The notes under the pieces: generated by a model
Database searches by the model: none
What the model saw: only the letters and a program-made list of their open reading frames with translations
What the model was told of the DNA's origin: nothing
Part shown: in pieces, positions 1 to 64,000 of the stretch
Layout: each line of letters begins with the position of its first letter
Numbering within the stretch: position 1 is the first letter of the stretch
From: a virus
Length of the DNA stretch: 64,000 nucleotides
Reading direction: 5' to 3' (one strand)
IMG/VR virus record: IMGVR_UViG_3300043823_000198
Location: 1 to 64,000 of that record
Made by a program: the position numbers and the translations under genes

Positions 1-67
1 AGTTCTGGGTAACTAGCTAGTCTCATAAGCTAGATTGAGGTAGGTTCGATTCCTACTCCCGCTACCA
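1..67 (+). tRNA. tRNA-Met/fMet (CAT), 5' end cut by window edge
   Basis: Anticodon arm ctagt-ctCATaa-gctag, T-loop GGTTCGATTCC, encoded CCA at 65-67. Confidence 0.85.
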
Positions 68-75
68 AAATCTGT

Positions 76-154
76 TCCGCAGAACCCGAGCAAGGTGCAT
101 GGGCGTGACTGTTAATCACTGGTTAGTTGAGTTCGATCCTCAAATGCGGAGCCA
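76..154 (+). tRNA. tRNA-Asn (GTT)
   Basis: Acceptor tccgca/tgcgga, anticodon arm gtga-ctGTTaa-tcac, T-loop GTTCGATCC, CCA. Confidence 0.9.
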
Positions 155-186
155 CTATATAATAGATTAAAACTATTAATTTCTGT

Positions 187-262
187 TGCGGAGTGGAGAA
201 GTGGTATCTCAGCAGTCTCATAAGCTGCAGATCGTTGGTTCGATTCCAACCTCTCGCAACCA
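187..262 (+). tRNA. tRNA-Met/fMet (CAT)
   Basis: Anticodon arm gcagt-ctCATaa-gctgc, GGTTCGATTCC, CCA end. Confidence 0.85.
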
Positions 263-269
263 AGTATAA

Positions 270-902
270 ATGAAGAAACTTGCTTTATTCGTTGCTCATC
301 CGTATTGCTCAGCGCAATCGAACAATGGCATCGTTGAAGCACTAGAATCTAAATATACATTTAAATTATTTACAAAGCATGAAATAGAAGATAATTTTTT
401 TGATGATGTTGATGGTGTAATATTTGGTGGAGGATTCGGAGATAGCGAATCCTTTCATCATTTAATGCGTAATAATTCTAAAAGTGTAAAGAAATTTGTT
501 AAATCTGGTGGTAAATATATAGGTATTTGCATGGGTGGATACTGGGCAGGTAAAAGTTATTTTAATTTATTGCAAGAATGTGATACTGTTCAATATATTA
601 CAAGACCACATACTGATACACGTAGACCACATGCTAAAAATTTAGATGTTATTTGGAATGGCTCTAAAGAGAAAATGTTTTTTTATGATGGATTTGCTGT
701 TACTGAAGGAAATTATCTTTCATATGCTAAATACATGAATGGAGATTCAATGGCAATAATACAGAATAATATCGGTATTATTGGTTGCCATCCAGAAGCA
801 ACTCAACATTGGTATGATTCATATTCTTGGATGCATGGTAAATATGTAAGTAAACATAATTTACTTTTAGAATTTGTTGATAAGGTTATGTATGATACTT
901 GA
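270..902 (+). CDS. Class I glutamine amidotransferase-like protein (BPL_N-like domain)
   Basis: Motifs IFGGG, GGKYIGICMGGY (Cys nucleophile elbow) and GCHPE. Confidence 0.7.
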   Translation: MKKLALFVAHPYCSAQSNNGIVEALESKYTFKLFTKHEIEDNFFDDVDGVIFGGGFGDSESFHHLMRNNSKSVKKFVKSGGKYIGICMGGYWAGKSYFNLLQECDTVQYITRPHTDTRRPHAKNLDVIWNGSKEKMFFYDGFAVTEGNYLSYAKYMNGDSMAIIQNNIGIIGCHPEATQHWYDSYSWMHGKYVSKHNLLLEFVDKVMYDT

Positions 903-1020
903 ATGGATAGTTATAGGATTTTGTAGTGCACTGGGATGGTGGGGTGCGAATTACTATGTAATTGTTCCATATCTACCTGAACCTGCGCCTGCAGAAAAAG
1001 TTGAAAAGTTGCCCCGATGA
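892..1020 (+). CDS. Small single-pass membrane protein (42 aa), absent from ORF track
   Basis: MILEWIVIGFCSALGWWGANYYVIVPYLPEP...; starts within the last codons of the upstream gene; stop lies in the tRNA-Leu 5' end. Confidence 0.55.
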   Translation: MILEWIVIGFCSALGWWGANYYVIVPYLPEPAPAEKVEKLPR

Positions 1021-1087
1021 CGGAATTGGTATACGTGTTGGTCTTAGAAGCCAAATTTTGCGAGTTCGAGTCTCGCTTGGGGCACCA
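1011..1087 (+). tRNA. tRNA-Leu (TAG), short variable loop
   Basis: Acceptor gccccga/ttggggc, anticodon arm ttggt-ctTAGaa-gccaa, T arm gcgag-TTCGAGT-ctcgc, CCA. Confidence 0.85.
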
Positions 1088-1092
1088 GTTAT

Positions 1093-1167
1093 GGTGATGT
1101 AGCTCAACGGTAGAGCAGCTCCTTCATACGGAGAAGGTTGGGGACTCGGTTTCCTCCATCACTACCA
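1093..1167 (+). tRNA. tRNA with CAT anticodon (Ile2 or Met), non-canonical T-loop
   Basis: Acceptor ggtgatg/catcact, D arm gctc..gagc, ctcc-t-ttCATac-ggag type anticodon arm, CCA. Confidence 0.75.
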
Positions 1168-1169
1168 CT

Positions 1170-1243
1170 GCTCTGTTAGTTAAATGGTATAACAGTTGAT
1201 TAGTAATCATCAATTGGGAGTTCGATTCTCTCACGGAGCACCA
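1170..1243 (+). tRNA. tRNA-Thr (AGT)
   Basis: Acceptor gctctgt/acggagc, anticodon arm gttga-ttAGTaa-tcatc, GTTCGATTC, CCA. Confidence 0.8.
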
Positions 1244-1259
1244 AACAATGGAGAACTGT

Positions 1260-1397
1260 ATGACACAAAAAGATACGATCGAACGTGCGTACGGTTCGAT
1301 TCCAAAAGAAGTAACAGCAATCTGGTTTGATAATTTCTTTGAATGCAGAGGCATTAAATATTACTGGTATAAACTAATAAGAAAAGTGACAAGATGA
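1260..1397 (+). CDS. Hypothetical protein (45 aa), absent from ORF track
   Basis: GGAGA RBS; MTQKDTIERAYGSIPKEV...; ATGA overlap with next gene. Confidence 0.55.
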   Translation: MTQKDTIERAYGSIPKEVTAIWFDNFFECRGIKYYWYKLIRKVTR

Positions 1398-2440
1398 CAA
1401 AAATTTTATTTTTACTTAAACGTAAGGATGATTATCATATTGAACGAGATAGTGAGATAGGTCTAAGCACAGGTCTATACAATTCTGCTAGTTTTATGCA
1501 TGAGATGCTACTTGATTCTGGCATTGATTCAAATATGAGTGTGGTGATTGATAACAACAGTATTGATAGAGTTGTCTCTCAATACAAACCAACACATGTT
1601 ATAATTGAAGCATTATGGGTTGTTCCAGAAAAATTCCAAGTTTTAAGACAGCTACATCCAAATGTAACATGGATTATAAGACTTCATTCTGAGATGCCAT
1701 TTATGGCTGGTGAAGGTCCAGCAATGGATTGGATTTGCGATTATTCAAATCTAAAGAATGTAGTTATTGCTTGCAATGCCCCACGTATGATGCGTGAGGT
1801 TCAAGAAATTCTTAAAGCAAAGAACCCAGATAAAGATTGGACTGGTAAAGTAATTTACCTTCCAAACTATTATCCTCAAGAATTTAAACAAAAGAAATTA
1901 AATAGAAACAAAGATGTTATTGACATTGGTTGTTTCGGTGCTGTTAGACCTTTGAAGAATCATTTGGTTCAGGCAATTGCAGCAATTGAGTTCGCAAACA
2001 GGATTAATAAAAAGTTGCGCTTCCACGTGAACGCAGGTAGAATTGAAATGCAGGGTGCTCCTGCCGTGCATAATCTGAAAGGATTATTTCAGCATATGTA
2101 TGAACAGGGTCATGAGTTAATTAATCATGAATGGACACCTAGAAACAGGTTCCTAGAATTGTGCTCTCAAATGGATATTGGAATGCAATGTAATTTCTCT
2201 GAAACATTCAACATCGTTGGCGCTGACTTAGTTTCTCAGGGAATACCTCTTGTTGGTAGTAAAGAAATTCCATGGCAGTCTATCGGTAGATGTGATCCAA
2301 CTGAAAGCGCACATATCGTAGAAGGTTTGACGAATGCCTATAATTATCCACAATTTAATGTTAGGTTAAATCAGTGGGCAATGAAACAATATACAAACAA
2401 AACCAAGAAAATTTGGGTAAACTATTTTAAGGAGAATTAA
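1394..2440 (+). CDS. GT-B fold glycosyltransferase (GT4-like)
   Basis: C-terminal FGAVRPLKN and SETFNIVGAD motifs resemble GT4 nucleotide-sugar binding motifs. Confidence 0.65.
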   Translation: MTKILFLLKRKDDYHIERDSEIGLSTGLYNSASFMHEMLLDSGIDSNMSVVIDNNSIDRVVSQYKPTHVIIEALWVVPEKFQVLRQLHPNVTWIIRLHSEMPFMAGEGPAMDWICDYSNLKNVVIACNAPRMMREVQEILKAKNPDKDWTGKVIYLPNYYPQEFKQKKLNRNKDVIDIGCFGAVRPLKNHLVQAIAAIEFANRINKKLRFHVNAGRIEMQGAPAVHNLKGLFQHMYEQGHELINHEWTPRNRFLELCSQMDIGMQCNFSETFNIVGADLVSQGIPLVGSKEIPWQSIGRCDPTESAHIVEGLTNAYNYPQFNVRLNQWAMKQYTNKTKKIWVNYFKEN

Positions 2441-2641
2441 ATGTCACATACAGTTAAAATTCATCGTTGGGTAAATGGTATTCTTAAGATTGCCAACACA
2501 TCTCATGCGACTTTAGAAGAAGCTCTTGAGCATGCTCGTCATATGACTCGTGGCACTGGTCACTTTGCCAAGATCTATAACGATGATGCAGAATTGCTTC
2601 ATACAGTAAACAACGAAGGTACTCAAAGTACCTACGCTTAA
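2441..2641 (+). CDS. Hypothetical protein
   Basis: AAGGAG RBS, 66 aa ORF. Confidence 0.7.
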   Translation: MSHTVKIHRWVNGILKIANTSHATLEEALEHARHMTRGTGHFAKIYNDDAELLHTVNNEGTQSTYA

Positions 2642-2642
2642 T

Positions 2643-2716
2643 ATCTCGATAGTGTAACGGCAGCATACGGGTCTCCAAAACCCTTGGTGGGAGTTCAAAT
2701 CTCTCTCGGGATGCCA
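2643..2716 (+). tRNA. tRNA-Trp (CCA)
   Basis: gggt-ctCCAaa-accc anticodon arm, GTTCAAATC, CCA. Confidence 0.9.
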
Positions 2717-2721
2717 ATTTT

Positions 2722-2794
2722 GCGGGTAAGCACAAGGTGTGTCGCCAGCCTTCCAAGCTGTGCAGTTGGGATTCGATTTCCCATATCCGCTCCA
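2722..2794 (+). tRNA. tRNA-Gly (TCC)
   Basis: Acceptor gcgggta/tatccgc, cagc-ctTCCaa-gctg, U73 discriminator, CCA. Confidence 0.85.
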
Positions 2795-2824
2795 TTCTTT
2801 TTAATGAGGTGAAGAAGGTGTAAC

Positions 2825-3298
2825 ATGCGCAAGCAAATTGATATTGATGAAGTAAAAGAGTTCATCATGGCGCAGAGTCCAGAAACAAAGATTTATATCG
2901 GTGGTGACTCTGAACGATTTCTAATTGGAAATGATTGGTACGCAGATTACATTTTATGTGTTGTTGTTCATATTAATGGTAACAATGGTTGTAAAATTTT
3001 TGGTGAAGTTCAACGAGAACGCGATTGGGACCAAAGAAAAGACAAACCACGTATGCGTCTAATGAATGAAGTATACAAAATTGCTGATTTGTATATGAAA
3101 CTCCATGATGTATTAGAAGATCGTGAAGTTGAAGTTCACTTAGACATTAATCCAAATGAAATGCATGGATCGAGTTGTGTAATTAATGAAGCTGTTGGTT
3201 ATATTAAAGGTATGTGTAATGTTGTACCAATGGTTAAGCCAAAGGCATTCGCTGCTTCTTATGCAGCAGATAGATACAAGTCATATATGGCAGCATAA
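2825..3298 (+). CDS. RNase H-like protein, YkuK (DUF458) family
   Basis: IYIGGDSE, RLMNEV, EVHLDIN and KPKAFAASYAADR motifs. Confidence 0.8.
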   Translation: MRKQIDIDEVKEFIMAQSPETKIYIGGDSERFLIGNDWYADYILCVVVHINGNNGCKIFGEVQRERDWDQRKDKPRMRLMNEVYKIADLYMKLHDVLEDREVEVHLDINPNEMHGSSCVINEAVGYIKGMCNVVPMVKPKAFAASYAADRYKSYMAA

Positions 3299-3302
3299 TT
3301 TA

Positions 3303-3329
3303 ATCCCTGATTCGTCGGGGATTTTTTTT
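3303..3329 (+). terminator. Rho-independent terminator
   Basis: aatccctga-ttcg-tcggggatt hairpin followed by a T-tract. Confidence 0.85.
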
Positions 3330-3341
3330 GTTTAAATAAAT

Positions 3342-3370
3342 TTGCTTTGTAATATATCTTATAGTAAAAT
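3342..3370 (+). promoter_or_regulatory. Sigma70-type promoter of the oxygenase array, probably leaderless
   Basis: TTGCTT-N17-TAAAAT; ATG 6 nt after the -10 box, no SD. Confidence 0.55.
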
Positions 3371-3376
3371 AAACAA

Positions 3377-3994
3377 ATGAACCTTAATTTAATAGAGAAC
3401 TATCTTTATACCAGGAAACTGGATCTTGATCTAGTATCAACCAAAGAATCAGTAAGTGTTTTATATGAGTATGTGAAGCACAGATTCGGTGATGGCGAAG
3501 ATTTCAATGGTCAGTCGCAATTAGCCAAAGAGTTGTACGGTAAGTACAATCTGTTTATGTATCCACTACCAGAGATACATAAATTATACAGAGAAATCCG
3601 AGACACTTTTCATGCAGCAAACTCTCATATGTGCTCTGAAGAACCATATGATGATTACTTCATTCAGGGTTGGATAAACTACTATCATACTGGTGAATAC
3701 ATAAATTGGCATGGACATTGGCGCCCAGAACACAAAACATGGCATGGTTTCTTTTGTTTAGAGACTGAACCAAATTCACATACGACATATAAGATTCCAA
3801 ATTACAATAAAGACATTGATGTAGTTAGCGAAAATAACCTATTAGTGCTTGGACCAAGCGATGGAGATCTCCATCGTTCGTCAGATTGGAATAATACATA
3901 CCCAAGAATAACACTTGCGTTTGATATTATCCCAGCAGAAAGTTTGAGAGATGCTGGATTTCATCTAAATACTAATCACTGGGTCCCAATTTAA
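3377..3994 (+). CDS. 2OG-Fe(II) oxygenase-like (HxH type)
   Basis: WINY..WHGH ... LHRS ... RITLAFDI. Confidence 0.7.
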   Translation: MNLNLIENYLYTRKLDLDLVSTKESVSVLYEYVKHRFGDGEDFNGQSQLAKELYGKYNLFMYPLPEIHKLYREIRDTFHAANSHMCSEEPYDDYFIQGWINYYHTGEYINWHGHWRPEHKTWHGFFCLETEPNSHTTYKIPNYNKDIDVVSENNLLVLGPSDGDLHRSSDWNNTYPRITLAFDIIPAESLRDAGFHLNTNHWVPI

Positions 3995-4005
3995 GGAAAA
4001 TAAAA

Positions 4006-4743
4006 ATGATGAATATGTATACCGACGAAGACAATGATAACACCGCACTTAGAATGGACGGTAAGATTACTGTACTAAACAAACCAAAAACAGGTGAAGA
4101 AGAATGTCATATGTTATGGCCAACACCAATTATCATGGCTAAACCTTTCTCTGATGATTTTATTGATAAACTCAGAGAAGATGTTCAATATTTGTTAAAG
4201 CCAGGAGCTGCTGGCACATTTAATCACACTGATCTTTGGAGTCTACCTGATATTCCTGAGACAATGGTAGCTGTTAAAGAGAAGATGGTTGAATTGATGG
4301 AGAAATACTATCGTCCTCTCGCTGAGATGCCTCTTCCAAAATTCACTGCGTCAAAGGGATATTTCAGATACTCAATGGGTAATAGTGTGTATAGAATCAC
4401 TCCGCATAAGCATGGTAACACACTTGGTGTTGGTATGCTTTATATTACAGCTGATGAAAGAAACCCAGGAAACCTAATGATGATGGACCCACGTGGTGGT
4501 GTTAACTGGACAAATCAATTCACTGCATTCAAGAAAGTTCGTGTTGAGCAGGGATTAATGTTGATTCATCCAGGATATCTAATGCACTTCGTTGAACCTT
4601 CGAACATGGACATGGGTATGCGCTATGGTAACAGACTCGCTATTATTTCAAATCTGCATAGAAACCATGAAGATTTTATTCAGACGCTCAAAGAGAATGA
4701 TGAATATATTGCCAGAACAGCATCTGGAGATCTAGAAGCATAA
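4006..4743 (+). CDS. 2OG-Fe(II) oxygenase-like (TIGR02466-like, HxH)
   Basis: LWPTPI, PHKH, GNLMMMDPRG, HPGYLMHFVEP, RLAIISN. Confidence 0.75.
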   Translation: MMNMYTDEDNDNTALRMDGKITVLNKPKTGEEECHMLWPTPIIMAKPFSDDFIDKLREDVQYLLKPGAAGTFNHTDLWSLPDIPETMVAVKEKMVELMEKYYRPLAEMPLPKFTASKGYFRYSMGNSVYRITPHKHGNTLGVGMLYITADERNPGNLMMMDPRGGVNWTNQFTAFKKVRVEQGLMLIHPGYLMHFVEPSNMDMGMRYGNRLAIISNLHRNHEDFIQTLKENDEYIARTASGDLEA

Positions 4744-5324
4744 TGTATATTTTTGACGATGTTGTTGACAAAGAAACACAGGACAAAATAGAGAAATCTA
4801 TATTCAGCAAAGAAACCAAGTGGATTTTTGCTAGAACTGTGTTCTATGATGGGACAAACCCTGAGGTAAATGATACTCAAAGAAATTCTTTAATGTCGTT
4901 TACCAATCTGATGATGGATCCAGTTAACCAACCATTATCTGATCCAAACATAGAGTTGTATAAGAAACCTATACAAACAGTCGTTGGTCTCAACGAAATT
5001 CTTCAAATACGTGCTCAATTACAACTGCCTGTCCTAACAGAGAAGAATAAATTATATGGTGTCCCTCATGTTGATGGATATAGAGATAAACCTTACATGG
5101 TTGGTGTCTACTATGTAAATGATTCAGATGGACCTACATATATCTTTAAACAAACTACCAACAACACAACCCCACTGAATGTAATAAACGGAAAACTGGA
5201 TGTTGAAACAACTGTTGAGCCAAAAAAAGGTAGACTCTTGATATTCAATGGTAACATATATCATGCTGTTGGTAAACCAAAGAGAGACGTAAGAGCAGTT
5301 CTTAATTACCATTTTACATTATGA
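4743..5324 (+). CDS. 2OG-Fe(II) oxygenase
   Basis: PHVD, YYVNDSDGPT, PKKGRLLIFNG..YHA, RAVLNY. Confidence 0.8.
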   Translation: MYIFDDVVDKETQDKIEKSIFSKETKWIFARTVFYDGTNPEVNDTQRNSLMSFTNLMMDPVNQPLSDPNIELYKKPIQTVVGLNEILQIRAQLQLPVLTEKNKLYGVPHVDGYRDKPYMVGVYYVNDSDGPTYIFKQTTNNTTPLNVINGKLDVETTVEPKKGRLLIFNGNIYHAVGKPKRDVRAVLNYHFTL

Positions 5325-5977
5325 ACGATTTAACAATTTTAGATAATTTTTACTCTGATCCTATTGATTTCATTCAAAATTTGAATGGAGATTATCCTAT
5401 ATCTGGATGTGGTAATGGCAAAAGAAGTTTAGATTTAAGCGAGATAAACAAACAGATTTATTATGATGTTCGTTCTGCTATCTTCAGAGCACATAACATT
5501 GATGGGAGAGGATTAACATTTGTTACATACTTCACTGAGCATGCGTACGATGAAATTGAGATTTTCAACCAAAGGTTTGTTCATATCGATGGTAGAAACC
5601 CAGATAGATTGTTGACGTCTTTCAAGGAATATAATATCATACTTGGTGGTCAGATATATCTAACACCAGATCCTGATCCAGAAGCAGGAACAAAGATTTA
5701 TTCTTTGAAACCAGAAATAAACTGGACAGAAAGCGAGCAAGTTGATAGGTTAGTGAATCACTACAGAAGACCAAGAGATTTATACGATAGCGGTTCTATC
5801 GGAATAGAACAGTACAAAACGTTGCATGCTGAATATCATAACAATTTTAATTTAACATGTGATGTTAAAAATGTCTTCAATAGATTGGTTTCTTGGAAAG
5901 GTAAAACATTGCACAGTGATGTTGTTACAAAGAACATGCCAAAACGATTAAGCCAATATTTTTTTGTGATGCGATAA
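5321..5977 (+). CDS. 2OG-Fe(II) oxygenase (DUF6445-like)
   Basis: ILDNFYSDP, HID, IYLTP..GT, NVFNRLV..LHS, RLSQYFF. Confidence 0.7.
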   Translation: MNDLTILDNFYSDPIDFIQNLNGDYPISGCGNGKRSLDLSEINKQIYYDVRSAIFRAHNIDGRGLTFVTYFTEHAYDEIEIFNQRFVHIDGRNPDRLLTSFKEYNIILGGQIYLTPDPDPEAGTKIYSLKPEINWTESEQVDRLVNHYRRPRDLYDSGSIGIEQYKTLHAEYHNNFNLTCDVKNVFNRLVSWKGKTLHSDVVTKNMPKRLSQYFFVMR

Positions 5978-6621
5978 TGTATACAGTAATTGATAATTTT
6001 TATGAACAAGAACAATTTGATAAACTTCAAAGGATGCTGCTTGGACCAAGGATGCCATGGTTCTATATGCCTCAGATCTCTGTCCCACCATGGATAACTG
6101 TTAATGATCCTAATGCTGTTGAGACAGATGGGCTACATAATGTGATTGTTGATAGAGAAAGAAATTATATTAGTCAAGAGTATAGGGTTCTTTATCCATA
6201 TCTTGTAAAAATGATGGCAATTCTTGGATACACAGAAGAAAATCTCTATCGAGTAAGAGCAGCAATGAAATGGCCGAAGCCAGGATTTGGTTCTGATATG
6301 TATAACATCCCACACATTGATGCGACATGGCCAAATAAAACAATTGTTTTCTACCTCAATGATAGCGATGGTGATACAAGACTGTTTCATCAGCGCCAAC
6401 AAAAGATGGACGTAACGATGGAACAACTTCCATCAGATGTTTCAGAAGAACAGTTAATTTTATACGGAAACCAGTTTATCAAAGAAGGTTTCACTGTTAT
6501 GGAAACAGTTACGCCTAAGGCAAACAGATTGTTAATTTTTGATGGTATGATGTATCATACTGCTGGTATTCCAGTAAACACTGAGCGCAGAGTTATTTTA
6601 AACATAAACATACGAGAATGA
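5977..6621 (+). CDS. 2OG-Fe(II) oxygenase
   Basis: PHID, FYLNDSDGDT, PKANRLLIFDG..YHTA, RVILNIN. Confidence 0.8.
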   Translation: MYTVIDNFYEQEQFDKLQRMLLGPRMPWFYMPQISVPPWITVNDPNAVETDGLHNVIVDRERNYISQEYRVLYPYLVKMMAILGYTEENLYRVRAAMKWPKPGFGSDMYNIPHIDATWPNKTIVFYLNDSDGDTRLFHQRQQKMDVTMEQLPSDVSEEQLILYGNQFIKEGFTVMETVTPKANRLLIFDGMMYHTAGIPVNTERRVILNINIRE

Positions 6622-7241
6622 TGGAAATATATAACACACCACTTCCGCTATATTTTAAAAATCATGTTCCTGTTCAGAACTGGGATGCGATAAGAAATAA
6701 ATGTGATGATCTTCTCGCTATCATGCCAGACCAACATGGGTTAGAGAGCGGCAATGCTAAGAGTTCTTACGATGTTAGAGATGTCAACGGAAATTTAATA
6801 AACCCACTCGGCATTGATTGTTTCAATTATATCAGACCACACATATGGGAAGCTGTTAAATTTGCGGCAGAGCATTGGTTGATGGAATACGATAAGTACG
6901 ACATTACTCAGTGTTGGACTAATCGTCACCTTCCTGGTGGTAAGACACTGTTCCATAAACATGGCGCTTCAACACAGATTGTCATTGCATATTACCTTAA
7001 TGTTCCAGAGAATAGTGGAAATCTGTTGATCGTTGATCCACTCGAGTATCATTGGAGTGGATACCACAGCGTTAGGAATGATATTAACAATCAGAACGGA
7101 TGGGTAGTGCCAGTTAAAACAGGAGACATGGTTATCATGCCAAACTTTCTGATTCATGGCACAGAAGAAAACACAAGCAATGATAATAGGTATGTGTTAA
7201 CAGTAAACATACAGGGATCTTTTAAAAAGGAGATAATATGA
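6618..7241 (+). CDS. 2OG-Fe(II) oxygenase-like (TIGR02466-like, HxH)
   Basis: WTN..HKH, YYLNVPENSGNL..DP, GDMVIMP..LIHGT, RYVLTVN. Confidence 0.75.
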   Translation: MMEIYNTPLPLYFKNHVPVQNWDAIRNKCDDLLAIMPDQHGLESGNAKSSYDVRDVNGNLINPLGIDCFNYIRPHIWEAVKFAAEHWLMEYDKYDITQCWTNRHLPGGKTLFHKHGASTQIVIAYYLNVPENSGNLLIVDPLEYHWSGYHSVRNDINNQNGWVVPVKTGDMVIMPNFLIHGTEENTSNDNRYVLTVNIQGSFKKEII

Positions 7242-7435
7242 ACACAGAAGTTAAAGAGATGACATTTGCCGACAAGTGGCATGCCGAGAAACTATTGAAA
7301 CGTGCCAAGAAGAAAGCAAAGAAAACCCTACAGGCCAAAGGTATGTCTAAATCAGATGCAACTAAACTTGTGAAGGGTGCTGTTAACAACATCGCAAACA
7401 GACCAATGAAACGTGGTAGTGGTAGAGGTGGATAA
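7238..7435 (+). CDS. Basic hypothetical protein
   Basis: AAGGAG RBS, Lys/Arg-rich 65 aa. Confidence 0.7.
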   Translation: MNTEVKEMTFADKWHAEKLLKRAKKKAKKTLQAKGMSKSDATKLVKGAVNNIANRPMKRGSGRGG

Positions 7436-7713
7436 TGTTTGAAAAATCTATCAGAGAATATGCAATTGGCGGACACATGATTACTATTCGCACATCTGTT
7501 ACACAAAAAGAGATGAACGAATTTGTGAGTTCAAATGTAGCAAAACAAGATATGCGTGAAAAGCTGGCGTATAAATTAGTTCAAGAAATGTTTGATCGTA
7601 ATTTAATTGAGATTGTATCTATAAAAGATGACTTTCTACAAATGCATGTTCTCACAGCGAGATGCTACCTAGCAAAAGATCGTGATGTTAAAATTTTAAG
7701 GACATACACATGA
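7435..7713 (+). CDS. Hypothetical protein
   Basis: TAATG-coupled 92 aa ORF. Confidence 0.65.
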   Translation: MFEKSIREYAIGGHMITIRTSVTQKEMNEFVSSNVAKQDMREKLAYKLVQEMFDRNLIEIVSIKDDFLQMHVLTARCYLAKDRDVKILRTYT

Positions 7714-7931
7714 GCGACGGAGGAAAGGGTTCAGCGCCAAGACCATTCAGCGTTGACGCACAAACATTTGCAAATAATTGGGACGCTATCTTTAAAAAAT
7801 CTCCAAGAGAGATTGATGATGCCAAGGCAGAACAGGAAGAATTTGATAAAATCCAACAAAATGATCCATTTGGTCCACCACCAGCTGGAGGTATGACAAC
7901 CCAGCAGGGAGAAAGTCTTGGAAGTAATTGA
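7710..7931 (+). CDS. Hypothetical phage protein
   Basis: MSDGGKGSAPRPFSV..FANNWDAIF N-terminus; ATGA overlap. Confidence 0.7.
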   Translation: MSDGGKGSAPRPFSVDAQTFANNWDAIFKKSPREIDDAKAEQEEFDKIQQNDPFGPPPAGGMTTQQGESLGSN

Positions 7932-8094
7932 TCTAGTAAAATACAGAGATATGCATATGAGCACCTATACATATTTTTGGAAAGAAAATAATCGGATTGT
8001 CAGTCCTTTCTTTGACAAGGAAGAAGACGCCATGGAATGGGCAAAACAATATGGGAAACCAATAAAATTAAACCAAAAGACTTAAAAAAGACTT

Positions 8095-8189
8095 AATAAC
8101 CCTACTTTTAGTAGGGTTTTTTACATTTTACTTTACATTAATACAAAAATAGGTATAATTACTGTATTGTTTGAAAATATGGAGTAATT
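8095..8189 (+). promoter_or_regulatory. Palindrome + early promoter + leader cassette, copy 1
   Basis: AATAACCCT-acttttagt-AGGGTTTTT; TTTACA(8132)-N16-TATAAT(8154); TACT..TTTGAAAA leader. Confidence 0.8.
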
Positions 8190-8927
8190 ATGAAACTGTT
8201 AAGCACTGGAAATCCAAAAGTATTGAAGGGTCAAAAACAAGGATATAATACCTATATTCTTCATCTCTCTCCTGCCGATGTTTCTGGTTTTGGTAATACC
8301 TGCCCCAAAGCTACCGTAGGATGTAAATCTGCCTGCTTAAATACAGCTGGTCGTGGTGGTATGTTTAAGAAAGGCGAAACCACAAATGTAATTCAAAAGG
8401 CACGTATCCGCAAAACAGGGTTGTTCTTCACTGATAGAAACCAATTCATGCTTGACCTGTTCGATGACATCCGCAAAGCAATCAAACAATCAGAGAAACT
8501 AGGATTGATCCCTGTTTTCCGTCTAAATGGTACCAGCGACATAAGTTGGGAGAAATATACCCTCAATGGGCAAACTGTTTTTGAGGCATTCCCCAATGTT
8601 CAGTTCTATGACTACACCAAGATCCTCGGTCGCAAGGTAAGCCACATTCCTAATTACCATCTGACCTTTTCTGCTGCCGATGGTAACGATGCTGATGTGC
8701 TGTCAGCAATCGCTCAGGGTTATAATGTTGCAACTGTATTTGGTATTAAGAAAACAGAACCAATGCCAGAATCCTACAATGGTCTCCCAGTGTTTAATGG
8801 TGATGAGTCTGACCTACGCTTTCTTGACCCAAAGGGAGTTATTGTAGGGTTGTATGCCAAGGGAAAAGCCAAGAAAGATACAACTGGTTTCGTGAAATAT
8901 CCAACAATCATGCTCAAAGCAGCGTAA
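8190..8927 (+). CDS. Gene product 88 (GP88)-like protein
   Basis: TCP.AT.GC..ACL.TAGRG, FRLNGTSDI.WE, QFYDYTK, GDESDLRFLD. Confidence 0.75.
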   Translation: MKLLSTGNPKVLKGQKQGYNTYILHLSPADVSGFGNTCPKATVGCKSACLNTAGRGGMFKKGETTNVIQKARIRKTGLFFTDRNQFMLDLFDDIRKAIKQSEKLGLIPVFRLNGTSDISWEKYTLNGQTVFEAFPNVQFYDYTKILGRKVSHIPNYHLTFSAADGNDADVLSAIAQGYNVATVFGIKKTEPMPESYNGLPVFNGDESDLRFLDPKGVIVGLYAKGKAKKDTTGFVKYPTIMLKAA

Positions 8928-8936
8928 GGAGAAAAT

Positions 8937-9440
8937 ATGACAAGTGCTGAATATTCAAAAGAATGGCGAGATAATAATCGGGAAAGGGTCGCTGAATATG
9001 AAAAGAGACGATACTTAAAAGCACAGACAGATCCATCTATATTTTTGACGGAAATTTATCGCTCTTGTAAGAGAAGCGCACTTAAACGTAAAATAGAATT
9101 TAACATTACAAAAGAATATGTGCGTGAGCTGTTGAAAGAGAGTAAAGGAAAATGCCAAATGAGTGGGGTTACGCTGTCAATGAAACGGAACGATATTAAC
9201 AGAGCATCAATAGACAGGATTGATTCAATGAAAGGATATATCAAGGGTAATCTTCAGATTGTAACAGCTCAGGTTAACCTCGGTATGAATGCGTTCAAAA
9301 AGGAAGATTTCATCCGTATGTGCAGGGCTGTTGTTGAGAAACACAAAGGATCTTTGTATGAGTACGAACTCTCTGACACGACTGAAAAATGTGAGGAAAT
9401 GATCCTTTTTGGGGCTGGAATAGAAGATTTTGTAGAATAA
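8937..9440 (+). CDS. HNH / His-Cys-box-like endonuclease
   Basis: KCQMSG ... ASIDRIDSMKGYIKGNLQIV ... VNL, typical of phage free-standing endonucleases. Confidence 0.7.
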   Translation: MTSAEYSKEWRDNNRERVAEYEKRRYLKAQTDPSIFLTEIYRSCKRSALKRKIEFNITKEYVRELLKESKGKCQMSGVTLSMKRNDINRASIDRIDSMKGYIKGNLQIVTAQVNLGMNAFKKEDFIRMCRAVVEKHKGSLYEYELSDTTEKCEEMILFGAGIEDFVE

Positions 9441-9571
9441 CCCTACAATCTCAGGGGTTATTCTGCTCTGTAAGTCGTTGATTTATAATGGTTTTTTCCG
9501 AGAGAGAAAGTGCTTTACATTTACCACAATTCTAGTATAATTACTCTATTGATTTGAAAAAGGACTATATT
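9434..9571 (+). promoter_or_regulatory. Palindrome + IHF-consensus site + early promoter cassette, copy 2
   Basis: AGAATAACCCT-acaatctca-GGGGTTATTCT; 9471-9483 reads AATCAAcgacTTA on the minus strand; TTTACA(9514)-N16-TATAAT. Confidence 0.75.
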
Positions 9572-10462
9572 ATGAAAACAGAAATCCGCTTTAACCCCTC
9601 TACTGGTAAATACGAAGGTTATTTTAATGGTTCTCTCGTTAAACGTACCCAGGATAAAAAATTCCTAGAGAAAATGCTGGCTAATCTAGAACGTGATGCT
9701 CAGACAGCTACCTCCTCTGTTAAGAATAACCAGTTTGATATTAACACTCGCTTTGGTTTTGTAGAGAAACTTGTGACAATGGTGGCTAATGGTGTTCAGC
9801 CCTCCGCTGTTATCACTGGTGAAGGTGGTCTGGGTAAAACTTATACTGTTACCAAAACTCTTGAGTCTCATGGCTACCGAGATATCTCTGATCTGGCTGA
9901 TTTTCAAGTCGGTGAAGTTATTAATGGTCGTAAGTGCTTTACCTTTGTTAAGGGTTATTCAACAGCCAAGGGTTTATACCGTACTCTTTTCGAAAACAAT
10001 AAGTCAATTATTGTTTTTGATGACTGTGACGCTGTTCTCAAGGATCCAGTTGCCCTGAATATTCTGAAAGGTGCGCTTGACTCATACGGTAAACGTATTA
10101 TCTCCTGGAATGCTGATATGCGTGATGAGGATTTACCTAAGTCTTTCAATTTTGAAGGTCGTGTGATCTTTATCTCTAATTTGAGCCAAGATTCTATTGA
10201 TCAGGCGATTCGCTCTCGTTCAATGATGATTGACCTTTCTATGACTGTTGATCAAAAGATTGACCGTATGGAATATATTTCCAAGATCCCTGAGTTTCTC
10301 CCTGAGTATGATGCCTCTGTTAAATCTGATGCGCTTGCTCTTATCCGTGCTATTAAGAACGATGTGAAAGAAATTTCTCTCCGTACCCTTATCGCTGTTA
10401 GCAAGGTTCGTGCTTCCAATAAAGAATGGAAAGACCTTGCAACTTATATGTTGACCGCTTAA
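9572..10462 (+). CDS. AAA+/P-loop ATPase
   Basis: Walker A GEGGLGKT, Walker B IIVFDDCD, sensor FISN, Arg finger RSR; start placed at the ATG after AAGGA. Confidence 0.8.
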   Translation: MKTEIRFNPSTGKYEGYFNGSLVKRTQDKKFLEKMLANLERDAQTATSSVKNNQFDINTRFGFVEKLVTMVANGVQPSAVITGEGGLGKTYTVTKTLESHGYRDISDLADFQVGEVINGRKCFTFVKGYSTAKGLYRTLFENNKSIIVFDDCDAVLKDPVALNILKGALDSYGKRIISWNADMRDEDLPKSFNFEGRVIFISNLSQDSIDQAIRSRSMMIDLSMTVDQKIDRMEYISKIPEFLPEYDASVKSDALALIRAIKNDVKEISLRTLIAVSKVRASNKEWKDLATYMLTA

Positions 10463-10475
10463 TAAGGAGATTGAT

Positions 10476-10832
10476 ATGAGTCTATATAATATGTTATTTG
10501 GTGAAGGTGATAGTTCTGCCTTCCTATTGGGTTTGCTTGGCAAGAATAGTGGCGACTTTGGTCGCTATCGTGATATCTATGTGACTGATGACCATATTGT
10601 TGTTCACACTCGCAATGGTGGTGGTAATCGTGAAGATTACGAGGATGTATTTGAAGAGATGGGAGATCACCCTCTCTACTCACACGATGAGGATGATGAC
10701 TTCGATTGCACTTACGCAAACATCTACTTCAAGCACCCACCTGAGTACAGTGAATTGTTGAAGGAAATGGCAAAGGGTACAGTTACTCCTGCCGATAAGT
10801 GGAAAATGTTGTTTGAAGCATTGGAGAAATAA
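10476..10832 (+). CDS. Hypothetical phage protein
   Basis: TAAGGAG RBS; GRYRD..HTRNGGGNRE..DDDFDCTYA. Confidence 0.75.
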   Translation: MSLYNMLFGEGDSSAFLLGLLGKNSGDFGRYRDIYVTDDHIVVHTRNGGGNREDYEDVFEEMGDHPLYSHDEDDDFDCTYANIYFKHPPEYSELLKEMAKGTVTPADKWKMLFEALEK

Positions 10833-11029
10833 TGGGACGCATGAAAGAAACCTATGAGTTGGAAGAACAGAATGACCTCAGAATACTGGACATGTACAAT
10901 GAGGGTTTGAAACCAACCAGCATTGCAGCTGTTCTAAGAATACCACTGATCAATGTATATGAAGTAATAGAACAGAATTTTGACTTCTCCAATCCGGAAA
11001 TTGTCCAATACGATGAGGATGAACTATGA
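10832..11029 (+). CDS. Small HTH-like hypothetical protein
   Basis: GLKPTSIAAVLRIPLINVYEVI resembles a helix-turn-helix. Confidence 0.5.
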   Translation: MGRMKETYELEEQNDLRILDMYNEGLKPTSIAAVLRIPLINVYEVIEQNFDFSNPEIVQYDEDEL

Positions 11030-11529
11030 ACCTAATGACTCTACGAGAATTTGCGGCACACAAGGACGGAACCTATGTGTCAATGGACCTGGATGAACAG
11101 TCCCGAGCGTTGCTTGATAATTTTGTTGAGATGAACCTTGGGTTAACAGAGCGTGTTGATCCGAGCACATATCACATTACTATTATCTACTCACGAACAC
11201 CTGTTCCAAGCGCAGAACATCATGTGGGATATGGTAGCGAACAACCAGCAAAGGTTACAGGCTACGAAGTATTCCCAACCAAGAATGACGGCAAGTGTCT
11301 AGTAATGCGCTTACAGTTCCCTTTTGCTGAATTGTTGAACAAGCAATTGACCGCTGAGGGAGCGACCAGCGACTATGACGAATACAAACCACATCTAACT
11401 CTTGCATATGATATTACTGAGGAGATTGACCCTGAGACCCTACCAATCCCAAAATTTTTCCTGACGTTTGATTCAGTGAAAGTTGCACCACTAGATCCAC
11501 AATACACACCAGCAAACAAATGGAAATAG
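11026..11529 (+). CDS. acb1: 2H phosphoesterase, T4 gp57B / anti-CBASS Acb1 homologue
   Basis: HITIIYSR and GATSDYDEYKPHLTLAY parallel T4 57B HSTICYSR and GATHDFDDYTPHITLSY (recalled). Confidence 0.8.
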   Translation: MNLMTLREFAAHKDGTYVSMDLDEQSRALLDNFVEMNLGLTERVDPSTYHITIIYSRTPVPSAEHHVGYGSEQPAKVTGYEVFPTKNDGKCLVMRLQFPFAELLNKQLTAEGATSDYDEYKPHLTLAYDITEEIDPETLPIPKFFLTFDSVKVAPLDPQYTPANKWK

Positions 11530-11744
11530 AACAATATACAAAACAGGTAATAGAACGTGCAAAGCAATTGCAACAATTCACGGTACATGTACCAGTAAAG
11601 AAAGGATGGCTACCAAACGGCAGCATCCCCTATGATCTAATGGTAATTAAAAACACTGCTCACATTAGAGTTTACGACATAAGTGAGCAGGCTGCAATAA
11701 AACAAGTACAACGATGGATGGAGTCAATGGATGAAGACCAGTGA
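11520..11744 (+). CDS. Hypothetical protein
   Basis: 74 aa ORF within the operon. Confidence 0.6.
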   Translation: MEIEQYTKQVIERAKQLQQFTVHVPVKKGWLPNGSIPYDLMVIKNTAHIRVYDISEQAAIKQVQRWMESMDEDQ

Positions 11745-11931
11745 AAATGAATCGTTACCACTTTACAGTGTCTACGATCCAAACGGAAAACCCTACCTCT
11801 CGGTCATTCCTGATGCCAATACAGTTCGAATTCAATTGCATGAATATGATCAGTATATGCGTCCTGTGTTCCTGACATTGGATCGAAGGTCAATTCCTGA
11901 ATTGATCAAAGCATTGGAGAATATAGAATGA
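11731..11931 (+). CDS. Hypothetical protein
   Basis: GGAG RBS, 66 aa. Confidence 0.6.
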   Translation: MKTSENESLPLYSVYDPNGKPYLSVIPDANTVRIQLHEYDQYMRPVFLTLDRRSIPELIKALENIE

Positions 11932-12178
11932 ATTGGCTACCGATTCTTGCAATTATATTGATTTTGCTATACGAAATAATCCATAAACTATGATTACTGA
12001 AAAGGGAACGAACATGTTTAAAGATCTAATAGAATCAAAAGCAATCTATTATTTTGCAGCAGTGGCAGTTCTAGTGGTAATTGGAACTGTTATTGATTAC
12101 CAAAATTGGAATGAGTGCCGATCACATGGGTTCTCTGTTTTATTCTGCCTGTCATTGTAAATACTATTGGACTAAAGA

Positions 12179-12397
12179 ATGAAGTATTATCAGATTACCT
12201 TTCCAGGTGAATTTGGTCAGGACGTAGTGGAGACTTGGAGCGAGGAACAGATTCTCAACTCTTACTATCTTTACTGGACTGGTAAGATGATTCAAAACGT
12301 GGATAATCCTGATCTTGACCCCATGAATTGTATTGAAGATTGGTGCATCACACATTGGGCCATGGAAGTACCGACACCTGAATGGAAGAATATATGA
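12179..12397 (+). CDS. Hypothetical protein
   Basis: ETWSEEQIL..Y..YW..KM..CIEDW..HWA. Confidence 0.65.
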   Translation: MKYYQITFPGEFGQDVVETWSEEQILNSYYLYWTGKMIQNVDNPDLDPMNCIEDWCITHWAMEVPTPEWKNI

Positions 12398-12582
12398 ACG
12401 AACGAATTATAGAATTAGCCAAGCAGTCACTTAAAGACCCTGATGATGATAATGATGGTCTTATGGTTTTTGACCATGATGAATTGAAAAAGTTCGCTGA
12501 GTTAATTATCAGAGAATGTGCTGGTCAATGTCTTAGTGATGACTGTATGCGAATCTTAAATCGCTTTGGGATTGAACACTAG
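12394..12582 (+). CDS. MNERI-family small protein, copy 1
   Basis: MNERIIELAKQ...KFAELIIRECAGQCLSDDCMRILNRFG; paralogue of the ORFs at 16699 and 17260. Confidence 0.7.
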   Translation: MNERIIELAKQSLKDPDDDNDGLMVFDHDELKKFAELIIRECAGQCLSDDCMRILNRFGIEH

Positions 12583-12715
12583 GAATACCATATGGGAACA
12601 GCTAAGTATCATGATACAAAGATCTATCATAATCTTAAACCATGGGATGTAAATAGAACCGATATAAACTCCTGGGAAGATAGACGTCAGGATAAAGAAC
12701 TGGAAAGGCTGGAAA

Positions 12716-12925
12716 TTGCAAAGAAACCTAAGAGACGGAAGAAAGGTAAACGAACTGGATAGTCCAGTGACTCTGACCGTATATACAAAATGTCCAAGAA
12801 AGTGGATACTTGTGGACCAGGAAACTGGCGTTGGATATGAAGGATATGAGACAGATGGTAAGAACAGTTGGCGTTATTTAGGCATGGTGCAGGTAGTGAT
12901 CGCGGACGCTGAAAATGAGGACTAA
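12716..12925 (+). CDS. Hypothetical protein
   Basis: TKCP.KW.LVD.ETG..Y.G motif. Confidence 0.6.
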   Translation: MQRNLRDGRKVNELDSPVTLTVYTKCPRKWILVDQETGVGYEGYETDGKNSWRYLGMVQVVIADAENED

Positions 12926-12951
12926 TGTTAGTGCTTTTGGCCACACTAAAT

Positions 12952-13260
12952 ATGGACACAAATAAACCCCCAAGAAATTCCGACAGGTATAAAACCAAGT
13001 CATGCCCCACGTGCGGTAAAGAGCATAAAAAGCGTGGACCATACTGTTCACGTAGCTGTGGCAACCATCGCACATTTACTGATACGCAAAAGGCAGTACT
13101 GGCAGTAAAACTCAAAGAAAAAGTTGAGACTGACTATGACTTTCGCGAAAAAGCCATGGCTGCAATCAAACCAGATATACCAATTCCACCATTATCGGAA
13201 CCAATACTTGGCACAAATCAGTTCGTGCAAGATGGTGACCTATGGACACTGGATGAGTAA
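12952..13260 (+). CDS. Zinc-finger-containing hypothetical protein
   Basis: CPTCGKEHKKRGPYCSRSC; start codon uncertain. Confidence 0.6.
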   Translation: MDTNKPPRNSDRYKTKSCPTCGKEHKKRGPYCSRSCGNHRTFTDTQKAVLAVKLKEKVETDYDFREKAMAAIKPDIPIPPLSEPILGTNQFVQDGDLWTLDE

Positions 13261-13267
13261 AATAAAT

Positions 13268-13296
13268 TTGACATTGCAGAGGACTTCTAGTATAAT
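13268..13296 (+). promoter_or_regulatory. Consensus sigma70 promoter
   Basis: TTGACA-N17-TATAAT. Confidence 0.75.
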
Positions 13297-13402
13297 AACC
13301 ATGTTGGGTTTAATGTAATAGATTGGTTTTCAGTTTCCATACAGACTCAAATGAAGCCATTAATTCATATAATACAGCTTAACAGACTTCTTAAAGACCA
13401 TT

Positions 13403-13462
13403 AATAATACCCTTACAGTTTACAGGGTTATCCCTTTACATTATTACAGAATACGGTAAAAT
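13403..13462 (+). promoter_or_regulatory. Palindrome + promoter cassette, copy 3 (degenerate)
   Basis: ATACCCT-N10-AGGGTTAT; TTTACA(13435)-N16-TAAAAT. Confidence 0.6.
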
Positions 13463-13482
13463 AATGATTTTAGGAGATAAAA

Positions 13483-13632
13483 ATGTTTGAAGTTAAATTA
13501 AATAAAGAAAAATTCTATTTTTTAACCTTTTCTGAAATTAACGATTTTTTTAGTGAGGTTATTATGGCCGAGGGCGCTGATTCTGCTAAAATAACTATAA
13601 AAATGGTCGAATTAAAACCCGAACTCCTATAA
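13483..13632 (+). CDS. Hypothetical protein (49 aa), absent from ORF track
   Basis: AGGAG RBS; MFEVKLNKEKFYFLTF...; stop lies in the next palindrome. Confidence 0.6.
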   Translation: MFEVKLNKEKFYFLTFSEINDFFSEVIMAEGADSAKITIKMVELKPELL

Positions 13633-13722
13633 CCCTACCGAGTCTAGGGTTATTAAAATAACCCTTTACATTAATACAAAAATAGGTATAATTACTCTAT
13701 AGTTTGAAGAAAAGGATTTGAA
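13629..13722 (+). promoter_or_regulatory. Palindrome + early promoter + leader cassette, copy 4
   Basis: ATAACCCT-accgagtct-AGGGTTATT; 13664-13696 is identical over 33 bp to 8131-8163. Confidence 0.85.
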
Positions 13723-13909
13723 AATGGAAAAAGCACTGACCGTGGCAGAACTGATCGCTGTACTGAGCAAGATGCCAAAAGACATGACTGTGCGTATGGG
13801 CATGAACATGGAGTACGAAGCAGGTGTAAGAGCCGATATGGTTGAAGTGTTTACCACACTTGAAGGTGAGAAATTCGTCTACATCACAGACACTCCGTCC
13901 GCCGATTAA
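13718..13909 (+). CDS. Hypothetical protein
   Basis: LTVAELIAVLSKMPKDMTV N-terminal motif, common in phage small proteins. Confidence 0.7.
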   Translation: MKMEKALTVAELIAVLSKMPKDMTVRMGMNMEYEAGVRADMVEVFTTLEGEKFVYITDTPSAD

Positions 13910-13926
13910 TTTGAAAGGAATATATT

Positions 13927-14100
13927 ATGACAAACCCAATCCCTCATACTGGTCTATTTGCAAGTCCTACACTGGAACAAATTCTTGAGCAAATAGAAAC
14001 TTTACCAAAGTCTCAGCGTGCAACTGCTCATCTTGTCGCCTGTATGACAATGAATGCCTGCCATAAACTTGTTGCAGAACAAATCGAAAGCCAAAAATAA
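13927..14100 (+). CDS. Hypothetical protein (57 aa), absent from ORF track
   Basis: TTTGAAAGGAATATATTATG leader; MTNPIPHTGLFASP...MTMNACHKLV. Confidence 0.7.
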   Translation: MTNPIPHTGLFASPTLEQILEQIETLPKSQRATAHLVACMTMNACHKLVAEQIESQK

Positions 14101-14108
14101 GGTATAAT

Positions 14109-14312
14109 ATGCGGGCAATTACAGATAGAATCCGTATGGTATTATTTGGTATTTTTGTTATCATTGTTGGTTTATACAGCCCTAGAACCTGTATGAGGGC
14201 AATTGGTGAAGTTGTCGGTGATTCTGAGGAGTATAATGCCATTAAAATCCGCGAACTCGCTCGTCGTGATTACATAGAACGTTACACTGGAGCAACTCAA
14301 CGGATTGACTAA
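14109..14312 (+). CDS. Small membrane protein
   Basis: Hydrophobic stretch MVLFGIFVIIVGLY. Confidence 0.6.
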   Translation: MRAITDRIRMVLFGIFVIIVGLYSPRTCMRAIGEVVGDSEEYNAIKIRELARRDYIERYTGATQRID

Positions 14313-14405
14313 TAACCCTTCACTGTATAGGGGTATTTACATAGTGCTTGACATTTATTGCAGTTGGGGTATAATTACTCTATAGTTTGAAAAAAGGAAT
14401 ATATT
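14311..14405 (+). promoter_or_regulatory. Palindrome + early promoter + leader cassette, copy 5
   Basis: AATAACCCT-tcactgtat-AGGGGTATT; TTGACA(14348)-N16-TATAAT; TACTCTATAGTTTGAA shared with copy 4. Confidence 0.85.
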
Positions 14406-14645
14406 ATGACTGAATTTGAAAGAAATTGCTACGGTATGAGTGAAGATGATATCCGTGAGCAATATATGAATTCCATTACAGCTCAACTGTCTGGTCTAGA
14501 AATGGTTGCTATGGGTATCCTGAGTGACTGCCAAGAAATGCTGGCAATGGGTGCTGGTCCTCGCTCTGTTGAATATGTTCGTGTTCGTATGAATATCGCC
14601 AAGTTCATTCTGTCAGAGATGATGCAAAATAAAACAACTGTATAA
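14406..14645 (+). CDS. Hypothetical early protein
   Basis: AAGGA RBS; MTEFERNCYGMS..GILSDCQE..NIAKFIL. Confidence 0.75.
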   Translation: MTEFERNCYGMSEDDIREQYMNSITAQLSGLEMVAMGILSDCQEMLAMGAGPRSVEYVRVRMNIAKFILSEMMQNKTTV

Positions 14646-14654
14646 GGAGTTGCA

Positions 14655-14813
14655 ATGAAAGGATCTATTCGTGTTATCGCTGGTCTGCTTATTGTGTTCG
14701 GTGCTGCTGGTGGTCTGGATACTGCGCCTGATTGTGCGCTTTCTACTAATTTTCTTGTTGCTGTGGCTGGTCTGCTACTTATGTACTCTGGTGTGAAAGC
14801 CATGAAGGGCTGA
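14655..14813 (+). CDS. Small two-TM membrane protein (52 aa), absent from ORF track
   Basis: TAAGGAG RBS; MKGSIRVIAGLLIVFGAAGGLD...LVAVAGLLLMYSG. Confidence 0.7.
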   Translation: MKGSIRVIAGLLIVFGAAGGLDTAPDCALSTNFLVAVAGLLLMYSGVKAMKG

Positions 14814-14992
14814 GACAGGAGGGGTAGGGGTTTGCGAAATCTATATGCGATCTGGTCGGGTCCTGGCTGGACCAGGGCTATGTAAACTCACCATCATCTT
14901 TTCTTTTTACCCCGATCTAGACACCATCTTTCCCTTTTCCAATGTATACCCTGTAAAAAAATCCTGCAAAAAATTTTCACTGTAAAGGTCGT

Positions 14993-15148
14993 ATGAATAT
15001 CTACCAAATTATCAATGTTGCAATGTTTGTCGTCGTTGGAGCTGTCCTTGCATATGTTGATTGCGGCATACTGGAACGTCCATTTGTCTTTATGACTGTT
15101 ATGGTTGCGATGGTTGTTCTCTCTGTAACTACAAGGATATCGCTATGA
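14993..15148 (+). CDS. Small membrane protein (51 aa), absent from ORF track
   Basis: AAAGG RBS; two hydrophobic segments; ATGA overlap with next gene. Confidence 0.55.
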   Translation: MNIYQIINVAMFVVVGAVLAYVDCGILERPFVFMTVMVAMVVLSVTTRISL

Positions 15149-15342
15149 AAGAACTCAATTCCACTCTAAGTTATCAATTCATACAAGATCCAAGATCCAA
15201 GGAACTCAATGCCATGACGAAATTTGCAGGAAGTATGTTCACTGCCGTTGTGGATTATGCCAAGGATAATGATATATCCAAGATGACTCTGGACGATGTT
15301 TTTGACTATTGTTTCAAGATTCAGAAAGGTTCTACACTATGA
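15145..15342 (+). CDS. Hypothetical protein
   Basis: AAGGA RBS; start revised to MKELNS. Confidence 0.6.
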   Translation: MKELNSTLSYQFIQDPRSKELNAMTKFAGSMFTAVVDYAKDNDISKMTLDDVFDYCFKIQKGSTL

Positions 15343-15436
15343 GTGATGTTTTGCTTCTTGGATGTATTGTGGCTCTGTTCCTGATTTTAATGGGACATCC
15401 TATTTTGGGCTTTATTTTATTTTTATTGGTGTCAGC

Positions 15437-15775
15437 ATGAGTAATTATATTCCTGATGGTTGGGTAGTTATTAAAATTCCAAATAATGAGGGTTTCGTCT
15501 ATAAGGTATTTGCTTCATGGTACGGTGGGTATGCCAGAGGAGATTCATGGAAGGTTAACTCAGGAATTACATCGGTCACCCAGGAAGGAATGGTCTATTC
15601 CTTTTCGGGGTATTCTGGTTCGGTCTATGAGTGTCACAAAGATTCTTATGGGTTGAATTTCTATGGATCTTCAGTCCTAGAAGATATGATCGCTCGTGCA
15701 GCGGAACAGGGTGTTGAGATCGAGATTCTTCCCCAGGAAACTAATTTTATAGAGATTGATTATGGCAGGCATTGA
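15437..15775 (+). CDS. Conserved hypothetical phage protein
   Basis: PDGWVVIK..YKVFASWYGGY..GDSWKVNSGI..SGSVYEC; start revised to MSNY. Confidence 0.7.
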   Translation: MSNYIPDGWVVIKIPNNEGFVYKVFASWYGGYARGDSWKVNSGITSVTQEGMVYSFSGYSGSVYECHKDSYGLNFYGSSVLEDMIARAAEQGVEIEILPQETNFIEIDYGRH

Positions 15776-16160
15776 AAAAATTTGTGAATATTCAGGCGAT
15801 TACCCAGGAGGTAAAATGTATGGTTACAAGCGTAATCATATTCAAATTTGCCCAAAGTATCGTCCACTATTCCGTGGCGCCAATGCCCATGTTGAAATCG
15901 TTAAGGTAGAGAAACAATTCGTTTTCAAAAGTGGTGGTTATACTGATGTCAGTAATGCAGTGGATTTTGGAATGACTGGTGGTCGCATAATGAACGAATA
16001 CACCTTTAGATTAGTAGTGCAAGATCCTATACTGGCTGGTGATGTTGGTGGCGTGTATCTAAACTGGACTTTCAATCTCCGTCAAACTCTGAAACGACTT
16101 AAGCGTATGCTGAGATGCCGTAATCTGAAGGTTGTATACAAATTAGAGGATAAACAATGA
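15762..16160 (+). CDS. Hypothetical protein
   Basis: MAGIEKICEYSG..MYGYKRNHIQI. Confidence 0.65.
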   Translation: MAGIEKICEYSGDYPGGKMYGYKRNHIQICPKYRPLFRGANAHVEIVKVEKQFVFKSGGYTDVSNAVDFGMTGGRIMNEYTFRLVVQDPILAGDVGGVYLNWTFNLRQTLKRLKRMLRCRNLKVVYKLEDKQ

Positions 16161-16339
16161 ATACGATTTTAGTTTGGATTGTGGTTACAGTTGGTGGTTA
16201 CAATGGTAATGAAGTTGTATATAGCCCACCAATGCCTGATTTGGCAACTTGTGAGTTTCTTAAAAAAAGCACCAAAGAATATGCATATAGCAGTGTTAAT
16301 GCTCGTTGTGTTCAAATAAAAATGTTGGTGACAAAATGA
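16157..16339 (+). CDS. Small exported or membrane protein with two Cys
   Basis: GAGG RBS; hydrophobic N-terminus; C...C. Confidence 0.6.
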   Translation: MNTILVWIVVTVGGYNGNEVVYSPPMPDLATCEFLKKSTKEYAYSSVNARCVQIKMLVTK

Positions 16340-16474
16340 ACGATCAAGAAAAAGCCCAACAATTTGACAAGCAATTTGGCGAAATGCTCAAGCAAGTGTT
16401 TGACCGTGCGACACAAGACCGCACACCTGAACAAAAGGCTGTTCTTGAGAAACACTTTTTTCCGGAGTTAAAGA

Positions 16475-16702
16475 ATGACTAAAAAGAAACAAGCCAAAAA
16501 GTTTAACTATGCTGTAGGACATTACTGGGAAGGTGAATCTGGTGGTGTTGGTACATACTACTACGGTAGTGACATATTCTATGGTACTATGGAACAAGCA
16601 CAAAGTTTCCTGCAATACGTACTAGACATGGATATGAAAGAAAAGAAAAAAGCTGATCGCAGAGATTGGCGTATCTTTCAACTGATTGAGGTTCCAGTAT
16701 GA
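16475..16702 (+). CDS. Hypothetical protein
   Basis: GGAG RBS within the conserved junction motif. Confidence 0.65.
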   Translation: MTKKKQAKKFNYAVGHYWEGESGGVGTYYYGSDIFYGTMEQAQSFLQYVLDMDMKEKKKADRRDWRIFQLIEVPV

Positions 16703-16869
16703 ACGAACGAATTAAAGAACTTGCTAAACAATGCTGGGAAGAACGTACAGAAGGTCAACTTCATTTTGACAATGAAAAGTTCGCCGAGTTGATTGTTCGG
16801 GAGTGTGCAGGTCAATGCCTCAGTGATGACTGTATGCGAATCTTAAATCATTTCGGAGTTAAAGAATGA
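16699..16869 (+). CDS. MNERI-family small protein, copy 2 (56 aa), absent from ORF track
   Basis: MNERIKELAKQC...EKFAELIVRECAGQCLSDDCMRILNHFGVKE. Confidence 0.75.
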   Translation: MNERIKELAKQCWEERTEGQLHFDNEKFAELIVRECAGQCLSDDCMRILNHFGVKE

Positions 16870-17069
16870 CAGAATTAGAAAAGATCAGTGAAAGACTTAA
16901 AGCAATTGATGATGCAATCGTTGCGACTCAACATGCGGCAAGTATTAATCGTAAAATGAGTCATGACAAACACACTAATGGTCATTTTACAAACGCATTA
17001 CAAGAATTGAACAGTGTAAAAACTCAACTCAATAACCTTGTCAAACGAATAGAAACTGTAGGAAGATAA
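16866..17069 (+). CDS. Coiled-coil hypothetical protein
   Basis: 67 aa, heptad-like pattern. Confidence 0.6.
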   Translation: MTELEKISERLKAIDDAIVATQHAASINRKMSHDKHTNGHFTNALQELNSVKTQLNNLVKRIETVGR

Positions 17070-17260
17070 TGTATATTACCAAAGAAGAAGTCAAAAAAAT
17101 ACTGGCTGTTATGGAAGAATTTCCTGATGCCAAATCCTACATATTAAAATCAGATAGTTCTAGTGGTATTGGCAGTATTTTAACTATCACAATGGACATG
17201 GTTATTAATGGTAGAAATGCCATGGTTCGTGTTGATATTTCTGGTGTGGAGAATTGGTAA
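17069..17260 (+). CDS. Hypothetical protein
   Basis: DSSSGIGS...ISGVENW. Confidence 0.65.
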   Translation: MYITKEEVKKILAVMEEFPDAKSYILKSDSSSGIGSILTITMDMVINGRNAMVRVDISGVENW

Positions 17261-17463
17261 TGAATGAACGATTAAAAGAACTTGCCCATGATGCTGGATT
17301 ACCAACATACAATCCAAGTGGTATTCCTACTAAGTTGGAAAAATTTGCCGAGTTGATTGTTCAGGAATGTATTAAAGTGTCATTGGAAAGTAGCCATCGT
17401 GACGATGACATGGGTGCTATTATTGCTAGACATATCAAACAACATTTCGGAGTTGAAGAATGA
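17260..17463 (+). CDS. MNERI-family small protein, copy 3
   Basis: MNERLKELA...EKFAELIVQECI...IKQHFGVEE. Confidence 0.7.
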   Translation: MNERLKELAHDAGLPTYNPSGIPTKLEKFAELIVQECIKVSLESSHRDDDMGAIIARHIKQHFGVEE

Positions 17464-17696
17464 GTGAAGGTTTCAATGGATTCTGTATTGGTGCGTTTGT
17501 ATCCACCTTGTTGATTCTTACACTAATGGATTTAGCGCCATCAAGTGATAAAAATATTTTAAGAAACGCAAAGAGTGATTGTGAGAAGTCATTGCCTCGC
17601 GATCAGGAGTGTAAGATCGTGGCTATACCTGTTAGTAAGGATTGTGAGGTGTTGAGAGAAGATAGAGCATGTAATTATTCACATCAGAATTGTTAG
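17460..17696 (+). CDS. Membrane-anchored small protein, tandem paralogue A
   Basis: MSEGFNGFCIG, TM segment, CEKSLPRDQEC. Confidence 0.65.
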   Translation: MSEGFNGFCIGAFVSTLLILTLMDLAPSSDKNILRNAKSDCEKSLPRDQECKIVAIPVSKDCEVLREDRACNYSHQNC

Positions 17697-17704
17697 GAAA
17701 CAAA

Positions 17705-17890
17705 ATGAGCGAAAGTTTTAACGGATTCTGTATTGGTGTTTTTATGGCCATAGCAGTAGTACTAATACTCTCAGCAATTCCCTCAACAAGTTATAGAAAC
17801 ATTGTAGAGACTGCAAAAAGTGAATGTGAGAAATCATTGCCACGTGACCAATATTGTGTGATTGTGGCTGTACCTGTTAGTAAAAATTAA
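17705..17890 (+). CDS. Membrane-anchored small protein, tandem paralogue B
   Basis: MSESFNGFCIG, TM segment, CEKSLPRDQYC. Confidence 0.65.
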   Translation: MSESFNGFCIGVFMAIAVVLILSAIPSTSYRNIVETAKSECEKSLPRDQYCVIVAVPVSKN

Positions 17891-17899
17891 TAAAGTAAT

Positions 17900-18145
17900 A
17901 TGGCTTCTTTAAAAGAATATTTTGAAAAACGAGATTCTAATAATCCAGCACCCAAGTGGGTCTATGGTGATAGGATTTATGGTAAATTTGGAAAAGTTCC
18001 AGTTATTGGCATGGTCATTCGCGAAATGTACGATGATCAAAGTCAGGTTCTGTGTCATTTAGATTTTCCAGTAATGGACGATGGTAAATATAAATGGATA
18101 GTATATGTCCCTGCAAGTGGAATGAGACGATTGAAAGAATTTTAA
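17900..18145 (+). CDS. Hypothetical protein
   Basis: 81 aa ORF. Confidence 0.65.
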   Translation: MASLKEYFEKRDSNNPAPKWVYGDRIYGKFGKVPVIGMVIREMYDDQSQVLCHLDFPVMDDGKYKWIVYVPASGMRRLKEF

Positions 18146-18152
18146 GGAGATT

Positions 18153-18488
18153 ATGATGATTAGTTTGGATATGGAAACAGCAAATAATATTACACGATTA
18201 ACACTCACTGATTATAGAGATTATCTTCAGAGCGAGTTGGATAAATGGGAAGCAAACCCAAATACCGAGGATAATCCAAATGGTTATTGGTTACATCCTG
18301 AAGATGTTGGTGGTAATATAATTAGGATTAAACGATTAAATCTAGTATTGGAAGATTTTGGAGGAGAATTGCATGGCCAACGTCAAACAAGGGAATCTAG
18401 CACGTCCCCCTCAATGGTGGAAGCATTTAAAGGATTGGAAGCGTATTTTTTGGAAATCGGAAAGAGCAAAGCAAAACAAAAGGATTAA
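18153..18488 (+). CDS. Hypothetical protein
   Basis: TAAGGAG RBS; GYWLHPEDV. Confidence 0.65.
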   Translation: MMISLDMETANNITRLTLTDYRDYLQSELDKWEANPNTEDNPNGYWLHPEDVGGNIIRIKRLNLVLEDFGGELHGQRQTRESSTSPSMVEAFKGLEAYFLEIGKSKAKQKD

Positions 18489-18504
18489 GGATGATCTACA
18501 GTGA
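18373..18504 (+). CDS. Small basic Trp-rich protein (43 aa), overlapping ORF absent from track
   Basis: GGAGGAG RBS; MANVKQGNLARPPQWWKHLKDWKRIFWKSER. Confidence 0.6.
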   Translation: MANVKQGNLARPPQWWKHLKDWKRIFWKSERAKQNKRIKDDLQ

Positions 18505-19237
18505 TCCTCAGGGATATTTAAAATTTTTAAACGAAAATCAAATACCAGTTTGTACTGAGGATATCACAAATCATTCTTCGCTTAATGAAACTGTTTTAAG
18601 CGAAATAGATTGGGATTATGTTGAGGAGGTTTATAATCGAGAAAGAATTATCGTTATCGATAACTTCATTAAACCAGAGTATGCTCTTCGTATGCAAAAA
18701 TTTGCTCTGGCGTGGAATTTCTATGATCATACGCATAAAGATTGCGCCTCTGTTTCATATTATAAAAATATTGGGGTCTGGTATTCAATATTATCCTCGA
18801 TTGAATCTGAACTTAATGCTAATGCGAAATTTTTAAATGGAATGACGCAACAGGCAACATGGTCATTTGTTTATAATAATGAATCTGATGGTGTGCCACC
18901 ACATGCTGATTGGGGTAGAACAAACATAAACTTTTGGGTAACGCCAGAAGAATGTATGAATAATAAAGAAGGGTATAATGGTTTAAACATTTGGAAATCG
19001 TATCCACCAGAAGGTTGGACGAGAGAACAATATAATGGTAATGGTCCATATGTGAGAGAGTTTCTTAAGAATAATTCTCCATCAAAACTGTCAATTGAAT
19101 ATAAATTTAATAGAGCGATGATTTTCGACTCTTTATTTTTTCATGAGTCTCAACCAATTTCATCAAAACCAGGATACGCAAACAGAAGAGTCAATTACAC
19201 ATTTTTATACAAGAAAGAAAATGATGAGTTACAGTAG
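18491..19237 (+). CDS. 2OG-Fe(II) oxygenase
   Basis: PHAD, NFWVTP, YKFNRAMIFDS..FHES, RVNYTF. Confidence 0.75.
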   Translation: MIYSDPQGYLKFLNENQIPVCTEDITNHSSLNETVLSEIDWDYVEEVYNRERIIVIDNFIKPEYALRMQKFALAWNFYDHTHKDCASVSYYKNIGVWYSILSSIESELNANAKFLNGMTQQATWSFVYNNESDGVPPHADWGRTNINFWVTPEECMNNKEGYNGLNIWKSYPPEGWTREQYNGNGPYVREFLKNNSPSKLSIEYKFNRAMIFDSLFFHESQPISSKPGYANRRVNYTFLYKKENDELQ

Positions 19238-19496
19238 ATGGTCGAACAGTTCATGGTATACGTTCTGGAATGTTTCTTCTGGAGATACAAGAGATACGCA
19301 AGTCTTATCTGCATGGTATTCTATTGATAAAACCATCGACTGGGATTATGCTGATGCAAAAGAGTTATTTGAAAATGGTATTGTTGATGCATGTAAAAGG
19401 ATTCGCTTAATCTATAATTGCAATGAAGACGAAGCAAGCGAATTGCAAGAAATTTTCCAAATATGGATGGCCGAAGTAAGGTCAGAATTCCCTTGA
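19221..19496 (+). CDS. Hypothetical protein
   Basis: MSYSRWSNSSWYTFW; start revised. Confidence 0.6.
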   Translation: MMSYSRWSNSSWYTFWNVSSGDTRDTQVLSAWYSIDKTIDWDYADAKELFENGIVDACKRIRLIYNCNEDEASELQEIFQIWMAEVRSEFP

Positions 19497-19521
19497 CATT
19501 AATTAAAAAAGATAGTATAAT
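19493..19521 (+). promoter_or_regulatory. Sigma70 promoter
   Basis: TTGACA-N17-TATAAT. Confidence 0.7.
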
Positions 19522-19686
19522 ATGACTGATGATGAAGTTTTAAATTTTTACAATGAACTTAAGGAGTTCTATGGTGATACTCTTGCAAATTTTGAGCACC
19601 ACCCAAAACAATTTCAAAATCAGGTAAAATTATACCGTTATTATAAAGAGAAAAATGAAAGAACATCCGATCAACCAGCAGAATAA
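19522..19686 (+). CDS. Hypothetical protein (54 aa), absent from ORF track
   Basis: MTDDEVLKFYNEL..LANFEHHPKQF..VKLYRY. Confidence 0.55.
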   Translation: MTDDEVLNFYNELKEFYGDTLANFEHHPKQFQNQVKLYRYYKEKNERTSDQPAE

Positions 19687-20215
19687 TTTTATCATGGGCT
19701 GGTATGCCGACGATAATTCATTCGTTGATGATTTGATTCAGTATCATAACAACTCTGACGATAAACAAACTGGCACATTTTCTCCAGACGTAAAGGAGTC
19801 AACTGACGTATCACTACCGTTTGAATATCCTACGAAATACTGGGATGTGTTTCGTGGATGTCTTGATCAATATTTTGAAAAATATATTGGCGCCAAGATG
19901 AATAGTGGTATCTTTATGAAACAGTGCGCCTTAATTCAACATTATCCAGTTGGAGGTGGGTTTAAAGTTTGGCATGCTGAGCGTTCAGAAGAAGCTGAAC
20001 CAAATGTCTCAAGACATTTGGTTTTTATGACGTATTTGAACGATGTTCCAGATGGTGGTACAGAGTTTATGTATCAAAACGTAAAAGTTAAAGCAGAGAA
20101 AGGTTTGACGTTAATTTGGCCAGCTGATTGGTGTTTTACGCATAGAGGAGAAATTTCTCATACTATGGAAAAATGGGTAATTACTGGTTGGATTAATCTA
20201 AAGGAAAAAAAATGA
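19655..20215 (+). CDS. Prolyl-4-hydroxylase-like 2OG-Fe(II) oxygenase
   Basis: GGFKVWHAE, FMTYLNDVPDGGTEF, IWPA..THRG, KWVITGW. Confidence 0.85.
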   Translation: MKEHPINQQNNFIMGWYADDNSFVDDLIQYHNNSDDKQTGTFSPDVKESTDVSLPFEYPTKYWDVFRGCLDQYFEKYIGAKMNSGIFMKQCALIQHYPVGGGFKVWHAERSEEAEPNVSRHLVFMTYLNDVPDGGTEFMYQNVKVKAEKGLTLIWPADWCFTHRGEISHTMEKWVITGWINLKEKK

Positions 20216-21138
20216 AAATCGGAGTATGTAGTGACCTACATTTAGAGTTTGGTCCAATTAAATTGAAAAATCCAGGGGACGTTGAAGTATTGATTCTCTC
20301 AGGCGATATCTTGGTTGAACAAGATTTACAAATTTTCGATCGTCGACAGATCGAGCTCGGCTATATGCAACGTAAATCTCAAATGTTCCATGAGTTCTTT
20401 GAAAACGTATGTCGCGAATTCCCAAATGTTCTTTATGTAATTGGTAACCATGAACACTATCATGGCGATTTCAAATACACGGCAGAGCGTTTGAAAGAGA
20501 AGTTGGCTTATTATAAAAATCTGCACATTCTTGACAGAGAAACATTTGAACTGAACGATACGGTTTTCGTTGGCGGAACTCTTTGGACTGATATGAACAA
20601 AGAAGATCCAATCACGCTAAGTGCCATGAAAGGTATGATGAATGACTTCCGTTGTGTTCGCAACAGCAATCGTCAAGTTTATTATAAAGTGCCTGTCTAT
20701 GAATATGGTGCAAATGGTGAACTTGTTCGCGACGCAGAAAGTAAACCACGCCATATTGGTATGAAGATGAAGGAAGAACCATCTAAATTTTCTCCAGAAG
20801 ATGCTGTTGAGGAACACCGTAAGATGTTAGGATATATCAAAGCAGTTTATGAAGATATGCCAGCATGGAAACAGATGGTTGTCATTGGTCATCATACCCC
20901 ATCTCATACTTCATGCCATCCTCGTTATAAGGATGATCAGATTATGAATGGTGGTTACCATAGTGATCTTTCTGAATTTATCTTGGATCGCCCAGGAATT
21001 AAACTTTGGACTCATGGCCATACTCATGAGTTATTTGATTACATGATCGGTTCAACTCGTATCGTCTGCAATCCACGTGGTTATGATGGTTATGAAGATA
21101 TTGCTGATAAATTTGAATTGAAGGTTGTAGAAGTATGA
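20212..21138 (+). CDS. Calcineurin-like metallophosphoesterase
   Basis: SDLHLE, SGDI, GNHEHY, HHTP, HGHTH, NPRGY. Confidence 0.9.
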   Translation: MKIGVCSDLHLEFGPIKLKNPGDVEVLILSGDILVEQDLQIFDRRQIELGYMQRKSQMFHEFFENVCREFPNVLYVIGNHEHYHGDFKYTAERLKEKLAYYKNLHILDRETFELNDTVFVGGTLWTDMNKEDPITLSAMKGMMNDFRCVRNSNRQVYYKVPVYEYGANGELVRDAESKPRHIGMKMKEEPSKFSPEDAVEEHRKMLGYIKAVYEDMPAWKQMVVIGHHTPSHTSCHPRYKDDQIMNGGYHSDLSEFILDRPGIKLWTHGHTHELFDYMIGSTRIVCNPRGYDGYEDIADKFELKVVEV

Positions 21139-21326
21139 TAAGTTGCACAGTAACTTTAGAAACAGATCCTACTACTGGAGAATTAGTTATGCCTCTCCCA
21201 CCTGATATCCTTGCCCAAGTTGGGTGGGATATCGGTGATACTCTTATTTGGGAAGATATGAAAAATGGTTCTTGGAAATTAACAAAGAAGGAAGATAAAA
21301 ATGCCAAAATTCACATTGATCGGTGA
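21135..21326 (+). CDS. AbrB/MazE-like small DNA-binding protein
   Basis: GELVMPLPPDILAQVGWDIGDTLIW. Confidence 0.6.
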   Translation: MISCTVTLETDPTTGELVMPLPPDILAQVGWDIGDTLIWEDMKNGSWKLTKKEDKNAKIHIDR

Positions 21327-21525
21327 ACATTCTGATCTTTATGGTAACCCAGATGGAACTAAAGTTACGTATGAGTTTACTGTTGATCATTTAAATGATA
21401 TTTTAGAACATGTTGATTTGTTTATTCGTGGTTGTGGTTACATACCACCTTCAGAAACTCTGGAATATACTGTAGATGATATTAAACACTCTAAATATTA
21501 CTTTGACAATAAAAGGAACAAATAA
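21301..21525 (+). CDS. Hypothetical protein
   Basis: MPKFTLI..TYEF..FIRGCGY. Confidence 0.65.
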   Translation: MPKFTLIGEHSDLYGNPDGTKVTYEFTVDHLNDILEHVDLFIRGCGYIPPSETLEYTVDDIKHSKYYFDNKRNK

Positions 21526-21884
21526 TGTCGATGTCAATAGATGTATTGGTATTTCAAAATGCCTGTGATCAAAAACCTTCTAATGAAAATTCAGATTTAT
21601 ACGCGAATCTAATCAAGGAAGAATATAAAGAATTTATTCTTGCACATCATAATGGTGATGAGATTGAACAACTAGATGCTTGCATGGATTTGATCTGGGT
21701 AACTCTTGGATTTTGTCATATGAAGGGTTATGATGTTGATGGAGCGTGGAATGAGGTGTTAAAAACCAATATGGCAAAAGTCGATTCTGTTACTGGCAAG
21801 GTAAAACGTCGCGAAGACGGGAAAATCCTAAAACCAGAGGGATGGAAACCACCTGATTTGAAGAAATTTGTGAAAAATACTTGA
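21525..21884 (+). CDS. MazG-like / PRA-PH NTP pyrophosphohydrolase
   Basis: LIKEEYKE, LDACMDL, EV..NMAK, RREDGKILKPEGW. Confidence 0.85.
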   Translation: MSMSIDVLVFQNACDQKPSNENSDLYANLIKEEYKEFILAHHNGDEIEQLDACMDLIWVTLGFCHMKGYDVDGAWNEVLKTNMAKVDSVTGKVKRREDGKILKPEGWKPPDLKKFVKNT

Positions 21885-21909
21885 CATTAATGAAAAAAAC
21901 AGGTATAAT
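21881..21909 (+). promoter_or_regulatory. Sigma70 promoter, probably leaderless
   Basis: TTGACA-N17-TATAAT; ATG 5 nt downstream. Confidence 0.7.
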
Positions 21910-21914
21910 AACTT

Positions 21915-22418
21915 ATGATTACACTTTATCTTGATATGGACGGTGTCCTTGCTGATTTTAACAAGGAATATACGAAACTTGACCCAAAAAAAGAAGATCG
22001 AAAGAAATTTCGATGGTCTGTAATGGAACATAAAATCTTTGAGAAGCTGGATTTCATGCCAGATACTCAAGAATTACTAAATCATGTCTCAAAATTGGTT
22101 ACAGTTAACATTGAAATTCTAACATCAATGGGTACGCATGAACCTGCTCAGGCAAATGAAGCGAAAAGTCAAAAACTTCGTTGGCTTGAGTCTAAAAACA
22201 TTCCATATAAAGCCAATTTTGTTCACTCAAAAGAAGAAAAGGCAAAATATGCTACACCCACCTCTATACTTGTGGATGATTCGGCTGGTTGCGTTGCTCC
22301 TTTTATTGCTGCTGGTGGTCATGGCATTTTACATACCAATTCTAGTGAAACCATACGTATTTTGGATTCCACATTTCGTCAAATTATGATAATTCAACAA
22401 TTGAATAATAATGCTTGA
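21915..22418 (+). CDS. HAD-family 5'(3')-deoxyribonucleotidase-like protein
   Basis: YLDMDGVLADF, ILTS, K..W, ILVDD, GG.GILH. Confidence 0.85.
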   Translation: MITLYLDMDGVLADFNKEYTKLDPKKEDRKKFRWSVMEHKIFEKLDFMPDTQELLNHVSKLVTVNIEILTSMGTHEPAQANEAKSQKLRWLESKNIPYKANFVHSKEEKAKYATPTSILVDDSAGCVAPFIAAGGHGILHTNSSETIRILDSTFRQIMIIQQLNNNA

Positions 22419-22695
22419 TATTTTTGAAAACACTTTGGAATGGATAAAAGATGATTGGACTTCTAATCGCTTTCGGTTTGGTGTTGAGTTGTTGGCTTGG
22501 CTTTTTTCTATTGGCTGTAGTCTTACAATGGCGATCACTGTACCCAACCCTCCGCTTCTTGTTTTGTATCCCATTTGGATTTCTGGTTGCGCTATGTACG
22601 GTTGGGCTGCTTACTCTCGGAGATCTTTTGGCATGCTGGCTAACTACTTACTTCTTGTAACAATTGACATTATAGGTTTATTGAGGATGATATGA
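22411..22695 (+). CDS. Small three-TM membrane protein
   Basis: Three hydrophobic helices. Confidence 0.7.
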   Translation: MLDIFENTLEWIKDDWTSNRFRFGVELLAWLFSIGCSLTMAITVPNPPLLVLYPIWISGCAMYGWAAYSRRSFGMLANYLLLVTIDIIGLLRMI

Positions 22696-22943
22696 ATCAA
22701 AATTTAACAACAAACACTTTTTTCGGCGCAGTGCCTGCCACACCATCTCCACCTGCTCCTTCTATTACGCTTCCTGAACCAATCAGTTATGATTTTCAGG
22801 TAATTGAGCATGTTGAGGATAATAAAATTACAAAAGTTGCGTTACAAGTAAAACGTAATATTCATGACCAATATGGTAATATCAAAATTCAGGGCACCTG
22901 GGAAGATGTACCTCGTGTAAGGATTGGCGACACAATATTATAA
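22692..22943 (+). CDS. Hypothetical protein
   Basis: GAGG RBS; WEDVPRV. Confidence 0.65.
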   Translation: MNQNLTTNTFFGAVPATPSPPAPSITLPEPISYDFQVIEHVEDNKITKVALQVKRNIHDQYGNIKIQGTWEDVPRVRIGDTIL

Positions 22944-22952
22944 GGAAATAAA

Positions 22953-23549
22953 ATGCTACTTGATTTTATCACAATACCAGATTTTTTTGACGATCCAGAA
23001 TATGTATATAATCTGGCGATGAAACAAACCTTTTATCCAGTTGAAACTCATCCTCTTGATTCTGGAACTCAGATTAACTGGAATGGTACAAAGACATTAC
23101 CTCTTGATATTGGTAAAACAATCCCAGAAGAAGAATATCGTGCTCTCGCTTCTAAATGCATTACAAAGATTTTTAAGTATTGTGTAAAACCAGGTATGTC
23201 TGTCAACATTAGAGATATCGGATATAGTGGTTTCTTTGCTTCTCTACTTGAAAAAGATACTAGTGAACCTTGGATGGTTCATAGCGACACAACATTAATA
23301 TCAACGTTCGTATATCTTCAAAAAGAAAAACCACAGTTTCCTTTTGTTCATGGCACAACAGTTATTGTTCGTGGAAAACCAGTTACTGTAAATTACGAAT
23401 ATAATACATGCGTAATTTTTAGAAGCGATTTACCACATACACCAAACCATGGTTTCGGTAATACTATTGAGAACTCTAGACTAACATTTAATTTCTTTAT
23501 TAACTCAATTGATTTTTCAGTAAAAAACAACCAATTTGGTTTAAAATGA
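22953..23549 (+). CDS. 2OG-Fe(II) oxygenase (DUF6445-like)
   Basis: DFFDDP, VHSD, YNTCVIFRSDLPH, RLTFNFF. Confidence 0.7.
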   Translation: MLLDFITIPDFFDDPEYVYNLAMKQTFYPVETHPLDSGTQINWNGTKTLPLDIGKTIPEEEYRALASKCITKIFKYCVKPGMSVNIRDIGYSGFFASLLEKDTSEPWMVHSDTTLISTFVYLQKEKPQFPFVHGTTVIVRGKPVTVNYEYNTCVIFRSDLPHTPNHGFGNTIENSRLTFNFFINSIDFSVKNNQFGLK

Positions 23550-24091
23550 ATATTTTTTATCTCGACAACAATCCTAAAACCTGCGCACAGATGCATGTCG
23601 ATAAGCACTGCGTCAAGATGATTCTTGAATATGCTCAACTTCTTTCTACTGCACATCGTTACCTTGACGGTATTCTTACTGTTGGTTTATCTAAGTCTGG
23701 TCGCCAACGGAAACAATACATTCTCTCTGGTCAGCTTAATGAAATGCTTTATTCCGTTACTCATATTAATCATCCTTCGGCTATTTGGGTAAGAAAGTCA
23801 GATAAAAATTATATGTGGTTAGCAGAAATGTTAGAAGAACTTTGTGTTGAGTATACTTATCGTTATGGTAAAACACACAAAGTAGAATCTAGTGGGTTAA
23901 TGCAACTTCTTAAAAACAATTTTCCAAAAAATATTCCTTCTGGAGAATTTACTGAACCGACTCCTGCAATGCCAGACCAATATAAAGTTCCTGGCGATTC
24001 AATTTCTTCATATAAGAATTATTACATTGGCGATAAACAGCGTATGTTCTCTTGGAAAAATCGAAATATTCCTATTTGGTTGACTAAATAA
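23546..24091 (+). CDS. Pyrimidine-dimer DNA glycosylase-like protein (DenV-related family)
   Basis: MNIFYLD..DKH.VKMILEYAQLLSTAH..THINHPS.IW..EYTYRYGK.H..PAMPDQYK. Confidence 0.75.
   Translation: MNIFYLDNNPKTCAQMHVDKHCVKMILEYAQLLSTAHRYLDGILTVGLSKSGRQRKQYILSGQLNEMLYSVTHINHPSAIWVRKSDKNYMWLAEMLEELCVEYTYRYGKTHKVESSGLMQLLKNNFPKNIPSGEFTEPTPAMPDQYKVPGDSISSYKNYYIGDKQRMFSWKNRNIPIWLTK
24084..24090 (+). promoter_or_regulatory. T4-type late promoter variant
   Basis: CTAAATA just upstream of the RBS of the gene at 24109. Confidence 0.55.
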
Positions 24092-24108
24092 TCTCGTAAG
24101 GAGTTATA

Positions 24109-24354
24109 ATGCCAACATATAAGTTTCGAAACAAAGACACTGGTGAAGTGACAGAAGAGTTTATGTCAATTTCAAAACTTGACACATTCCGTGCCGAGAA
24201 TCCCCACTTAGAAACAGTAATTCAGGCTCCAATGATATGCGACCCTGTTAGGGTAGGCGCACGTAAAATGGATACTGGATTTAAGGAGGTGCTACAGAAA
24301 ATACACGAAAGGACTCCTGGAAGTCAATTGAATCAAACATCATCACAAATTTAA
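24109..24354 (+). CDS. FmdB-like small protein commonly found upstream of phoH in T4-like phages
   Basis: MPTYKFRNKDTGE..GFKEVLQKI..PGS. Confidence 0.7.
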   Translation: MPTYKFRNKDTGEVTEEFMSISKLDTFRAENPHLETVIQAPMICDPVRVGARKMDTGFKEVLQKIHERTPGSQLNQTSSQI

Positions 24355-24361
24355 GGTATAT

Positions 24362-24485
24362 ATGGCTGTTAATTCTAAAACTGGTAAAAGTCGTAAAACC
24401 AAAATCTCTTGGTCAAAAGATAAAAACTGCTTCTACTAGAAAACATAATAAAATTTCTGGTAAAACAAAACCTAAACGAAAATAA
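24362..24485 (+). pseudogene. Small Lys-rich ORF disrupted by one extra A (error or frameshift)
   Basis: Removing one A from GGTAAAAGTC gives a 40-aa ORF MAVNSKTGKVVKPKSLGQKIK...KPKRK* ending at the phoH RBS. Confidence 0.45.
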
Positions 24486-24494
24486 GGGATATTA

Positions 24495-25271
24495 ATGGCT
24501 CGGACAGCTCCAAAAAAAACAATAATTGATAATGAAGAGCGTGAATGTAAACCTATTGCAAACAATCAGTTAAAAATTAGGTTAGATAATTTAAAAACAT
24601 TTGATCCTCTAACAGATAATCAAAAATTATTTTTTGACGCATATAAGCGAGGAGACTATTTCGTAGCACTTCATGGTGTTGCTGGTACTGGAAAGACTTT
24701 CTGTGCCCTATATAAAGCAATCGAAGAAGTTTTAGATAAATCAAATCCATTTAACAAGATTATCGTAGTTCGCTCTGCGGTTCAATCTCGTGAAATTGGT
24801 CATCTTCCAGGAGACGTAAATGAGAAGATGGAAATTTATGAGCAACCATATCGTCAAATTTGCGAAACGCTTTTTGGACGTAAAGATGCTTGGGATAGAT
24901 TAGAAGAACAGGGATATATTCAGTTTATCTCTACTTCTTTTATTCGTGGTATGAGTTTTGATGATGCTATTATCATTGTTGATGAAATGCAGAACTTAAC
25001 TTATGAAGAAATCGATACCGTTATGACTCGTGTCGGTTATCGATCTAAAATTATTTGGTGTGGCGATTATCGTCAAACCGATTTGAATAAACGTAAAAAC
25101 GATGTTACTGGAATTTTAAAATTCTTTGATATCGCCCAACACATGAGTGCTTTTACTCGAATTGAGTTTACTGTTGACGACATAGTTCGATCTTCCTTAG
25201 TAAAAGACTATATTCTTGCTAAACTCAAGTACGAAGACGCTGAGGATAAAATAAATGATCGCAGTAGATAA
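24495..25271 (+). CDS. phoH: PhoH-like ATPase
   Basis: G.AGTGKT, IGHLPG, FIRGMSFDD, DEMQN, GDYRQTD, DIVRS. Confidence 0.95.
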   Translation: MARTAPKKTIIDNEERECKPIANNQLKIRLDNLKTFDPLTDNQKLFFDAYKRGDYFVALHGVAGTGKTFCALYKAIEEVLDKSNPFNKIIVVRSAVQSREIGHLPGDVNEKMEIYEQPYRQICETLFGRKDAWDRLEEQGYIQFISTSFIRGMSFDDAIIIVDEMQNLTYEEIDTVMTRVGYRSKIIWCGDYRQTDLNKRKNDVTGILKFFDIAQHMSAFTRIEFTVDDIVRSSLVKDYILAKLKYEDAEDKINDRSR

Positions 25272-25866
25272 CTTTAAACAAATTTTCCCACATTGTCAAG
25301 ACCCAGAAGGATGGGTCAAGGCATTTACTGACACTCTTGCTGGTTATGGTATCGACCAACCACATCGTGTCGCAGCTTTTATTGGCCAGTGTGGTCATGA
25401 ATCTGATGGATGGACAACTTTCGAAGAGAACTTACACTATTCCGCAGAAGGATTAGAAAAGACTTTCGGTTCACACTTCCATGGTGACGCAGAAGAATAT
25501 GCTCATCAACCAGAAAAGATTGCCAATCGTATCTACTCTAATCGTATGGGTAATGGAGATGAAGCATCTGGTGATGGATGGAAATATCATGGACGTGGTC
25601 CAATCCAATTAACTGGCAAAGCAAATTACACTAAATTTGCACAAGAGATGTTCGATGACTGGCAAAATTTACTTGATAATCCTGATTGGGTAAGTTATGA
25701 TAAGTCTTTCTCTCTAATGTCAGCAATTTGGTTCTGGAACGCACATAATCTAAACAAATATGCCGACGAAGGTGATATCAAAACAATGACTAAGATCATC
25801 AATGGTGGCTATCTTGGTTTAGAAGAACGTGAAGAACTTTACAATAAATTATTACCATACTGTTAA
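25255..25866 (+). CDS. GH19 (chitinase-class) endolysin
   Basis: AAFIGQCGHES, EENLHYS, YHGRGPIQLTGKANY, AIWFW, TKIINGG. Confidence 0.9.
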   Translation: MIAVDNFKQIFPHCQDPEGWVKAFTDTLAGYGIDQPHRVAAFIGQCGHESDGWTTFEENLHYSAEGLEKTFGSHFHGDAEEYAHQPEKIANRIYSNRMGNGDEASGDGWKYHGRGPIQLTGKANYTKFAQEMFDDWQNLLDNPDWVSYDKSFSLMSAIWFWNAHNLNKYADEGDIKTMTKIINGGYLGLEEREELYNKLLPYC

Positions 25867-26516
25867 TGCGAAATTTTATATATTATGATTTTCCAAAACT
25901 TGAACGTGTTACAACCGATGGGATGCGATTATACAATACCCCATCGGGTAAACCATATCCTTCCGTTACAACAGTCACAGGACTCCACAATGCAAAGGGG
26001 ATTGCAGAATGGCGTCGCAGAGTTGGTGAAGAAGAAGCAAACAGAATCTCAACCAGAGCAAGCTCAAGAGGAACTCGCATTCACAAATATTGCGAGGACT
26101 ATCTACGAGGAAATATATTCGAAGCCGATATGTTCGACCTCGAAATGTTTAACTCAATTAAACCCCAGCTCGACCAAATCGACAATATTCACTGTCTGGA
26201 GACTCCGCTATATTCAGACTTTTTACAAGTCGCAGGAACAGTTGACTGTATCGCAGAATTTCAAGGTAAATTATCTGTTATAGACTTCAAAACAGCAAGT
26301 AAACCAAAAGACCGAGATGATATTTACAATTATTTCATGCAAACAGCAGCTTATGCTGTCGCTTTTGAAGAACGAACTGGAATACCAATTGGTAGATTAG
26401 TCATCATCATGGCAGTTGAAAATGATGACCCAAGATGGTTTATTGAGAAACGTGATAATTGGATTGCTGGTTTTAGAAAACTTCGCTTAGAGTATAAAAA
26501 TCTAAAAGGTATTTGA
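25866..26516 (+). CDS. PD-(D/E)XK (Cas4-like) exonuclease
   Basis: YPSVTTV, RGT.IH, AGTVDC, IDFKT, Q..AY. Confidence 0.85.
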   Translation: MRNFIYYDFPKLERVTTDGMRLYNTPSGKPYPSVTTVTGLHNAKGIAEWRRRVGEEEANRISTRASSRGTRIHKYCEDYLRGNIFEADMFDLEMFNSIKPQLDQIDNIHCLETPLYSDFLQVAGTVDCIAEFQGKLSVIDFKTASKPKDRDDIYNYFMQTAAYAVAFEERTGIPIGRLVIIMAVENDDPRWFIEKRDNWIAGFRKLRLEYKNLKGI

Positions 26517-26517
26517 C

Positions 26518-27231
26518 GTGTATTTTGATAATTATCCAGAGTTTATTGATAATGATGTAAGAAAAAACAGAGAACAACTTACAGTAACCTCTGAATCTTT
26601 ATCTAAGCGATGTTCTGTTATTGTTCCAGAACATCTAGTTAAAAACAAAACTGTTCTTGATTTGGGATCAGCGCTTGGTGCCATGGGACATTATTCTTTA
26701 CAACATGGCGCAATATCATATACTGGTGTTGAGATTCAAAAGAACTACAGAGATAAATCTATAGAGTTGTTGGGAAGAAATAATGCAAATTTTAAAATAC
26801 TTAATAGTATAAATTCAGTAACTGGTAAGTATGATGTTGTATTAGCCTGTGGCTTTATACACGCATTTTTTGATGTTTTTGACATATTGAAAAAAATATG
26901 TTCTTTCTCTGACAAATACGTTATAATTGAAACGCATAACCCATCATTTGGCGATTCACCAGTAATATCGTTTAATCCAAATGGAAATATGATTAGGAAT
27001 GATGGTACGTCTTTTAATTTTAGCGGACTTGAGACACTACCAAATAAAATAGCAATTGATATTATAATGTCAGTTAATGGTTTTGTTGTTGATGAAAGAT
27101 TATTTCCAGAAAAAATAAAGAATACTCATGATGGGTATAACTCAAACGACCAAAATTCAAGGTTTATTTGTCGATACATAAAAGGTAAACGATCAACCAC
27201 TCTTGAGGATGTAGTAAATGTGGGAATTTGA
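26518..27231 (+). CDS. Class I SAM-dependent methyltransferase (CmoB-like layout)
   Basis: KTVLDLGSALG, YTGVE, YDVVLACGFIH, VIIET. Confidence 0.75.
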   Translation: MYFDNYPEFIDNDVRKNREQLTVTSESLSKRCSVIVPEHLVKNKTVLDLGSALGAMGHYSLQHGAISYTGVEIQKNYRDKSIELLGRNNANFKILNSINSVTGKYDVVLACGFIHAFFDVFDILKKICSFSDKYVIIETHNPSFGDSPVISFNPNGNMIRNDGTSFNFSGLETLPNKIAIDIIMSVNGFVVDERLFPEKIKNTHDGYNSNDQNSRFICRYIKGKRSTTLEDVVNVGI

Positions 27232-27838
27232 TGATTCAGTTGCCAAAAGGTTTCAACATGAGGCGATCTGCCACATTCCAGATTATGAAAGAGTAATTGA
27301 TATCTGTTTAACTTATACTGATATGAATTACAGTAAAGAAGCATTTATTATTGATATTGGTAGTGCTCTTGGATATACGATGGATAAATTTATTTCAGCA
27401 GGGTATAATAATGTGTATGGTATTGAAATAAGTGAATCTATGCGTAATTCTTCTCTACATAAAGAAAGGGTATATAATCCATTATTCTTTCCACCAACAA
27501 AATTGTGGGATGTTATTATAATGAATTGGACGTTACATTTTATAGAGAATAAAGTTGAATATTTGAAAAACATATATTCTGGATTAGAAGACACTGGGAC
27601 TTTTATTCTTTCTGATAAAACAGTACAGTCAGAAAGAATAAAAGAAATGTATTATAGATTTAAATCAGAAAATGGAGTTTCTGATGAGTATATTAAGCAA
27701 AAAGAGATTATGTTACAGGATAGTATGTTTATCGATAGAATGGACTGGTATCTAGACGCCTTAGAACATGTTGGTTTTACAGTAGAAATTATAAACAGCA
27801 AATATGGCTTTCATACATTTTTGTGTAGAAAAAGATGA
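27218..27838 (+). CDS. CmoA-like SAM-dependent transferase
   Basis: WEFDDSVA.RF, IPDY, DIGSALG, NWTLHFI, LSDK, K..NGVS...I.QK...L...M parallel E. coli CmoA motifs (recalled). Confidence 0.75.
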   Translation: MWEFDDSVAKRFQHEAICHIPDYERVIDICLTYTDMNYSKEAFIIDIGSALGYTMDKFISAGYNNVYGIEISESMRNSSLHKERVYNPLFFPPTKLWDVIIMNWTLHFIENKVEYLKNIYSGLEDTGTFILSDKTVQSERIKEMYYRFKSENGVSDEYIKQKEIMLQDSMFIDRMDWYLDALEHVGFTVEIINSKYGFHTFLCRKR

Positions 27839-28110
27839 GTATGTACGAAAAAGACCATTTAGAAAAAGCTCGTTTGTATTCAAATATGGTAGAGAATAAA
27901 ATATTCTACTTTAAACATATGTGGTGGGCTCTTCACTCTGCATTTCTTTTAATGTTTTGGTCGATATTGATGTTGATTCATGCAGTCATCCCTCAGTTTG
28001 TTGGATTTTATGTTATCGAGAAACTTGTTTCATATCTAAAACATTTAAAAGAAATACATCCAGAAGATCCACTACTGAAGAAAGTTACTTTCGATGAATC
28101 CGCTAATTAA
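27835..28110 (+). CDS. Small membrane protein (DUF6356-like)
   Basis: HL..YFKHMWWAL...LIHAVIP. Confidence 0.6.
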   Translation: MSMYEKDHLEKARLYSNMVENKIFYFKHMWWALHSAFLLMFWSILMLIHAVIPQFVGFYVIEKLVSYLKHLKEIHPEDPLLKKVTFDESAN

Positions 28111-28714
28111 GATAAATCTGCCGAATCTATCTTCTGAGTTAGAATCTAAACTTATTTCTATCGCAAATGGATATCAGCAATTTAAATATAGTAATGGAAC
28201 TATTGGGCAAAAATATTATGAGAAATCCGAATCAGTAGACGATATTGAGAATTTGAAACGACTCTATGGATTCAATGATATACCCCAACATAGATCTCGT
28301 GAAATTGGTAATCTTACTAATGATGTTTTGCGTGAAATGGATTGTTCTTTTATGGAGAACATCAATATGTATGTTCAGGTTATTGAAAGTAGAGATTCTT
28401 TTATACATACTGATGGTGGGCATAGAATATGTTCATTATATTATCTTATATCGGACAATGGCTCGAAAACAACATTTTACAAATCAGATAAACCTCCTGT
28501 TATGTCAACAGTTTGGAATCCAATGGACGTTTACCCGTATTACTCTTACATAATGAAACAACACGAATGGCATGCGTTTTCCCACAACGATATACATAGC
28601 GTAAACGATATATCTGGTTTGAGGGTTGGATTGATACTTGATTTTACACCTAAATTTAAAAAGTATGAAGATTTTGTTAAATTTCTTAAGAGAGCGAATC
28701 TAATAAGTGAATAA
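28094..28714 (+). CDS. 2OG-Fe(II)/cupin oxygenase-like
   Basis: IHTD, LYYLI, TTFY, WHAF..IHSV, RVGL. Confidence 0.65.
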   Translation: MNPLIKINLPNLSSELESKLISIANGYQQFKYSNGTIGQKYYEKSESVDDIENLKRLYGFNDIPQHRSREIGNLTNDVLREMDCSFMENINMYVQVIESRDSFIHTDGGHRICSLYYLISDNGSKTTFYKSDKPPVMSTVWNPMDVYPYYSYIMKQHEWHAFSHNDIHSVNDISGLRVGLILDFTPKFKKYEDFVKFLKRANLISE

Positions 28715-29510
28715 TTACCCTGCGTATAAAAACGGAACATACTGTCAGATTAAAGATCTGACAGTTTCAATTCTAGACTTTGGTTTTATCCATTCAGACG
28801 CAACTTATGATGTTATGTCTGTTAAAAATGGTGTCGTCAAAGATTTTGATGAACACGTGAACCGATTTATGGATAATTGTAATTTTTGGGGTCTTAATAC
28901 TCCAAACGATTTCCATATTAAAGAAATTATTATGGAGTTGGTAAATACATCTCCAACTAAAGACTTATTGGTTTGGATTTGCGTAACACGTGGAACACCG
29001 ACCACAGGAAATCCAAGAGATCTTGGTTCATGCGAACAAAACTTCTTCGCATACACAAAACCTTACTATGGGTTCAATCTAACAAATACTGCCACTGTTT
29101 GTCTAGCCAAACAAAGAAGAAATACCGCAATCAATCAAAGAAGAAAGAATTTTGCTTGGAATGATTTAACTCTTGCTCAGTTTGAGGCGAATTCAAGAGG
29201 ATTCGACACAGCTATTCTATTGGATGATAATGGTTTCGTGACTGAAGGTCCAGGATTCAACGTTGGGATGATACGAGGCGAACATATTATTGCTCCAGCT
29301 AAAAATTGTTTGCTTGGTGTAACTATGTCAAAGGTTAAAGAATTGGCTGAAGATAAGTTTTATTATTACAACGTAACACCAGAAACATTCAAATCAGCAG
29401 ATGCTATGTTCTTGACATCAACTGCTGGTGGTGTTATTTGTGTTACTAAGTTTGAAGACACTGTGTTTGAGAATAATAGATTATTATCATGGTTACAGAA
29501 CAACATATAA
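28707..29510 (+). CDS. PLP fold-type IV aminotransferase, (R)-amine-transaminase-like
   Basis: DFGFIHSDATYDV, H..RF, KNFAWNDL, TEGPGFN, L.GVT, TSTAGG. Confidence 0.85.
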   Translation: MNNYPAYKNGTYCQIKDLTVSILDFGFIHSDATYDVMSVKNGVVKDFDEHVNRFMDNCNFWGLNTPNDFHIKEIIMELVNTSPTKDLLVWICVTRGTPTTGNPRDLGSCEQNFFAYTKPYYGFNLTNTATVCLAKQRRNTAINQRRKNFAWNDLTLAQFEANSRGFDTAILLDDNGFVTEGPGFNVGMIRGEHIIAPAKNCLLGVTMSKVKELAEDKFYYYNVTPETFKSADAMFLTSTAGGVICVTKFEDTVFENNRLLSWLQNNI

Positions 29511-30313
29511 ACGGAACCTACTATAAATATTACCAAGAAGAACAAAACAAACATTTATTGTTTTTACTTCCTGGCCAATCCCTTTCTCCGAGAGCATTCT
29601 GGGAATTTAAACTACCAGAAGGTAAGACACATGTAGATTATTTTGTCGAGTCTGGTATAGACGTAATTCTGTTTGACCCTGTTGGATATGGCAATAGCAA
29701 AGATTCATATCCTTATAATAGAAATGGATACGCAGAGCAAATAAAAACCGCAACAAATACTATACATAAAGAATATATTTGTAAAACTCTGTTTGGGTTT
29801 TCTTCTACTACAGCACCAGCGTTAATCTCTGGTAAACATGGTGGGTTTTTTGATAAAGTAATTATACACAGCCCATGCATCAGAAACGAAGATAGATATT
29901 TTATCCACCATGGTTTAGTCTTCTCAACGAATATGCATAGATTAAAAGAAGAACGCATTTCGAAAGTCAGCGACAGGCTTATCCCTAAATCTAATAAGAT
30001 AGATAACTGGGATAAATCTGTTATTGATGTTATTGGCAAAGATAGTTGGGAAGTGCCATCTCAGGTTGTTTATGATATTAACAACTTTTGGTTTTATCAT
30101 AAACAACATGGGTTTGATCCGAGCGAAGTTTCTCCTATTATGGTTATAAATGGAGAATATGACTTTGAAGTTACTGGTGGTGGGTATGATGTTTTTAAAA
30201 GTTTATTTCCATCATTTGTTGAGCGAATCGTTCCAAATAGTACACATTTTTCTATGTGGGAAAACAATTCAAATATTACAAGAGAATATATAATCAATTA
30301 TTGTTTAGGATAA
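29489..30313 (+). CDS. Alpha/beta hydrolase
   Basis: LPG, DPVGYGNS, GFSS nucleophile elbow, GEYD, NSTHF. Confidence 0.8.
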   Translation: MVTEQHINGTYYKYYQEEQNKHLLFLLPGQSLSPRAFWEFKLPEGKTHVDYFVESGIDVILFDPVGYGNSKDSYPYNRNGYAEQIKTATNTIHKEYICKTLFGFSSTTAPALISGKHGGFFDKVIIHSPCIRNEDRYFIHHGLVFSTNMHRLKEERISKVSDRLIPKSNKIDNWDKSVIDVIGKDSWEVPSQVVYDINNFWFYHKQHGFDPSEVSPIMVINGEYDFEVTGGGYDVFKSLFPSFVERIVPNSTHFSMWENNSNITREYIINYCLG

Positions 30314-30314
30314 T

Positions 30315-30971
30315 ATGTTAGATTTTAAAGTTACTCCAATATTCCCAGTTGGTTTATATCAAGCGAGATTGGATTCTAATGTAATGATGAGTTCATTACC
30401 GCACCTTAGAGAGTTTGTTAAAGAAAGCACATATTCCAAAGATATGGTTGTGCACAGCGTTAGTTCGTTTAACAGATATATTTTAGAGAGCCAACAATTA
30501 ACTTCTCTAAAACTTCATCTTGAAGAGCATCTAGAACAATACAAGCGTCATGTTATTGGAGAAACTACTGATAGGTTTAAACTTTACATAACAATGTCAT
30601 GGTGTACAGGATTGTTGCCAGGAAATACGCACCAAGAACATAATCACGCAAACTCTATTATATCTGGTGTTATGTATTTTGATAACCCACCAAATGCTTC
30701 TCCATTTGTTTTACATAAAGATGATTCTTCTTGTGGTGGTTTTATAAATCTTTCTCCAACAACTAATACGGATTTCTCAAAGATTATGCACTTTGTTCCA
30801 CCTATAAATGGGACATTATTATTATTTCCTTCTCATTTAAAACATAGAGTTCCAAAGAACGAAACAGAAACACAAAGGAACAGTTTGGCCTTTGACACGT
30901 TTTTTGAGGGTGAGATTGGAGCAAGTCGAAATATTTTAAAAATGTCTAGAATCAATCAACAGGGGATTTAA
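30315..30971 (+). CDS. 2OG-Fe(II) oxygenase-like (TIGR02466-like)
   Basis: IFP, SW, HNHANSIISGVMY, LLFPSHLKHRV, RNSLAFD. Confidence 0.8.
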   Translation: MLDFKVTPIFPVGLYQARLDSNVMMSSLPHLREFVKESTYSKDMVVHSVSSFNRYILESQQLTSLKLHLEEHLEQYKRHVIGETTDRFKLYITMSWCTGLLPGNTHQEHNHANSIISGVMYFDNPPNASPFVLHKDDSSCGGFINLSPTTNTDFSKIMHFVPPINGTLLLFPSHLKHRVPKNETETQRNSLAFDTFFEGEIGASRNILKMSRINQQGI

Positions 30972-31199
30972 ATGAAATTTTATGAAAAAGCGATGCGATC
31001 ATTGGGTAAAGTGGTTACTTGGCGCATTCTTGTTACAATTACCAATTTTATTGGTGGATGGTTGGCGTCTGGTTCTTGGACCGTTGGTCTTGGGGTTGTA
31101 TCTTTTGCTCTGGTTGTTAACAGTGTAATTTATTATTTCCACGAACGAGCATGGAATGCAATTGATGCTGGTAAGGAAATACTTGACAAACAAGAATAA
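30972..31199 (+). CDS. DUF2061-like small membrane protein
   Basis: RSLGKVVTWRI...YYFHERAW. Confidence 0.75.
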   Translation: MKFYEKAMRSLGKVVTWRILVTITNFIGGWLASGSWTVGLGVVSFALVVNSVIYYFHERAWNAIDAGKEILDKQE

Positions 31200-31211
31200 A
31201 TAGAGTATAAT
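31183..31211 (+). promoter_or_regulatory. Sigma70 promoter of the tmRNA gene
   Basis: TTGACA-N17-TATAAT. Confidence 0.8.
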
Positions 31212-31216
31212 TAAAG

Positions 31217-31538
31217 GAATTGTTGTAATCCCTTCAAAGCGAAGGACTTCTGGACGTGGGTTCGACTCCCACCATCTCCACCAGAAGTATTCTAAACTGG
31301 ACGCAGGATCAGAGAAGGTTGAAAGTGGGTTGATCACCACAAATAAGCTGGAGATTAAGAATATTTCTGATGGGGATGCCATGGTTTCGACAGGGGTAGA
31401 TAGTAGAGAAGGCAACACGGTAGGCGATGACCGTAAATCAAGCAAACTAAGTAAATGCAAACGACTCTGTCTTCGCATTAGCAGCCTAAACGCTGCTTAG
31501 GGTTTCGGTAGGTTTCCTCGTAACAGAATAACCTACCA
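31217..31538 (+). ncRNA. ssrA: Circularly permuted (two-piece) tmRNA, tag ANDSVFALAA
   Basis: T-arm GTGGGTTCGACTCCCAC and CATCTCC-A-CCA (ends 31283) precede the 5' strand GGGGATG (31372) with a G3-U70 pair; tag ORF 31457-31489. Confidence 0.9.
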
Positions 31539-31560
31539 TTTCTAAACATTAAGGAGTATT

Positions 31561-32025
31561 ATGAAAAAGAGTATTTTGTTAGTAGCTTTGTTAGCAACTT
31601 TCGGTGTTGCACAAGCTGTTGAAGTTGGTGTTCTTGGCGCCAAAGATGAATCTCATCAAGATCAAGGTAAAGATCATTCTCATTACGGTTTAACTGTAGG
31701 TGAACAATTTGGTAAAGTATCTGTCGAAGGCGAATTTTCTGTTTTGAATCAAAGTGGTAATGATCAAGAAAAGTATTCTGTTATTGCTGGATACGATGTA
31801 TATAAATTAGGATTCGTTACTCTTACTCCTAAAGCTGGTGTTTCTTATTTAAGTAACACAGGAAATGTTGCTGATGGCTATGCTATTCGTGCTGGAGTTG
31901 GAGCTTCTGTTCCACTTAGCGATAGCGTAAAGGCAGGTGTTGATTTTTACCATCAGTATGGACAAAATCGTGTAAGCGCATATGATGGTAACACTATTCA
32001 AGCGAGCGTTAAGTACGCATTCTAA
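31561..32025 (+). CDS. Outer-membrane beta-barrel protein (OmpA/Ail-Lom-like)
   Basis: Sec signal peptide (AQA), alternating beta strands, C-terminal Y-x-F. Confidence 0.8.
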   Translation: MKKSILLVALLATFGVAQAVEVGVLGAKDESHQDQGKDHSHYGLTVGEQFGKVSVEGEFSVLNQSGNDQEKYSVIAGYDVYKLGFVTLTPKAGVSYLSNTGNVADGYAIRAGVGASVPLSDSVKAGVDFYHQYGQNRVSAYDGNTIQASVKYAF

Positions 32026-32026
32026 T

Positions 32027-32293
32027 ATGAATATTCAACCAATGAAAAAGTTCGTTCTTGTTGCAGAGAACGCAAGGAAAAATACCACTGATTCTGGTAT
32101 TATCCTTGAGGGTGCTGGGTTTGATCAATCAAAAACAGGTACAGTCCTAGCCATTGGTCCAGACGTCACCGATGTAAAAGTCGGCGACGTCATCTATTTG
32201 GAATGGAACAAAGGTTCGGTTGTTAAGATTGGTGATGCTCAACGTGTTATGATTAAAGAAGAATTCATTGTTGCTGTTGTAGATTCAGAATAA
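32027..32293 (+). CDS. groES: GroES-like co-chaperonin
   Basis: IQPM..VLV..TDSGIIL..GTVLAIGP.V..VKVGD. Confidence 0.85.
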   Translation: MNIQPMKKFVLVAENARKNTTDSGIILEGAGFDQSKTGTVLAIGPDVTDVKVGDVIYLEWNKGSVVKIGDAQRVMIKEEFIVAVVDSE

Positions 32294-32820
32294 TGAAGGC
32301 TGCAGTTCTTTGCAATGGACCATCTAGAGTTGCTTACAAAGGCAGATTAGGGTATGATTATGTTATTGGATGTAACATACCTTGGACTGATGTTGATGGT
32401 ACAGTAATATTAGACGGTAATGTTATCCATGCTTGGAGAGAAAACCCTTCTCTTATTAAATGTTCTGAAGATCAAATTTTTATTACAAAGAAAGCGTGGA
32501 TGATTGCTGATGAGTTGAAGTTTAGAGATTTTATCACAAATAAATTTTCTATTCAACTTATTGATAAAGATTTTAACATACCAGAGATGTACAGCGCAGG
32601 GCATGTTGCTGCTTCTATCGCATTAAATTTATACGTTGATCAGGTAGACATATATGGTTGCGATTCTTATTTTGAGCGAACAGTAGAAAGTTTCACAAAC
32701 TCATATGTTAATGATGTTAACAAAGATTCTGAGCAACAAAGGATTGATAACTGGAGAAAGCACTGGATTAAACTTCAAGATAAGTATTCAGAAGTTATAT
32801 TTAATTTTGTAAAGGTCTAA
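32293..32820 (+). CDS. DUF115/MptE-like (sialyltransferase-fold-like) protein
   Basis: VLCNGPS, IGCN, SAG..A, IYGCD. Confidence 0.5.
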   Translation: MKAAVLCNGPSRVAYKGRLGYDYVIGCNIPWTDVDGTVILDGNVIHAWRENPSLIKCSEDQIFITKKAWMIADELKFRDFITNKFSIQLIDKDFNIPEMYSAGHVAASIALNLYVDQVDIYGCDSYFERTVESFTNSYVNDVNKDSEQQRIDNWRKHWIKLQDKYSEVIFNFVKV

Positions 32821-32821
32821 T

Positions 32822-33001
32822 ATGAAAAAACAAATTTTACTTGCTGTTTTAATTGCAAATTTGGCATTGCCTGCTGTGGCTGAAACAAAAACACAAAAAG
32901 CAAAGGTTGCTGGTAAACCAGCAGTTTCCAAGAAGGTTCAGACTCCAAAGGCTCCTCCTTCTGGTGTTAAACCAACCCCAAAGAAGAAAGCGCCTAAATA
33001 G
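32822..33001 (+). CDS. Secreted Lys/Pro-rich small protein (59 aa), absent from ORF track
   Basis: Signal peptide MKKTILLAVLIANLALPAVA, then a KAKVAGKPAVSKK... tail. Confidence 0.65.
   Translation: MKKQILLAVLIANLALPAVAETKTQKAKVAGKPAVSKKVQTPKAPPSGVKPTPKKKAPK
32994..33000 (+). promoter_or_regulatory. T4-type late promoter variant
   Basis: CTAAATA. Confidence 0.55.
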
Positions 33002-33069
33002 TATACAAGTGGGTTGATGGATCCCAATAAAACCATCATTTTACACATTACACAACACAGGAGGTAACT

Positions 33070-33348
33070 ATGTCAAATATGACACCGTTCGAGATTCGCC
33101 TTGAACTACTAAAAATGGCGAAAGATATGTTGGAACAAGAGTATCACGGCAAGCGTGAGCGAATGACCAATGAGTGGCATGCCTTAGTCGATAATGCTCG
33201 ACATTCTGGTACTGCTGTTCCTGGCCACCCAGAACTCCCAGCATTTCCAACCGAATCTGAAATTATCAAGAAAGCCACCGAGCTGAATAGTTTCGTTTCG
33301 CAAACTCCCACTAATACACAAGAAAAGACTAGCAAAAAGTCCACCTGA
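33070..33348 (+). CDS. Conserved T4-like hypothetical protein
   Basis: AGGAGGT RBS; PFEIRLELLKMAKDML...FPTESEII.KA.ELNSFVS. Confidence 0.8.
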   Translation: MSNMTPFEIRLELLKMAKDMLEQEYHGKRERMTNEWHALVDNARHSGTAVPGHPELPAFPTESEIIKKATELNSFVSQTPTNTQEKTSKKST

Positions 33349-33400
33349 TATGGGATTGGAGGAGTGTACGCACTCCTCTTTAACTAATTAAGGAGAAAAT

Positions 33401-33997
33401 ATGCGAACATACCGTATATACATACCATTAGTATTATTAATATTATCTGCTGTTTTTATTTCAAAAACATCATTCTCTGAGTCTATATTACTCGATGTTA
33501 AATATAACCAACTAACAAAAGAAACACAAAAACAAATTGATTGTCTCGCTGACAATATCTACCATGAGGCTGGTCATGAATCTGACGAAGGTAAAAAAGC
33601 AGTTGCACTGGTGACTCTCAATCGAACACAAGATCCAAGATTCCCAAAAGATATTTGTGGAGTCGTTAAACAAAAAACATTAAACACATGTCAGTTCTCG
33701 TGGTTTTGCGAACCAATTAGGAAAACAGAACCTGACCTGTATCAAAAATCAAAAGAAATAGCAATATTTGTTTACGCTAATTATGAAAAATTAAGCGATA
33801 TAACAAAAGGCGCATTATACTATCATGCAGATTATATAAATCCCAAATGGAAACTCGAAAAGACTACAGTAATTGGTAGACATATTTTTTATAAGGAAAG
33901 TGGAAAATACTATGATGCAAAAACTGAACTTACAACTGAAGGAAGAACAATCAAAACATTCCTTTTTACTTCTGATGGAGGATATATCTCTCAATAG
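33401..33997 (+). CDS. Cell wall hydrolase, SleB/Hydrolase_2 family
   Basis: CLADNIYHEA, AVA.V.LNR..FP..ICGVV.Q, CQFSW, GALYYHADY, IGRHIFY. Confidence 0.9.
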   Translation: MRTYRIYIPLVLLILSAVFISKTSFSESILLDVKYNQLTKETQKQIDCLADNIYHEAGHESDEGKKAVALVTLNRTQDPRFPKDICGVVKQKTLNTCQFSWFCEPIRKTEPDLYQKSKEIAIFVYANYEKLSDITKGALYYHADYINPKWKLEKTTVIGRHIFYKESGKYYDAKTELTTEGRTIKTFLFTSDGGYISQ

Positions 33998-34469
33998 CGT
34001 AAAAACTGCTGTTGAGTGGATATTCGAAGCAAATTTTGCAGAAGAACGACCAGAATTATTAAATTTGATAATCACTAGTCCTGGTGGTGATTTAAATGCT
34101 GCATTTGCTTTAATTGATACGATGCGTGGTTCTGCCATTCCAATTAGGACAATTGGTCTTGGTCAAGTTGCTTCAGCTGGTCTTATGATTTTTATTGCAG
34201 GAACTCCTGGTCACAGAATTCTAACACCAAATACTTCAATTCTTTCTCATCAATACTCATGGGGCGCAATTGGTAAAGAACATGAATTATTTGCAACTGT
34301 AAAAGAATTCGATTTAACGACTAAGAAAATGATTGCGCATTACAAAAAATGTACTGGTCTTAGCGAAAAAGATATTCGAGATATGTTGCTACCTCCACAA
34401 GATATTTGGTTGAGCGCAATCGAAGCGAAGAAAATGGGTCTTTGTGATCAGGTAAAAGAATTATCTTAA
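33912..34469 (+). CDS. clpP: ClpP-like ATP-dependent protease proteolytic subunit
   Basis: SPGG, G.VASAG (Ser), SHQ (His), DIWLSA.EA..MGLCD (Asp). Confidence 0.9.
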   Translation: MMQKLNLQLKEEQSKHSFLLLMEDISLNSVKTAVEWIFEANFAEERPELLNLIITSPGGDLNAAFALIDTMRGSAIPIRTIGLGQVASAGLMIFIAGTPGHRILTPNTSILSHQYSWGAIGKEHELFATVKEFDLTTKKMIAHYKKCTGLSEKDIRDMLLPPQDIWLSAIEAKKMGLCDQVKELS

Positions 34470-34480
34470 GGAGATATGTT

Positions 34481-34702
34481 ATGGAAAATACAGTATTCAA
34501 CGTAAATGTTTTTATTATTTCAGTATTAATTGGTGTACTTGCATTGATTTCTGCAATTTCTTTTAATTCATATTCAGAACTCAAATCTATGGAAAGAAAT
34601 ATAGAATCTGCAATTGTAAAGGGTATTGACCCGATTGCAGTAAGATGCGCATACAAACCTGACTATACTAATTGTGCAATTTATATAACCAAGTCAAAAT
34701 AA
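34481..34702 (+). CDS. Membrane-anchored hypothetical protein
   Basis: N-terminal TM segment; AIVKGIDPIAVRCAY. Confidence 0.7.
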   Translation: MENTVFNVNVFIISVLIGVLALISAISFNSYSELKSMERNIESAIVKGIDPIAVRCAYKPDYTNCAIYITKSK

Positions 34703-34763
34703 CCTTAGAAACTGTAGGGTATTTAAAATATACCTTGACTTTTAGTAAAAATTATAGTATAAT
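34698..34763 (+). promoter_or_regulatory. Palindrome + promoter cassette, copy 6
   Basis: AATAACCTT-agaaactgt-AGGGTATTT; TTGACT(34735)-N17-TATAAT. Confidence 0.7.
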
Positions 34764-34796
34764 AATACCTGTGATAACAACTTTTGTTGATAAATT

Positions 34797-35147
34797 ATGC
34801 AAATAATATACACTACCTCTAAGAAGTCCAAGAAACGCAAGCCAACGGCAAAGCAACGAGAATTGCAAAATTCTTGGGAACTTCTACTTAAGAAGTATAC
34901 CCCAAAGACTGTTGCTCCTAAAAAAGAACAACAACTCGGGGATGTATACTCACTTGGGAAACCTGCTTGTCGTGAGACACCTAAGATTCCAAGTCTTCCA
35001 TTTACTGGCGCTCCCTGCACTAAAAAAGCAACACCAGTTTATACTGGAACTATGATAAAAGGTATTGGTACTATGCATAAATCAAATGCTGTGCCGATTT
35101 TTAGTGATGAGCAGGCAATTGAAATTGCAACTATGCGAAGAAATTAA
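34797..35147 (+). CDS. Conserved T4-like hypothetical protein
   Basis: YTG..IKGIGTMHKSNAVPIF...A.MRR. Confidence 0.75.
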   Translation: MQIIYTTSKKSKKRKPTAKQRELQNSWELLLKKYTPKTVAPKKEQQLGDVYSLGKPACRETPKIPSLPFTGAPCTKKATPVYTGTMIKGIGTMHKSNAVPIFSDEQAIEIATMRRN

Positions 35148-35182
35148 TTTTGAAATTGATATAAAATAGGGTATAATATATT

Positions 35183-35398
35183 ATGACTGATTATGTTGCA
35201 CAAAGAAATAGACTTCTTTCTGAAAAAATGAAGTTAGATAAATTTTTCACAATGTATCTGGATAAGTTTGAACGCAAGATGGATCCAGAAAATCCAAATA
35301 CACCTATTTGGAAATTGTTTAAAGAAAAGTCAAACCACTATAATAAAATTTGTCAGGAAATTCGTAATGCAGAATATTGGATCCGTAAAGCTGTTTAG
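35183..35398 (+). CDS. Hypothetical protein
   Basis: Follows TTGAAA-N16-TATAAT; probably leaderless. Confidence 0.65.
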   Translation: MTDYVAQRNRLLSEKMKLDKFFTMYLDKFERKMDPENPNTPIWKLFKEKSNHYNKICQEIRNAEYWIRKAV

Positions 35399-35606
35399 TT
35401 CTTCAAATGAGTTTTCAATGCACATTGAACAGATAGTGCATGAAAAGAAGATTACATATATGGAAGCCGTTCTACAATATTGTAAAGAAAACTTCATTGA
35501 ACCAGAAGATATCGCAAAGTTGGTTAATAAATCACTCAAGGATAAACTTGAAGTAAATTTCCAAGATGAGAATTATTTACCAAAGAAAGCAACACTGAAT
35601 GTTTGA
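35367..35606 (+). CDS. gp33: Late transcription coactivator gp33
   Basis: FS..IE.IV....YMEAVLQYC.EN.IE.E.IAKLV.KSLKDKL; adjacent to gp59 and gp32. Confidence 0.85.
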   Translation: MQNIGSVKLFSSSNEFSMHIEQIVHEKKITYMEAVLQYCKENFIEPEDIAKLVNKSLKDKLEVNFQDENYLPKKATLNV

Positions 35607-35618
35607 AAAGAGTAATAC

Positions 35619-36227
35619 GTGGACGGATTTAAAGCATACCGATATTATCTAGCAATTAAACTACACTTCACAACAGATAAATTTAACGTCTTCGAAAATC
35701 GAGGTAATGTAAGAGGATCTCGTGAAGCATTTAATGCTCGTAATGACAGATACATATTTGAGAAAATAGCAAGAAAGTTTTCTTCAGATCGAGACATTGT
35801 TCAATTCTTTGTTGCAAATTTTGCGTATAGTACTGAACCTGCAATTTATGCAGGACAAGAAGCGGAAGATTCTCTTTTTGAGTGGAGCAGAAGAAAACAA
35901 AGTATTAGTAGAATTTTTATTGATGATCTAGCAAATATACTAAATTATGTTGAGATAAACAAATTACCAACTTCTTGTATTTTTGATTTTCAAAATAATG
36001 AGTATCCTGTAGCATTAAAACTATTTTTGGGTAAAAAGATTTCAATTGAAACCCTTGCAATAATCAATGAACTCGATCATGTTGTTGAGCATTGGATAAG
36101 TAATCCTACTGTGCAACATATTTGGGGTAATGAATTATTGCGAATAAAAAAGTTGACAGGTTTCGTTAAATACGATAAAATAAAACTTGGACAAATCTTT
36201 AAACATTTTGTAGAAGAATTAGACTGA
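35619..36227 (+). CDS. gp59: Helicase loader gp59
   Basis: Y..YLAIKLHF, F..R.DRY.FEK.A, FVANF, ISIETL; synteny. Confidence 0.85.
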   Translation: MDGFKAYRYYLAIKLHFTTDKFNVFENRGNVRGSREAFNARNDRYIFEKIARKFSSDRDIVQFFVANFAYSTEPAIYAGQEAEDSLFEWSRRKQSISRIFIDDLANILNYVEINKLPTSCIFDFQNNEYPVALKLFLGKKISIETLAIINELDHVVEHWISNPTVQHIWGNELLRIKKLTGFVKYDKIKLGQIFKHFVEELD

Positions 36228-36228
36228 T

Positions 36229-36450
36229 ATGGGTCGCACATATAATAAATCATCAAATTTCTACGATGATGAGAAATCTAGTGGTCGTTCGGGGAAGCAT
36301 GCTAGACATACCAGCGGTAAAAAAACTGGTGGTATGAGAACGATAAATAGATATGTTGAAGAAGATTATGATTTTAACGATGAACTCTTTGATGATGACG
36401 TTGAACTAAATGATAATATTTTTATACAACATACTAAAAATAAACCGTAA
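36229..36450 (+). CDS. Hypothetical protein, basic N-terminus and acidic C-terminus
   Basis: Lies between gp59 and gp32; upstream TTGACA-N17-TAAAAT inside gp59. Confidence 0.65.
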   Translation: MGRTYNKSSNFYDDEKSSGRSGKHARHTSGKKTGGMRTINRYVEEDYDFNDELFDDDVELNDNIFIQHTKNKP

Positions 36451-36476
36451 TACATTTTTATACAAAGGAAAATACG

Positions 36477-37397
36477 ATGGATATTCAAACACTCCGTAAA
36501 ATGCGCAATCAAGACTTCAGCAAAATCGCTGGAGAATTTGATAAGATCTCTAATCCCCAATCTGGCGAGAAGAAGTCATACGAAGATGACAGATTCTGGC
36601 GTCTAGAGGGCGACAAGGCTGGTAACGGAACAGCTACTATTCGATTCCTACCACGTGTTGAAGGCGACGAGCTTCCTTGGGTTCGTATCTTTTCTCATGG
36701 CTTCCAGGGTCCAACTGGCAAATGGTATATCGAAAACTCCCTAACAACTCTTGGCGAAACCGATCCTGTCGGTGAATTGAACACCCAACTTTGGAACTCT
36801 GGTTCTGAAGCAAACAAAGAGATTGCTCGTAAACAAAAGCGTAAGTTGAGTTTCATCGCAAATGTTCTTATCGTTTCTGATCCAAAGCACCCTGAGAATG
36901 AAGGACAGGTTAAACTGTTTAAATTCGGTAAGAAAATCTTTGATAAGATTATGGATAAGGCAAAGCCAACCTATGAAGATGAAACACCTGTAAACGTGTT
37001 CGACTTCTGGGAAGGTGCCAACTTCAAGTTGCGTATGCGCAAGAAAGATGGATATACCAACTACGACGAATCTGCATTCTTGGAGCCAGCAGCAATTGGT
37101 TCTGATGAGGAAATCGTTGCTGTTGCGAAAGCCCAGCATAAACTTGCTGAGTTTCTTGATCGTAAAAACTTCAAGTCTTATGATGAATTGAAGAAGAAAC
37201 TTGATCAGGTTCTTTCTGGCGATTCTTTTATTTCTAAATCTGCGGCAGATTTATCTGAAGATGAAATACCTTCAGCGCCTGCTCCAAAAATCGCATCAAA
37301 ACCTGCTCTTACTCTTACTCAAAAGACAGTTGATGTTGAAGATGATGAAGAAGAAGACGTTATGTCTTATTTTAAGAAAATCGCTCAAGAAGAATAA
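36477..37397 (+). CDS. gp32: Single-stranded DNA-binding protein gp32
   Basis: DDRFW, GNG.A.IRFLP, HGFQ..GKWYIENS, FGKKIFDKI, GANFKL, acidic tail. Confidence 0.95.
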   Translation: MDIQTLRKMRNQDFSKIAGEFDKISNPQSGEKKSYEDDRFWRLEGDKAGNGTATIRFLPRVEGDELPWVRIFSHGFQGPTGKWYIENSLTTLGETDPVGELNTQLWNSGSEANKEIARKQKRKLSFIANVLIVSDPKHPENEGQVKLFKFGKKIFDKIMDKAKPTYEDETPVNVFDFWEGANFKLRMRKKDGYTNYDESAFLEPAAIGSDEEIVAVAKAQHKLAEFLDRKNFKSYDELKKKLDQVLSGDSFISKSAADLSEDEIPSAPAPKIASKPALTLTQKTVDVEDDEEEDVMSYFKKIAQEE

Positions 37398-37411
37398 TTG
37401 AGCTAAATGAG

Positions 37412-37437
37412 AAAAGGGAGCTTGGCTCCCTTTTTTT
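37412..37437. terminator. Bidirectional terminator between convergent operons
   Basis: AAAAGGGAGC-ttg-GCTCCCTTTTTT. Confidence 0.85.
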
Positions 37438-39109
37438 ATGCGTAACGATTTGCCGTATATTTGTTAACGGAAGATTCTTGATTACGTATTGGAGATCTAA
37501 TAACCTGTGTAGTGTTAGAGTTATTAGTAACTGGCGCATTAACAACGCTAGTGTTATTTTTAGTTGACGGAGTTGCCGCTGTATTTGCATTGTCAGCAGA
37601 TTTTTGTTCTACAATATTACCCGCATTTGGTTGACTTGCTGCTTCTGGTTTTGGTTTTGAATCCATACCATCTGATTTAAATGGATAGAATGGACCAATA
37701 GAAACTTCTTTTCCAACTACTGGAATCTTAAATTTAATCTCAGGAATTCCAATCCCTTGAATGAAAGAAAGAAAACTATCTTTCATTGCGCTAAAAAACT
37801 CTCCGATCGGTTTTACGATATGATCATCAACCCAAGCAGCCATATCTCCTATGACTTCTTTTATCTTTTCTTTATCAAACAATCCAAAAGTTAAGAAATC
37901 TACTATACCAGCGAGACCAGCAATAAGAGCTTTCCCTATATCTCCTGTCTTCATAAACTCATCAAATCCATCCATAATACCTTCAAACAGAGCACCAACA
38001 ATTGCTCCTATCGCAAATGCTTTACCAAGAAATTTTAGTATTGTTTTTGGATTAAAGAAACTCTTTAAAGCCATCATTACTTCTGGACCTAAGAAATCAA
38101 TTATCTTATCAAATATTTTTTCACCATTATTTTCTGTTGGTTTTTCTGGAGTGGCTTTTTTATCATTACCTTCACCACCTCTAGTATTTTCCTCAATTTT
38201 TTGTAAGATTGAAGATTCTTTTTCTTGTTCGCGTTTACTTTCTTCAGCAACTTCTGCTCCTTGCATTGCTTCAGCTGCGGTTGATGTTGCAGTTTTTGCT
38301 GGTTCAACACCTTTCTGCATTTTTGCGCTTTCAGAAGGCAGAGCATTAAAATTAATTTCTCTTTCAGTCGCATCAGGTGTTAATGCCTTTGCGCTCTTAT
38401 CATATGAACGATATTGATTTGTTAGTTGCTCTTTCTTGAGCAACATCTCTTTACCAGCTGTAGATGCTTCAAATTCTTCATCGCTAATACCGTGCTTTGC
38501 TTTTAAAGCAGAGATTTTCTTATCGTGTGCTTTTATCTCTTTAGATGTATTATACGCACCCTCGGCATCTTCATCAGTAACCTCATTACCCAATGCTTTT
38601 TGTTTCGCTTTAAATGCATCCTTGGCCAGTGTTTTATTAAAAACACCACCAACATTCAATGCACCAAGAACAGTTTTCTTTAGACCACCATTAGCGATAC
38701 CAAACTTTTCTTTAACACCCTCCTTCTTTTCTTTTAGAGATTCTCCAAGTTTCTCTAAAAAATTACCACTGGTGTTGATTGCGGAAGCAAGTTCGGCGAG
38801 TTTAGCAGACTCCTCAAATGCGAGTCTGTCCATTTCTTCTCTTGTTTTCCAAAATGTTCTACTACCTTTTAATTGCTGTTTAGCAATATCAAGTATCATT
38901 TCTTGCGTTTTGGAAGAATCAATTCCACCATTCGCATTTTTTTGAAGTTTTTCGTTTTCTCTGGATAACTCAAGCAATTTTCTAATGCTAGATAACTCTC
39001 CCAATGATGCTTGTTGTGCTTCAAGTAGTTTACCAAATCCTTCTTCATTTGAGGATGTCTGCTGTCTAATGCTTGAATTTACTGAGCTATTACCTGTTCT
39101 TTTTGCCAT
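37436..39109 (-). CDS. Probable tape measure / baseplate hub protein (gp29-like)
   Basis: Helical 557 aa protein, hydrophobic Gly/Ala segment, C-terminal VVNAPVTNNSNTT; downstream of gp26/gp51. Confidence 0.55.
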   Translation of the reverse strand: MAKRTGNSSVNSSIRQQTSSNEEGFGKLLEAQQASLGELSSIRKLLELSRENEKLQKNANGGIDSSKTQEMILDIAKQQLKGSRTFWKTREEMDRLAFEESAKLAELASAINTSGNFLEKLGESLKEKKEGVKEKFGIANGGLKKTVLGALNVGGVFNKTLAKDAFKAKQKALGNEVTDEDAEGAYNTSKEIKAHDKKISALKAKHGISDEEFEASTAGKEMLLKKEQLTNQYRSYDKSAKALTPDATEREINFNALPSESAKMQKGVEPAKTATSTAAEAMQGAEVAEESKREQEKESSILQKIEENTRGGEGNDKKATPEKPTENNGEKIFDKIIDFLGPEVMMALKSFFNPKTILKFLGKAFAIGAIVGALFEGIMDGFDEFMKTGDIGKALIAGLAGIVDFLTFGLFDKEKIKEVIGDMAAWVDDHIVKPIGEFFSAMKDSFLSFIQGIGIPEIKFKIPVVGKEVSIGPFYPFKSDGMDSKPKPEAASQPNAGNIVEQKSADNANTAATPSTKNNTSVVNAPVTNNSNTTQVIRSPIRNQESSVNKYTANRYA

Positions 39110-39112
39110 GTT

Positions 39113-39241
39113 TTATCTCTTGTTAGATTCTAATCTTTTCTTTTCTTCTTCCAAATAATTAATCAACATAGCAACATATACCTCACGTTCAAAAGGTATC
39201 ATATATTCAATCTCTGCTAAAGAGTATTTGTGGTATTGCAT
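39113..39241 (-). CDS. gp51: gp51-like baseplate hub assembly catalyst (possibly reached by frameshift)
   Basis: MQYHKYSLAEIEYMIPFEREVYV motif; frame stays open upstream through the T8 tract. Confidence 0.7.
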   Translation of the reverse strand: MQYHKYSLAEIEYMIPFEREVYVAMLINYLEEEKKRLESNKR

Positions 39242-39294
39242 AAGGGCGAAATTAAGTTTGTAATAATTCGCCAAACTCTCATGGCAGAGATTAA

Positions 39295-40017
39295 TTAAAA
39301 AAAACTTTGCATTCCCTCCAAAGTTTTCTTGTGGTGTCTTTGACAAATGGGACAATCATATTCAACTTCTTTTTTAATTCTAGGCATCGTCAAGAAAAAC
39401 TTTTGAATTTCACCAAATTGAGTTGCGTTTAGATTGTTTAAGAATTCAAGTAATTCAGATTTCTTTTGTTCTTTTGCATAATGAATTTTATCGCCATCGT
39501 AGATAAAATTAATACATTCAGAAACAATATCAAAAATGTCATCAATATTATCAGTATCAAGTTTCTCCATCTTATTCATAATCTGAATAGTTGGATATTT
39601 CATTACAACTCCAACATTATCAAATAATGGAATTTTATTAATATGATCTTCTGGTGTTTCTACTTGTAATTTTGTCAGATCAATACTTATTTTTACCTTT
39701 GCTTTATCGTTCTGTTCTCCATGATCCATATCGCATGGAAACAATAATTCAATTATTTCACCAACAGATTTTGCTCGTATTTGAGTAAAAATGTATTCAA
39801 GATCGAATGTTGCTAGAGACTCTGGATCAATTTTATCAAGAATACATGAAGAAATGATATTCTTTAATGTATCTACCATAACAACTGGATCTTCGCTCTG
39901 TTGAGCAATTAATAGCGCCTTCTCTTCTTTAACTAGAAATGGACGATATTTAACATTTTTTTTACTAGAGGGTATCACCAAATTATATGTTGGTGTATTC
40001 ATTACTGGTAATGCCAT
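39295..40017 (-). CDS. gp26: Baseplate hub subunit / assembly chaperone gp26
   Basis: MALP..PTY.L..PS, YRPFLVKEEK.LL, FDLEYIF..IRAKSVGE, MKYP, CPIC, LEG.QSFF. Confidence 0.85.
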   Translation of the reverse strand: MALPVMNTPTYNLVIPSSKKNVKYRPFLVKEEKALLIAQQSEDPVVMVDTLKNIISSCILDKIDPESLATFDLEYIFTQIRAKSVGEIIELLFPCDMDHGEQNDKAKVKISIDLTKLQVETPEDHINKIPLFDNVGVVMKYPTIQIMNKMEKLDTDNIDDIFDIVSECINFIYDGDKIHYAKEQKKSELLEFLNNLNATQFGEIQKFFLTMPRIKKEVEYDCPICQRHHKKTLEGMQSFF

Positions 40018-40436
40018 TATTTCTCTCCTTGCATATTCTTAATCATTTTACTTAATTCTGCTGTACTTCCTACGAAAACAGCATTATTGATCACTTTGTC
40101 AGCAACCTTACCATTTACACTATCAATCTTTTGTTTTTGCTGGTGAATATCTAGCAATTGTTGGTTTACATCAGCAAGTTGTTTCATTAAATTACCAACA
40201 ACTTCAAACGCTCTTGGATGTTCAGATTGTTTAGCAACTTCAAGCGCATGCATTAACGCATTCTGGCCAGTAATGAGAAGTTCTCTTAGATTATCTCTGG
40301 CATGTTCATAATCGTTTTCAATTTTACCCTCTGTAGTTTTTACAATCTCTCCAGTGGTATTATCAATCACTTCAGTTTTTGGTTTTTCTTGAGGTATTAA
40401 ATCAAATACCTCTGATAATGAATCATCAATTTTCAT
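40017..40436 (-). CDS. gp16: Terminase small subunit gp16
   Basis: DYE.AR.NL, SEHPRAFEV, NNAVFVGSTAEL. Confidence 0.9.
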   Translation of the reverse strand: MKIDDSLSEVFDLIPQEKPKTEVIDNTTGEIVKTTEGKIENDYEHARDNLRELLITGQNALMHALEVAKQSEHPRAFEVVGNLMKQLADVNQQLLDIHQQKQKIDSVNGKVADKVINNAVFVGSTAELSKMIKNMQGEK

Positions 40437-40437
40437 T

Positions 40438-40947
40438 TTATATGTCGTTTCTAGAGTTTCTCATTGGTGGATCTCCAGCAGTTGTATTTATTGTTGGACG
40501 TGGAATTGGAGTAGGCATTGGTCTTGGGATTGGTGCTGGTGTTGGAGCAGGTACACTTCCAACGCTGCTTGGTGTAGGTGCTGTTGGGGTTGCGACTGGC
40601 GTAGGTGTGCTAGGTGTTGTTGGCACTGTTGGTACGCTGGATGGAATTGAGAGGCCACCATTATTTGCTCCATTCAATTTCTCTTGAGTTCTACCGTAAG
40701 CTGCGATACCAAGAACAGCGCCCATGGCGACGTGAAATAAACCAGCACCTTGTAGCGTTAATGGCTGCCATTGTGTTTGAACTGAACCATGGCTTACACT
40801 TTGTAAAATACTCCATAAAATTGGAGCTAACATAAAGTCAAAACCACAAACAGCCATGTACATCCATCCCATCATTGGACGCCATTTACTATTCATCCAG
40901 TCTTCTTTTTTCTTTTCGCTTGCGCTCATTTCTTGATGATTTGACAT
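40438..40947 (-). CDS. Holin-like membrane protein with Pro/Thr-rich tail
   Basis: WRPMMGW.Y, GAVLG..AYGRTQEK (3TM GTA-type holin motifs). Confidence 0.7.
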   Translation of the reverse strand: MSNHQEMSASEKKKEDWMNSKWRPMMGWMYMAVCGFDFMLAPILWSILQSVSHGSVQTQWQPLTLQGAGLFHVAMGAVLGIAAYGRTQEKLNGANNGGLSIPSSVPTVPTTPSTPTPVATPTAPTPSSVGSVPAPTPAPIPRPMPTPIPRPTINTTAGDPPMRNSRNDI

Positions 40948-40948
40948 T

Positions 40949-41650
40949 TTAGAATTTAATTAAATTTGGAAGTTTTGATACCAGTGCTGCTCCAGCAGCA
41001 CCAATTGCGAAATTTGATAATCTAGATGTGAATGAAGATTGAATTGGATCTCCATTACTTGTTACATTAGCATAAGGATTAACAGGAAACGTATTATTGT
41101 GAACCTGGTATGTTGCTGTATTTGATTGCGTTATTTGTGGATATGTTTGATACCATTTATATGCAAAATTTACGGAGAGTTTCATTATATCTTTTGCTGC
41201 ATAATCTAATTGAACAGCACCAATACTTTTTGGATATGCCTCATATAAAGATACCATATATGTTGTGTTATCGAATGTGTCTTGAACGTATATGTCGATA
41301 TCAGTAACATAATTATCATAATAATTAAACTGACGTGTTACAGGATCCATAATTTGTGCTTGCCATTGATCAAATAAGTTTTTAACCTGCATGTCTTTAT
41401 CAACATAAAAAGACATATTGATGTCTTCATACAGTTTTTCATATGGAGCTTTTCTAACTTCTCCATATGTTCTTGTATCGCTTGTGTTATAATTTATACC
41501 AGGTAATTGTATTTGATCGCAAAACAAAAGAGCTGCTCTCAACGTATAGTTATCGAACTGAAAGGGTAAGTTTACATTAACAGCATACCTGTTAGTTCTT
41601 GCCATACCATTAGTTTTTACTTGAGCAATAAAATCGTTTATGTTAGCCAT
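40949..41650 (-). CDS. gp54: Baseplate-tail tube initiator gp54-like
   Basis: GMARTNRY, LPG, FYVD, LYEAYPKSI.AVQL, L.VNFAY. Confidence 0.75.
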   Translation of the reverse strand: MANINDFIAQVKTNGMARTNRYAVNVNLPFQFDNYTLRAALLFCDQIQLPGINYNTSDTRTYGEVRKAPYEKLYEDINMSFYVDKDMQVKNLFDQWQAQIMDPVTRQFNYYDNYVTDIDIYVQDTFDNTTYMVSLYEAYPKSIGAVQLDYAAKDIMKLSVNFAYKWYQTYPQITQSNTATYQVHNNTFPVNPYANVTSNGDPIQSSFTSRLSNFAIGAAGAALVSKLPNLIKF

Positions 41651-42252
41651 TATGCTTTTCTTATAATTTTTCTGGAATCTGCCCAGACTTGTTGTTTAGA
41701 CGCTCCGACAAAACGCTCTACTGGTAACAACATAGCAGTTGCCCAATCCTCTGAGTATATTTGTCTGAATTGACTTCGTACATGACCAGATAAATAATGT
41801 TTTACGCAAGGTTTAGCTGCTGCGTACCTAGAAACACCATCAATTAACGCCCAGCTATATTTAATCTTTGTTGTTTTATCCCAACGACTGTTGTTTTTAA
41901 AAATAAGCAAATTATCAAGTAATTTAATTCTAAGATCGTAGGGTAGATAATGCATATTTAATCCAAGAAAACCATCTGGCATCTTTCTAAATGGAAAAAC
42001 CAGAGGAAATCTATCATAATAAGGTAGCTCTTCTTTCAACTTTGGATCATAAATATACATATACAGGCTTCCAGGCATAATCGCATTTTTCAGATCAGCT
42101 GGTTCACCTTTCAAGACTTTATTTGGTGTGATGTTCTGCTGCGCCATTGACGCTACTTGTTTTTCGAACCAGCTTCTAGATCTTTTAACAGCGGTCAAAA
42201 GATCGTATTTATTTTGGTCAAAAACGTCTTGAATTGGTTTTTTTATTGCCAT
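41650..42252 (-). CDS. gp2: DNA end protector gp2
   Basis: YDPK.K..LPYYDRFPL, GFLGLN.HYL, KPCVKHYL..HV.S, W..A..LP..RF. Confidence 0.9.
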   Translation of the reverse strand: MAIKKPIQDVFDQNKYDLLTAVKRSRSWFEKQVASMAQQNITPNKVLKGEPADLKNAIMPGSLYMYIYDPKLKEELPYYDRFPLVFPFRKMPDGFLGLNMHYLPYDLRIKLLDNLLIFKNNSRWDKTTKIKYSWALIDGVSRYAAAKPCVKHYLSGHVRSQFRQIYSEDWATAMLLPVERFVGASKQQVWADSRKIIRKA

Positions 42253-42258
42253 AATGAC

Positions 42259-42265
42259 TATTTAG
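42259..42265 (-). promoter_or_regulatory. Late promoter upstream of gp2
   Basis: CTAAATA on the minus strand. Confidence 0.55.
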
Positions 42266-42703
42266 TTAAATCAGTCCGAGTTCTTTCTCTGTTATGATTT
42301 TGAATTCCCAACCACGGTCTTTACAGTATTCTTTTGCAGCAGCCCATTTTGCTTGATTTTTTATGAATGTCATCGATTCAGTTAGATATCTTTTGGTTTG
42401 TCTACCAGGATAAACTGGTGGTTCACATTGTTTCGCTGGTTTTACCTCAACAAGATATCGCTTTAATGAACCATCTTTTTGTTTAACTTGGATATTAAAA
42501 TCCACAAAATAACGATGTATTTTGTCATCAGTTGGGCAACGATATGGAATAACAGTTTCTTCTGAATTCCATTTTAATATACTTGGATTATGATCGCACC
42601 AAGTGGCAAACCTAGTTTCCCAACTTGAACGCATTATAATATTTGTTGGATCTCCAATATACTTTTCTGGATGTAATGGTTTGTATACTCTTTTGTGAAA
42701 CAT
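42266..42703 (-). CDS. gp4: Head completion nuclease gp4
   Basis: P.HPEKY.GD, RSSWE, W.SEE, HRYFVDF, EVKP, NQAKW.AA, ITEKEL. Confidence 0.9.
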   Translation of the reverse strand: MFHKRVYKPLHPEKYIGDPTNIIMRSSWETRFATWCDHNPSILKWNSEETVIPYRCPTDDKIHRYFVDFNIQVKQKDGSLKRYLVEVKPAKQCEPPVYPGRQTKRYLTESMTFIKNQAKWAAAKEYCKDRGWEFKIITEKELGLI

Positions 42704-42738
42704 AAATATTGATTGTAAATAATAACCCTTCTATTTAG
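42701..42738. promoter_or_regulatory. Divergent late promoters between gp4 and gp48
   Basis: CATAAATA (42701) and GTAAATA (42715) on plus; CTAAATA (42732-42738) on minus. Confidence 0.55.
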
Positions 42739-42743
42739 ATAAA

Positions 42744-43868
42744 ATGGCAAATACCGATCAACTTACCTCTGCTACTTCTGGTGGTTTACTTAATGTAGCA
42801 GCTACAGCAAACGGAGCACTAGCAGCATCCTCTCTTCGAACAGCAACTGGAACTGCAACTACGTTTGATTCAAACACGTACCAAACACAACAATATAGTT
42901 ACCCAGCAGACCTATTCGATCCAACAGGACAGTATGGTGGAAATTATGTAATTTTTTATATTAATGTATCTGCTGATTCAAAATTATATAAATCCAATCC
43001 AACAAATGTTGTTAATAACATATCTAAACGAGATCAGGGAGATTTAGTTGGTCAGAATATTAATCTAACAACTGCAAATGCCACAACTGGCGCTATAGAG
43101 GGTGCTGTTGGTGGTGGTTTATTGGCTGGTAATCTTAAAGGTGCTGGTGTTGGTGCTGCTACAGGTGCAGTTGCTGGTGCGGCTGTAGGTGGATTACTTT
43201 CTAGTATGGGAACATCAAGAGCAAATAAACGTCTTAAGACTGCGATTGCTTTACATATTCCAAACGATTTGTCTATTAGTTATGGTGTTCAGTGGTCGGA
43301 AGAAGATACTGCTGCTCTTGCAATGGGTGGTGCTGCGAGTGAAGAAGTTATTAAAGCAATCACAACTGGTGGTAAAAATTCAGACGTAACTGGTGTCGGT
43401 GCTGCGATTTTAGCGAACCTTGCTCTTTCAAAAGCGCCAAACGCTGGCGCCAATTCTGCTGCGACTGGCTTGGCAGCAAATCCAAAGAAAGAACAGGTCT
43501 TTAAGGGTGTTGATTTTAGGACATTCAGTTTTGATTATAAGTTTTTTCCAAGAAATTCAACAGAATCACAGTATGTTTTGAATATTATTCAGGAATTCAA
43601 ATATCACATGCATCCTGAATTCAAAGATACAAATAACTTTTTGTATATTTACCCTTCTGAGTTTGATATTATGTACTATCAAAATGGTACTGAAAATTTA
43701 AATTTACATCGTCACACTTCTGCAGTTTTGACGCATATGAGTGTTAACTATACACCAAACGGAATGTTCAATACGTTTGCAGATGGTATGCCAACGCAGA
43801 TTGATGTTAAATTAGATTTCCGTGAATTGGCTCTATTGACAAAAGATAAAGTTAAGGCAGGTCTATAA
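42744..43868 (+). CDS. gp48: Baseplate tail tube cap gp48
   Basis: IALHIP, NP.KEQ.FKG..FRTFSF.YKF.PRN, YPSEFDI, VNYTP. Confidence 0.85.
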   Translation: MANTDQLTSATSGGLLNVAATANGALAASSLRTATGTATTFDSNTYQTQQYSYPADLFDPTGQYGGNYVIFYINVSADSKLYKSNPTNVVNNISKRDQGDLVGQNINLTTANATTGAIEGAVGGGLLAGNLKGAGVGAATGAVAGAAVGGLLSSMGTSRANKRLKTAIALHIPNDLSISYGVQWSEEDTAALAMGGAASEEVIKAITTGGKNSDVTGVGAAILANLALSKAPNAGANSAATGLAANPKKEQVFKGVDFRTFSFDYKFFPRNSTESQYVLNIIQEFKYHMHPEFKDTNNFLYIYPSEFDIMYYQNGTENLNLHRHTSAVLTHMSVNYTPNGMFNTFADGMPTQIDVKLDFRELALLTKDKVKAGL

Positions 43869-44362
43869 TGTATTTCGAAAATTTTCCACAAATGCTTTAT
43901 GATTACCAGGTTGGTAATAATATTGAAGTATTTTTAATGACAGATATTACAAGAAATATTCGTTTTAGAACAGAAGTTCTTAGTAATATTACTGTTTATG
44001 ATTATTATGATATTATTGATGGCGAAACACCAGAGATTATTTCAGATAAAATTTATGGAACCCCAGAGTATCATTGGGTAATAATGCTGGCGAATGATCT
44101 TTATGATTATAGAGCAGATTTTCCATTGTCATATGATGCTCTTGAACAATACATAACAGACAAGTATGGTTCAAATGCAGATTCAATTCATCATTGGCAA
44201 GATCCAACTGGTCAATTCGTTGTTGATCAAACATATAGTGGCGCAACTTCAGTTTCAAACAGACAATATGAAGAAACGTTGAACGAAACAAAACGAAGAA
44301 TTAAAATAATATCACCATCTTTAATTCAACAAGTATTAATGAATTATCAAGATCAACTATAA
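43868..44362 (+). CDS. gp53: Baseplate wedge gp53 (LysM-like)
   Basis: MYF..FP, DGETPE.IS.K.YG..YHWVI, YE..LNE.KR.IK. Confidence 0.9.
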   Translation: MYFENFPQMLYDYQVGNNIEVFLMTDITRNIRFRTEVLSNITVYDYYDIIDGETPEIISDKIYGTPEYHWVIMLANDLYDYRADFPLSYDALEQYITDKYGSNADSIHHWQDPTGQFVVDQTYSGATSVSNRQYEETLNETKRRIKIISPSLIQQVLMNYQDQL

Positions 44363-45648
44363 TGCAATCAGGATCAACCAAACTTCGCTTTGCTGGCGAT
44401 GTAAGTATAGATAAAGCGTTAATTGTTACTCGTGCTGGCGTTCAGCAAGACGTAACAGCTCAGATTATCGCAGTATCCATTTATGAAGATATATTTTCTC
44501 AATTCATGACAGGTTCTATTATTTTAAAAGAATCTTTTGATTTTGTAAATTTATTTCCATTTGCTGGAGAAGAAACCCTTAGATTACAAATTTCAACACC
44601 ATCGCTAAATGTTGGTAATATTGTTGGAGATTTTTATATCTACAAATTATCAGATAGAGAATTGATTGGTGATAGAAATGTTGTGTATCAATTACATTTT
44701 ATATCAATGGAAGCTATTGTTGATCTTAATAAGAAAATTAGTAAGGTGTATAGTGGCGCTCCATCAGATATCGTTAAATCAGTTATTACTGATAAAATAA
44801 ATGGGCTTGAGAGTGGAAAACGAGTTCAGGTTGAACCAACTTCAAGAGACATTGCTTTTATTTCTAATTTTTGGCAACCATCGAAAATTATTCAATATGC
44901 AACAGATATTGCTATTAACAAAAACAATTCTCCTAGTTATGTGTTTTTTGAAAATAGAGATGGTTTCTATTTTGCCAGTCTAGATACTTTATACGCAAAC
45001 CCTGTTTATGCTGAGTTTGTGTATGACAAGTATACGAGAGATGCTCTACCAATGGGAGAAGACGTTCGTGATGTTGTAGAAGATTTCAAACGCATTGATC
45101 ATATAAGCATTCCTACTGGTTTTGATTACATGGACAGAATTAGAAGTGGATTGTTTTCTTCTAAAATCGTTTCTTTTGATTTAACAAAAAAACAATATAA
45201 TGTTAAAAATTTTACAATGTTTGATAATTTCCAGAAACAGAATCATCTAAACAAATACAATATAGCAAACACAAATTCAATTTTTAAAACAAATTCATTG
45301 CTAATAAATTATCCAAGAGATAACGCAAACTTCAGTGGATTTAATGATGTTACTAATTATAAAAATGAACAACAAAGAATATCTTTATTAAAAGCAGCAG
45401 AAGCAAATAAGATTCAAATTGTGGTTCCAGGAAGATGTGATTATACTGTTGGACAAAAGATGAAAATTACTTTATATAAAGTTGACCCAACTTCAGCGAA
45501 AGATAGCGATTCTGATCTTGTGGATAAGATGTTTTCTGGAAATTATATTTTATCTGCAATAAATCACTATATTACAAGAGAAAGACATGAATGTAATATG
45601 GAACTAATAAAAGACACTCTAATGATGAGTATTGATGGAACCAAATAA
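44362..45648 (+). CDS. Baseplate hub protein (gp27-like)
   Basis: IYEDI...MTG, GEE, FFENRDGF.F.S, SG.Y..SAI.H; between gp53 and gp5. Confidence 0.65.
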   Translation: MQSGSTKLRFAGDVSIDKALIVTRAGVQQDVTAQIIAVSIYEDIFSQFMTGSIILKESFDFVNLFPFAGEETLRLQISTPSLNVGNIVGDFYIYKLSDRELIGDRNVVYQLHFISMEAIVDLNKKISKVYSGAPSDIVKSVITDKINGLESGKRVQVEPTSRDIAFISNFWQPSKIIQYATDIAINKNNSPSYVFFENRDGFYFASLDTLYANPVYAEFVYDKYTRDALPMGEDVRDVVEDFKRIDHISIPTGFDYMDRIRSGLFSSKIVSFDLTKKQYNVKNFTMFDNFQKQNHLNKYNIANTNSIFKTNSLLINYPRDNANFSGFNDVTNYKNEQQRISLLKAAEANKIQIVVPGRCDYTVGQKMKITLYKVDPTSAKDSDSDLVDKMFSGNYILSAINHYITRERHECNMELIKDTLMMSIDGTK

Positions 45649-48600
45649 TGATATACACAGGAATTGTTGAAAATAGATCAGATCCTCTACAACTTGGTCG
45701 TTGCCAAGTTCGTATCGTAGGATTACATACTCATGACAAAACACAGTTAACAACATCTCAGCTGCCATGGGCAACACCAATTCAATCTATCTCTTCTGCA
45801 GCGATGAATGGTATTGGATTTACGCCTCTTGGTCCAGTTGAAGGTACTACTGTTATTATTGTGTTTGCAGATTATGATAAACAACAACCATTAATTGTTG
45901 GTACTGTTGGTGGTATCCCGCAAACACCTGTTGCTATCTCAGCTGATGATAATGATGTTGCTGTAAATGCATCAACAAAAGTTTCTGACATATCTTTAAC
46001 AACTATTGTTGGTCCAGTTACAGGAAAACAATTAACATTTACAGATCCAACTGGTAATACAAACCTAACAACAGGTCTTACAGCAAATATGTTTGTTGTT
46101 GGTTATGGATTATCCAGTACTTGTTTCATTGTTTCTGTTGATAGTGGAACTCAAATTACGATCAGCGAACCAGTTACTGGTTATGGTCAAAATATTATTA
46201 CATTTAAAGCAGCGCCAACTAATCTTGCAGCTGTTGCTCAAAGTAAGGCATTAAATGTTGTTACTGACAGTTCAGGAAACCCTGTTGTTTCTGGTAATGG
46301 CCAACCTGTAACAACAGGAACTACTTCTGTTACTCCGAGCGCAGTTAATAGTTCCATTCCAACAGTGCCTCCACCAAAGTCTGTATCAAACACAGCAATG
46401 GCAACTGCAGGTATTAATGCTTTAATCGCCGCATGCGATAAAGTTGGTCTAACAACTAAAGAACAAAAGTGTTCATTGCTCGGTATCGCAGGTGGTGAAA
46501 GTGGATGGATACCTCAATTAGAATCTTACAATTATTCTAAGACTAGACTTAAACAAATCTTCTCTTTCTTGAGCGATGCTGACGTTGAACAATATTCAGA
46601 TGCGCAAAAGAAAGGATTAACAAGAGAACAATTCTTCAGCGTTATCTATGGTCCAACTCGTAGAGGTAAAGGATTCCTAGGAAATCTTACTGACGCTGAC
46701 GGTGGTATGTATTATGGTCGTGGGTTTATTCAGTTGACAGGTCGTGGTAATTATAAGCGATATAATGATCTAGCCAATAATATGGGTTTGAATATTGATA
46801 TTCTGAATAACCCAGATTCTCTTGATGCAGATTTGAATGTTTCAGCGATAGTTGCTGCTCTTTATATCAAAGATCGTGTTCCTTCGGCAGTAAGTCCAAC
46901 TGATAATCCTGGATTTTTCTATGCTGCAAAAAAAGCAGTTGGTGTTAACTCTCCAGATATTGCTGCCAGAAAACTTTCTTACTATCAATATTTTTATGGA
47001 GCAGAAGCAACTGGTTCTGTTGAAAAATCTGCTGGTTCTCCAGCGCCAGAACCACCACCAAATAATGCGCCAGTAACTCCTGGACCATCTCCTGATAGTA
47101 TTGCTCGTGGGACAGATAATACTGGTTTCAGAGACCCAAATAACAAATATCCTTTACCAGATTATGTAAATGAACCAGATACAAATCGTCTCGCTCGTGG
47201 TATTATAAAAGGAACTGTCGTTGAATTAAAAGATGGAACTAGGGATCAGGGTATTCCAATTGCGCTTGATGGTGGAACATGGGATCAACCTCTTTCTGCG
47301 TATGGTTCAAAATATCCATTCAATAAAGTAATGGAAACTGAGTCAGGACATATTCAAGAATTTGATGACACTCCTGGACAAGAACGTATACACACTTATC
47401 ATAGAGCAGGAACTTATCATGAGATTGACCCAAATGGATCTGAGACAGTATTTATCAATGGTGAATCATATGTCATTATGCTCAGAAACAATTTCGTTCA
47501 TATTCAGGGTGATTGTAATTTAACTGTTGCTGGTAATGTAAACATATACGCTCAATCTGATGCAAACATTCAAGTAGAAGGCGACGCTACATTACAGGTT
47601 GGAAATAATCTGGCAGTTGGTGTTGCGAATGATTTTAGTTTGGCTGTGGGTGGGGATATTCAGATTAAAGCAGCTGGTAATTTTGACATTGCTGCTGATA
47701 ATATGACAGTCAACTCTACTAATAATTTGTTAATGCAATCTGGAGAAGAAACTAGTATTAATGCTGATTCTGTTAATATTGAATCATCAGCTGACACTAA
47801 TATTCTTGCTGGTGGAACTTTATATGCAGATTACAGTCAGGGTCAGTTTGGTAACGGAGCTGAATCTGCTGAAACTGTTGATGACTTCGATTTACCACCC
47901 CCAGATCCTGGTAATCCTCTTTACCCAGATGTTCCAGAATTACAACCACCAGATCGAGAAACTGAACAACTTGCTGCTGCTGAAACACCAGAAGATTATG
48001 CAACACCTGAAGGTAGGGCATTTGCTAATACGCAGGCTCAGGATACAGGAGTTCCAAATCCAACTCCACCAGCAGTTGATACTTCTGCTCAAACTACACC
48101 GACAGGTGGTTCAAACAACAACGTTCCTGTTGATTGTAAAGTGATTTATGGAACAACTAACTTTACAGACGACTATCGTTTATCTCCAAACTTTACACTT
48201 GGAATGTTAATTTCTGGTGGTTTAGCTGGTCCACATAAACTCGTTGATCAGGTTCTTAAGGATTCGCCAACTGCCCAAGAACGTGTTTACACTGTACAAG
48301 AAATTGTATGTAATATGGCAATGCTCGCGCAGAATCTACTTGAACCAGCTCTTGCAGTTCTTCCAGGTGGAATTGGTGGATATGGTAAACAATGGAAAGT
48401 TACTTCTGGGTATAGATTAAAAGGTGTTGTTAAACAAGAATCTCCAACATCAGATCACTGTAAAGGTATGGCAGTTGATATTGCGTTAATGTTACCAGAT
48501 CGTTATAATGCCACATACAATATGATTCAACAGATTGAACCAATAGTTCCTTATGATCAATTGATTCTTGAGTATCGTTTCAAAGACCAAGTTTGGATGC

Positions 48601-48722
48601 ATATGTCATACAAATCTAAAGGTTCTAGAAAGATGGCGTTTACTATGGCGAACGATAAAACATATCAAACAAACGGATTTGCCCTATTAACTGATGGCGC
48701 ATCTCCTCCACAGAAAGCGTAA
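45648..48722 (+). CDS. gp5: Central spike gp5 with GH19 lysozyme and C-terminal M15 peptidase domains
   Basis: OB-fold GIVENR.DPL.LGRCQVRI.G.H; YYGRGFIQLTG; ETESGH..EFDDTPG.ER; SGYR..SDH..G.AVD..WMH. Confidence 0.9.
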   Translation: MIYTGIVENRSDPLQLGRCQVRIVGLHTHDKTQLTTSQLPWATPIQSISSAAMNGIGFTPLGPVEGTTVIIVFADYDKQQPLIVGTVGGIPQTPVAISADDNDVAVNASTKVSDISLTTIVGPVTGKQLTFTDPTGNTNLTTGLTANMFVVGYGLSSTCFIVSVDSGTQITISEPVTGYGQNIITFKAAPTNLAAVAQSKALNVVTDSSGNPVVSGNGQPVTTGTTSVTPSAVNSSIPTVPPPKSVSNTAMATAGINALIAACDKVGLTTKEQKCSLLGIAGGESGWIPQLESYNYSKTRLKQIFSFLSDADVEQYSDAQKKGLTREQFFSVIYGPTRRGKGFLGNLTDADGGMYYGRGFIQLTGRGNYKRYNDLANNMGLNIDILNNPDSLDADLNVSAIVAALYIKDRVPSAVSPTDNPGFFYAAKKAVGVNSPDIAARKLSYYQYFYGAEATGSVEKSAGSPAPEPPPNNAPVTPGPSPDSIARGTDNTGFRDPNNKYPLPDYVNEPDTNRLARGIIKGTVVELKDGTRDQGIPIALDGGTWDQPLSAYGSKYPFNKVMETESGHIQEFDDTPGQERIHTYHRAGTYHEIDPNGSETVFINGESYVIMLRNNFVHIQGDCNLTVAGNVNIYAQSDANIQVEGDATLQVGNNLAVGVANDFSLAVGGDIQIKAAGNFDIAADNMTVNSTNNLLMQSGEETSINADSVNIESSADTNILAGGTLYADYSQGQFGNGAESAETVDDFDLPPPDPGNPLYPDVPELQPPDRETEQLAAAETPEDYATPEGRAFANTQAQDTGVPNPTPPAVDTSAQTTPTGGSNNNVPVDCKVIYGTTNFTDDYRLSPNFTLGMLISGGLAGPHKLVDQVLKDSPTAQERVYTVQEIVCNMAMLAQNLLEPALAVLPGGIGGYGKQWKVTSGYRLKGVVKQESPTSDHCKGMAVDIALMLPDRYNATYNMIQQIEPIVPYDQLILEYRFKDQVWMHMSYKSKGSRKMAFTMANDKTYQTNGFALLTDGASPPQKA

Positions 48723-49016
48723 ATGGGAAATCTAGCATACAAAGGTGTTATGAGTACAGGGAAGAATGGTGGTGGACCATCTGCTCTTACACATAAAATA
48801 CAATGTACCAAAAGTTATGTTGGCGGTATTATAATCGGTGTTGTTGGAGATCAATTCGACACACAACCAATAACAAATGATCATGACAGTCAGAGACAGA
48901 TAGTTGCAGGAGCATCGAAAACATTTTTTGAAGGAAATGCCGCTGCAAGGATAAACGACCCCCTCCAAGATGGCGATTCTATTGCTCAAGGTAATGCAAA
49001 AACAACTGTAGAATAA
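48723..49016 (+). CDS. PAAR-like spike tip (gp5.4)
   Basis: GASKTFFEGNAAARINDP..GD.IAQG. Confidence 0.75.
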   Translation: MGNLAYKGVMSTGKNGGGPSALTHKIQCTKSYVGGIIIGVVGDQFDTQPITNDHDSQRQIVAGASKTFFEGNAAARINDPLQDGDSIAQGNAKTTVE

Positions 49017-49017
49017 C

Positions 49018-49024
49018 CTAAATA
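49018..49024 (+). promoter_or_regulatory. Late promoter upstream of gp25
   Basis: CTAAATA. Confidence 0.55.
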
Positions 49025-49029
49025 AGCAT

Positions 49030-49422
49030 ATGGCAATCAATACAAGAACATTTTCAGATATAGATTTTAATTTTATTCCAAATCCTGTAACTGGTGATTT
49101 GGTTCTTCGTTTGGACGACGATGCAGTTAAAAATTCAGTTAAAAATCTTATTCTTACTTCTTTTTACGAGAGACCTTTTCACAGCGAAGTTGGTGCTCCG
49201 ATAAAAAGTATGCTATTTGAGCCAGCAACTCCAATGCTTGGTTCTATGATAAAACAAGCAATCATTAACACGATTAACAATTATGAACCAAGAGTCAACC
49301 TTTCTGATGTTATTGTTAACTCATCACCAGACGATTACTCGGTGTATATTACCATTGAATATACAATTTTAAATAGCACTGAACCACTTACCCTAGACTT
49401 AACATTACAAAGATCTCGATAA
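49030..49422 (+). CDS. gp25: Baseplate wedge gp25
   Basis: FSDID..F, AVKNSVKNL.LT..YERPF, NYEPRV. Confidence 0.9.
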   Translation: MAINTRTFSDIDFNFIPNPVTGDLVLRLDDDAVKNSVKNLILTSFYERPFHSEVGAPIKSMLFEPATPMLGSMIKQAIINTINNYEPRVNLSDVIVNSSPDDYSVYITIEYTILNSTEPLTLDLTLQRSR

Positions 49423-51266
49423 TGTCTAATAACCAAAAAATTTCAACAACAGATCTAGATTTTGACGACATCAAGTCAAATTTAATTACATATTTACAGG
49501 GGCAAACCCAATTTCAAGATTATAATTTTGAAGGTTCAGCGTTATCTGTTCTCTTAGATGTTCTTGCCTATAATACTCATTATAATGCTCTGTATAATAA
49601 CTTGGCAATTAATGAGATGTTTCTTGATTCTGCCAGAAAACGCAACAGTGTAGTTTCTCTTTCAAAAATGCTTGGCTATAGACCTAGATCAGCAGCCTGC
49701 GCGACAGCACAGGTTACTTTAACTGTTACTGTTCCAACTGGTTCTAATGTTCCAACAACATTAACACTCCCAGCTCTTTCTGCATTTAATACTAATGTGA
49801 ATGGAACGACATATTCGTTTTATAATCAACAATCTATTACAGTATCACCTTCTGGAAACACATTTACGTTCTCGAACATTACAATCACAGAAGGTACTCC
49901 TTTAACCAACACATATACATACGAAACAGGAACAGTTATTCAAATCCCTAATCAATATGCGGATTTAAGCACACTAACTGTTTCAGTTCAAGATAATGCA
50001 TCTTCATCTGTTTATAATTACTTTAAACCAGCAGACACATTAGTCAACGTCGGTCCAACATCCAATGTGTATTGGGTAAAAGAAATCGATGATGGATTAT
50101 ATGAAGTAGATTTTGGAGATGGTAATCTTGGAACTGCTCTGGTTCCAGGTAATGTTGTATATTTAAATTATTTTGTTTCTGATCTAGATGCTGTAAATGG
50201 AGCAAATTCTTTTACATATAATGGACCACAACTAATAAGCGCAGCACCAACAACTGTTACAACTTTATCTGCTGCTATAAATGGTTCTGATGTAGAGACT
50301 ATTGATAGTATTCGTTTCAATGCACCTAAGTTTTACTCTTCTCAGAATAGAGCTGTCACTGTTGATGATTATAAAGCAATTATATATTCTAATGTCCCAG
50401 TTGCTCAATCCGTTTCAGTATGGGGTGGTGAAGATAATGTTCCTCCTGTATATGGTCAAGTTTTTATTTGTATAAAACCTTATAATGTATCAGTATTAAC
50501 TTCTGTTCAAAAGACTGATATCATAACAAATATTCTTAAACCAAGAGGGATTGTTTCTATAATTCCAAATATTGTTGATCCGGACGTTATCAACATTGAG
50601 CTTACAATAACTGCATATTATAACGATCAAATTACAACTAAATCTCCATCTGACCTTGCAACTATTATTACCAATGTTGTTAGCGATTATAACAATTCTG
50701 ACTTACAGAATTTTGATGGAGTATTTAGATTTTCAAAATTAAGTAGATTAATTGATGAATCTGATGATTCAATTGAAAGTAATATCTCGACTTTAGTTCT
50801 TCAACGAGAAATCGCTAATCCACAATATAACACTTCTGCTGAATATACAATTAACCTTATTAATCCAATTCGTGAAACAGGAACTCCTGATAATGCTATT
50901 TTGAGTAGTGGTTTCTATATTCCTGGAAGCACTAATGTTTATTACCTAGACGACGATGGTCAAGGAAATATTCGCCTATTCTACTATGGCCCAGATGGTT
51001 CTAAAGTTGTGGCAAACGCTTCTATTGGAACAGTTACATATACTACAGGATACATTGATATTAAGAACCTAACAATTTCTTCTTTATATGATTCATCTTT
51101 ATATTTTACAATTAAACCACTTTCCAACGATGTAGTATCAGCCCTTTCTCAATATGTGCAAATTGATATGGCCAATTTGGTTGTCAATGTAATCCCTGAT
51201 CCAACTGCATCAGGATTGCTTGGTGGTGGAAACAACTACATATTTACTCCTAGTATTGTTGCGTAA
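49422..51266 (+). CDS. gp6: Baseplate wedge gp6
   Basis: LDFD.IK, DYNFEGS, LAYNTHY, NEMFLDSA, FGDG, QNRAVT..DY, WGGED. Confidence 0.95.
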   Translation: MSNNQKISTTDLDFDDIKSNLITYLQGQTQFQDYNFEGSALSVLLDVLAYNTHYNALYNNLAINEMFLDSARKRNSVVSLSKMLGYRPRSAACATAQVTLTVTVPTGSNVPTTLTLPALSAFNTNVNGTTYSFYNQQSITVSPSGNTFTFSNITITEGTPLTNTYTYETGTVIQIPNQYADLSTLTVSVQDNASSSVYNYFKPADTLVNVGPTSNVYWVKEIDDGLYEVDFGDGNLGTALVPGNVVYLNYFVSDLDAVNGANSFTYNGPQLISAAPTTVTTLSAAINGSDVETIDSIRFNAPKFYSSQNRAVTVDDYKAIIYSNVPVAQSVSVWGGEDNVPPVYGQVFICIKPYNVSVLTSVQKTDIITNILKPRGIVSIIPNIVDPDVINIELTITAYYNDQITTKSPSDLATIITNVVSDYNNSDLQNFDGVFRFSKLSRLIDESDDSIESNISTLVLQREIANPQYNTSAEYTINLINPIRETGTPDNAILSSGFYIPGSTNVYYLDDDGQGNIRLFYYGPDGSKVVANASIGTVTYTTGYIDIKNLTISSLYDSSLYFTIKPLSNDVVSALSQYVQIDMANLVVNVIPDPTASGLLGGGNNYIFTPSIVA

Positions 51267-53167
51267 TGATTACCAAACCTAATGTTTCTACTTTAGTTCC
51301 ACAACAACTTCCTGAATTTGTAAGGAATGAGTATGGAACATTTGTGTCTTTTTTACAAGCATACTATGATTATCTTGAAACAACTCAGGTTGATGTCACA
51401 ACAGCCAGAGATGTAGATTCAACACTAGACACATTCCTTACATATTTTAGAGATGAATTACTTTCAAAATTTCCCTTAGAAACAGTATCAGACCAACGTT
51501 TCATTATGAAACGTGTCAAAGATTTGTACCAAGCAAAGGGTACTGAATCCGCTGTTAAGTTGTTGTTTGAACTTATCTATGGTAAACAAGTAAGTGTATT
51601 TTATCCTTCAACGCAAGTTCTTCGCCCATCTGACAATACTTGGAATCAAGATACATCTCTATTTGTTCAGATTAACAATGGTAACCCAGACGATATCGTT
51701 GGAGCAATTGTTCAAATTATTTCTAACGATAAGATAACAGAAGTAACAGTTCAGGGTCGCCAGAACGTACAGATTGAAGTTGATAGAGCAATTGAAGTTT
51801 CTACAACAATTTATGAATATCTTATCGATCGTAGATTTTTTGGTAATATCAGTATCGGCGATATCGTTCGTTATCAAAACACAGAAACTGGTGTAGATTT
51901 CTCAGGAACTATTTTACCAACAACTTCTGGTTTACAAATTTTAGAACCAGGTACTGGTTTCAAAGTTGGTGATGTATACCCAATAACAAACTTCAACGGA
52001 ACAGGAACCATGTTAAAGGTTTCTCAGGTTGACAGTAATGGTGGTATTACTAAAGCGCAGTATATTCAATTTGGTACAAATTACACAACTAACTTCACTC
52101 AAACAATTTCTTCAACAACTGGAACTGCCGCTGTTGCACAAACAACTGGTGTCCAATTAACAAGAAGCGTAACCGAAACATTAAATGGACTTGGTGTTTA
52201 TGTTGCGACATATAACATCGGTATCTCTGAATTCACAAATGGTTTTGCTGAAGATGGTGTGTTCAACACAGTTGATTATGAATATGCGCAAAACACAAGC
52301 GTTATGGAATGGGATCCATCATATGCTGGTGCTATTCTAAGACAATTTGGCCTAACATCTACCCAGGCTATTACCTCATCTTCTTCTGAATATACTTCTG
52401 CCTTGGTTCAGGTTAATCTTGGTGCAGTTGCCACATATCCAGGATATTGGTTAACGAATGCCAGCTTTTTAGATGATGCTATTTTTATTCAAGATAGTCA
52501 TTTCTATCAGGCATTTTCTTATGTTGTCCAAATCGATGAAAAACTAGACACATATAAAACAGCTGTTAAGAATTTGATTCATCCTGCAGGTATGGCATTA
52601 TTTGGTGAATATAATGTACAGAATACATTTAGTTTGAATGTCCAGTTACAGTCTATTCTTAAGATTCTGAATGAATCGTTGAATGATAGTGTAACGATGC
52701 TTGAGTATGCTCAGTTGTTTACAACTAAACCATTGGCAGATTCTCAAACATTATCAGATTTCACTAAGTTGACAACAACTAAACCATTGACAGATTCTCA
52801 AACACTGTCAGATATTTTAGTAAAGCTAACAACAAAGGCGCTTACAGACAGTCAGACACTTACTGATGTAATCACATCTAAGATATTCGGTAAACTTCTT
52901 ACTGATTCTCAGACAATGGCAGAAAGTATTGGTCCATTTAGAACAACAAAAGCATTGGCAGACGCTCCTGTTATGTCTGACACGACAGGAACTAACCTAA
53001 ATAGAACAAACCCCCAAATAGTTTATACTACTAACGTAACTAATCAATCGTCTTCAAGTGTAACAATGTCCAGCGCAGGATTTATTGAATTGAATCCTTA
53101 CACATTAGCTGGTTATTTTACTGATGACACTGGATATTACGTTGGTTCACCAACTTCAATGAGTTAA
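51266..53167 (+). CDS. gp7: Baseplate wedge gp7-like, with C-terminal repeats
   Basis: QLPEFV, FLQAYY, Y.AKGTE, IQDS.FYQ.FSYV, HPAG..LFG. Confidence 0.75.
   Translation: MITKPNVSTLVPQQLPEFVRNEYGTFVSFLQAYYDYLETTQVDVTTARDVDSTLDTFLTYFRDELLSKFPLETVSDQRFIMKRVKDLYQAKGTESAVKLLFELIYGKQVSVFYPSTQVLRPSDNTWNQDTSLFVQINNGNPDDIVGAIVQIISNDKITEVTVQGRQNVQIEVDRAIEVSTTIYEYLIDRRFFGNISIGDIVRYQNTETGVDFSGTILPTTSGLQILEPGTGFKVGDVYPITNFNGTGTMLKVSQVDSNGGITKAQYIQFGTNYTTNFTQTISSTTGTAAVAQTTGVQLTRSVTETLNGLGVYVATYNIGISEFTNGFAEDGVFNTVDYEYAQNTSVMEWDPSYAGAILRQFGLTSTQAITSSSSEYTSALVQVNLGAVATYPGYWLTNASFLDDAIFIQDSHFYQAFSYVVQIDEKLDTYKTAVKNLIHPAGMALFGEYNVQNTFSLNVQLQSILKILNESLNDSVTMLEYAQLFTTKPLADSQTLSDFTKLTTTKPLTDSQTLSDILVKLTTKALTDSQTLTDVITSKIFGKLLTDSQTMAESIGPFRTTKALADAPVMSDTTGTNLNRTNPQIVYTTNVTNQSSSSVTMSSAGFIELNPYTLAGYFTDDTGYYVGSPTSMS
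52721..52980 (+). repeat. About five 17-aa coding repeats (TTKPLxDSQTLSD) in the gp7-like gene
   Basis: acaactaaaccattg..agattctcaaaca repeated with a ~51-nt period. Confidence 0.75.
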
Positions 53168-53181
53168 AATAGGAGAAATTT

Positions 53182-53643
53182 ATGGAATTATTAGACAATA
53201 CACTTAAGATTAAAGGCGATGTTGAGATCGTTCTCTTTGGCGCAGATGGACAGAAAAAAGACGCACGTCAGGTTAAGAACCTTGTTGTTACAGTAGGTAA
53301 GGCTTGGATTGCTTCCCGTATGCTAGTTGACGCTGGTGGTACTGGTGGTGTTCCTTTGATGTCATATATGGCTGTTGGTACATCTTCAACAACTCCAGCT
53401 GTTGGTGATACAACTCTTGGAACTGAAGCAGGTCGTGTGGCTTTAGCATCTTCTTCAGTAACTGGAACTGCAATCACTTACACTGCTACGTTCCCAGCTG
53501 GTACTGGTACTGGTGGTCTACAAGAAGCTGGTATTTTCAACGCTTCTTCTTCAGGCACTTTACTATGCCACACTACTTTCCCAGTTGTTAATAAAGCAGC
53601 TGGCGACACAGTTGCTATTACTTGGACAATCACAGTAAGTTAA
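53182..53643 (+). CDS. Virion structural protein, baseplate or fibre associated
   Basis: NLVVT.G, MAVGT, DTTLGTE, EAGIFN, NK..GD...ITW. Confidence 0.65.
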   Translation: MELLDNTLKIKGDVEIVLFGADGQKKDARQVKNLVVTVGKAWIASRMLVDAGGTGGVPLMSYMAVGTSSTTPAVGDTTLGTEAGRVALASSSVTGTAITYTATFPAGTGTGGLQEAGIFNASSSGTLLCHTTFPVVNKAAGDTVAITWTITVS

Positions 53644-53658
53644 TATTAGGTAGATTAA

Positions 53659-56532
53659 ATGCCAGCACTATTAAAATCTGAATTACATAATTCCGTAGCC
53701 AAATTATTGTATACGGAGATTCAGAACAATACATCGAAATTTTATTATTTCTTGGGACAGACTTTACCGCCATCTGCGTGGCCAGATCCAACAAACCCAC
53801 CTGCTCCTGTTGATAGTGCTAATTATGAATTCAATACTCGTAATCAAATTATTACGATGAAGGAAATTAATTCTACTGATGTAACATATGTTATTCCTAG
53901 AGTAAACTGGACTTCTGGTACTATATACGATATGTATGATGATCAATATAGCACAGAAGTACAGGGTATTAATCTAATTTCTGGTGGATATGGTTACACA
54001 ACTGCCCCAACAGTAACAATTACTGGTGGTAATGGATCTGGAGCAACAGCAACAGCAACAGTTAGTAGCGGTCAGATTGTTGGGATAACTCTTACTGCAA
54101 GAGGTATTGGTTATACAGCAATTCCAACTGTTACTATTACTGGTGGCGGTGGTACTGGTGGCGTAGCGACTGCCGTTGTTACTATCGCTCCATCTGGCGC
54201 CCAACAAATTGAAGCTACAAATTCTGTTGTGTTAACAACAGACTTTAACGTATATAGATGTCTGGACAATTATAATAATTCAGCTTCTACATATCAACCT
54301 ATCGGCACTGTTGTAGATCCAGTTATCATGCCAGATGGTTATATGTGGAAATACTTGTATAGTATTCCTATCGCATTAAGAAATAAATTTCTAACTGATC
54401 AATATATGCCAGTTGTTAATGCGCTAACAGATCAATTCTTTGAAAATGGTCAGCTGCTTAATATCGGTATTCAATCTGGTGGTTCAGGATACACATATGC
54501 AACTGTCACATCAAATGGTGATGGATATCGTTCTTCTGACCCAGTTATTATTTCTAACACAACAATTACAAATCCTGGAACAGGATATACTGGTGGAGCA
54601 ACTCTAACTGCATCTCCACCGATTCCCAATGCTTCTGCATGGGTTGCTGGAAATCAAATCCTTCTTGGTCAATATGTAACATATGGTAATAATGAATATG
54701 TTGCTACCCAAACTGGTATTCTAGCAACACCTGCCCCGACGCATACAACTGGCATTGTTCAGAACGGTACTGCTGCTTTACAATATGTTGGATCAACAGT
54801 AACTGGTATTGTTAACGTAACAGCTGGTGCTGTTACAGGTATCACATTAAACGGTAGCCTTTATGACTTTAACATCACCAATGGTGGTTATGGTTATAAT
54901 GCTCCTCCTGTTGTTAACGTCGCTGATACAAATGATACTGGTGGTGAAGGATCTGATGGCGAACCTTCCGGAGAAGATTCTGATGATTGGGCGGGAACTG
55001 CTTTAATGAGCGGAACGTCTGTTTCTTCTATTCAAACTTCTAATCAGGGATATAACTATCGCACTGCCCCAGCAGTAACTTTCGGTAACCAATGGGCTGC
55101 TTCAACTGCAGTAACAGTTGGTTCTCAATATTATACGTCTAATAGACTTTATACTGTTCTTCAGTCTGGAACTACAGGAACAACTGCACCAACTGCTGTT
55201 TCTAATAGCATCCAAAGTATTGAGGTATCTTCTGGTGGTGCTGGATATATCTCTGCCACTGTTACTATTTCTGCTCCTGATATTGCTGGTTCAACGCAGG
55301 CAACTGCAACTGTTACTATTTCTGCAGGTGTAATTACTGCAATTAATATCACTAATCCAGGAAGTGGTTACGTAAATACTCCTACTGTTACAATCAATAA
55401 TACAGGCAATAATACGCTTGGTGCTATTGCTCAGGTTGGTAATATTCAGATTGGCTTTACTGATGGAACTGCTAAACTTACCTATGTTGGTTGGCCAGCA
55501 ACTGCAACTTCAATTCTAAAATACGGTTCAGGATATACTGCCGCTCCAACATTGACAATCAATGCAGTATCTGGTGGTACTGGCGCTTCAGCATATTTCG
55601 TTGTCGCTAAATCAGAAGCAAAGTTAATTCCAATTATTCAAAATGGTCAAATTACTGGAGTTAATATTTTAGATCCAGGAATTGGATACACATATTCAAA
55701 CCTAACAGTTACTGGTGATGGTTCTGGCGCAATTCTTCAGGCAAACTTAAGTCCTGGAGACTTAACTACACTTCAGGCAAATACTGAGTTGTTGACACCA
55801 GACGGACGTATCATGGCTTACCCAGTTATCTCTGGAGGTTATGGGTATGGTCCAAACCCAACAGTAACAATTACTGGCGACGGTACTGGTGCCGCTGCTC
55901 ATGCTATTGTTACTAATGGTGCTGTGACAAAGATTGTTGTTGATAATTATGGTCTTGGATATCGTTGGGCAAATATAACAATTTCCGGAACTGGTTATGG
56001 TGCAACTGCTCGTGCTATCATGGCTCCATTCGGTGGTCATGGTAAAGATCCAGTCACCAACTTATTTGCCAATACATTGATGTTTTTCACTGATATCTCT
56101 CAAGATCAAAATCAGGGATTTACTGTCAATAATGATTATCGTCAACTTGGTGTTATCGCCAATCCTAGAATTTTTGGAGCTTCAACTCTTTTAAATTCAG
56201 AAATTGCTTCAGCTTGTTATGTTGTTACTGGTGTCTTTAACACATCTCAGTTCCTACAAAATATGACTTTGACTGTTGGAACAAGTTCAGGTCCAAGATT
56301 TGTCGTAGTTTCGATTACATCGACTGGTATGTTGCTTCAGTCGCTTGATAATTATTATCCTAAAGTTGGGGATACTTTCTTAAATCCTGCTGGAAATACT
56401 TTTAGCGCAAGCGGTGTAACTCCACCAACAGTAGATAAATATTCTGGTAATATGTTCTTTATTGACAATAGAGAAGGGTTTACTCCTACTTCTAACCAAA
56501 CAGTTACGCTAAGAACTGTGCTTCAGTTCTAA
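53659..56532 (+). CDS. gp8: Baseplate wedge gp8-like with large repetitive insertions
   Basis: [43 protein letters not shown]...IDNR. Confidence 0.8.
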
Positions 56533-56556
56533 CAATAGATACCTTAAAGAGTAAAA

Positions 56557-59500
56557 ATGACAATAGATTTTAATACCCAACCGTATAACGACGACTATAA
56601 CGAAGACAACAGATATTATAGAATTCTCTATAAGCCATCGTATGCGGTTCAGGCTAGAGAACTAACTCAAATGCAGTCTATTCTTCAGAATCAGATTAAG
56701 CGTTTTGGGGATAATGTATTTAAACAAGGTGCGATGGTTATTCCTGGACAGGTTTCTGTTCAGACAATAACGCAACCAAATTCTGGTATCAATTACGTTA
56801 AACTACAATCATTAAACTCTAATGGTATTGCAGTTGAAACATTCCTATCATCATTAGTTGGTAAAACTATTGTTGGTCAAACTACAGGTGTTACTGCGCA
56901 AGTAACACAAGTCGCTCATGCTTCTGGTTCAGATCCATCTACAATTTATGTAAATTATACTGCATCTGGAACTAATAATAGCACAAGTATTTTTGCTGAT
57001 GGTGAAATTATCTCAACATCAGATTCTCTTTACACATTTAACGCATATGGAACCAGTGGTTCTGGATTAACAACTGCAACTGGTCTTGGTTCTGGTGCAA
57101 GTATTCAAAGGGGTGTTTATTACTTCAATGGCTACTTCTGTTTAGTTGAAGCTCAATCAATAATTCTTGACAAGTATGATAATACTCCTTCTAAAAAGAT
57201 TGGTTTAATTTGGAGTGAATCAATTGTTGATTCTAGCGAAGACGCTTCTTTGTTGGATAACGCCCAGAACTCATATAACTACGCAGCTCCAGGAGCTGAT
57301 CGTTATTTTATTGAACTTACTCTTGTTAGTTATAATTTAACTGATACAACTGACCCGTCATTTGTTGAGTTAATTCGTGTCACAAATGGTGCAATTTTTA
57401 CTTTAACAAATACCACTTCTTATAATGACCCTGCAGCGGCAATTGCTCAAGCGATCTATGATACAGAAGGTAACTATACTGTTAATCCATTTTTGCTTGA
57501 CATTCGCGAGGACAGAACAAACAATCGTGGAACTTGGGCTTCTAACACAGCGTATTTGATTGACGATATTGTAACTTACAATGGTAATACGTATGTTGCT
57601 CAAAATAGTGGAACATCAGTTTCAACTCCACCGACACAAACTAACGGAACTGCCTACGACGGTCCATCTAATACTGGTATCAACTGGTTATATAATGCAA
57701 ATCCTGCATATAACAACGGTATCAATGTTGGTGGCAGCGTAAACAATTTGGCTGTTGGTCTAGAGGCTGGTACAGCATTTGTTCAAGGTTATGAATTTAC
57801 TAAACTTGGAACAACATATCTAACAGTTCCAAAACCAAGAACAACAGTTCAATTAACAAATTTTGTTATTCCTGGCCCAGATGATGTTGGTAACTATGTG
57901 TTAGTTTCTAATCTTCATGGTCTTCCACCAATCAACGATGGTACGCATGCTCCTTATCAAACAATAAATTTGTATGATACAATTACTGGTGCGGCTCCAG
58001 GGTCTGCTCCTTCTGGTGGAACTTTGGTTGGTACTGCTCGTGTTCGTTATATTGAATTCCACAGCGGAGATGATCCTTTTGATTCAAGTACAGTATATAA
58101 ACTTGGATTATTCAACGTTCAGATGCTCCCTGGATATACATTCAATCAGAATGTTAAGTCTTTCTACTATGGAACATTTAGCTCTGATATCTCTCCAGTA
58201 ATAACACAACAAACTGGTTCAGCTACAACATCAGGAACTTCAGTTACTGGCTACGGAACATCTTTCCAAACAAACTTTGTTGTTGGCGATCTAATTGTTT
58301 TTAATATCGGTTCTTCTCAAGAATTTGGTAAAATTACTGCCATTAACAGTCAGACTTCTATTACTCTTGCAGCAGCATTAACGACTGCAGAATCAAGTCA
58401 AGTATCTATTGGACGTTGTACTACACAGATTCTTGAACCAAACAGTAATTCCCTAATATTCCCTCTTCCAAATTATGCCATTAATTCAGTAAGAACATCA
58501 ACAGGAACAATTAATGCAAATTATACTGTATATGAACAGTATACAGCAAATGCATCTGGAACTTCTGTAACATTTACAACTTCAAATGGAACATTTGAAT
58601 CATATGCTGGTGTTTCTAATTATGTGTTTTGTAATATTACCACTGGTGTAGTTTTTACCCCAGCTGCGAGTCAGGTTTCTATTTCTGGAACAAGTTTAAC
58701 TGTTTCTAGTTTGACATCTGGACAGGCTGTTTCCGGAAACGTAATAAGTGTTATTGCTGGAGTTACTCGTTCAGGAACTGGTAACGAGAAAACCAAAACT
58801 CTTGTTACAACAACAGTTGTAATTAACTCGCAAGCGCAGGCTCAGGGTAATATTGTTACTCTTCCAAATGCTGACTTGTTTAAAGTAATAAGCATTAGAC
58901 AAGCAGATGGACAGGCATGGGGTTCTACACCAACATCATCTCAGTGGGTTACAGATATTTCTGAAAATTATACTGTTAATAATGGTCAAACAAATGAGTA
59001 CTATGGATTGGCATCATTAGTATTGAACCCTTCATATAACGTACCAACTGCCCCTATTCAAGTAACATACCAATATTTTACTCATGGTCAGGGTGACTAC
59101 TTTACTGTTAACTCATATAACAGTATTGCTTATACAGATATTCCACCAACCCTAAGAGATTCTCTAGATTTTAGACCACGTGTAGCTGACTATTCAGCAG
59201 GAACAGCACCAAACTTTAGTAGTTCTGGTTCTTCTTTTACAACTACACCGAAACGTGGTGTTTACTTTACCGCTGACTACAGTTATTATCTTGGTAGAAC
59301 TGATGCTATTGTTATAGACATTAATGGTAATTTCAGCGATATACAAGGTGTTGCTTCCCTTCAACCAGCAGCCCCATCTATCCCAACAAATTCAATGGGA
59401 TTATACTCATTGAGTTTGGAACCATATGTATTTGGAACAAGTTCAAGTAGTATTGTTCCAACGACTATATCATCTAGAAGATATACAATGTCTGATATTG

Positions 59501-62500
59501 CTAAATTGGATACTCGTATCTCCAATTTAGAATATTACACATCATTGTCAATGCTTGAACAATCAACACAATCTCTTACAACTACAGACAGTACTGGTCT
59601 GAACAGATTTAAAAATGGTTTCGCTGTTGATAATTTTTCTGGTCAAAATGGTCTCGGTAACCCAACTGATCCAGATTACCTATGTTCAATTGATTCACAG
59701 AACGGAATTCTACGTCCATTCTACTCAATGGACAACGTAAACCTTATTGAATTAAATTCAAATACAGCACAAAGAACTGCTTCTAATTATCAGGTTACTG
59801 GTGATATTATTACATTACCATATACAACTGCTCCTTTTATCACACAGAGCGTTGCATCTGAATTAGAAAATATCAACCCATTTGCTGTGTATACATTCTT
59901 GGGTTCTGTTAATCTAAATCCACCATCAGATGATTGGTTTGAAACAACTTCTTTACCAGACATTGTTAACAATGTAATGGGTAATTACAACTCAATTCTT
60001 GCAGCTTTCCAGGCAGCAAATATTGTTGGCGCTAACGGAGTTGGTACTGTTTGGAACGCATGGCAAACTATTTGGAGTGGCGCATCAACTATCACTGGTG
60101 TTAATGTAACATCTGGTAATACCATTTACTCTGCATATTCTCAATTAACTACTGGTATTCTTAACGGAACTATCACAAACGGAAGTAATTTCAGTGCCAA
60201 TCCTGGTGTTACAAGCACAGCTCAACATGGTTGGAGTATCGATGCTGGACAATATACTGCAAATGTAACTACAGCTACTCAGGTTGGACAAACTAGAACT
60301 GGTGTTGCATATAGTGTGCAGAGCGAAACTGATTATCAAACAGTTGGAACAAGCGTAGTTTCAACTGCTGTTATTCCTTATATCCGTTCAAGAAATGTTT
60401 TGGTTCAGGTTAAGGGATTAAAACCGCTGACACAAGTTTATCCATATTTTGATAGTGTTTCTGTTGCTTCTTACTGCACACCTTCTGTTAAGATGGTTTA
60501 TACACTATCATCAGGATCATTTGATTGTACTACAAATGCTGGAGCTCAGGCTTCTGCTTCAGCAAGACAAATTGCTGGTGATTCTCAGGTATGTTTAAAT
60601 ATTGGTGATGTTATAACAGGTACTGTTTCTGGTGCAACTGCTGTTGTAATTAATAAGTATACTGATTATTCAACAAGCGCATTATATCTAGAACTTGCAA
60701 ATGTAATTGGAACATTCAACGCCAACGAAACTATTACTGGTTCTATCAGTAGCGCAGTTGGTGCCGTAGTTTCTGTTACTATTCCAAGTAATAATAATCT
60801 AGTAACAAATAAACTCGGTGAATTAAACTTCTTATTTGATATTCCAAATAATTCATCATTACAGTTTAGAACTGGAACTCGCACGTTTACTCTATTAGAT
60901 ACTAATACGTTTACTGGTGATTATACAACAAAAGCATCTGGTACATATGAAGCCACTGGTATTCTAAACACAACACAAACTACTATTAATGCTGTTCAAA
61001 ATGCTAATGTAGTTCAGGAACAGGTTACTGATAATCAAACTGTCTATCAAACAAGCACTAATACTATAACAGCAAATGGTTGGTATGACCCTCTTGCAGA
61101 GTCTTTTTATGTGTCTTCAACTGGTGGAGCTTTCCTAACATCAATTGATATTTACTTTGCTTCTAAAGATTCAAATGTTCCTGTAACATTACAAATTAGA
61201 AACATGGTAAATGGAAATCCTGGTTCTTTAATTCTTCCATTCTCTGAAGTAACATTGACACCTGATCAGGTTAATATTTCTTCTAACGATGTTGTAATTG
61301 CAGATGGTTCGTCATGGCCAACATTTGATACACCTACTACATTTACTTTTGAAACACCAGTATATGTTCAAGATCAAACTGAATATTGTTTCGTTTTAAA
61401 ATCTGATTCTAATGGATATAATGTTTGGGTTTCAAACATGGGAGATTTAATCCCAGGAACTGATACATATGTAACTGAACAACCATATGCAGGTGTTATG
61501 TTCTTGTCTCAGAATGCGTCAACATGGACACCAGATCAAAATCGAGATATTAAATTTACTATTAATCGTGCAGTATTTAACACTAGCGTTGTTGGTAACG
61601 TTGAATTTACTAATGATATTATTCCTTTAGACGTTTTAGAAAACAATCCTTTCCAAACTAATGTTGGTTCAACTACTGTTCGTATATGGCATCCTGCGCA
61701 TAATATGCCAGCGAACTCAACAGTTAAGATTGATGGGTTTAATGCTGCCAATAATATTACTGGAACAATTACAACTTCTTCTACATCATCAACTGTTACA
61801 GGAACAGGAACTGCATTTAGTACTCAACTTGTAGTTGGTTCATGTTTATATGATGATAACATGAATCTAATTGGTCAGGTTGCTTCTATTTCATCTAACA
61901 CATCTTTGACATTGACTGCAAATGCAACAGAAGCATTAACTGGTTATCAACCAAATTATATTAATCCGATCAGCGGAATTCCTGCCTCTCAGATAATCGG
62001 GACACATATAATTTCTAATGTATTATTCGATGCTTACACAATTACTGTTTCAACTGCAGCTACTGTTGCTGGTTATCAGGGTGGCGCTGGCTGGAGAGCT
62101 TCCAAGAATGTACAGTTTGATGTTCTCAATCCAACAATTCAAATGCAAACATTCCCACAATGTACTACTAGCTTCTCAGCTAAGACTACTAGTGGCCAAT
62201 CTATCAATGGTTCTGAGACACCATATATTACAAGCAGCACATTTAACCCATGCATAATTGGTAACAATAATAGTTACTATTCTCCACAGATGATCGCTTC
62301 TTCTGTTAATGAAGCAGCGAATCTAAGTGGTAACAAGTCCTTGACATTCTCTGCCACAATGCAGACTAGCATTGATACTGTTTCTCCAGTAATCGATACT
62401 ACTCGTGCAAGTTTAATCTGTATCAATAATGCGATTAACAAACCAACAGAGTCTAACACTGACTTGGCTGCTCTTGATGTTATCTCTGTATTCAGTGGAT

Positions 62501-63144
62501 CTACTGGTGCATTTAACCTAAGTGGTTCTACTATTACATCTACTAACTACGCTGTTCGCGCAGCAATGGCAACCATTACTCCAGGCAGCTATATAACTAT
62601 ATCAAGCGCAACAAATGCTGGTAATGATATTACTGTAATGGTAACTGGTTATTCTGATACCAACCCAGGAATCTTTACTTCTGGCTCCACTGGAACTGGT
62701 ACTCTAACAGTGAATGGTTCATTCATTAGCGAGTCTACTTCTCCAGCAACAGTTTCTCTGCGTCAATTGTTTGTTGATGAAACTGGACCAAGTGGTAGCT
62801 CATCAATTAGTAAGTATGTGACACAACCAATTAAATTGGCAGCAGCTTCTACATACACTAAGGTTATGTTCTCTGCAAATATTCCTATTGCAGCTAACGT
62901 ACTGGTATATTATAAGACTTGCGTTGGAGACTCTTCTCAGTTGGCAACAACTGATTATGTGTTAATGACACCAGATTCTAATATTCCATACAAACAAGTC
63001 GGAGATCTATCGTTTAGTGATATTACTTACACTGTATCAAATGGTGTTCCATATGATACAATTACCATTAAACTTGTTATGAATTCAACTTCTAGTTCTC
63101 AAATTCCGTTAATTAAGGATTTCAGGGTAATTTCTTGTGCATAA
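56557..63144 (+). CDS. Large virion structural protein (VrlC / DUF4815-like)
   Basis: PY.DDY...YYRIL.KP..AVQARELTQ.QSILQNQ, APGADR, RFKNGF.VDNF, DPLAESF, SQNASTW, P.IKD.R.I. Confidence 0.8.
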   Translation: MTIDFNTQPYNDDYNEDNRYYRILYKPSYAVQARELTQMQSILQNQIKRFGDNVFKQGAMVIPGQVSVQTITQPNSGINYVKLQSLNSNGIAVETFLSSLVGKTIVGQTTGVTAQVTQVAHASGSDPSTIYVNYTASGTNNSTSIFADGEIISTSDSLYTFNAYGTSGSGLTTATGLGSGASIQRGVYYFNGYFCLVEAQSIILDKYDNTPSKKIGLIWSESIVDSSEDASLLDNAQNSYNYAAPGADRYFIELTLVSYNLTDTTDPSFVELIRVTNGAIFTLTNTTSYNDPAAAIAQAIYDTEGNYTVNPFLLDIREDRTNNRGTWASNTAYLIDDIVTYNGNTYVAQNSGTSVSTPPTQTNGTAYDGPSNTGINWLYNANPAYNNGINVGGSVNNLAVGLEAGTAFVQGYEFTKLGTTYLTVPKPRTTVQLTNFVIPGPDDVGNYVLVSNLHGLPPINDGTHAPYQTINLYDTITGAAPGSAPSGGTLVGTARVRYIEFHSGDDPFDSSTVYKLGLFNVQMLPGYTFNQNVKSFYYGTFSSDISPVITQQTGSATTSGTSVTGYGTSFQTNFVVGDLIVFNIGSSQEFGKITAINSQTSITLAAALTTAESSQVSIGRCTTQILEPNSNSLIFPLPNYAINSVRTSTGTINANYTVYEQYTANASGTSVTFTTSNGTFESYAGVSNYVFCNITTGVVFTPAASQVSISGTSLTVSSLTSGQAVSGNVISVIAGVTRSGTGNEKTKTLVTTTVVINSQAQAQGNIVTLPNADLFKVISIRQADGQAWGSTPTSSQWVTDISENYTVNNGQTNEYYGLASLVLNPSYNVPTAPIQVTYQYFTHGQGDYFTVNSYNSIAYTDIPPTLRDSLDFRPRVADYSAGTAPNFSSSGSSFTTTPKRGVYFTADYSYYLGRTDAIVIDINGNFSDIQGVASLQPAAPSIPTNSMGLYSLSLEPYVFGTSSSSIVPTTISSRRYTMSDIAKLDTRISNLEYYTSLSMLEQSTQSLTTTDSTGLNRFKNGFAVDNFSGQNGLGNPTDPDYLCSIDSQNGILRPFYSMDNVNLIELNSNTAQRTASNYQVTGDIITLPYTTAPFITQSVASELENINPFAVYTFLGSVNLNPPSDDWFETTSLPDIVNNVMGNYNSILAAFQAANIVGANGVGTVWNAWQTIWSGASTITGVNVTSGNTIYSAYSQLTTGILNGTITNGSNFSANPGVTSTAQHGWSIDAGQYTANVTTATQVGQTRTGVAYSVQSETDYQTVGTSVVSTAVIPYIRSRNVLVQVKGLKPLTQVYPYFDSVSVASYCTPSVKMVYTLSSGSFDCTTNAGAQASASARQIAGDSQVCLNIGDVITGTVSGATAVVINKYTDYSTSALYLELANVIGTFNANETITGSISSAVGAVVSVTIPSNNNLVTNKLGELNFLFDIPNNSSLQFRTGTRTFTLLDTNTFTGDYTTKASGTYEATGILNTTQTTINAVQNANVVQEQVTDNQTVYQTSTNTITANGWYDPLAESFYVSSTGGAFLTSIDIYFASKDSNVPVTLQIRNMVNGNPGSLILPFSEVTLTPDQVNISSNDVVIADGSSWPTFDTPTTFTFETPVYVQDQTEYCFVLKSDSNGYNVWVSNMGDLIPGTDTYVTEQPYAGVMFLSQNASTWTPDQNRDIKFTINRAVFNTSVVGNVEFTNDIIPLDVLENNPFQTNVGSTTVRIWHPAHNMPANSTVKIDGFNAANNITGTITTSSTSSTVTGTGTAFSTQLVVGSCLYDDNMNLIGQVASISSNTSLTLTANATEALTGYQPNYINPISGIPASQIIGTHIISNVLFDAYTITVSTAATVAGYQGGAGWRASKNVQFDVLNPTIQMQTFPQCTTSFSAKTTSGQSINGSETPYITSSTFNPCIIGNNNSYYSPQMIASSVNEAANLSGNKSLTFSATMQTSIDTVSPVIDTTRASLICINNAINKPTESNTDLAALDVISVFSGSTGAFNLSGSTITSTNYAVRAAMATITPGSYITISSATNAGNDITVMVTGYSDTNPGIFTSGSTGTGTLTVNGSFISESTSPATVSLRQLFVDETGPSGSSSISKYVTQPIKLAAASTYTKVMFSANIPIAANVLVYYKTCVGDSSQLATTDYVLMTPDSNIPYKQVGDLSFSDITYTVSNGVPYDTITIKLVMNSTSSSQIPLIKDFRVISCA

Positions 63145-63376
63145 TAGATACTTGAAAGTCAGAGGATATGAGGGTCTTGTTAGAGACACCTCCTCTGGTG
63201 CTATTATAAATACAAATACAGCTGAACTGCAGAATTATTTACGCCAAAGAGAGTTGGCGGAACAAAAAGATCTTCAAATTTCTAAACAATCTGAAGACAT
63301 AAATAATATGAAAGAAGAAATTCAGGAAATAAAATCGTTGATTTATCAACTATTGGACACTAAGGGTAACAAATGA
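63137..63376 (+). CDS. Small coiled-coil protein following the VrlC-like gene
   Basis: LVRD..SGAIINT...EIKSL. Confidence 0.75.
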   Translation: MHNRYLKVRGYEGLVRDTSSGAIINTNTAELQNYLRQRELAEQKDLQISKQSEDINNMKEEIQEIKSLIYQLLDTKGNK

Positions 63377-64000
63377 CAACATATACAGTAGGTGCACCAA
63401 CTCTGGTTTTAAGAGCTTCCAAAGGAAGTCCACTATTAAACTCAGAAGTTGATGCTAACTTTACCAATTTAAGTAATGCGGTACAAACATCTCTATTGGC
63501 AAGCACTTATACTGCTGCAGATGTTCTTTCTAAATTAAACTCTGTCACTGCATATAACCAATCTTCTGGTTTAAATGCTGACACTTTAACTTGGAATGGT
63601 GGCAATAGAGCTGCAAGTAGCGCCAATACAGCAAATACAATTGTTGCAAGAGATGGTAATGGAGCATTTACTGCCACTACTATTAACGCAACTACATTCA
63701 ATGGAACATTCTCTGGAACTGCTGCAATTACTTCTGGTTCTATCGCTTTAAGTACTGCCTTGGCAATTACTTCTGGTGGTACTGGAGCTACTTCTGCTTC
63801 TGCCGCAAGAACTAACCTTGGATTGGCGATTGGTTCAAACGTAGAAGCATGGAGCGCTAACTTAGATGCGCTTTCTGGAGTTTCTTCTTCTGCAAACGTA
63901 CTTCCATATTTTACTGGTGTGGGAACTGCATCTGTTACATCGTTCCCATCATACGCTCAATCTCTTGTAGGGTCTAGTTCTGCATCAGCTGCTCAGTCTA
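63373..64000 (+). CDS. Tail fibre protein, runs off the window end
   Basis: MTTYTVGAPTLVLRASKGSPLLNSEVDANFTNL..., GGTGATSASAARTNLGL motif. Confidence 0.8.
   Translation, partial: MTTYTVGAPTLVLRASKGSPLLNSEVDANFTNLSNAVQTSLLASTYTAADVLSKLNSVTAYNQSSGLNADTLTWNGGNRAASSANTANTIVARDGNGAFTATTINATTFNGTFSGTAAITSGSIALSTALAITSGGTGATSASAARTNLGLAIGSNVEAWSANLDALSGVSSSANVLPYFTGVGTASVTSFPSYAQSLVGSSSASAAQS

Follow-up and report, generated by a model that had tools for sequence, protein, structure and literature searches.

A mobile two-module gene cassette of marine myoviruses pairs a CmoA-like protein with a dedicated class I alkyltransferase and tailoring-type enzymes

Introduction

Four natural carboxy-SAM cascades have been described, each with a CmoA homologue and a dedicated transferase (PMC10491745, PMC12783734). 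The CmoA/CmoB pair (references TIGR00740, TIGR00452/PF08003; PDB 4gek, 1im8, 4qnv) comprises a carboxy-SAM synthase and a tRNA ho5U carboxymethyltransferase. TglE/TglF (3-thiaglutamate) and MccS/MccB-CTD (Bacillus microcin C) are carboxy-SAM cascades that act on peptides or small molecules; in these, the CmoA homologue and its transferase lie within a biosynthetic cluster, and MccB-CTD demonstrates that such a transferase can be quite unlike CmoB (PMC10491745). A phage system, CmoA/CmoX/CmoY of the marine cyanophage Synechococcus phage S-B43, was published in December 2025; it forms 5-carboxymethylcytosine (5cxmC) and its glycine amide, CmoY is AsnS-like (asparagine-synthetase-like), and its SpCmoA is a biochemically proven carboxy-SAM synthase (PMC12783734). 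We found the same gene trio in phage S-B05, whose SpCmoA copy is 100% identical to that of S-B43. A further point of comparison is provided by the (R)-selective amine transaminases of fold type IV (PDB 7wud, 3wwh, 4ce5), whose natural roles are largely unknown.

Here we describe a phage cassette in which genes for a carboxy-SAM-type enzyme pair are combined with those for an amine transaminase, two oxygenases and a hydrolase. It appears to encode a previously undescribed route by which a small molecule is made or modified. No prior description of such a pathway was found in the literature searched, and its proposed logic is close to that of the known two-enzyme carboxy-SAM cascades, including phage CmoA/CmoX/CmoY.

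Results

The DNA analyzed (the window) spans the first 64 kb of the complete 165.6-kb IMG/VR genome of an uncultured marine myovirus. Seven ORFs reported in a first-pass annotation were all borne out, on the + strand; conserved homologues of each were found in other contigs, which rules out chance ORFs and identifies them as genes. An eighth gene abuts the seventh and forms the 3' edge of the block:

26518..27231, + strand: MT1, class I SAM-dependent alkyltransferase, 237 aa, GTG start
27218..27838, + strand: MT2, CmoA-family protein, 206 aa
27835..28110, + strand: DUF6356-like small membrane protein, 91 aa
28094..28714, + strand: unk206, Fe(II)/2OG-oxygenase-fold protein, 206 aa
28707..29510, + strand: AT4, fold-type IV PLP enzyme, (R)-amine-transaminase type, 267 aa, GTG start
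29489..30313, + strand: ABH, alpha/beta-fold hydrolase, 274 aa
30315..30971, + strand: 2OG218, 2OG-Fe(II) oxygenase, 218 aa, variable accessory cassette member
30972..31199, + strand: DUF2061 small membrane protein, 75 aa

The block lies, as originally reported, between a PD-(D/E)XK exonuclease (25866-26516) and a permuted tmRNA (31169-31543). The junctions between the seven genes are, in order, overlaps of 14, 4, 17, 8 and 22 nt and then a 1-nt gap, and the GC content of the ORF block is 0.33-0.34, relative to ~0.36 across the window. The first-pass annotation had considered this a compact, translationally coupled cluster. The tight packing is real, but it is not specific to the cluster: overlapping or abutting genes extend upstream through PhoH, the endolysin and the exonuclease, indicating that translational coupling is a trait of the whole gene run and is no evidence of a pathway. 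The DUF2061 protein (PF09834, 53 bits) probably belongs with the cassette; its gene is found 3' of the cassette in lineages L005, L006 and L009, and beside TctC, DctP and MT1 in L034.

Of the seven functions assigned earlier, six hold, the exception being the “CmoB-like layout” of MT1. MT2 aligned with E. coli CmoA over its full length (hhalign 99.7%, E 6e-26, residues 14-242), and its PDB matches are YecO (1im8) and CmoA (4gek). The CmoA-specific lid and N-terminal helix are retained, as are the cofactor-binding residues Tyr39, Asp62, Gly64, Asn132, Phe137 and Glu/Asp164. The match to TIGR00740 reached E 4e-14, yet its 52.9 bits fall below the cut-off of 193. The position of Arg199 is occupied by Glu in MT2, as in SpCmoA, and by Glu or Lys, but never Arg, among phage MT2s; bacterial fusions of the Thiotrichales type (discussed below) retain Arg199. 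Judged by its sequence, MT2 is a probable carboxy-SAM synthase.

MT1 is a class I SAM methyltransferase, as had been proposed; its Pfam methyltransferase matches are all under cut-off, and a profile of 17 homologues found PRMT1-type N-termini as its best PDB match (E 2e-6). Fold neighbours of its AF2 model (pLDDT 90.6) are tied class I enzymes, mostly small-molecule MTases (Z 15.4-17.2), including the small-molecule N-methyltransferases CcbJ, NmbA, ToxA and sarcosine/dimethylglycine MTase; CmoB is a neighbour at a TM of about 0.6. Placement of MT1 in the CmoB family was considered and rejected. There was no CmoB-family match, and hhalign with E. coli CmoB (74%) covered the Rossmann core alone. 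The CmoB N-terminal domain (~100 residues, with Lys91) is missing from this 237-aa protein, Tyr200 is replaced by His, and nothing aligns opposite Arg315 (PMC10491745); TglF, in contrast, retains the CmoB residues. Inspection of the alignment by eye revealed no DNA methyltransferase motif of the DPPY or PCQ type in MT1. Like cmoA and cmoB, the two genes are adjacent, translationally coupled and of the class I methyltransferase fold, but their order is reversed. MT1 is the obligate partner of the CmoA-like MT2 and not a CmoB-family protein.

The small membrane protein corresponds to DUF6356 (PF19883, E 1.7e-4, under cut-off), with a single hydrophobic segment at about residues 29-62. Its gene keeps its position in all cassette relatives, and in a gammaproteobacterial MAG a homologous gene sits immediately upstream of the one for an AT4 homologue. 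The next protein, unk206, has no match in Pfam, PHROG or NCBIfam; its assignment as an Fe/2OG-type oxygenase is upheld by its fold and by an invariant HxD...H (His105, Asp107, His168), together with Arg177. Foldseek matched its AF2 model (pLDDT 89.2) to PHD2, FIH and proline hydroxylases, and the best VIA matches were proline 3-hydroxylase (Z 10.7), a nucleoside-antibiotic hydroxylase (10.3), AspH (9.6) and BesD/HalA (9.1), so that its nearest relatives are free-amino-acid hydroxylases and halogenases. The family is very small, with 89 representative clusters at E<=1e-3 among 1.84 billion proteins.

AT4 is a fold-IV transaminase (PF01063, 111 bits), and the top-scoring PDB entries, at E 7e-36 to about 1e-25, are either (R)-selective amine transaminases or close relatives of these that were deposited as BCATs; for E. 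coli BCAT and ADC lyase the value is only about 1e-3. It clears the published (R)-amine-transaminase motif filter, with an exact motif 1 (H29-x4-Y34-x-V36-x-S38), and neither the loop Arg nor the Lys within KNFAWNDL varies among homologues. YxR, YxQ and RxH are absent, and AT4 is without the BCAT, D-ATA and ADCL motifs. It differs from the known (R)-selective enzymes in being shorter, in lacking the N-terminal helix, in carrying the rare variant L-V-W as motif 2, and in being phage-encoded in a conserved gene context. ABH, an alpha/beta hydrolase as annotated, matches Abhydrolase_1 weakly (20 bits; the L004 orthologue is over the cut-off), and its triad of Ser105 (FGFS), Asp225 (GEYD) and His253 (NSTHFS) is invariant; the neighbours found are generic alpha/beta hydrolases only. 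The second oxygenase, 2OG218, was confirmed by PF13759 (75 bits), TIGR02466 (72 bits) and phrog_81, and EHNH, His177 and Arg188 are invariant.

Four other uncultured phage lineages (L005, L006, L007 and L009, the last being the same as L010 and L024) share the gene order MT1, MT2, DUF6356, oxygenase, AT4, hydrolase, with 45-93% protein identity. The flanks are of three types: the cassette (i) adjoins the exonuclease and tmRNA (window, L005), (ii) lies within or after a 2OG-oxygenase array (L007, L009), or (iii) is upstream of the exonuclease (L006). One gene order in three flanking arrangements shows that the block moves as a cassette. Gene-neighbourhood conservation, the check proposed with the first-pass annotation, therefore gave a divided answer: the six-gene order is fixed across lineages, but the modules are also found apart and the slot after ABH is swapped. 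This slot is exchanged even between close relatives; for instance, 2OG218 is present in L006 and L009, while the close relative L005 has X250 and a PP-loop protein instead, and 2OG oxygenases were gained or lost at several points. MT1 and MT2 occur also without the genes that follow them (module B, below), and AT4 homologues occur without the MT pair; in the sampled phage contigs, AT4 and ABH are found only beside MT1-MT2. The window copy lacks both the PP-loop (SGGIDS) protein that its cassette relatives carry and the cupin, which accompany the MT pair elsewhere. Recurrent neighbours in phages are solute-binding proteins (TctC or DctP) and a Na+/solute symporter, although the clustering of AMGs in islands may by itself account for their proximity; in the phage analyzed here, DctP and a Q360-type PP-loop gene are located 36 kb away from the cassette.

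MT1 and MT2 are adjacent in all contexts, and in both phages and bacteria (at least seven metagenomic contigs and four sampled bacterial genomes) they are fused into a protein of 474-530 aa with MT1 N-terminal. Because the two are adjacent everywhere and often fused, we conclude that they work together. Source names of database homologues include Thiothrix, Leucothrix, Myxococcota and Bdellovibrionales. In some bacteria the operon runs, in order, cupin, fusion, AsnS-like ligase and Nramp; elsewhere, one fusion follows gltX at a distance of 16 nt and another is near RtcB. Fused forms have weak CmoB-family matches (PF08003 among precomputed domains; NF011650, E 5e-6, for L014). One bacterial genome, G110, encodes the fusion together with canonical cmoA and cmoB, arguing that the fusion is not simply the tRNA enzyme. 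In G046, which has canonical CmoB, the fusion is the sole CmoA-like sequence, and G025 and G279 have the fusion and no canonical cmoA or cmoB.

Discussion

In marine myoviruses the block forms a mobile auxiliary cassette built from two modules. Our preferred reading, to which we give a probability of roughly 40%, is that a carboxy-SAM group-transfer module works together with enzymes that oxidize, transaminate and hydrolyze a small metabolite of the amine or carboxylate type. Module A would be a two-enzyme SAM-derivative system, in which MT2 converts SAM and prephenate to carboxy-SAM and MT1, a dedicated non-CmoB class I transferase, uses it to carboxymethylate an acceptor. Module B (the Fe/2OG-type oxygenase, the (R)-amine-transaminase-type PLP enzyme, the Ser-Asp-His hydrolase, the optional second oxygenase and the two small membrane proteins) may prepare or tailor that acceptor: a carbonyl would be formed by oxidation and converted to an amine by the transaminase, and an ester or amide would be hydrolyzed. 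In the relatives, the ATP-dependent PP-loop protein could amidate the new carboxylate. The identities of the genes, their conserved order, the fusion of MT1 with MT2, the homology to CmoA and the movement of the block are established by the data; we infer the formation of carboxy-SAM, its use by MT1, the order of steps and the small-molecule target.

The first-pass annotation had listed tRNA, DNA, virion glycans or a metabolite as possible substrates. Gene neighbours and fold matches narrow this list and favour a small molecule: because of G110, the bacterial operons, the transporter neighbours, the fold matches of MT1 and unk206 and the type of AT4, the target is most likely a small amine- or carboxylate-bearing metabolite rather than tRNA or DNA. 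The comparison with TglE/TglF and MccS/MccB-CTD extends to the enzyme pair; the other genes of those clusters have none in common with the cassette, where neither a leader peptide nor an MccB-type adenylating enzyme was found. Several observations count against the small-molecule carboxy-SAM reading: the MT2 score is far under the curated CmoA cut-off, no residue selecting carboxy-SAM can be pinpointed in MT1, the PP-loop protein and cupin seen with the pair elsewhere are absent from the window copy, and some bacterial fusions, being beside gltX or RtcB, like the phage tRNAs, would fit an RNA target.

Modification of tRNA, or of other RNA, is the most probable of the alternatives, though we consider it unlikely. 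Here MT2 would make carboxy-SAM and MT1 would be a short CmoB analogue that carboxymethylates the wobble uridine of phage or host tRNAs, hydroxylated by one of the Fe/2OG oxygenases. Beyond those gene neighbours, the homology of MT2 to cmo5U enzymes, the weak CmoB-family matches of the fused forms, the genomes in which the fusion stands without canonical cmoA/cmoB, and the phage's own tRNA-Leu(UAG), tRNA-Thr and others, with the tmRNA adjoining, are consistent with this role. However, it conflicts with the absence from MT1 of the CmoB features listed above and with the retention of cmoA and cmoB beside the fusion in G110; it leaves the amine transaminase, hydrolase and membrane proteins without a role, and the fusion is recurrently linked to a ligase, cupin, transporters and solute-binding proteins.

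Less probable again is plain methylation, in which MT1 and MT2, as ordinary SAM methyltransferases, would methylate the AT4 amine stepwise to a methylated amine or betaine-like compound. The model is taken from the glycine/sarcosine methyltransferases, which are sometimes fused. The Glu or Lys at the Arg199 position, the sub-cut-off CmoA score, the N-methyltransferase fold neighbours of MT1 and the amine-forming type of AT4 would all fit, but proven SpCmoA likewise has Glu at that position, bacterial members of the fusion family retain Arg, MT2 retains the CmoA-specific lid, N-terminal helix and full length, and the link to an AsnS-like ligase suits a carboxylate handle.

We also doubt, somewhat more strongly, that the block is a mosaic of independent auxiliary genes, co-located since this lineage gathers accessory genes in hypervariable islands. 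MT1-MT2 is found in places that lack module B, and AT4 in places that lack the MT pair, so the modules may be neighbours rather than one pathway; the turnover of 2OG oxygenases and of the slot after ABH, a further array of five oxygenase paralogues at 4006-7241, and the tight packing of unrelated upstream genes point the same way. Against this, the six genes are arranged and oriented alike in five lineages, even where identity falls to 45%, and shift jointly among three flanking arrangements, and AT4 and ABH keep to MT1-MT2 in the phage contigs.

Least likely is DNA hypermodification in the manner of CmoA/CmoX/CmoY, with a carboxymethyl or other group placed on phage bases, elaborated by the oxygenases, transaminase and, in relatives, ligase, and evading host restriction: that system is a direct precedent from a marine myovirus, with Glu at the Arg199 position, a dedicated transferase and an ATP-dependent PP-loop enzyme such as the cassette relatives have nearby, and phages commonly hold such pathways in compact cassettes. 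But MT1 does not belong to the C5-cytosine methyltransferases, none of which is encoded anywhere in the 165.6-kb genome, and no DPPY/PCQ-type motif was seen by eye in MT1. The relatives' PP-loop protein has nothing beyond the P-loop in common with CmoY and AsnS, is not a recognisable homologue of either and does not occur in the window. Bacterial chromosomes carry homologous fusions along with Nramp, and the transaminase, hydrolase, oxygenases and membrane proteins are additions to the trio, the membrane proteins being left unexplained.

Genomic setting and layout of the gene block

The IMG/VR record holding the window is 165,633 bp long and rated complete, and its source is a T4-like marine myovirus. 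The PhoH of the window shares less than 52% identity with cyanomyophage PhoH, and its exonuclease DNA shows weak similarity to a pelagimyophage exonuclease. The first-pass annotation had described a cluster of seven coupled ORFs; all seven are present on the + strand, with exactly the coordinates it gave, and an eighth follows directly:

Genes of the block
26518-27231, + strand: MT1, class I methyltransferase
27218-27838, + strand: MT2, full-length CmoA relative
27835-28110, + strand: DUF6356 protein, one hydrophobic segment
28094-28714, + strand: unk206, Fe(II)/2OG-oxygenase fold, no family match
28707-29510, + strand: AT4, fold-IV PLP enzyme
29489-30313, + strand: ABH, alpha/beta hydrolase, Ser-Asp-His triad
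30315-30971, + strand: 2OG218, PF13759 oxygenase
directly after 2OG218, + strand: DUF2061, eighth ORF of the block

Neighboring genes of the block overlap by 4-22 nt or lie 0-1 nt apart. The overlaps and abutments on which the claim of tight coupling rested are thus present, but they are not particular to the block: the same packing continues upstream through the genes for PhoH, endolysin, and exonuclease, indicating that coupling is a trait of the whole gene run. A promoter and terminator scan of the block yielded no convincing internal signals, and no enrichment of the T4 late motif TATAAATA was found. The sole perfect sigma-70 consensus (TTGACA-17-TATAAT) lies at 31183-31211, at the 5' edge of a permuted tmRNA.

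The MT1-MT2 pair

The CmoA-like identity assigned to MT2 was confirmed. Seven MT2 homologues aligned by hhalign with E. coli CmoA over its full length (99.7%, E 6e-26, residues 14-242), and the PDB matches of MT2 were 1im8 and 4gek. Against TIGR00740, MT2 scored 52.9 bits, far under the curated equivalog cut-off of 193 bits, and the MT1-MT2 fusion of contig L014 scored 89 bits. Of the cofactor-binding residues of CmoA in a MAFFT alignment, Tyr39, Asp62, Gly64, Asn132, and Phe137 are kept in MT2, while two positions allow conservative swaps (Asp89 to Glu, and Glu or Asp at 164). The carboxylate of carboxy-SAM is contacted by Arg199 of CmoA through a salt bridge (PMC3663124); at the corresponding position six phage MT2s have Glu and the L014 fusion has Lys, and bacterial fusions have Arg (Thiotrichales type) or Tyr (operon type). 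Glu is also found here in the CmoA of phage S-B05, which is 100% identical to that of Synechococcus phage S-B43 (SpCmoA), an enzyme that makes carboxy-SAM ten times faster than its E. coli counterpart (PMC12783734). As this proven synthase has the same residue, we rejected Glu199 as proof against carboxy-SAM synthesis by MT2, and the substitution need not count against that activity.

The description of MT1 as "CmoB-like", on the other hand, did not hold. MT1 has no match to the CmoB families PF08003 and TIGR00452, although its fused relatives show weak CmoB-family matches, and hhalign against E. coli CmoB (74%) was restricted to the Rossmann core (CmoB 119-268). The carboxy-SAM preference of CmoB is defined by three features that bind the carboxymethyl group: Lys91, within an N-terminal domain (about 100 residues) peculiar to CmoB, Tyr200, and Arg315 (PMC10491745). 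In contrast, MT1 has about 40 residues ahead of motif I, lacks the Lys91 domain, and offers no partner for Lys91 or Arg315, while Tyr200 is replaced by His115. A CmoB identity for MT1 was rejected on the missing family match and the core-only alignment. Arg15, Arg18, and Arg215 of MT1 are invariant and are candidates for a carboxylate-binding residue. A 17-sequence MT1 profile best matched PRMT1-type enzymes over their N-terminal part (E 2e-6), and the PRMT double-E loop is absent from MT1 when the alignment is read by eye. The AF2 model of MT1 (pLDDT 90.6) tied among many class I enzymes (Z 15.4-17.2), mostly small-molecule methyltransferases such as ChlM, CcbJ, NmbA, ToxA, UbiG, and sarcosine/dimethylglycine methyltransferase; CmoB matched the model with a TM of about 0.6.

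The oxygenase, transaminase, and hydrolase genes

The AF2 model of unk206 is a confident double-stranded beta-helix (pLDDT 89). Together with the HxD...H triad and the pattern of the 2OG-binding Arg (invariant residues His105, Asp107, His168, and Arg177), the modeled fold predicts metal and 2OG use. Its structure matches (Foldseek, VIA) were 2OG oxygenases, the best being proline 3-hydroxylase (Z 10.7), followed by a nucleoside-antibiotic hydroxylase (10.3), AspH (9.6), and the amino-acid halogenases BesD/HalA (9.1). The family is tiny: a search of 1.84 billion proteins at E<=1e-3 gave 89 representative clusters.

By a published motif filter, AT4 is predicted to be of the (R)-amine-transaminase type, with a rare variant of motif 2. 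Motif 1, [HR]-x4-Y-x-[VT]-x-[HSAPT] (PMC8048526), is matched exactly (H29-SDAT-Y34-D-V36-M-S38), and among five AT4 homologues His29, Tyr34, and Val36 are invariant and position 38 holds either Ser or Ala, each permitted by the motif. Motif 2, [YF]-V-[EAQN], reads L-V-W in AT4; the published filter (PMC8048526) gives Leu at position 95 and Trp at position 97 as rare variants. The exclusion motifs YxR (BCAT), YxQ / RxH (D-ATA), and K/R97 + RGY (ADCL) are all missing from AT4. Its catalytic Lys (KNFAWNDL) lines up with the Lys of KNYQWGDL, and this Lys and the loop Arg are invariant. The best PDB matches were (R)-selective amine transaminases or near relatives filed as BCAT (E 7e-36 to about 1e-25), compared with about 1e-3 for E. 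coli BCAT and ADC lyase. The triad of ABH is in canonical order (Ser105, Asp225, His253) and invariant in five homologues. Its Pfam match falls under the cut-off in the window and over it in the orthologue from contig L004, and its neighbors were generic alpha/beta hydrolases alone.

Conservation and modularity of the cassette

Four further phage lineages (L005, L006, L007, and L009, the last equivalent to L010 and L024) keep the order MT1, MT2, DUF6356, oxygenase slot, AT4, ABH, with protein identities of 45% to 93%. The flanks are the exonuclease and tmRNA in both the window and L005; in L006 the exonuclease is on the downstream side, and in L007 and L009 the cassette lies within, or follows, a run of paralogous 2OG-oxygenase genes that is homologous to window 4006-7241. 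That the same order persists amid differing flanks indicates that the block moves as a unit. Neighborhood conservation thus stands as far as order is concerned, but the cassette is modular, as the MT pair and AT4 are each found apart.

The contents of the cassette also vary. DNA identity between the window and its closest relative, L005 (81-85%), breaks exactly in the 3' two-thirds of MT2 and the middle of ABH. At the protein level, the window and L005 share 95-97% identity in the flanking exonuclease and PhoH and 92% in AT4; lower values were obtained for MT1 (77%), unk206 (74%), DUF6356 (70%), ABH (58%), and MT2 (53%). Divergence this uneven between otherwise close phages suggests exchange of cassette parts. 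The slot 3' of ABH holds 2OG218 in the window and, in L005, X250 and a 375-aa PP-loop (SGGIDS) protein. L005 also carries a gene for a 475-aa protein of the sodium:solute symporter family between DUF2061 and the tmRNA (L005:13319-14746, equivalent to L004:11706-13133), which is absent from the window. In L009, the place of unk206 is taken by a 261-aa protein (alt261); homology between the two was undetectable, and alt261 has no PDB match and was only weakly linked, by a language model, to 2OG oxygenases or halogenases.

X250 was not found in the 165.6-kb genome of the window phage, whose PP-loop paralog is of the Q360 type only (68198-69295, beside DctP and a radical SAM gene). That region (65572-69295, L053) is a separate module in which a 463-aa radical SAM protein, an ORF of 89 aa, and a 324-aa solute-binding protein of the DctP type accompany the PP-loop protein (365 aa), which is 50% identical to the Q360/Q353 genes closing the cassette region in L006 and L009. 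Searches for cultured-phage relatives of the cluster returned short unrelated matches alone by blastn and, by tblastn, weak ilvE-like matches for AT4 and none for MT1.

MT1-MT2 pairs and fusions elsewhere

Further phage contigs (L011/L012/L022/L025 and L023) carry MT1 and MT2 by themselves, and the two are fused, with MT1 N-terminal (474-524 aa), in L014/L026/L028, L027, L031, L032, L033, and L035. Recurrent phage neighbors of the pair are TctC and DctP solute-binding proteins and DUF2061; there is one TctC-like protein in L006 and two in L027. A fusion query returned at least 179 database clusters, many with weak PF08003 matches, from sources named as Thiothrix, Leucothrix, Thiolinea, a Beggiatoa-like organism, Myxococcota, and Bdellovibrionales. 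Of 400 genomes sampled from the class to which G001 (a MAG titled Gammaproteobacteria) belongs, four had a full-length fusion. Fusion-bearing genomes differed in their canonical genes:

Canonical cmoA and cmoB in genomes with a fusion
G110: cmoA present, adjoining cmoB; cmoB present; fusion present
G046: cmoA absent, the fusion being the only CmoA-like sequence; cmoB present; fusion present
G025: cmoA absent; cmoB absent; fusion present
G279: cmoA absent; cmoB absent; fusion present

An operon common to L033, L049, and L050 reads cupin, fusion, a 506-aa asparagine-synthetase-like protein that lacks the glutaminase Cys2, two small ORFs, and Nramp; a related cupin is present in the L009 cassette. 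The ligase-like protein had no sequence match in the PDB. Near this operon (L049:5108-12616, and likewise in L050 and L033) lie a second Nramp-like gene and, upstream, a response-regulator-like gene. Other fusions are located past gltX (L035) and near RtcB (L032). No AT4-type genes were found near bacterial fusions, and AT4 homologs outside phages are without the MT pair; one, in a gammaproteobacterial MAG, is directly preceded by a DUF6356 homolog.

Proposed function

For the rare cofactor carboxy-SAM, no more than four natural uses are known, the published systems being CmoA/B, TglE/F, and MccS/MccB-CTD (PMC10491745) and CmoA/X/Y (PMC12783734). The most recent, published in December 2025, is phage DNA 5-carboxymethylcytosine (PMC12783734). 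The cluster had been called an undescribed phage pathway, and we found no paper on MT1-type partners of CmoA or on the cassette. Judged by homology and analogy, the most economical reading of the pair is a putative carboxy-SAM synthase, which would draw on SAM and prephenate, with a dedicated non-CmoB transferase, because of (i) the fusions, (ii) the homology of MT2 to CmoA, (iii) the G046 pattern, and (iv) the four precedents. As such it is kin to two-enzyme carboxy-SAM cascades, a kind already known. That a CmoA-like protein is so widely paired, and so often fused, with a transferase other than CmoB suggests that marine phages and bacteria carry out further carboxymethylation, or chemistry related to it.

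For the whole cassette we favor, with a probability of roughly 0.4, a carboxy-SAM transfer module coupled to oxidation, transamination, and hydrolysis of a small-molecule acceptor. We lean toward a small molecule because G110 carries canonical cmoAB besides its fusion; because ligase, cupin, Nramp, solute-binding-protein, and symporter genes are neighbors; because the fold matches of MT1 and unk206 are small-molecule in character; and because AT4 is of the amine-transaminase type. Computed pI of the proteins did not discriminate between candidate targets. A plausible order would be oxidation, transamination to an amine, and N- or O-carboxymethylation, with hydrolysis at some point of the sequence and amidation last in relatives with the PP-loop enzyme. 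CmoA releases phenylpyruvate (PMC10491745), and that from a CmoA-type reaction here could be aminated by the fold-IV transaminase.

More tentatively, and at odds well short of even, the cassette may bring the number of natural carboxy-SAM pathways to five, this one being the first for which a free metabolite is the predicted target in a virus; in it, MT1 would carboxymethylate an amine produced by the oxygenase and AT4. MT1 would then be a new kind of transferase, the phage would make its own carboxy-SAM, and the product would be an aminocarboxylate, possibly metal-binding or transport-related given the Nramp, solute-binding-protein, and symporter neighbors. In the cassette, an enzyme of the (R)-amine-transaminase type has conserved gene neighbors. 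These transaminases are prized in biocatalysis, and their natural substrates are largely unknown; a fifth pathway would be their first defined natural pathway context. Be the target metabolite, tRNA, or DNA, the cassette would represent a new mode of host-chemistry reprogramming by marine phages.

Among the alternatives, modification of tRNA would accord with the relationship of MT2 to CmoA, and is unlikely in view of the canonical cmoAB that G110 retains. Plain methylation would suit the low TIGR00740 score of MT2, but MT2 aligns with CmoA over its full length and shares Glu199 with the proven SpCmoA, and we consider this reading distinctly improbable. The separate occurrence of the MT pair and of AT4 is what would be expected of unrelated neighbors in no single pathway; given an order kept amid differing flanks, that view appears quite doubtful. 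DNA hypermodification has a phage carboxy-SAM precedent, and in a genome without a C5-cytosine methyltransferase match we give it little credence.

A CmoX-type DNA carboxymethylation system specifically was rejected, since PF00145 (C5-cytosine methyltransferase, the CmoX fold with SPPC) found nothing in the 165.6-kb genome, while control genomes gave matches. Further, whereas CmoY, an asparagine-synthetase-like amide ligase, adjoins CmoA in the CmoA/CmoX/CmoY system, the window has no such ligase. The 375-aa PP-loop protein of relatives was likewise rejected as a CmoY or AsnS homolog, as its matches to these were around the P-loop only or of low probability, and the PDB gave the same result.

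Additional features

Window 4006-7241 contains five consecutive ORFs (245, 193, 218, 214, and 207 aa), each matching 2OG-Fe(II)-oxygenase families (PF13759, PF13640, and DUF6445). On a MAG contig labeled Peribacteria (L015:835-2483), TGA is read as glycine and an alt261 homolog lies upstream of an AT4 homolog; the latter has six in-frame TGA codons opposite Gly of phage AT4, 5/6 of them at columns invariant in five phage AT4s. At L038:9989-12220, a Vut_1/YhhQ-type transporter gene and a further methyltransferase gene come after a distant MT1-like gene (290 aa). The tmRNA of the window (31169-31543) is permuted and two-piece, with the tag ANDSVFALAA, identical in the close relative L004/L005; just past it (31561-32293) are genes for a 154-aa protein resembling outer-membrane beta-barrels and a 103-aa Cpn10/GroES homolog. 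Five tRNA genes lie at 187-2716: two Met, Leu(UAG), Trp, and Thr (anticodon AGT per ARAGORN).
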